DNA of 26,698 nucleotides from an uncultured Methanosarcinaceae archaeon (GTDB lineage Archaea; Halobacteriota; Methanosarcinia; Methanosarcinales; Methanosarcinaceae), in contig CAWHXP010000021.1 in the NCBI GenBank assembly GCA_963833425.1, positions 1 to 26,698 of the forward strand. The letters are read 5' to 3'. Both the position numbers and the translations under genes were made by a program. This document shows positions 1 to 26,698 of the stretch, piece by piece (position 1 is the first letter of the stretch; every line of letters begins with the position of its first letter). The notes under the pieces are model-generated. The model was not told the DNA's origin. It did not search any database and saw only the letters and a program-made list of their open reading frames with translations.

Positions 1-269
1 AGTGCAAATAGAGGTGACATTCCAAAATGTTTTATTAATACAAGAGATCCAGTAGCACCGATTGTGCACATCAATGCGTTAGAGACTGGTTCACCAGCAA
101 TAGCTTTATTATAATATCGATGTACGTAACCCATCTGAGGAGCTAACTGCACTTGTGAATTCGCATTACTCTGCGATCCTACATCGGATTCCAAGTCCTC
201 TGAAGCACCTGCAATGGTAGCAGCGGCTCCAATAAGTGCAAGCACTCCCATGCTTACGAGTGGTTCCAT
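1..269 (-). CDS. mtrE: Tetrahydromethanopterin S-methyltransferase subunit E, 5' part (runs off the left edge)
   Basis: Hand translation from ATG 269: MEPLVSMGVLALIGAAATIAGASEDLESDVGSQSNANSQVQLAPQMGYVHRYYNKAIAGEPVSNALMCTIGA... This carries the MtrE signature EDLESDxGSQSNxNSQVQLAPQM...NKAIxGEP. GGAGG RBS at 277-281 (minus). Absent from the ORF track. Confidence 0.95.
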   Translation of the reverse strand, partial: MEPLVSMGVLALIGAAATIAGASEDLESDVGSQSNANSQVQLAPQMGYVHRYYNKAIAGEPVSNALMCTIGATGSLVLIKHFGMSPLFA

Positions 270-736
270 TCATTTTCCTCCTTATATTATTACATGTAAT
301 AAGCCGGAATGAAAAAACGCTGTATATTTTCTGAAGTTATTTGTCATTTTATGCAACGAAAAATAACGAATGACAAACATTGAATTTTTGATTAGAGAGG
401 ATCATTCATAAACCTTTCGAAATTTGGGTGCATTTAAACGATTTTCATCAACTAATTTAGCACACAATTCGTTATATATAAGGAGTGAATTCGATTAAAA
501 TGAGCAAATTCTGAATTATATATAAAAAAGTAAATTTAAATTTCATTAATATAATATAAAGATTACGATTGTTATTCTGAATCATCCCTGCCACTTTTTT
601 AAAAAATACGTTTAATAATCTATACAAATCAGCTTTTCTGGCATTGATTTTTATATAATTTTCGTTATAAATTATGCATGATGCTAATTTTCTTTAGTAC
701 TTTCGAATAAATAGAATGCGATTTTCTTATCCTCAA

Positions 737-866
737 TTTCTGCGGATGTAACAAAAATGCGATTTATTTTCTCAATAAGGCATTTTATTAAAAATTAATC
801 TACCTTTCAAAAAATAATAGTTTTCAAATAGGTAAATAAATTCTACAACTATGTACATTTGTGGAA
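737..866 (+). repeat. Copy 1 of ~130-bp promoter-like repeat, upstream of secG
   Basis: Core ttaaaaattaatctacctttcaa...aaataggtaaataaattctaca..tgtacatttg aligns with 7879-8008(+) and 2885-3016(-). TATA-like TAAATAAA at 833-840. Confidence 0.8.
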
Positions 867-1046
867 TCTCGGTAGTATCATAAGATAACTTTATTATGTG
901 ATGGTCACTAGAGTTAATAGAAAACTTAGAATCTACGCTGAATTTTCAATTTTATAGACAAATTCTAGAATGTGCTACAGCAATCCGTATTATCAAATGC
1001 TTGAAACTCGCATTCAATTACAGCTTATTCGCACAGGTGTTAACTC

Positions 1047-1214
1047 ATGGCTAAAAAATCAGGCAACGGGCTTCAGTCTTCTGCGGGGCTCATGCGCTAC
1101 TATGAAGCTGACAAAAATGCAGTTCATATCCAGCCTAAAGTAGTAATCATTGTTGGCACAATTGTAGGCATAGCAGTATTGTTTTTAGGTGCTATAACTC
1201 ACAATTGGCCATGA
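1047..1214 (+). CDS. secG: Preprotein translocase subunit Sec61beta/SecG (55 aa)
   Basis: MAKKSGNGLQSSAGLMRYYEADKNAVHIQPKVVIIVGTIVGIAVLFLGAITHNWP has the archaeal Sec-beta SSAGLxRYY motif plus one C-terminal TM helix. AGGTG RBS upstream. Below the ORF-track cutoff. Confidence 0.93.
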   Translation: MAKKSGNGLQSSAGLMRYYEADKNAVHIQPKVVIIVGTIVGIAVLFLGAITHNWP

Positions 1215-2884
1215 TTATCATTTTCCGGGCAGGTCCCCTTTGAACAGGCATAGTTCAGGAAAATAGGATCGCAAAAGACGTTCTTCGAGAAGCATATTTC
1301 TTAAACCCATAATTTTGTTTTGGGTTTCTTCTTACATACTGGTGAGTGTCTTCGAGTCCTATGATGTATTTTTAATCTCCCCACGCTAATCTCCAGTGGA
1401 ATTATTGGTACTAAGTCCAGGATTTAACCTTTCTCACTGTAAAAAAACTGTATTAACAACTCAGAAAATCAAGACAAGTAAACCCATAAAACCCATACAC
1501 TTTTAAGTGCTATCCTCTGAAAATGAAGGAGACAAAATCCAGGCTCGATGGAAGATCCCCGTACACTTTCCTTCTCGAGTCATAGTCTTAGCTCAGAGTC
1601 GGAGTCAGTAAGTAAGGCTAGCAGGATGACTTTGTTGTAGAACCTTCAAAATTATGATATACTATACTGAATGTTGATCAGCGCAATTTTGCGGCATAAA
1701 TGTCACATAAAATATTGAACATTTTGGGACTTTGTTCTGCATCGATTTTGTCACATTTTTATATTTATCACGAAATATAATCTTATTTTCATATATTTAA
1801 ATTTGTGAATCGTGTGAAGAGCGGTTTTATCAAGTCGAGCAATATTTATGTCAGAAAATATTTTTTGAAAAGGCATCTTGATTTCCATTTTAAAAGAAGC
1901 CTCGTCTATTGTTTAAATGCATATTGAAGATTTTAATGACTGATTCTCCTATATTCCAAGACAAAATATTAATTTTTAAATATAATATTTTGAATTTAAA
2001 AATTATATTAGCTTCTTAAATATGTTTACTAAGTAATAATTTACAGGGCAAACATTAGTTTCTAAAACAAAAACGTGCGTATGCCTCAAGTCTTATTAAT
2101 GGTTAACAATAGTTTGAGTCCAGATAAAGTTGCATAAAATTTTTTAATCTATTGCTCACCGGTTTATTTCTGGATAAAGTTTTCTGAGGAAAAAGGCTTG
2201 CTCTCTCCTAGATAACAAACTTGGTCAGGTAGTAATTATTTTTTAATAGGAGAGCAATTTTTTAAGTTAATGAAAGAACTTACATGGTTAATACAAGCAG
2301 ATGAATAGTAGCTTATCGTAATCGGCAAATAAAAGACAAATTCAATCATGTAAAAAAAGGATTTAAGAGAATTCTGAGAAATCCAAGATTTCGTTACATC
2401 CTTCTAAACATGATATAAATGACTAATGAAAATCATAGTTTTATCTAAATCCTCTTTTAATCTCAATAATTTGATTGCATTGAAAAGGCGCATTTCAAGA
2501 ATAGTGGAAGTTTTCTTTAAAATCAAAGGATGATGAACAAAAAAGTAAAAAATAATGTCAAATGCATAACTTAGAGAGAAAAATTTGGACAATAAATCCG
2601 CGGAAAAAAAATGAAAAAATGTAAATTGGATCCTAAAATTTTTGAGCATCGCTAGCTACTTCAACTATAAATGAAAGGAAAAAAAGATAAAGAGATATGT
2701 AAGAGTACTTTTTTATGGCCTTCTGGGTAAATGATCTCCAAGATAGGTCAGTACGGTTAGAGAGGTAAAGATTTGATATCATCGTTGAGTAATGGCTGAG
2801 ACTGAAGTCAAGGTTTAGGTAATAATAGAGAGCATAGGGTAAATTGATGGAATAAAAGTGGGGATATATTTTAGGGAACCTACA

Positions 2885-3016
2885 TTCAACAGAAGTACAC
2901 AAATATAGAATTTATTTGCCTATTTAGCTCTGTTATTCATTGAAAGTTAGATTAATTTTTTAGCTATTTTCATGATTGAGAAAATAGATGGCAGTCAAGT
3001 TGTAAATCTGCAGGAA
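2885..3016 (-). repeat. Copy 3 (inverted) of ~130-bp promoter-like repeat
   Basis: Reverse complement reads taaaaaattaatctaactttcaatgaataacagagctaaataggcaaataaattctatatttgtgtacttctg, aligning with the other two copies. Confidence 0.78.
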
Positions 3017-3240
3017 GTGGGAACCAAGTGCTTAATTATCAAATGCATATGTTGATTTTCCCTGTCTTTCCACGGGCTAAGAACCTGGAGTTAGTTTTTT
3101 ATTTGTATCTATGTGTTTCCGGAGTTATCGGGGCTGTAGTAATCTATTCAGGAACTTGATCTTGCTTGTAGTATATCCCTTTTCTATTTTTGGCTTTACT
3201 TGTTTTTCCGATCTAAATTTACTTACGAGTACAGGTATGT

Positions 3241-4035
3241 TTAAAGGAGGAGGGGAATTATCCCAAAAACAAAGACATTTATGAAGCCATGAATCATCGC
3301 AACCAGGGGAAGGCTATGTGTTTTATAAAACATATAACCTACAAAGATGCCTACAAATGATGCATAAAGAACTTCACCAATACTCCCATATCCTGTATGC
3401 ATAAATCCGAATAAAATACTTGTAATTATCAGCCCAGATCGATTGCCGAGTGCTATCTGCAACCTATTCTGAAGGATTGATCTGAAAATTATCTCTTCCA
3501 CAAGACCTACGAAAAAGATCATAACTATGCTGAGCATCAGGAGGTTAAAAGTTGAGAGGTCCGAAATTAGATAGTTTGTCTTGATTATCAGATATTCCCC
3601 TCCTCCAAGAATAAGGCCTAATAATATTGAAAGTGGAATATAGAACCATATTTTCTTGAAGGTCATTCCGAGCTGTGCGCGAGTAACTTCCTGATTGGTT
3701 GCTGCAATACTTACAGGAATTGCCAGGATACCGTATATGAAAATGAAGGAATAAAGCGTTTTCTCATAATAAACTGGCATTGAAAGGTTAACTAAGCGTA
3801 AGATCGGCAAGAGAATAAGGGCTAGATAAGTTTTCTGGATCTCCGTGTGTTTGACAAACATCATGAAGAAGGATAGACCTAGCAGGATCGTTGCATGCAT
3901 TTCCAGAGCTTGTATCTTCATTCCCCAAAATATCAATATCTCCGCAGAGACAATTGCCACAGCTGGTATTCCGATATAATACCTTATATTCCTAATCTCA
4001 ACGGGATTTTTCCTAAAATTGTCAGATATTTCCAT
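3241..4035 (-). CDS. CPBP (type II CAAX/Abi) family intramembrane glutamic endopeptidase
   Basis: Multi-TM protein with motifs EEIIFR, FGFMH and HGFIN. Confidence 0.9.
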   Translation of the reverse strand: MEISDNFRKNPVEIRNIRYYIGIPAVAIVSAEILIFWGMKIQALEMHATILLGLSFFMMFVKHTEIQKTYLALILLPILRLVNLSMPVYYEKTLYSFIFIYGILAIPVSIAATNQEVTRAQLGMTFKKIWFYIPLSILLGLILGGGEYLIIKTNYLISDLSTFNLLMLSIVMIFFVGLVEEIIFRSILQNRLQIALGNRSGLIITSILFGFMHTGYGSIGEVLYASFVGIFVGYMFYKTHSLPLVAMIHGFINVFVFGIIPLLL

Positions 4036-4037
4036 TT

Positions 4038-4937
4038 TCAGACTCTCTTTGATACATTTATCCAGAGGCGCAGATTTTTGTATGGCATTTTCTTTTCTGT
4101 TTCGCTGAAAAGAAGGAATTCGAGCTTCTGATTTTTTCCTTCAATAAAAGGTGTAATCTTAAGGGGCTCTTCAATGATCGTGTTATGGGCAAGCCTAATA
4201 TTTTTCAGATTTTTCTGAAAGGGGAGTGATTCGTTTTCAATCCTGACTTCCAGTGTGTAATTCATTGTTTTGTACTCATTGTTTACTATCCCTATAATGT
4301 AGGTCCCGCTTTCACCTTGTAAATACTCTGTTGTATAATTTTCAGCCATCCTTTGAGGTCCGAGAATATAGAATTCCGTAAATGGAACTTTCTCATGAGG
4401 TGCGAGGGTAATGTAAGCCAGAGTTCCGATCAAAAACAGGAAAGAAATGGCTAGAAATGTCCTGAGGATCTTTTCAGTTTTTGATCCCGAATTTTCTCCA
4501 ATTTTACTCAGTAGGGTAAGAGCAGAGGCCCTGAAAGAAACTCCAAATATTCTATTTTCGGGTAGTCTTCTCCGTCTCGAGTACGCTACTCCGGACATGA
4601 TTAGAATAAATACAGATAAGCTTGTAAGTAGGGGAATTTCCCTGATACCCCAGGGTGTAAAGTTAAGTACAAGCCCTATTAGAGGTACTATCGCAACGCT
4701 TAGCCCGACCGAAAGAGCTATTCTTTCCATCCCTTCAAGCCCGGCTTCTTCTGGAAAGAGTACGGATACAAGAGCATATCCTGGAAGGAAAATTAGCAGG
4801 AATAAACTAAGAGTAGTACGGATGAAACTTTCGTTGAGTGGAGAAACAAGTATGAAAATATTTGTAAGAATCACAAGGCCTGCTACAAACAGCAGGTCAG
4901 ATGGAAACTTCTGGTTTCCGGGCATATAAATCCTCAT
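4038..4937 (-). CDS. DUF1616-like archaeal membrane protein
   Basis: FLPGYAL..LFP, ERIALSVGLS and FTEFYILG motifs. N-terminal TM helices plus a C-terminal soluble domain. Ends 2 bp before the CPBP start, so likely one operon. Confidence 0.8.
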   Translation of the reverse strand: MRIYMPGNQKFPSDLLFVAGLVILTNIFILVSPLNESFIRTTLSLFLLIFLPGYALVSVLFPEEAGLEGMERIALSVGLSVAIVPLIGLVLNFTPWGIREIPLLTSLSVFILIMSGVAYSRRRRLPENRIFGVSFRASALTLLSKIGENSGSKTEKILRTFLAISFLFLIGTLAYITLAPHEKVPFTEFYILGPQRMAENYTTEYLQGESGTYIIGIVNNEYKTMNYTLEVRIENESLPFQKNLKNIRLAHNTIIEEPLKITPFIEGKNQKLEFLLFSETEKKMPYKNLRLWINVSKRV

Positions 4938-5785
4938 AAAGCGGTTTATTCGTTACTTAGTTGTATAAAGTACGTTTCTCCTTTCCTGTCTGCTATATCA
5001 AATACTTTTCCTTTTTTGATCCTCTTGAAAGAAATTATCAACTCTTCAATCCATTTTTTATTCTCTTTTTGAAGAAATTTTCTAACCTGAGCTTGAGATC
5101 TTTTTAATGTTAATTGAATATCATATAAAATTCGTAACTATTCAACCTAAAAATAAAATCTATTGATATATATTATTTTGATACAATATATACTTCTAAT
5201 TGCTGACTTATGGACAATTAAAAAATTATCAATAGCCAACAATTGGTAAAATAAACCCATCAAATTTGTAAATTGAATTTAGACAATATAGTTACTGCTA
5301 TCTATATTGAGTTTCCCTCTCTCAATAGTTATAAAAATTAGTTGGCTCTTCATATTAGTTTGATTCTTTCCCTTATAATTACTCCTGTTAAATAATAAAA
5401 TAAGTTTTCCTATTGTTATTCAGACTAACAGGCTTTTAAATGAACTGATTTATTTTTCGTTATCGGTTATCTGATAAATTATTTTTCGTGTCCAAATGCT
5501 TATATAGCTAGTATATATTAAAACAGATATATCTTGTACTGAACAAAATGACTATTTTGTAAAGTGCCCAGCTTATTCCTTTTTGCTAAAAGGAGTCCAA
5601 TAATCTGTAAAGGTGATCTTGTAAATATAGAGTTGGAATATATTTTGAAACTCTTTGTAATTTAGGGAGCGATGACTCTGAGAATAATATTTTCTAAGAT
5701 TAGATTTATTGCATACTCCTCTTTAATAAGTCCCCTTATTCGAAAGACTTGTGAGTTTCATCAACAAAGAGGTGGGTAATTTTCG

Positions 5786-6685
5786 ATGTCCATTACAATT
5801 GCAGCCATGCCTGCCTATAATGAAGCTCACGTAATTTCAGAAGTTATCAGAGGTTGCAAAAACTATGTCGATAGGGTAGTGGTCGTAGATGACGGAAGCA
5901 CTGATGATACCGTCGATATTGCAGAATCCCTCGGTGCCTATGTAGTTCGTCATGAAACTAATATTGGATATGGTGCAGCCCTTAAGAACTGTTTCGAAAC
6001 TGCTCGCAACCTAGGTGCAAGTGCTATGGTTATAATTGACTCTGACGGTCAACATGATCCATCCGAGATACCAAAGCTTCTGGAGCCTCTAAATAACGGA
6101 TTTGATCTGGTAATCGGCTCCAGGTTTGTCAACGGTAACGGCAAAAATGTCCCAATTTATCGTAAGTTTGGGATGAAGATCCTTGACGTTGCGACCTATG
6201 TTGCAGGTGGCCTCAATGTTACTGATTCTCAGAGTGGTTTTCGGGCTTATGGAAAAAAGGCCATTGAAAATATACATTTGTATGGCACCGATATGTCCGC
6301 TGGCTCCGAAATTCTCATTCAGGCAGGTGATTACAATTTAAAATTTACTGAAGTGGAAATCCATTGTAGGTATGACCTTGACAACTGCTCAAGTGAACAT
6401 CCCTTCATACATGGATCCATAGTTCTTTTTCGTATTCTCAAAGATATGGAATATCGAAGGCCACTTTACTATTTTGCCCTCCCTGGGATGATTATGGCAT
6501 CTACGGGCTTTTTTATGGGACTGAAATTTTTACAGGATTATTACATGGGAGGGTATTTGCGCTTCGGGCCTACACTCCTTATGGTGATGTTGACAATTAT
6601 AGGAGCCTTCATGGTATTTACTGGGATAATACTGCATGCAATATCAAGGATGATAGTTCTAAATGAGCATATTCGGAAACAATAA
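5786..6685 (+). CDS. GT2 glycosyltransferase, dolichol-phosphate glycosyltransferase (DPM1-like)
   Basis: MPAYNE, VVDDGSTD, DSDGQHDP and TDSQSGFRA motifs, two C-terminal TM helices. GAGGTG RBS. Confidence 0.92.
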   Translation: MSITIAAMPAYNEAHVISEVIRGCKNYVDRVVVVDDGSTDDTVDIAESLGAYVVRHETNIGYGAALKNCFETARNLGASAMVIIDSDGQHDPSEIPKLLEPLNNGFDLVIGSRFVNGNGKNVPIYRKFGMKILDVATYVAGGLNVTDSQSGFRAYGKKAIENIHLYGTDMSAGSEILIQAGDYNLKFTEVEIHCRYDLDNCSSEHPFIHGSIVLFRILKDMEYRRPLYYFALPGMIMASTGFFMGLKFLQDYYMGGYLRFGPTLLMVMLTIIGAFMVFTGIILHAISRMIVLNEHIRKQ

Positions 6686-6706
6686 CTTTCAAATTGGGGT
6701 CAATTT

Positions 6707-7720
6707 ATGGAATCTCCTTTCGTTTCGGTGATAGTAGGCATTCGCAACGAAGAAATCTTTATCGAAGAATGTATTGAATCACTTCTTAGGCTAGACTATC
6801 CTTTGGATCGTTATGAGATTATTATCGTTGATGGAATGTCCTCCGATAAATCTCGGGATTTGGTACAGAAATACCCTGTAAGGCTTCTTCTAAATAATAA
6901 AAAAAATGTTGCTGCGGCAAGGAATCTTGGCGTGGAGAATGCCAGAGGCAATCTTGTTGCGTTTACCGATGGGGACTGTAAGGTTGATTCCCAGTGGTTG
7001 AAAATACTTGTCCGTGAAATGCAAAATGCTCCCTATGATGTAGTGTGTTTTGGAGGACCTAACTTGATCTTTGAAACTGACCCTGTATTTGGCAGAGTCG
7101 TGGGGTATTCCCAGGAAACTTTTCTGGGCTCAGGCGGCTCGGCACAGTCCAAAAATTCCACAAAAAAACACTACGTAAGCTCTCTACCAAACTGTAATGC
7201 CATGTATAAAAAAAGTGTAATTCAGGACGTCGGCTATTTTGACGAAAGGTTTCTGATAGGTCAGGATGGAGATCTAAATTATAGAATAGGTCAGAAGGGC
7301 CACAAGTTTTTGTATGTTCCTGAAGCGCAGGTTCTGCATCACAGAAGAGGGACTTTGTATTCTTTTTCAGTAAGAATGTTTAAATATGGTATGTGGATGG
7401 CGGAACTTTTCAAAAAACATGGAGAATTTGTGCGCTGGTATGCTTTTTTGCCTTCAGTTGCCATTGTTTTATCAGTAGCTTTGTTGATATCTTCTATTAT
7501 TTACTACACTCCGATACTGTTTTTGTATGCACTGATTACGATCTATTTTGTTCTGGTCTTTGTCACCTCAATCCAGGTTACTCGCAAAATGAGATCCAAA
7601 TACGGTCTTTTTGCCTTTTTTGTGATCCCTGTGCAACACGTTACTTATGGACTGGGGTTTTTGTATAGTTTTGCAAATTCCTTCTATCGTGATAGATTCA
7701 ACTCTCGATCTGATATTTAA
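6707..7720 (+). CDS. GT2 glycosyltransferase (ExoA-like)
   Basis: VDGMSSD, AARNLG, FTDGDC and FDERF..GQDGDLNYR motifs, with C-terminal TM helices. Confidence 0.9.
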   Translation: MESPFVSVIVGIRNEEIFIEECIESLLRLDYPLDRYEIIIVDGMSSDKSRDLVQKYPVRLLLNNKKNVAAARNLGVENARGNLVAFTDGDCKVDSQWLKILVREMQNAPYDVVCFGGPNLIFETDPVFGRVVGYSQETFLGSGGSAQSKNSTKKHYVSSLPNCNAMYKKSVIQDVGYFDERFLIGQDGDLNYRIGQKGHKFLYVPEAQVLHHRRGTLYSFSVRMFKYGMWMAELFKKHGEFVRWYAFLPSVAIVLSVALLISSIIYYTPILFLYALITIYFVLVFVTSIQVTRKMRSKYGLFAFFVIPVQHVTYGLGFLYSFANSFYRDRFNSRSDI

Positions 7721-7878
7721 TATTCAAGAGTTTATTAATATCTTTAAGGAATAAAGACTGAAAACCAACGTATGTGATACTTTTCGGGCCAAAATATTTT
7801 TAATCAATACTAGCCTGATTATAACTTTGATGGGTTTTCTAAACCTAATAACTCGGATAATATAATTATTCTTTTCAT

Positions 7879-8008
7879 TTTCTGTAGATGTACACTAGAA
7901 TGCCAGCTATTTTTTTCAATATAACAGCATTTAAAAATTAATTTAACTTTCAATGAATAATATAGACAAATAGGTAAATAAATTCTACATATGTGTACAT
8001 TTGCAGAA
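7879..8008 (+). repeat. Copy 2 of ~130-bp promoter-like repeat, upstream of the 8059 ORF
   Basis: Shares caaataggtaaataaattctaca exactly with copy 1. TATA-like TAAATAAA at 7975-7982. Confidence 0.8.
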
Positions 8009-8058
8009 AGCCGAATTCAATTTTTAATGTTATGTTTGTTTAAGGTTATGGAGATAGT

Positions 8059-10035
8059 ATGTTTGGATCGGGTAAAGAGAAAGGATTAAAGGTGGATAAT
8101 GACCACTTAATGAAGTTAATTTCCTCTCTTTTTCCATTAGCTATAATTTTGGCAGTATTATTCACGTTCTTATGGATGTTTATAATTGGAAGGTTTGGTT
8201 ACGCACTTCGTGGATTATTTACAGGAATACCAGCAATACTTTCCTGCCTAATTGTGTTGTTTATTTACAAAAAAGATACAAATTTACATGAAATAGACTT
8301 TCCTTTATCCCTAAACACAAAATCCCTTACGTATATATTCGGGATATTTTATATCAGTTCCCTGGTTGTACTACTGCTTTCTCTTGGAGATAGACCATGG
8401 TATTATTTCATTTTTATTCTAATGCTTTACCTTTCAGTAGTCTTGCAAATATTCTCTAAAAATGGAAGTTCTTCCCTAATCCTTGTAGAATCTTTCTTAA
8501 TCATGATTAATCTGATTTACAGTATTACATTTAATTACGATTATTACTTTGGAACTACAGACATACTCCCACATATATTTCTTTCAGAACTTATCGCTTT
8601 TTCAGGGCAGATAATTCCGGCTTCAGTAAGTGATTACGCATATTTTCCACTGTACCATATACTTGTTGCAGAAGCCTCAGAGCTACTTAACACAAGTACA
8701 AAGATATCACTCTTTTTGATAACTGCGCCGATTTATGCAATTACCATAATTTTCCTTTACTATATTTTTAATTTCATAACAAAGAATCGTCAAATTTCCT
8801 TGCTGTCATGCCTATTATTTTCAGTGAGTTCTATTGTACTATATTACGGTGCAAATGTAATCACTCGCACAATGGCATTTATAATGTTTGTGATATTAAT
8901 ATACCTTATTTTTAGTGTCAATTTCAAGAAGGATAAATTATCTGTAAAAATACTTTCAGTAATCGTTGTGATTTTTTTAACCCTGGTTCACAATGTTTCC
9001 TTTCCCCAAATAGTCTTATTGCTGGTTGTTTTGTTTGTTTCCGAATATATCATAGGAGACGGTAAATACATTAGTAAGCCGTTTTTTGTATTTCTTAACG
9101 TTACTTTCGTTTCATACTGGTTTTATGTAGCCTACTTGTTTGTTCAAAGGAGTCTGACCCCCCGTTTACAGAGCCAGCTTTGGGATTCTATGATTTTAAC
9201 TGCTGGAGGTGCAGAGATAATTCAAGAGGGTTTGATTAGTTTAATAGGACTTTTGGATAAATCTATATTTTTATTTTTTGCCTTAATCGGAATAGGGTTT
9301 CTCCTGAAAAACTATAAGAATAATTATGCTTCTGTTTTAGGTTTATTTGCCTTTTTGACCCTGATATTTTATATACCAAATCCTCTCAACACTATATGGC
9401 AGCTCAATGTTCTCTTTAGATTTGACCGCTTTATGCTTCTTGTTAGCCCTTTTATGGCTTTCGTAATGGGTTATGGAATGTACGTATTATGGAATTATAT
9501 CGCTAAATACACCCCTAAAAAACTAAATTTATTCTTTGTAATATTTCTGTTATTTTCTGTATTTGTCTTGGTCTCTTTGATCTACAGTATTGGTGATTCG
9601 AGCATCCTTGGCCAAAACGCAGAGCATCAATACTTCACTTTTGATGAATTGAGAGGTTTTGAACATATTTTCAACTATAGTCCGATTAATTCTTCCATTT
9701 ACTCAGATTATTATACTACAAGGTTTTTTTATCTCCCATTGATTCCTCGTACCTCTGCGAAAATGAATTTCGCACCTTATAAAGATTATAGAATCGGTGA
9801 TGTAAACAAAATTCAACAATACAAAGGCTATACAGTGATTAGAACTCGGGAATTTCAAAGGAGTGGCTTATACTTCGGCAGTAGCGAAAGTACTCGCAAA
9901 GAAACTCCTAATTATTTCTTTAAGAAAATACCAAAAAACAAGCTCGAACTAGAACGTAATCTTGCAACTCTTAGTAAAGTATATTCAAATCCCTCAATTG
10001 ACATTTTTATTCCGCATTCGGGACTAAACTCTTAA
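8059..10035 (+). CDS. Polytopic membrane protein, putative GT-C-fold glycosyltransferase or polysaccharide assembly protein
   Basis: 658 aa with many hydrophobic segments, loop motifs GTTDILPH and YAYFPLYHIL, and a soluble C-terminal domain. Sits in a GT cluster. GGAG RBS. Function inferred from topology and context only. Confidence 0.6.
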   Translation: MFGSGKEKGLKVDNDHLMKLISSLFPLAIILAVLFTFLWMFIIGRFGYALRGLFTGIPAILSCLIVLFIYKKDTNLHEIDFPLSLNTKSLTYIFGIFYISSLVVLLLSLGDRPWYYFIFILMLYLSVVLQIFSKNGSSSLILVESFLIMINLIYSITFNYDYYFGTTDILPHIFLSELIAFSGQIIPASVSDYAYFPLYHILVAEASELLNTSTKISLFLITAPIYAITIIFLYYIFNFITKNRQISLLSCLLFSVSSIVLYYGANVITRTMAFIMFVILIYLIFSVNFKKDKLSVKILSVIVVIFLTLVHNVSFPQIVLLLVVLFVSEYIIGDGKYISKPFFVFLNVTFVSYWFYVAYLFVQRSLTPRLQSQLWDSMILTAGGAEIIQEGLISLIGLLDKSIFLFFALIGIGFLLKNYKNNYASVLGLFAFLTLIFYIPNPLNTIWQLNVLFRFDRFMLLVSPFMAFVMGYGMYVLWNYIAKYTPKKLNLFFVIFLLFSVFVLVSLIYSIGDSSILGQNAEHQYFTFDELRGFEHIFNYSPINSSIYSDYYTTRFFYLPLIPRTSAKMNFAPYKDYRIGDVNKIQQYKGYTVIRTREFQRSGLYFGSSESTRKETPNYFFKKIPKNKLELERNLATLSKVYSNPSIDIFIPHSGLNS

Positions 10036-10459
10036 CAAGGCATAAAATCAATGTATAGCTAAAATCTTAAAAATCAAGGATTATAAGGATCAATTTGATT
10101 GATATACATGAATTTCCGGGAGAATTAGTTTCTAGCAGTGGCGGAATGAAAAGTAAAAAATAATATCCATATGTTCTGATAAGAGCTAAAATGATTTTTT
10201 TCTTCGTTCTGAGGAAAAATTAGGTGTAATAAAAACATAAAATTTTTTGATAACAGGCACAATTAAATGAGAGTACATTTCAAATTACCTTTTTTGACCA
10301 TTGACTTCATCACTATCTAGACAGAAAGGTTGTTTTAATTTTAGTCTTTTAAGACTCGTTATAAAACTAATTAGTAAATTTTCATTGAAGTCTTAAAAAT
10401 ACCATTTTTTAAGCATATGGCGAAATACAAGGATTCACCGAAATTCTCTACAATAAACT

Positions 10460-10545
10460 TGGTGCGGGAGAAGGGATTCGAACCCATGAACGCCTTCGCG
10501 AAACGATCTTGAGTCGTTCACCGTTGACCGCTTGGTTACTCCCGC
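10460..10545 (-). tRNA. tRNA-Leu(CAA), intronless, CCA encoded
   Basis: GCGGGAGTAACCAAGCGGTCAACGGTGAACGACTCAAGATCGTTTCGCGAAGGCGTTCATGGGTTCGAATCCCTTCTCCCGCACCA. Acceptor GCGGGAG/CTCCCGC, anticodon stem AACGA/TCGTT with loop CTCAAGA, long variable arm, TTCGAAT T-loop. Confidence 0.96.
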
Positions 10546-11571
10546 ATATTGGCATTTCTTTTTATTCGAAATATACTTAGATTTTCCCAATTATATTTTG
10601 AGTCGACTCACAGTTGATCCTCTGTAACGACTCTACGTTTATTGGAAGCAATAAGATTACGATATAACTAGCATATATACCTAATCCTGTAGATAGGTGG
10701 CTCCGAATTGCTTCATTTTAGAATGATGATTCTTATTTGTTTACAATTTTTCTTCAATATTTCACAAGAAAAAAGATTCATCCATAAATCTTAGTTCCAT
10801 TTTTTTTGAAATTGCTTCTCGAAAATTCAAAGTTTTAGAGCTCTGAAGTAAAAAATATGCATAGCATCCACAAAACTATTTTATAATTTTTTTGTTATTA
10901 TATTTTTGAGCGTATATCTCTATTAATCGAGAACGAATCACTAGATTTCTTTCTAGATTAAATTTTATCATGTAATTCAGGAGTGATTTTGAATATTGTA
11001 TATAACTCAATTTCATTTGGTACCAGTCTAATAATGTCTCATTGATTAATTTAAAAGACGTCGGCACCTTAACATTATTTTTACTCTATATAATATTTAG
11101 ATATTCACCCTTTCTAAAAAATTTTCTATTCAAGTTATCATTTCCATTTTTAATTCTATTGTTTCAATTTTTTTCAAAGAAGTATTTCATGAGGTTCAAA
11201 TGTTGTTTGCTTAGTCCATTCATGTCAATGACATCAAATGTTAGCATAAAGCCATAATATCAACGATGTTATAAAATTCAGATGCTGGAGGCGTAAATTG
11301 GCTGTGTTTATACCAGAAGCTGAGTCTTTTTCCGCTATCTTAATCAACGACTTTAGTGCCTTCAGTAATTTTTTTGACTTTCGTTCTGATTTGTAGAAAT
11401 GATTCCGAAACTTATTAGATTTGTAAATACTGAATTTGTCTGAAAGATTTTATAGTATAAGATTTATCAAACATACTGCTTTTTCCTTCTGTCTTACATA
11501 AATATTATAAAGTGAGATCCACTTAAATAGAATAACAAATCTACTAAAAAAGAAAATTCAAATAGATTGCC

Positions 11572-12639
11572 ATGAACAGGTACAAAAAATGGCTTATTGG
11601 AGCGCTGTTTATCAGTGTAGCATCAATTGCGCTGGTTCTCGGTTTAACTTTTGACTCAGAAACTATTGAAACTCTGAGAAAGATCAAATTGGAATACATT
11701 CTGGCATCTGCTATTTTTCATATTTTTTCATATTTTATCTGGGGAGCACGGACACGAGCTTTATGCAAATCCTTAGGTTACGAGGTAAAGTATCTAAAAA
11801 TAGTTGAGATAATTCTTTCAGGGGTCTTTGTAGCTGGAATTACCCCCTCTTCTGTAGGTGGAGAGCCACTCAGGATCCATATGTTATACCTGAACAAAAT
11901 TCCTTTTGGCCGTGCTACATGCATAATTATAGGAGAACGCCTGCTTGATGCCTTTTTAATTTTTGCGTCTCTACCTTTTGCACTTTATATAATGGGAGAT
12001 ATTCTCTCTAATTATAAGCTCGATGTGGCATTATTAACAGCCAGTTGCCTGGCCTTCTTTGCCCTTATTTTATTTATTTATGGTCTGTGTAAGCCTGAAA
12101 AAATAAAAAACATAATATTCCAGGTCATTAGAAAATTTGCTACTATTTTAGGAAAATGGGCAGATGATGAAATTGCTCATTTCATAGAGCAGGTTGATCG
12201 GGAAATGGATATTTTCCATGAAAGTGTCAGGATCCTTATTTCGGAAGGAAAAAAAGGTCTTTTATGGGGCATGTTTTTTACCATCCTATTTTGGACAGTT
12301 GAGTTTTTTCAGCTCGTACTGATTCTCATGGGTCTTTCAAAAATACCTTCTATATTAACTGCCTTTGCAGCTCAGGTACTCCTGGTCGTTGTCATGATCG
12401 TGCCCTCAACTCCCGGAGCAAGTGGAATTGCTGAATTAGGAGCAGCTACCATCTTTTCTGTTTTTGTAGATGCATCCATACTTGGAGTTACAGTGATCTC
12501 ATGGAGAGCCTTAACATACTACATGAATCTTTTAATAGGAGGCTTCATAAGTTTGAAGGTGGTTAAAGATATGGATTTGATTAATAAGTTGATAGAGAAA
12601 TCTACAGAACTTCAGCGATCACCTGAAAAGGATATTTGA
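11572..12639 (+). CDS. Flippase-like domain protein (lysylphosphatidylglycerol synthase TM / UPF0104 family)
   Basis: ITPSSVGGEP, ERLLD, PSTPGASGIAE and WRALTYY motifs in a multi-TM protein. Confidence 0.88.
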   Translation: MNRYKKWLIGALFISVASIALVLGLTFDSETIETLRKIKLEYILASAIFHIFSYFIWGARTRALCKSLGYEVKYLKIVEIILSGVFVAGITPSSVGGEPLRIHMLYLNKIPFGRATCIIIGERLLDAFLIFASLPFALYIMGDILSNYKLDVALLTASCLAFFALILFIYGLCKPEKIKNIIFQVIRKFATILGKWADDEIAHFIEQVDREMDIFHESVRILISEGKKGLLWGMFFTILFWTVEFFQLVLILMGLSKIPSILTAFAAQVLLVVVMIVPSTPGASGIAELGAATIFSVFVDASILGVTVISWRALTYYMNLLIGGFISLKVVKDMDLINKLIEKSTELQRSPEKDI

Positions 12640-13318
12640 GATCAAAAAATGATTTCTGCGAGATCTAGGTCAGTATATTTTGTAGAATTTCCTCCTAAAC
12701 TCTTTCTGTTATTGCCTCCATATAAATAATTTACAAATTTTTGAAAAATTTTGCATTTTCGTTTTAATACTAATTGGACTGATCCATAATATTTATGGAG
12801 TATCGTTGATATAATGGCGTTATTTGATGAAGCAAATTGTAGCTGCCAAAATGAGGATATTTTATTCCACTCTGCAACGTCTTATTTTAATTATTTTAAA
12901 CTGCAACTAATGATTTAAGGTCAAAAATACCACAAAAAAATTTATTTAGCTGATACTATTTTTAATTATATAAAATCCAATTGCCTTGGAAGCATTAGTT
13001 TTTAGTGTGGATGATCAAAGTTTCGGTGGCGTGCCGCTATGCAAATTGGATTTGTTCTCGATATTGCTCTGGATATAAAGAAAATGATCTAAATTAAATA
13101 TTTTCATTTGCTGGTATATTCTTTTTTCATGGGTTTCTGACTTTCGATATAGTTTTTAATTAAATAGAAAGTTGTACCATCTCTCACATTTCCAGCGTAA
13201 CCTCCATCGCTCCAGAGCACGCACTACAACAATTTTTTTCAAGCTCAGAATATCCTTCAAAGATTTTTCTTGCTATTGATACTTTTTATTATCTACATCA
13301 CTCTCGAAGAAGTATATT

Positions 13319-13355
13319 TTGGTTCAGAACCAACTACCATAAATACCTATATTGT
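13319..13355 (+). repeat. Left boundary site: palindromic core TTGGTTCAGAACCAAC plus 18-bp arm CATAAATACCTATATTGT
   Basis: Core 13319-13334 is identical to 26682-26697. Arm 13338-13355 is the exact reverse complement of 26664-26681. Confidence 0.85.
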
Positions 13356-14134
13356 CTACAGCTTTCTTTAATTATTACTTGAAAATTAAATAATATTTCT
13401 TTATCAAGATAATAATCCTCTATTTATTCTGTACTTCGCAGGGCATCAAATAGAATATACCCATTCAATATATCTACTAGTTATGAATCTCTGCTTGACC
13501 ATATGTAACTGGTTAAGTTTGGTTGCAGTTTCTATAGTAAAACTATAGGATAGATTTCATTTTAATCTCCGGGTGAGCGAAAACTAACGAAATCTTCACT
13601 TTTCCCTAATATAAGCTATGGTTGATTAAAGTTTCACCACCCTTCAACTAGTCCATGCATTTGAAAGAGATTCAGCTTGCTTCAAAAGTGAATATGCATA
13701 TAGATTAGATTCTATCCGAAAAGTCATTAATGGCATGTTGTAAAGTATACAGGTAGGGAGCGGGAAATACACATAAACTTTATGACCTCATTAGAAGCCC
13801 ATGGTGAAGTTTAAATCATCACGCCAATATTTATTCATCAACTAGTTAAAAATTATGCTTTAGACTAATTATAAGAATCTATGTTTATATTTCACAGCTA
13901 TACCTTAAAGTATTTTCAAGCTATCAAAGATGAGTTTTTTACTATGTCCTTTTTTATCCATAAAAATATCATTTATCGTTATTATACTGATGTGGATGTT
14001 TTTGCATAAAAGTTCGTATGTTGAGATGGGAAAGTCTAATGGCTTGATACGGTTCCCACTGGCCCAGTCATTATATTATATACCGTATTTAAAAGTCTTT
14101 AAATTGAGAGAGCCTAAAGAGCCAAAAAAGCATT

Positions 14135-14172
14135 TTTAAATATAATGTGAGTATACTTGCATATACTCATAT
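14135..14172 (+). promoter_or_regulatory. arsR promoter (TATA box) with ArsR operator palindrome
   Basis: TTTAAATA at 14135-14142 followed by TGAGTATA-cttgca-TATACTCA (14148-14169), then GGTGA RBS and GTG at 14189. Confidence 0.7.
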
Positions 14173-14188
14173 ACTTTCGGTGATATCT

Positions 14189-14527
14189 GTGGATATTGTC
14201 TATATATTTAAGGCGTTGGCTGATGAAAACAGAATACGAATTCTGAATCTTTTAAGAAGCGGCGAACTGTGTGGCTGTGATATTGAATCAGTCCTGGGCG
14301 TCAAACAGTCCAATGCTTCCAGACACTTAAACAGGCTGAAAATAGCAGAAATCATTGTCTCTACAAAAAAGTCACAGTGGGTCTATTATCGACTCAATAG
14401 TTCAATTTTTCAAAAATTTCCCTTCCTTTCAATCATCATCAGCGACGAAATAGGAAAAATCAGCGTATGTAAAGAAGATTTAGAAATACTGAAGAAGATC
14501 AAAGCAAGTTGTAGATCTTGCGATTGA
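14189..14527 (+). CDS. arsR: ArsR/SmtB family arsenite-responsive repressor
   Basis: FKALADENRIRIL, ELCGCDI (variant of the ELCVCDL As-binding box), SRHL and QWVYYRL. Start moved from 14147 to in-frame GTG 14189 because of the RBS and because 14147 lies in the operator. Confidence 0.9.
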   Translation: MDIVYIFKALADENRIRILNLLRSGELCGCDIESVLGVKQSNASRHLNRLKIAEIIVSTKKSQWVYYRLNSSIFQKFPFLSIIISDEIGKISVCKEDLEILKKIKASCRSCD

Positions 14528-14560
14528 TGATATGTAGTCAGTTATAATCACAAATAGAAG

Positions 14561-15649
14561 GTGCTTTTTTTGGAAGACTCTGTTTTATCAAAATTATCTT
14601 TTCTAAATCGTTATTTGACTCTATGGATTTTTCTAGCTATGTTTATTGGTGTAGGCTTAGGCTTTGTTTATCCAGGATTTGCAGACTTTTTAAAGAGTCT
14701 ATCTATTGGTACTACATCGATTCCTATTGCCATTGGTTTGATAGTTATGATGTATCCTCCCCTAGCAAGGGTCAAATATGAGGAATTAGGCAAGGTATTC
14801 AAGAATCACAAGGTACTAGGTTTATCCTTACTAGAAAATTGGATCATTGGTCCTATCTTGATGTTTACATTGGCAATTATATTTCTTCGAGCTTATCCGG
14901 AGTATATGGTAGGTGTTATTCTAATTGGATTGGCCAGGTGCATCGCAATGGTAATCGTTTGGAATACCCTAGCAGATGGAGATAACGAGTATGCTGCAGC
15001 CTTAGTTGCCTTCAATTCCATCTTTCAGTTAATCTTCTATTCCATTTTTGTTTATATTTTTATAACCATACTGCCAGAATGGCTGGGATTAAGTGGCATG
15101 GAAATAAATGTCTCTATTGGAGAGGTAGCCCAAAGTGTTGCAATATACCTGGGAATTCCCTTTGCTGCTGGCTTTTTAACCCGTTACTTCTTGCGTCCTT
15201 CAAAAGGAGCAAAATGGTATGATAGCAAATTCATTCCTAAAGCAGGTCCGATTTCGCTTTATTCTCTACTATTCACGATCATTGTAATGTTCTCTTTAAA
15301 AGGTGAATATATTGTTACGTTGCCTTTAGATGTCGTGCGGATTGCTGTTCCACTCTTAATATATTTTGTAGTTATGTTTAGTATCTCATTTTTTGTTTCT
15401 AAAAAAATGGGTATTAACTATGCACAAACAACATCTCTTGCTTTTACTGCGGCAAGTAACAACTTCGAGCTGGCGATTGCAGTAGCAATCGCAGTCTTTG
15501 GCATTAATTCAGGGCAGGCATTTGCAGCGGTAGTAGGTCCTTTGATTGAAGTCCCAGTTATGATAGGACTTGTGAATGTGGCACTCTACTGGAGAAAGAA
15601 ATATTTTACGAAAGGTTACAAGGTTATGAAAGGTTACAAAGCTACCTAA
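14561..15649 (+). CDS. acr3: ACR3 family arsenite efflux transporter
   Basis: [27 protein letters not shown] (catalytic Cys), [12 protein letters not shown] and GPLIEVPV. Confidence 0.96.
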
Positions 15650-15720
15650 AGAAAAGTAAAAAATAAGTACTTCTGGCATTATGAAATCTATCAAAAAGAA
15701 CCAGAAATAACGTACTGGCG

Positions 15721-16203
15721 TCATTTCCCAAATGTCCGAGAGATCCAGTCTTTTAGCTCGTCTCTGACCCGCCGGAAAATCTTGAGTTTCTCTTCCTCCG
15801 ATCCTACTGCTGCGGCAGGGTCCTCAAAACTTTTGTGAATTACTTCTCTTGCTCTGGGAAACTGGGTCGGAAGCTCAAAATTCGTGCTGCAGATAGGACA
15901 GGCCACTTTAGCCCGATCACAGACCGTGATCGCCATATCAAATATGATATCCTGAAATTCTTGAGGAGTTTTTGAATGCTGACTGGAGATATCGATACCT
16001 ATTTCCTTCATGACTGCAATAGCATGAGGATTAACAGATGTGGTCTCGACTCCAGCACTGTAAGCCTCGTATCTATCTCCATAAATAGCTCTTAAAAGAC
16101 CTTCAGCCATCTGGGACCTCGCTGAATTATGCATGCACAGAAAGAGAATCTTCTTCTTCACCTGTGATCCTATACTTGTAACCATATAGCTATTATTGGG
16201 CAT
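15721..16203 (-). CDS. arsC: Arsenate reductase, LMW-PTP fold (thioredoxin-type)
   Basis: CMHNSARSQMAEG (CX5R), ITVCDRAKVACP resolving cysteines, FEDPA and FRRVRDE. Adjacent and convergent to acr3. True start may be slightly downstream. Confidence 0.88.
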   Translation of the reverse strand: MPNNSYMVTSIGSQVKKKILFLCMHNSARSQMAEGLLRAIYGDRYEAYSAGVETTSVNPHAIAVMKEIGIDISSQHSKTPQEFQDIIFDMAITVCDRAKVACPICSTNFELPTQFPRAREVIHKSFEDPAAAVGSEEEKLKIFRRVRDELKDWISRTFGK

Positions 16204-16382
16204 AAATTAGATCAACATTGCGATCGTCCCTGCATCTGGATTTTGAGAAGTTCAGCAAGCCAGAAGATTTTCGTTCTTTTTAGTTTTGTCATCTTCCAGT
16301 TGCATCCTCACTTCTTTTCTTCGATTCCTTATTCTATACTTTGCAAGCAGCAGAATTTCTCCACTCCTCCAGCGAAAATTTT

Positions 16383-17813
16383 TCAGTCCTCAAGCCCCCG
16401 AAGTTTCATGACGTAATGGTAGTTCTTCGGTGGCATCCTGGAATAAAAGGCTTGGGTTACAACTTCACTCAGAGAAGGATGAATATCCATAATGCGCATT
16501 ATTGGTTCCATGCTTCTTGATTCAGTATACATGAGAGGAATTATCTGGTGGAGCAGAACTGAGGCATGAGGCCCTATAATATGAGCACCGAGAATTTGTT
16601 TACTCTCTACATTCAGAATTACCTTTACAAAGTAGTCCTTAATTTCCAAAGCTATCCCCTTTGCAGTGTCTTCAAAGAATTTGAGGCCTATGCTCACCCT
16701 ATCCACTCCATACTTTTCCACAGCTTCTTTCTCTCCCATACCTACCCCGGCAATTTCAGGATAAGAAAATACTGCATGTGGTACAGCATGGTAGTCTGTC
16801 TTCACTTTTTCTTTCAGGATGGCATTCAGGTAAACTATTCTGGATTCATAGCTTCCAACGTGCTTGAGTTGATAGTTTCCGGTTGCATCGCCAAAAGCCC
16901 AGACATTTGGCTGAGATGTCTCAAGATACTCATTCACCAAAATCCAGCCCTGTATATCTGTTTTGATTTCGCCCCTTTCCAGATGAAGAATATCAGTATT
17001 CTGAGCCCTTCCAGTTGCTACTAGGATCTCATCTACAGTAATCTTTACTTCGTCTCCTGAATTTTTTTCCTTTGCAATTACGGTCTTTTGCCTATTATCT
17101 TCCTTTCTAACTTCTATGGCCTCATAGTTTGTAAGGATCTTCATATATTCTGACATTTTCATCCTAGCAAGTTTGGAGATTTCTGGTTCTTCTTGCGGGA
17201 GAAACAGGGGATTTCTTCCAATTACAGTGACTTCTGCTCCCATAGCCGAGAAAAAATGCCCATATTCGGCTGCAATATAACTTCCTCCGAGAATTGCTAG
17301 ACTTCGGGGACATTCATTAAGTTGGAGTACAGTATCGCTTGTAAGATAACCAGCTGCTTCAAGCCCTTTAATAGGCGGGATGGCAGGCTTTGAACCAGTG
17401 CATAGGAAAATCATTTTTGAGTAAAGCTTTTTGTCGCCTACTTTTAAGGTATAAGGAGAAGTAAACTCTGCACTTTCATGGTAGTAGTCAATATTCGGGT
17501 TTCCGGTTACCCCCTCCAGAACCGCTTCTATATTTTCTCTTGTAATCCTTCTCATCCTTTCTATTATTGCAATGAAATCAATATCCCTTATTTCAGCCTT
17601 TATTCCAAAAAGAGATGCAGTTCCAAGTTCCCTGATAAGTTCCGCAGGATAAAGCAAAATTTTTGAAGGAATGCACCCCTTAGTAAGACAGATTCCACCG
17701 GGTTCATCTTTATCGATAACAGCAATTTTTATTTCTGGATTCGAATCTATAATGGGGTTTATATAGTTCATTGCAGAACCAGTACCTATTACCATCAGGT
17801 CGTAATTTTCCAT
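16383..17813 (-). CDS. Class I pyridine nucleotide-disulfide oxidoreductase (dihydrolipoamide dehydrogenase / mycothione reductase-like)
   Basis: GGICLTKGCIPSK redox disulfide, GGSYIAAE, ATGR..N, FGDA and C-terminal HPSLSE. No C-terminal Cys pair. Confidence 0.88.
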   Translation of the reverse strand: MENYDLMVIGTGSAMNYINPIIDSNPEIKIAVIDKDEPGGICLTKGCIPSKILLYPAELIRELGTASLFGIKAEIRDIDFIAIIERMRRITRENIEAVLEGVTGNPNIDYYHESAEFTSPYTLKVGDKKLYSKMIFLCTGSKPAIPPIKGLEAAGYLTSDTVLQLNECPRSLAILGGSYIAAEYGHFFSAMGAEVTVIGRNPLFLPQEEPEISKLARMKMSEYMKILTNYEAIEVRKEDNRQKTVIAKEKNSGDEVKITVDEILVATGRAQNTDILHLERGEIKTDIQGWILVNEYLETSQPNVWAFGDATGNYQLKHVGSYESRIVYLNAILKEKVKTDYHAVPHAVFSYPEIAGVGMGEKEAVEKYGVDRVSIGLKFFEDTAKGIALEIKDYFVKVILNVESKQILGAHIIGPHASVLLHQIIPLMYTESRSMEPIMRIMDIHPSLSEVVTQAFYSRMPPKNYHYVMKLRGLED

Positions 17814-18495
17814 TCGTTACTCTCCACGATATAAAATCGCTTTATTGTCCCGGGAATTATATTGGAACAATTTCTCATTTGCATTTAAAGCTAAGGTTAT
17901 TCATAATATAACTATGTGAGTTTATAAATTTTAAAGCACGATCTAATTTGAAAAAATGTTATCATTCTTGACCCTTAAGATTCCGCGCTCTTTGATCCCA
18001 CAGGGTTATTCTAGAGAGATGAAATCTCCGTCCTTGACCATGAAAACTGAGTGGAACTGGGGCATTATGAACATCAATGAAGTATCAAAAATAGATCTTA
18101 TAAATTGTGGGTAAGGTACACTATACATCAAAGAGTTCCTTGACAATTTTTACTCTCAGATACATAAATACACTCAAACATTTTATTAAGGGGTCTATGC
18201 TAAAGTGCATTTATGAATCAGGATATATTAACTGAACATGACATAAATATATATTTTTTGCATATAGCATATATAGTTATATTTTAACTAATTAGTGTAA
18301 ACTTGTGTGATCCTAATTCCCACTTTAAATTTTACCGGATAAAAAAATAAATGCAGACGACAGTATTAGCAGCAGAATTCATAATTGTCAATTTAAAGGT
18401 AGTAAGGAAATTTTGGAAAATCTACAATATCAAAGTAACTCGAGGAACGGCAGTTACTTCAAAGCCATGCGTTTTAACTCGTTTTTGCTATTTGA

Positions 18496-19410
18496 TCATC
18501 GGGAGTGTTGTAAAGACGGCTCAATATGTACAATTACATCAGAAATATCCTTATATTTGTCCCTCAGCTTTTTGCTGACCCTGTGAGAGATAATATGGGC
18601 ATCTCTAAGAGACATCTCAGATTGAACAAGTAGATGCATATCGACCCTGATATCTCCCATACTCCCACGTGTCCTGATTTTATGACAATCATTTACTCCC
18701 TCCATTCTGATAATTAATTCCCTTATTTCCTTCTCTTCAATCCTGGACATATCTAGAAGGGATCTAGAGCCCTCTTTTATAATTTTGTACCCGGCCCTGA
18801 AAATTATAAAAGAGATAATTAAAGAAACTATAGGGTCAATGATAGGAAAACCTAACTCTATGGCAGCAAGGCTTACTATGACCGATAGAGAGGTATAAAG
18901 ATCACTTTTCATATGTATAGAATCTGCTATAAGCACCTGATTTCTGAGAGATTGACCCTGTCTATACTCATATCTTGTAACCAGATAATTAATACACATT
19001 GTCCCAAGCACTATGAGGAAACTCACAGCAGTAACCTCGGGCTTGTTTAATATAAGGAAATGGTCTAGAGCGTTTCGGAAAATTTCAACGCCTACAAAAA
19101 TTAACAGTAATGCAATAAAAACAGAGGCTATTGTTTCATATTTTCGGTGTCCATAAGGATGATCTCTGTCCGGTGGGTGGGATGCAATAACACTTCCAGC
19201 TAATCCTATAATGTTGGAGATCCCATCAAAAAAAGAATGATAGCCATCTGCAATCATGCTTAAAGCGCCGGTTTGAGTCCCATAAATAACTTTTGCAAAT
19301 GCTACTACGAGATTTAGAATTAGTGCATAGATAAAAGCTCGCTGGATTTTTCTAAACTTTTCTAACAAATCTGATACCTTGCAATGGAATTTTACGGAAC
19401 CTGAATACAA
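18496..19410 (-). CDS. Cation diffusion facilitator (FieF-like) transporter
   Basis: ADGYHSFFD, HPYGHRKYE, ADSIHMKSD and C-terminal AH.ISH...VIVHIEP. Start uncertain, possibly ~40 bp downstream. Confidence 0.93.
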   Translation of the reverse strand: MYSGSVKFHCKVSDLLEKFRKIQRAFIYALILNLVVAFAKVIYGTQTGALSMIADGYHSFFDGISNIIGLAGSVIASHPPDRDHPYGHRKYETIASVFIALLLIFVGVEIFRNALDHFLILNKPEVTAVSFLIVLGTMCINYLVTRYEYRQGQSLRNQVLIADSIHMKSDLYTSLSVIVSLAAIELGFPIIDPIVSLIISFIIFRAGYKIIKEGSRSLLDMSRIEEKEIRELIIRMEGVNDCHKIRTRGSMGDIRVDMHLLVQSEMSLRDAHIISHRVSKKLRDKYKDISDVIVHIEPSLQHSR

Positions 19411-19595
19411 AGTAGTTAAAAAAAGCTTAACGCAGATAAACTAGTAGTAATGAATTATCAACAATATATTAATTTATCCTTTTGTTATTCATAGGATTCA
19501 TGCAAGTTTGTCTTTTCGTAGGTTCTACAGGGCAGCAATAACTCATAAATAAAAGAACTTAAGCTTCCTAAATAAGGATTCTCGTATGAAGAATC

Positions 19596-20045
19596 TTAAC
19601 TAGTTAAAGACCTATTACCTTCTCCAACCTTCTCAAACTTCTCTAGAATCTGTTTTCTAAGTATATCTGCTTCCTTGACTGTTATCTCAACATTTTCGTT
19701 TATATTTTCTGAAACAACATTCATTTTACGATATACCCGCCTGCCAAAATCGTCTGAGAACCGCCTCTCCAAAATCCACATGCAAACTTGACAATTTCCT
19801 GCATCAACTGCTTCATTTAGTCTCTCAAGACATTTTTTAGCCGCTTCCGCATTACATTTTTGGATATATTTGAAAAACTGATAACACTTCCCAGATTTCT
19901 CTGTCTGCCCCCTTTTAAGCCAGGAATTGAAACTTTGGTAGGTTACGCCAGCTGCAGAAGCAGCAAGGTTATAAGTCAACCCGAGCGATACATTTTCACC
20001 GATTTTCTGTTGTATTTCAGGCGTGAGTTTCGAAGGACGTGGCAT
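19596..20045 (-). CDS. Terminase small subunit-like HTH protein
   Basis: MPRPSKLTPEIQQKI...AASAAGVTYQSFNSWLKRG HTH, a helical oligomerisation-like segment, and WILERRFSDDFGRR, a pattern I associate with phage TerS-like proteins. ATG 20045 has a GGTG RBS (ORF track starts at 20123). Confidence 0.6.
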   Translation of the reverse strand: MPRPSKLTPEIQQKIGENVSLGLTYNLAASAAGVTYQSFNSWLKRGQTEKSGKCYQFFKYIQKCNAEAAKKCLERLNEAVDAGNCQVCMWILERRFSDDFGRRVYRKMNVVSENINENVEITVKEADILRKQILEKFEKVGEGNRSLTS

Positions 20046-20702
20046 GATAACACCGTTTTTTATTTTCTTAGAGTTAATATTAGTGAATCTTGTATTAAAT
20101 GTTTCTTTAGTTCCCTTAGGCATGGAGCGGATTATGGGCTATACTCAGGCGTTTTTAAACGTTTTTTGACTCTGCGAATGAGTATTATAGTTTTCAGTAA
20201 AAGTCTCTCTGTTGAGCTAAGATTAAGTCGTTTTTAGCAAAACTAAATCCCCATGTTTTTTCTACCATAGCACGGTAAGTACCTTCGAGATATTTTGCAT
20301 ATACTTTTATTACTTTTAAATAATATAAAATATGTAATGAGCTATAATTACTTAGATTTTGAAATAGGACTTCACATAAATTTCATATTCTTTAGTTTTA
20401 GGTCGTGAAATAAGAATACACTCAAAAAAGTCAAACTGCTTAATAGACACAGGTTTGTGATAAGTATCGAGCAAAAACGACCGATTGTGGGGCGATGTAA
20501 GGCATTTTCTTGAGTAGAGTAGGGTTATTTCTCAACAGATGAAGTATAAGTCTGTTGTAGGGGCCGAGATTCAGTTATTTACTTAATGGCCTGGAGAGAG
20601 TTACCTATTGTGCTATCAATGCTATAGGGATCCCAAGAAAACGAAACCAAAAATTTAGTTTGAAGGCTCAATATTGATCTGATCTTTCTCCAACTTCATC
20701 AC

Positions 20703-21023
20703 TCATTCTCTTTCAGAATCTTCCCATATCACCGTAACTCTAGGACTTTTACCACGCTCACGAATTGATGTTGTTATCATTCCCAAATCTACCAATTCTT
20801 GTAGGGCCCTTGTGAAAGATCTTTTATTAACACCAAAAATATCCTTTGCTGTAGAACTGGAAATAACAAGATCTGTTTTTGTTTGCTTTAAACCTTTAAC
20901 ATACCAGATATACAAAGCTAATTTAGTAGCATTTATATTACCTTGTAGCAGCAAAACGTTCTGAATCCAAGAAAGTGGAGTATTGGGTACAAAATGATAT
21001 TTGAGTTTTTTCTTAATTACCAT
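20703..21023 (-). CDS. Small winged-helix DNA-binding protein (replication-initiator-like)
   Basis: ATKLALYIW...SSTAKDIFGVNKRSFTRALQELVDLGMI...RGKSPRVTV is a wHTH pattern. AGGT RBS. Follows polA in the same orientation. Confidence 0.7.
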   Translation of the reverse strand: MVIKKKLKYHFVPNTPLSWIQNVLLLQGNINATKLALYIWYVKGLKQTKTDLVISSSTAKDIFGVNKRSFTRALQELVDLGMITTSIRERGKSPRVTVIWEDSERE

Positions 21024-21080
21024 ATTATCTACCTATATAATATTAAATAATAGAAAGATCTAAAAATAATTAATAGGACG

Positions 21081-21144
21081 GAGTAGAATCCATGTCTATT
21101 TAAATAGTCACAGATTCCGATGTAAATAGTCATAAATTCCTATG
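21081..21144. repeat. 22-bp iteron-like repeats (two tandem direct, one inverted)
   Basis: TAAATAGTCACAGATTCCGATG (21101-21122) and TAAATAGTCATAAATTCCTATG (21123-21144) match 19/22. A degenerate inverted copy lies at 21081-21102. Confidence 0.75.
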
Positions 21145-21153
21145 TTGTGTTTA

Positions 21154-22581
21154 TCAAGCACCAGAATTTTTGGCTTTGATTTCTTGTATAATTCTTAGGA
21201 TCTTATTCCAAGTCTCAACTCCCCTAGGGTCAGAATATCTATCGGGGTATTTAATGACAGTAGCTTCCGTTTTAATGGAATTGCCAGGCCCCAAGACTAT
21301 GGAAGAAGCTTTGGTCATTAATTTCTGGGCTTGGAAAATAGTCTCATCGGCTTCTTCCTCATCACACTCAATGAGAATTGCGTCGTGGATTGGAGCAATC
21401 ATTTTGATATTATTTTCGACAAGACGAATGCAAGCGACTCTGAGAATTTCCGCACCCGTAGCTTGACAAGGGAAATTTTTGATTGTTCTCCCTTCTTTCT
21501 TCTCTCCCCCAACAATGTGCATTTGCCACCCAAAACAGGTAGTTATCCTTCTGAAAAGAAGAGTGGTATCCAGGACATGATCACCCCAAGCCCAATATTG
21601 TTGGTAAACTCTCTTGTGGTGCCTTAGTAATTCTTTGGCGTAAGGAGTTGATTTGCCTATACGCAAAGCCAGACTATCGGGACCCATACCATATTGAACC
21701 CCCAATACACAAGCTTTAAAAAGATCTCTTGCAGCTTTATGAGTCGATTTTGTTGCTTCCTGTGGCACTGCTCCGGCCTGTTTTGCAAATGCTAAATAAG
21801 GATCTTCTGACTCATAGGCTGCTTTCATTTCAGGATCTTTCGACAAAGCAGCCGCAATACAAAATTCTTGCTGAGAATAATCAATGTAAGCTAGCACTTT
21901 ACCTTTTTCAGGTTTAATCAGGCTTCTAAGCCAGACAGCTGGACCAAATATGAATTTACTTGTGCTTGGTTGATTTCTTCCAGTTTTAGAAGCAAACGGC
22001 GAAAGTAAGCATCGATTTCTACCGTCAGACCCAACAGGAATTTCTGAAAGTCTCAATTGTCCCAAGATATACCGAAGATCTTTCAATCCCTGGAGCTGAG
22101 GATGAGAATTCACCATGTCCTTGAAAGTCTCCTCCTTTAGCTCTAAATACCCCTTCTCAGTCCTAGGCCAAGAAATCCCATTTGTACTCAAATACTGTTC
22201 AAACTTAGAAATCTTGAATGTGGTGCCTTCATATACTCCATAAGAGCTATCGATTTCCTGAACTAATTTTTCTTTAATTAAAGTCCAATTTTCCTTTAAA
22301 CCTGTTAAAGTTTCAATATCAATTGGAATCCCATTATACTCCATTATTGCTACCGTTTCCATATACTTACCGCGAAAAAGTGCTGTACCGATATCAAAAC
22401 TGCTTTCAGCTGCTATTTTTTTAAATAGTTCTACTGTTTCCATAACATCAGATGCACAATAATCCATAATGTAGGTTTTTTCTTCGTCAGTATAGGGAGG
22501 GCCTTGCAATATCTTCTGTCTAGCGCTTTCCTTTTCTGATTCCGCTATAGCTGCGATTCCATATTGTTGACAAGCCCCCAA
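21154..22581 (-). CDS. Family A DNA polymerase, C-terminal part (Exo III plus polymerase domain); downstream piece of a frameshifted gene
   Basis: YCASDV (Exo III), SKTGRNQP, motif A IDYSQQE, motif B RDLFKACVLGVQYG, NFPCQATGAE and motif C IHDAILIE. Confidence 0.92.
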   Translation of the reverse strand: MGACQQYGIAAIAESEKESARQKILQGPPYTDEEKTYIMDYCASDVMETVELFKKIAAESSFDIGTALFRGKYMETVAIMEYNGIPIDIETLTGLKENWTLIKEKLVQEIDSSYGVYEGTTFKISKFEQYLSTNGISWPRTEKGYLELKEETFKDMVNSHPQLQGLKDLRYILGQLRLSEIPVGSDGRNRCLLSPFASKTGRNQPSTSKFIFGPAVWLRSLIKPEKGKVLAYIDYSQQEFCIAAALSKDPEMKAAYESEDPYLAFAKQAGAVPQEATKSTHKAARDLFKACVLGVQYGMGPDSLALRIGKSTPYAKELLRHHKRVYQQYWAWGDHVLDTTLLFRRITTCFGWQMHIVGGEKKEGRTIKNFPCQATGAEILRVACIRLVENNIKMIAPIHDAILIECDEEEADETIFQAQKLMTKASSIVLGPGNSIKTEATVIKYPDRYSDPRGVETWNKILRIIQEIKAKNSGA

Positions 22582-22909
22582 CAGACTTTTTGAGACACCA
22601 GGTAGCCCAATTAGTAATTATTCTGAATTCAGGGTACAAATCAACCACGTGAACGGGCAAAGGCCAATTTAGAGCTAAATGACAGCCCCACTCGGCAGAA
22701 CTAAAATATGCAATGAATAAATCAGTTTCATCCATAGGGTATGGTGGCTTAATGGTCAAAGGGTCATTTCCCTCTATCCATACTTTTTTAGTTTCCCCAG
22801 AAATGATTTCGTGCGCTACAACACATACAGGTTTTGACTTTTCTCCCGAATCAGCGATAAATTCAAAATCTATTACAAAAATATTTTTAAAAGATAGGAG
22901 CATTTTCAC
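22520..22909 (-). CDS. Family A DNA polymerase, N-terminal 3'-5' exonuclease fragment (frameshift at ~22609)
   Basis: Exo I motif VIDFEF and DLYPEFR. Removing one base at 22609/22610 fuses it in frame to the polymerase ORF (TNGLPGVSKSLLGACQQYG). Confidence 0.85.
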   Translation of the reverse strand: MKMLLSFKNIFVIDFEFIADSGEKSKPVCVVAHEIISGETKKVWIEGNDPLTIKPPYPMDETDLFIAYFSSAEWGCHLALNWPLPVHVVDLYPEFRIITNWATWCLKKSVGGLSTIWNRSYSGIRKGKR

Positions 22910-23478
22910 AGCTCCCCTCTAAGTTGCTTCAAGACTGGATGATCTATCGAATCAATAATCTTATTTTTAAAAGCAATATTTAAAGCATCTTTTATTGTTT
23001 TTGGTTCCTTTGGCCATTTAGGTTCAGGCAACTCGCCTTTTGCGAGGGATATTTCATAAGCACCTAGAGCCTTGTTAGCCTTGATCCGAACCCATTTTTT
23101 CGTGCCAATTGCGTATGATTCTCTTCGAGTTCGGTTGTATCCATTATCTTTACCGTCTTGATCGGGGAGTGGGACGTCTGAAAGGAAAAATATTTTGTGG
23201 GTATGTGTTATCAAAGTGTAGATCATTACAGGCTTTAACCTTCCAATATCCATTACGTCTGAGATCAGCTCCGGAGCTACGATATATTTTTCCTCATCCC
23301 CTTCATTCAAATCGAGAAGATACAGTGAGAAAGTCCACTCCGAGTCGTCTCTAATCCTAAAAAATTCGTATGCATTCGGCTTTCTTATTGGAATGGTAGT
23401 GATCAATTTTTCGACCATCATTCCAGCCACAAAAGTGGGTGACAATTTGACACTATCAAAATCGAAATCCACTCTCAT
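22906..23478 (-). CDS. PolA-associated hypothetical protein (possible ssDNA-binding or replication accessory factor)
   Basis: 190 aa, beta-rich and aromatic (TTIPIRKP..EFFRI, KKWVRIKAN..GAYE, PEPKWP, IIDSIDHPVLKQLRG). Stop overlaps the polA start (GTGA). Function is a guess. Confidence 0.65.
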   Translation of the reverse strand: MRVDFDFDSVKLSPTFVAGMMVEKLITTIPIRKPNAYEFFRIRDDSEWTFSLYLLDLNEGDEEKYIVAPELISDVMDIGRLKPVMIYTLITHTHKIFFLSDVPLPDQDGKDNGYNRTRRESYAIGTKKWVRIKANKALGAYEISLAKGELPEPKWPKEPKTIKDALNIAFKNKIIDSIDHPVLKQLRGEL

Positions 23479-23512
23479 GCTCTCCTGAAATCTTTCGGAT
23501 TATGGTTTTTAG

Positions 23513-23674
23513 TCATTCTTTGTTGCCACCCGCAATTTGTATAATTCGTTTTGCTATGACTCTTTCCAGGGGGTCAGTGCTCTTCCTCATATGTTCCAAG
23601 ATGTCAGGATATCGAGAGTTTACACGCTTTGACCATTCCACAAATAATAAATTACTTTGGGTCATATTTTCCAT
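23513..23674 (-). CDS. Small hypothetical protein (53 aa)
   Basis: MENMTQSNLLFVEWSKRVNSRYPDILEHMRKSTDPLERVIAKRIIQIAGGNKE. AGGAG upstream. Fills the gap between the AbrB gene and the 23478 ORF in the operon direction. Not in the ORF track. Confidence 0.7.
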   Translation of the reverse strand: MENMTQSNLLFVEWSKRVNSRYPDILEHMRKSTDPLERVIAKRIIQIAGGNKE

Positions 23675-23900
23675 AGCCGGTACATCTCCTTAAAACGGTG
23701 GTTGTTGTCGGTGTTCCGGTCCCCTTAGAGCCTTGGTCGGACTGAGGGACCGGGCAAATCTGTAAATTTCCGTCTTCTAATAGTTCGATTCGTACTTGAT
23801 CACTTTTTTTCATTTCGTTGCTTGTGATCCATTCACTAGGTAGAGAGACAAAAAACGAACCCCTTACCTGTTGAATTTTTTTATTTTTAAATCTAAACAT
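23652..23900 (-). CDS. AbrB/MazE/SpoVT-family DNA-binding protein
   Basis: KKIQQVRGSFFVSLPSEWITSNEMKKSDQVRIELLEDGNLQICP swapped-hairpin pattern. Confidence 0.85.
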   Translation of the reverse strand: MFRFKNKKIQQVRGSFFVSLPSEWITSNEMKKSDQVRIELLEDGNLQICPVPQSDQGSKGTGTPTTTTVLRRCTGYGKYDPK

Positions 23901-23952
23901 TTTACTACCACTATTTCTTACTTATGAAATTACATGTATAAATATCTGAAAA

Positions 23953-24005
23953 TGATATTCTTCAGGTTGAATATCACCTGGATATTAGAACTAAACTATA
24001 TCCAG
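23953..24005. promoter_or_regulatory. Clustered inverted repeats (putative operators) in the divergent AbrB/wHTH intergenic region
   Basis: TGATATTC-N8-GAATATCA (23953-23976), CAGGT-N8-ACCTG (23963-23980) and CTGGATAT-N12-ATATCCAG (23978-24005). Confidence 0.55.
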
Positions 24006-24063
24006 TACCCCTATAAAATGTAAAATAACAAAGCTTAAGATCCAGCAGTTTATGTAATTTCAT

Positions 24064-24738
24064 ATGAATGATGATGAAAATGAACAAAAGAGGAGAAGCC
24101 CAGGCGAGCGTTTAAATAAAAACGAAGCAAAAATCGAAATTCTCAAGTACATTCTCAGTAAAAATGATTTGGTATCAGGGCCAGATATAATAAAATATAT
24201 CCAGAAAAAATGTAATCTAGTAGATGAGAACAACATTAGGTCTCACTTGAAAGGTTTAAGACAAAAACATTGTATCGAAATAATTCCACGAGATCCGGGG
24301 TTATATCATAAATGGAAAATTGAAGAATTAGGAACTTTGCGGAATATACGAAAACTCTATCCTGAGATACAATTAAATAGATATGATCAGGCTTTAAATC
24401 TAATCCTTAAAGAGCAAATCATTAAAGGATATCCATGTATAGATGCTATTCATGCCAAAGAGCTTCGTATTCAGTTGTCCCATTCGATTCACTTTTTTGA
24501 TAAGTGCTTGAAAGATAACTTTAAAACCTTATACGATGATGTCGAAGATATTTACAGACTCGGTAAACGTGCATATTGTTGTGAAAATCTCAAAAATCAT
24601 GCTTATGAATCCCCTACCAAACTTCTATACCCGCTTGAACTCTCTCTCCGTACTGTTACCGAAACTCTTTTGAATATGTACTTAAAGATGGAGAGGCTTT
24701 TGTTATACTCTAATTCTCACCTGTCAGTTAAGGACTAG
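24064..24738 (+). CDS. Winged-helix transcriptional regulator (putative element repressor), C-terminus possibly truncated
   Basis: KIEILKYIL...GPDIIKYIQKK...ENNIRSHLKGLRQKHCIE wHTH pattern. Divergent from the replication operon and ends next to the IS remnant. Confidence 0.65.
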   Translation: MNDDENEQKRRSPGERLNKNEAKIEILKYILSKNDLVSGPDIIKYIQKKCNLVDENNIRSHLKGLRQKHCIEIIPRDPGLYHKWKIEELGTLRNIRKLYPEIQLNRYDQALNLILKEQIIKGYPCIDAIHAKELRIQLSHSIHFFDKCLKDNFKTLYDDVEDIYRLGKRAYCCENLKNHAYESPTKLLYPLELSLRTVTETLLNMYLKMERLLLYSNSHLSVKD

Positions 24739-24750
24739 GGTAGGTTATGA

Positions 24751-25431
24751 CTAAATAGCAGAACAAGTTGCCCTTCCAGTCACATTTTTCTTAAAAGGGA
24801 TATATGGCTCACACCAATACATTTGCTGCGTCAAAATTTTTGCGAGACGAATAAGCTAAGTCAGCAGAAATCTCATTCATTGCGCAGCCTTCTGATGCCT
24901 GATTAATCAATTGGCTAAACTGTGGAGAGTCATTGTAATCCCATCAATTATGATCACAGAAGCGACTGTGTTGATCTTTACACCCACACATATAAGCCTT
25001 AAGGCACTTATTGTTCTTTGCTCTGTCCATGTTCCATTTCGTTGCATATGAGGAATGTGATTGATCTGAATCCCGTAGAATCGACGACGAAATTAGTAGC
25101 TAATCCGGCTACTGATAATGCAGATACGTAGACCAATTTCTGTAAAATTGGAGTAATATCTAGATGTTGAAGAGTTTTGATGGCGCATTGAAATGGGTTG
25201 CGTGTTCTATTTGTCCTTTTTCAGTTGCATTCTGAAAGAGACTAAATGATGACGGCTGGATAACTGAGAGTACACTTTCTGAATGGCACAGAATAGAGAT
25301 TCATGAATTAACAAGCTTGGCCTTCCTATTGTTTGCCTTGGTTCAGGGATTGCCACAACTAAATCTTTCAGCAATTCATCAAATAGCTCGACTTCCACAT
25401 TTTAAGCTTCGTTATGAGCCGTCCATGCTTG
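24751..25431 (-). pseudogene. Degraded DDE transposase (IS5/IS4-superfamily-like) internal fragment
   Basis: Across frameshifts and stops: QAWTAHNEA*NVEVELFDELLKDL..GRPSL..KVYSQLSSR / HFNAPSK / FVVDSTGF / DSPQF / ISADLAYSSRKN / PYIPFKKN. The N-terminus and the third catalytic-residue region are missing. Confidence 0.82.
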
Positions 25432-25497
25432 TTAGTCATTTGGAATTTGAAATCAAGAGATGTAATTTTGAGTTTTGGGATCAGCTCTACGAGAAAG

Positions 25498-26634
25498 TTA
25501 TTTTCCTGCTTTGAGCATCATCTCCTTTAACTTAGAAATTTCTTCAAGTTCCTGTTTTAACACATTTTTCATTTCCCGGATTTCGTTCAGATCTGCAAAT
25601 TGCATATAATCGGTTTTTACGGATTCTACAGTGGATGAAGCTTCCTGCGTAAGTGGCAGTCCACATTTAAAACAAAATAAAGCATTATCTGGATTTATTT
25701 CCTTGCAACGTGGGCATTTGTTAACAGTGAATTTTTTGGTAGCTTCTTCAGTTTCGATTCCATGTAATTTAAGTATAGCATTATCCACGTCTCGGCCTGA
25801 CATATGCACATATATACTCGCCATATTACTCGATTTTGTCCAGCCTAAATATTCTTTTAAAAGTTGTTCGGGTAATTGTTCGGCTAAGTGGGTTGCTCTG
25901 GCATGTCTAAAAGCATGTGGGTAAACCCTTTTTTGTTGAATACCCGCTCTACTAGCTATTTGGTGGAGTCGATCTGCAAGTCCTACAAATGTGACGACTC
26001 CAAAAGGAGAATTAGTTGAACAGAATAGGTAAGCATCGAGATCATTCTTAAATGGATGCGTGTCAATCCATTGTTTAAGGTAAGACGAAGCTAATACAAG
26101 CCTCACGCGGCGACTTCCTGTATTCCCTTTCTGTATATTAAGAATTGCCCCATTCTCGTCAAAAGTCACATGCTTAAGTTGAACCGCTAGTAATTCTCCC
26201 CTTCTAGCTCCACTTTCATAAAAGGTAGCAATTATAGCCCGATCTCTGTTACTTAGACATGAATCAATTAATTTTTCAATTTCTTCGCGAGTCAAAATAT
26301 CTTCTGGGATTTTCCCATTTTTGAGCGTCCGCAATTTTATTACGGCTCCGAGTTCATGATTTATAAAAGTCAAAAATTTTTTTAAAACCGTTCGGATTTT
26401 TTGTTGTGTACCAGGCGAGTACTTAACTGCCTTACCAGCTTTGATGTATGTATAGGCATTTATAAAATCCAGATAATCGTAAACATCGTCTGTAGTAAAT
26501 TCCTTTAATTCTCGATCTCCACACCATTCTATGAACTTTATAAGTGTATATTCAGCAGTTGCAATTGTCTCTTCCGTCAGTCCATCTGCTTGACACTTCC
26601 TTAAGTAATCTTTTAAGATCTTTGAATTATCCAT
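25498..26634 (-). CDS. Tyrosine integrase with C-terminal zinc ribbon (SNJ2-like archaeal family)
   Basis: YESGARRGE (R), HAFRHARAT (HxxR), LGW and IYVH (Tyr), plus CPRC...CFKCG zinc ribbon and a coiled-coil tail. Confidence 0.93.
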   Translation of the reverse strand: MDNSKILKDYLRKCQADGLTEETIATAEYTLIKFIEWCGDRELKEFTTDDVYDYLDFINAYTYIKAGKAVKYSPGTQQKIRTVLKKFLTFINHELGAVIKLRTLKNGKIPEDILTREEIEKLIDSCLSNRDRAIIATFYESGARRGELLAVQLKHVTFDENGAILNIQKGNTGSRRVRLVLASSYLKQWIDTHPFKNDLDAYLFCSTNSPFGVVTFVGLADRLHQIASRAGIQQKRVYPHAFRHARATHLAEQLPEQLLKEYLGWTKSSNMASIYVHMSGRDVDNAILKLHGIETEEATKKFTVNKCPRCKEINPDNALFCFKCGLPLTQEASSTVESVKTDYMQFADLNEIREMKNVLKQELEEISKLKEMMLKAGK

Positions 26635-26663
26635 ACTAACTTGATAGAATTAATCATAGATAA

Positions 26664-26697
26664 ACAATATAGGTATTTATGTTGGTTCAGAACCAAC
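26664..26697 (-). repeat. Right boundary site: 18-bp arm plus palindromic core GTTGGTTC-A-GAACCAAC, overlapping the likely integrase promoter
   Basis: ACAATATAGGTATTTATG (26664-26681) then TTGGTTCAGAACCAAC (26682-26697). Starts 30 bp upstream of the integrase ATG. ATAAATA TATA-like element on the minus strand within the arm. Confidence 0.85.
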
Positions 26698-26698
26698 G

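Follow-up and report, generated by a model that had tools for sequence, protein, structure and literature searches.

What kind of element lies between two short repeats that face each other across 13 kb of a methanogen genome, one of them directly beside an integrase gene? The window analysed here is a stretch of 26,698 nucleotides and comprises the entire contig C21 of an uncultured Methanosarcinaceae archaeon. By sequence comparison within the window, the 16-mer at 13319-13334 recurs unchanged at 26682-26697, and the 18-bp arms (13338-13355 and 26664-26681) are perfectly reverse-complementary, which bears out the initial annotation's description of identical direct cores with perfect inverted arms. 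The right end adjoins the integrase gene (int start at 26634, minus strand) and no tRNA gene lies at either end, the sole tRNA being at 10460-10545; both points agree with that annotation, which read the repeats as attL/attR or transposon-like ends. We consider it likely that they are the attL and attR of a 13,363-bp tyrosine-integrase integrative element that uses a site in the IS200 transposase gene tnpA, the best explanation of the locus as a whole. That the target is a multi-copy tnpA relic had previously been missed. Features are listed in Table 1.

Table 1. Features of the element, its ends and its host flanks (window coordinates)
Feature	Position	Strand	Basis
Decayed IS200 tnpA copy, 3' half, host side of attL	13091..13324	-	nucleotide match to intact gene
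Host core-type half site B (TTGGTT)	13319..13324	+	identical 6 bases at empty orthologous sites
attL 7-bp overlap CAGAACC	13325..13331	+	tnpA codons right behind HUH motif
Left element arm, imperfect inverted repeat of ~30 bp	13332..13361	+
Conserved left-end stretch, ~240 bp including arm	13362..13570	.	alignment of left ends
Cargo arsR and acr3	14147..15649	+	PF01022, PF01758
Cargo arsC-type LMW phosphatase, pyridine nucleotide-disulphide oxidoreductase, CDF exporter	15721..19410	-	PF01451, PF07992, PF01545
Terminase small subunit-like gene	19596..20123	-	phrog_4102, E 4.9e-21
Small DnaD/replication-initiator-like ORF	20703..21023	-	phrog_186, E 5e-5, weak match
Family A DNA polymerase, two frames, frameshift near 22520-22581	21154..22909	-	PF00476, E 2e-28
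190-aa protein accompanying PolA type	22906..23478	-	co-occurrence
AbrB/MazE-type regulator	23652..23900	-	PF04014, E 2e-6
Regulator-like ORF, 224 aa (~400 aa in most relatives)	24064..24738	+	no Pfam match
Tyrosine integrase, 378 aa: SAM-like, catalytic, Zn ribbon; E22/Y29 type; K171N	25498..26634	-
Right element arm	26658..26687	-
attR 7-bp overlap, same as attL	26688..26694	+	sequence identity
Host half site B', first 4 bases (tnpA 5' half begins)	26695..26698	+	matches bases past overlap in empty orthologous sites

On the sequences of the ends compared, the boundaries are better parsed as host GTT, a 7-bp overlap (CAGAACC) and an element arm of ~30 bp than as a 16-bp core. The element-side repeat begins at AAC at all ends compared (at 13332, and at 26687 read inward), so the letters 'tac' previously set between core and arm on the left are part of the left arm. 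The two ~30-bp arms are imperfect repeats (24/30 identical) flanking the overlap, which is identical in both copies, and strand exchange would take place at the edges of the attL overlap. On the host side, non-tnpA ends carry G at position −10 (70/81) and T at −9 (73/81). The left-end stretch beyond the arm is strongly conserved among aligned left ends and variable further in, and possibly contains accessory attP sites. It has no Rfam match, and its reading frames are disrupted in most copies and display no clear codon periodicity. On the right, the window includes 4 bases of attR host flank and ends with the contig, one base past the core. The 6 kb at the right end recur on contigs C1, C6 and C18 at ~94%, consistent with the assembly break at a repeat that had been suggested earlier. 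A weight matrix built on the arm matched the genome 22 times and one block-shuffled copy 0 times, and reversed-pattern controls also gave 0 matches, so the arms are not due to chance.

The host DNA at attL corresponds to nucleotides 196-443 of an intact gene for a 148-aa Y1 transposase (74.8% over 250 nt, E 8e-40), whose product matches PF01797 (E 7e-36), and the insertion point lies just past the HUH codons. In one genome of the set (G000), PF01797 has 37 matches. Three of the four relatives that have the window's left flank carry an empty orthologous site: G045:C15, G021:C52 and G044:C4 align to exactly 13334 and then continue through a single unbroken core. The arm is missing from these empty sites, and the element interior was not found in ~1.2 kb past their core. 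The fourth relative (G049:C56) carries another left end of the family within the same tnpA copy. The direct repeat at the occupied locus and the single-copy attB at the empty ones, together with the invariable position of the arm at element/host junctions, support the attL/attR reading, and neither of the two refuting conditions set in the initial annotation was borne out. Contigs X1 and X6 from sequencing-run assemblies likewise follow the left flank and depart from the window at 13334-13336; they are not counted as evidence.

We examined 83 left and 28 right ends in five genomes. In-register tnpA ends made up 17 of the left and 11 of the right ones; the 83 of 111 ends not scored as tnpA lie at diverse GTW-N7 sites. 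The 17 left tnpA ends represent ~14 distinct loci, all at one nucleotide register. Among metagenome loci, 10 of 22 right ends were in the tnpA register by HMM and one more by eye, and one was reversed. Reverse-direction tnpA insertions account for two ends (G000 C3:157599 and L231). Binomial enrichment for tnpA is 4e-15 or 7e-5 depending on the denominator, both values being overstated by the pooling of related genomes. For nine candidate pairs of ends, the overlaps are alike at both ends in six (over the available letters), including a non-tnpA pair (G049:C33), and in seven they are identical or one base apart. In the G045:C16 pair they share 6/7 letters, and G000 C13 holds the corresponding empty site. 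Overlaps are unlike in G049:C36 and L231. In a sample taken across the family, the arm pattern was present in 3 of 151 genomes, and in 0 of 116 in other genera. For two genomes with distant integrases, G058 and G001, the left arm was not found in the 19.9 kb examined; a looser pattern gave right arms only, in G058 and G017, plus one further arm in G017. No confirmed relative of the integrase was found in viral_contigs.

The integrase has a catalytic domain (PF00589, E 5.5e-21) and a PF13495 domain and matches XerA, XerH and Cre by sequence and fold. R144, H240, R243, W265 and Y275 are invariant in 24/24 integrases. K171, present in the other 23 and replaced by N in the window copy, is on grounds of conservation the candidate catalytic lysine, although a HMMER pairwise alignment places K169, not K171, opposite the XerD lysine. 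The gene is uninterrupted and its start lies 47 bp inward of the core, which differs from the suicidal layout of SSV and pTN3, in which att lies within int and splits it. The initial annotation had named the enzyme SNJ2-type. As defined in part of the published SNJ2 description (PMC5861418), Glu/Asp(I) is changed to Gly/Ala and His/Trp(III) to Ala/Val, nearly every member has its att within or across a tRNA gene, and members exceed 30% identity to Int-SNJ2 and come with Orf2/Orf3 accessory genes. The R-K-H-R-Y pentad and an att outside int are shared with that type; however, Glu and Trp are retained here (E147 and W265, both invariant in the aligned integrases), the target is not a tRNA gene and the host is not a haloarchaeon (PMC5861418), and the label is therefore not supported.

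Target use differs among sister integrases that are 86-95% identical. E22 occurs in 17/17 integrases beside tnpA ends versus 0/16 others and Y29 in 17/17 versus 1/16, with Fisher values that pool related genomes and are hence overstated. On a tree lacking codons 1-50, the integrases at tnpA require 2 label changes, compared with a mean of 11.4 after shuffling, and the E22/Y29 integrases beside tnpA are one clade, whose residues may cause the choice of target. The one off-target integrase drawn inside the tnpA clade (L014) and the one at a reversed insertion (L231) are both without the E22/Y29 motif, and the placement of L014 in that clade is insecure (AU p 0.37). In the predicted model (pLDDT 78.6, pTM 0.50), residues 22 and 29 lie in helix 21-38, and from Cre and Xer structures we take them to be DNA-facing. 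The left ends at tnpA do not form one clade (9 changes for 13/59; AU p 0.001), which implies either that elements have exchanged left ends or that tnpA is also within reach of other integrases.

The tnpA bias might instead reside in the overlap: an integrase with a loose GTW-N7-WAC preference that acquired a tnpA-type overlap would be bound to tnpA by it, with E22 and Y29 as passengers and attL/attR kept. We regard this as possible, if on the unlikely side. It accords with the mostly equal overlaps at both ends, the related 7-mers common to tnpA copies, the restriction of the E22/Y29 signature to a single clade and, according to part of a report on the phage mv4 integrase, that enzyme's acceptance in vitro of any overlap provided both sites match (bioRxiv 10.1101/2023.11.06.565760). 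However, tnpA right-end overlaps take nine forms that differ at up to several positions while the register stays fixed, and the off-target and reversed insertions both have the other helix type. An origin of the bias as an after-effect, with a few old insertions copied along with their surroundings or assembled repeatedly and retained in the neutral DNA of dead IS copies, seems decidedly improbable. The right ends on C1, C6 and C18 are indeed near-duplicates with right flanks 98-100% identical, three G044 left ends have 680 bp of outer flank in common and repeat content is high. Yet a variety of unrelated outer flanks sharing one register has largely been seen already, the 17 left ends fall into ~14 distinct loci, the window locus is empty in three relatives, and neutrality leaves a single position within a 450-bp gene unexplained. 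Because repeats present at least three times cover 19% of the genome and many non-tnpA ends likewise lie in repeats, survival in neutral DNA nevertheless adds to the bias.

Tn916-like transposition between terminal inverted repeats, independent of homology, would cast the 7-mers as coupling sequences or as a duplication of the target, and tnpA as no more than the best-matching repeated site. Tn916/Tn1549 transposons likewise have a tyrosine recombinase, many target sites and inverted ends with a short stretch of variable sequence between them; the 110 ends with their 73 distinct overlaps, 61 flank clusters, the reversed insertions, the two unlike pairs and Tn1549 Int among the fold matches all point that way. 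Homology-independent exchange by Tn916 leaves unlike coupling sequences at the two ends, whereas the 7-mers of most pairs match, and no arm-binding N-terminal domain, Xis or conjugation genes were found among the domains and ORFs scanned, nor a DDE transposase among the module genes scanned, so we rejected a Tn916-type transposon and hold the mechanism itself to be improbable. The initial annotation had also proposed that excision would create a palindrome acting as a cruciform origin or hairpin-telomere-like site. The in-silico circle junction does fold as claimed, with an 18-bp stem, a 4-nt bulge and a 6-bp stem (−19.0 kcal/mol), and arm-arm hairpins are predicted in all six pairs folded. 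The palindrome is, however, specific to one overlap sequence: a self-complementary core occurs in just 4 of 109 ends scored, from two loci (the window's right end being too short to score), and four of the six pairs form a plain arm-loop-arm with mismatched stems (−8.9 to −20.3). Hairpin-telomere systems combine a conserved perfect palindrome with a telomere resolvase, and none of the latter is among the sequence and fold matches listed, which makes either role very unlikely. Least credible, and refuted as a sole role, is a common operator or promoter motif unlinked to insertion boundaries. A TATA-like stretch is visible by eye in the arm ~40 bp before the int start, but the arms lie at element/host junctions beside a fixed host GT and are missing from empty sites. 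The arm may have a second role as int promoter; a sigma-70 scan was set aside since that model is unfit for archaeal promoters. The suggestion that excision alters the int promoter context is weak, as the element would take along both its arm and the 47 bp that precede int, and excision would alter only the sequence past the overlap.

Under the integrative-element reading, the integrase would bind the inverted core sites and exchange strands across the 7-bp overlap, with matching overlaps mostly needed and some mismatch tolerated, as in lambda-type enzymes. Excision would yield a circle whose attP is arm-overlap-arm adjoining int. No such joint, from right end to left end, was seen among the joints listed for contigs of four sequencing runs, each with at most 10% of the query words; in none of the 24 runs screened did that share exceed 10%. 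One integrase clade, marked in helix 2 of its N-terminal domain by E22/Y29, would have come to use the tnpA site; these genomes contain dozens of mostly dead tnpA copies, which would offer it many places to insert at little cost. Replication of the circle would rely on its own swappable module (PolA in the window copy), and TerS may allow transport in the heads of a helper virus, the weakest step.

The gene content runs from int at the end through regulators, a swappable replication module and TerS to cargo, and capsid genes were absent among the 13 element ORFs scanned (13 with Pfam, 8 of 13 with PHROGs), a PICI-like arrangement. The regulators are AbrB and an unclassified ORF (24064..24738, probably a regulator), with no AlpA match, and PolA stands where PICIs have a primase-helicase; primase-like ORFs were noted by eye in G049:C36, G058 and G000 C8. 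Homologues of the terminase small subunit-like gene occur in most elements mapped, the 190-aa protein has no Pfam or PHROG match, and the cargo block at 15721..19410 has a paralogous block on C20 at 88.6%. PolA is a single 582-aa ORF in the C18 copy. With K171N and a frameshifted PolA, the window copy is probably stranded in place, unless a sister copy supplies an intact integrase in trans.

Casposons and pipolins are also integrative elements of a self-replicating type with their own DNA polymerase, inverted ends and a flanking direct repeat. Casposons use a Cas1 integrase and a family B polymerase, whereas this element has a tyrosine integrase, a family A polymerase (PF00476) and no tRNA target, and a casposon was rejected. 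Parts of a survey of archaeal tyrosine-integrase elements (PMC8371274) list attB sites in protein-coding genes for BJ1, Msmi-Pro1 and NitGar-E6. The classical non-suicidal elements treated there resemble ours in an intact int beside att, SAM-like and catalytic domains, a short direct-repeat core and a non-tRNA target; unlike them, our family targets a multi-copy transposase relic, with several elements per genome in paralogous sites, and its sister lineages use many unrelated sites (PMC8371274). Helper-embedded PICIs, as described in sections of PMC10111431, share with our family an integrase clade that favours a gene of a different mobile element as its target, a division into zones for integration, regulation, replication and captured genes, and a 7-bp exchange segment. 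There the target is a prophage late gene; here it is an IS200 gene, the host is archaeal, modules carry PolA or primase, AlpA has no match, and a helper is hypothetical (PMC10111431). Identity of the 7-bp overlap is the norm in those sections and in part of the mv4 report (PMC10111431; bioRxiv 10.1101/2023.11.06.565760). The mv4 integrase likewise has inverted, degenerate core sites on either side of a 7-bp overlap, which may be of any sequence if matched, but it has arm-binding sites and one tRNA target, and the overlap rules proposed here come from genomes only (bioRxiv 10.1101/2023.11.06.565760). The literature searched yielded no integrase directed at an IS200 transposase gene, although the SNJ2 supplementary tables may list further targets. 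What is new here is the empty site, the promiscuous sister lineages and the E22/Y29 signature.

The recombination chemistry itself is ordinary and the window copy looks inactive. A wider reading, tentative and in our view a little short of probable, is that these elements are archaeal PICI-like satellites with a near-promiscuous ancestral integrase (GTW-N7-WAC), of which one clade gained specificity for IS200 active-site codons via E22 and Y29, two putatively DNA-facing changes in one helix; they would parasitise and knock out IS200, its dozens of relics would give them safe places to insert, and the heads of helper viruses would convey their metabolic cargo from one methanogen to another. The origin and change of target sites in integrases is a long-standing question for which the arguments usually come from distant families. 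Sisters with different target use, a candidate switch of two residues and a large natural set of paired targets and overlaps make it directly testable here. The family transports cargo of several kinds among methanogens (in the window copy, genes for arsenic and metals) and is possibly the archaeal equivalent of PICIs. For Methanosarcina genetics, an integrase that accepts many sites and whose 7-bp overlap can be changed could become a useful tool.

The two 16-mers of the window element are identical and its 18-bp arms are exact reverse complements, as the initial annotation had described, and an arm weight matrix matched 22 sites in the window's own genome (G000; 4.07 Mb in 21 contigs, completeness 80%, the window being all of contig C21) versus 0 in a shuffled copy. 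The repeats and arms are real, but the element-side boundary is shifted, with the repeat starting at AAC across all ends. The arms are imperfect repeats of ~30 bp, alike at 24 of 30 positions in the window element, and exactly 7 bases (the overlap) separate arm from host-side GTT at every end. On the host side of ends outside tnpA, G occupies −10 in 70 of 81 and T occupies −9 in 73 of 81, and the 7 bases vary (73 distinct 7-mers among 110 ends). Together with the arm, a conserved stretch of about 240 bp forms the element's left terminus. Four of six predicted circle junctions fold arm-loop-arm in the revised register. The proposed functional cruciform or hairpin-telomere site is not supported: the self-complementary core behind it is seen in only 4 of 109 ends, which belong to two loci, and arises by chance from the window's overlap sequence. 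No excision circle was found among the joints listed for the contig sets of four sequencing runs, each with at most 10% of the query words.

A ~45-codon frame at the left end may be a relic gene or encode a small protein. Elsewhere in the window, the first ORF is presumably MtrE-like, a gene content that points to Methanosarcina, and a 76-nt sequence in intergenic DNA of a membrane/glycosyltransferase cluster is possibly a shared regulatory element. An LPG-synthase-like gene lies in four relatives (loci L201-L204) between inverted repeats of ~175-195 bp that are 84-100% alike, and is flipped in genome G049; the window has the right repeat copy only, and the gene with its repeats is possibly an invertible segment or an IS scar.

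Positions of individual features (window coordinates unless a contig is named)
Feature	Position	Strand	Remark
76-nt repeat	788-866, 2878-2960, 7931-8008		three copies, 84-88% alike, one inverted
tRNA-Leu(CAA)	10460-10545		2.8 kb left of attL, unused by element
LPG-synthase-like gene	11572-12639		
Right repeat copy beside that gene	12803-12982		
Left 16-mer	13319-13334		
~45-codon frame	13370-13560	minus	open in several left ends, broken in window
Right 16-mer	26682-26697		
Left end, G000	C8:326408		
Right end, G000	C8:399365		
Locus L166	G045:C13 175800-193876		

The DNA outside both cores is a dispersed repeat whose minus-strand reading is IS200 tnpA. A PF01797 profile search of G000 gave 37 matches, 23 over the cut-off and 22 of these with stops, and a tnpA DNA profile found 90 copies, of which 55 to 61, depending on the cut, span the insertion site; G000 is very repeat-rich, with 19% of bases under three or more self-matches. 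Against an intact 148-aa reference gene from G009 (PF01797 E 7e-36), the window's left flank aligns to nt 196-443 and the right flank on contig C6 to nt 1-211, so that the break falls in the codons directly after the HUH motif (residues 61-63 of the product). The tnpA consensus site, TTGGTT-7-AACGAA, matches the arms well on both sides. This pattern is commonest in the genomes with the integrase family (G044, 27; G021, 13; G045, 12; G049, 12; G000, 8), and also occurs 10 times in G020. Young IS200 copies on contigs C3, C4 and C5 of G044 (L251-L254) are 95-96% alike over ~600 bp and all lack a full-length frame; the interrupted tnpA copy on G044:C1 is one of them by sequence group.

The window's left flank is present in four of five relatives searched. 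In three (G045:C15, G021:C52 and G044:C4) the alignment stops at exactly 13334 and a single core leads into the tnpA 5' half. Two of them have the overlap CAGAACC, the third has CAGAATC, and AACG comes next, as at the window end; no element interior was found in the 1.2 kb past these sites. In G049:C56 the same tnpA copy carries a family left end only ~80% like the window's, and the left end on C18 of G000 matches the window's at 98% along 132 bp, so a separate insertion in G049 would be the simpler reading. The initial annotation had named two outcomes that would speak against attL/attR: an ars-CDF block contiguous with the left region in relatives lacking the int-polA module, or a motif unlinked to insertion boundaries. 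Given the empty orthologous sites, neither was found; the window repeats are attL and attR.

A search of 59 genomes gave integrases 86-95% identical in G000, G021, G044, G045 and G049, with more distant ones (68-74%) in G017 and G058. Ends were sampled from 69 of 102 left-end matches and 22 of 30 loci from 59 right-end matches, plus all of G000. Among the 111 scored ends, the tnpA position is occupied in the same direction by 17 of 83 left ends and 11 of 28 right ends. The 17 left ends represent ~14 loci: three from G044 have a common outer flank, one of the 17 is orthologous to the window, and the flank of one did not extend far enough for a decision. The right ends of C1, C6 and C18 represent either a single locus or a recent duplication. 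In metagenomes the arm was present in all 22 loci (of 28) reaching the int start; the HMM placed 10 of them in register in tnpA and visual inspection an eleventh, a further one lay reversed in it and 10 were elsewhere, counts that include near-duplicates. The scored ends form 61 flank clusters, and those outside tnpA often fall in different repeats; tnpA is thus the principal hotspot without being the sole target.

Recurrent other targets include G021:C12, G021:C97, G049:C103, G049:C36:66771 and further flank clusters, among them another IS-like repeat (24-94 copies), the elements' own TerS-like gene (G044:C5, G049:C25) and a site near the IS200 5' region (G045:C11); one of these targets is used in both directions. 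Left ends outnumber right ends about threefold in G000, G021, G044, G045 and G049 under uneven sampling, and many left ends have no nearby partner. In G001 (L018/L169), a 48%-identical integrase directly precedes a host gene. The expected att region overlaps the start of that gene, and no arm was found at this locus.

Nine candidate left/right pairs were compared for overlap. The 7-mers are identical at both ends on C21, C18, G044:C1, G049:C33 (non-tnpA) and C8 of G000, identical over the 5 letters available in G045:C4, and alike at 6 of 7 letters in G045:C16, whose left 7-mer equals that of its empty site on C13 of G000. Pairs G049:C36 and L231 are unlike; a left end on C89 has the right 7-mer of the former, which may thus reflect a rearrangement. 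Separated by 73 kb and oppositely oriented, the C8 ends have tnpA flanks and a common overlap and look like one element that an inversion split. Taken together, the pairs are consistent with a conservative exchange that tolerates some mismatches, a behaviour documented for tyrosine integrases (PMC10111431; bioRxiv 10.1101/2023.11.06.565760). The overlap and direction rule is not absolute, because two tnpA insertions are reversed.

From the right end the gene order is int, a probable regulator, AbrB, replication module, a TerS-like gene (phrog_4102, E 5e-21), cargo and left end, the same layout as in PICI phage satellites (PMC10111431); a search of viral_contigs confirmed no relative of int and pointed to no helper. 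By eye, the module is PolA plus a 190-aa protein on C21, C18, G045:C16, G045:C13 and G049:C33, and other primase- or polymerase-like ORFs on G049:C36, G045:C4, G044:C1, G058 and C8 of G000. Cargo differs in every copy. The window copy is probably decayed: PolA is split (one 582-aa ORF on C18), the regulator is shortened, and integrase residue 171 is N instead of the K found in all 23 other rows. Assembly mistakes, as indels or wrong bases, are a possible source of these lesions because C1 and C18 are frameshifted elsewhere.

TerS-like genes are multi-copy in G000. In L166, a tnpA-type element, a nitrogenase cluster (by eye nifH-like, two P-II genes, D and K subunits) lies inward of TerS; the contig stops before any left end, and the cluster may or may not be cargo. 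Reading L167 (G058) by eye placed a primase-like ORF and a type I restriction-modification cluster in linkage with the 74%-identical integrase.

The integrase has the usual two domains of such recombinases, followed by a C-terminal Zn ribbon. The SNJ2-type label initially given to it is not supported: the signature published in PMC5861418 (Gly/Ala replacing Glu, Ala/Val replacing His/Trp) is absent from the alignment. In a tree of 34 rows omitting codons 1-50, the integrases next to tnpA right ends group together, needing 2 label changes where shuffles need 11.4. After removal of six near-duplicates, E22 is found in 17 of 17 tnpA integrases versus 0 of 16 others, and Y29 in 17 of 17 versus 1 of 16, the tnpA label being indirect for C21 (empty site), L165 (BLAST match) and L233 (by eye). 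L014 (at another site, drawn within the tnpA clade) and L231 (reversed in tnpA) have the alternative helix. Residues 22 and 29, seven apart, both lie in helix 21-38 of the predicted structure, on a face that we take to contact DNA, as in Cre and Xer. E22/Y29 is a candidate two-residue target switch, a hypothesis and not proof because a single lineage is involved. The tnpA left ends are scattered (9 changes, AU p 0.001), which counts against this simple picture and calls for left halves shuffled between elements; the mosaic element interiors are in keeping with such shuffling.

Titles and the starts of abstracts, largely outside subscription literature, held no integrase aimed at IS200 tnpA and no mention of this element family, and the available portions of PMC13626063 and PMC12884075 name no IS targets. 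The recombination chemistry is known; what is surprising and testable is the target class, the promiscuous sister integrases and the candidate two-residue switch.
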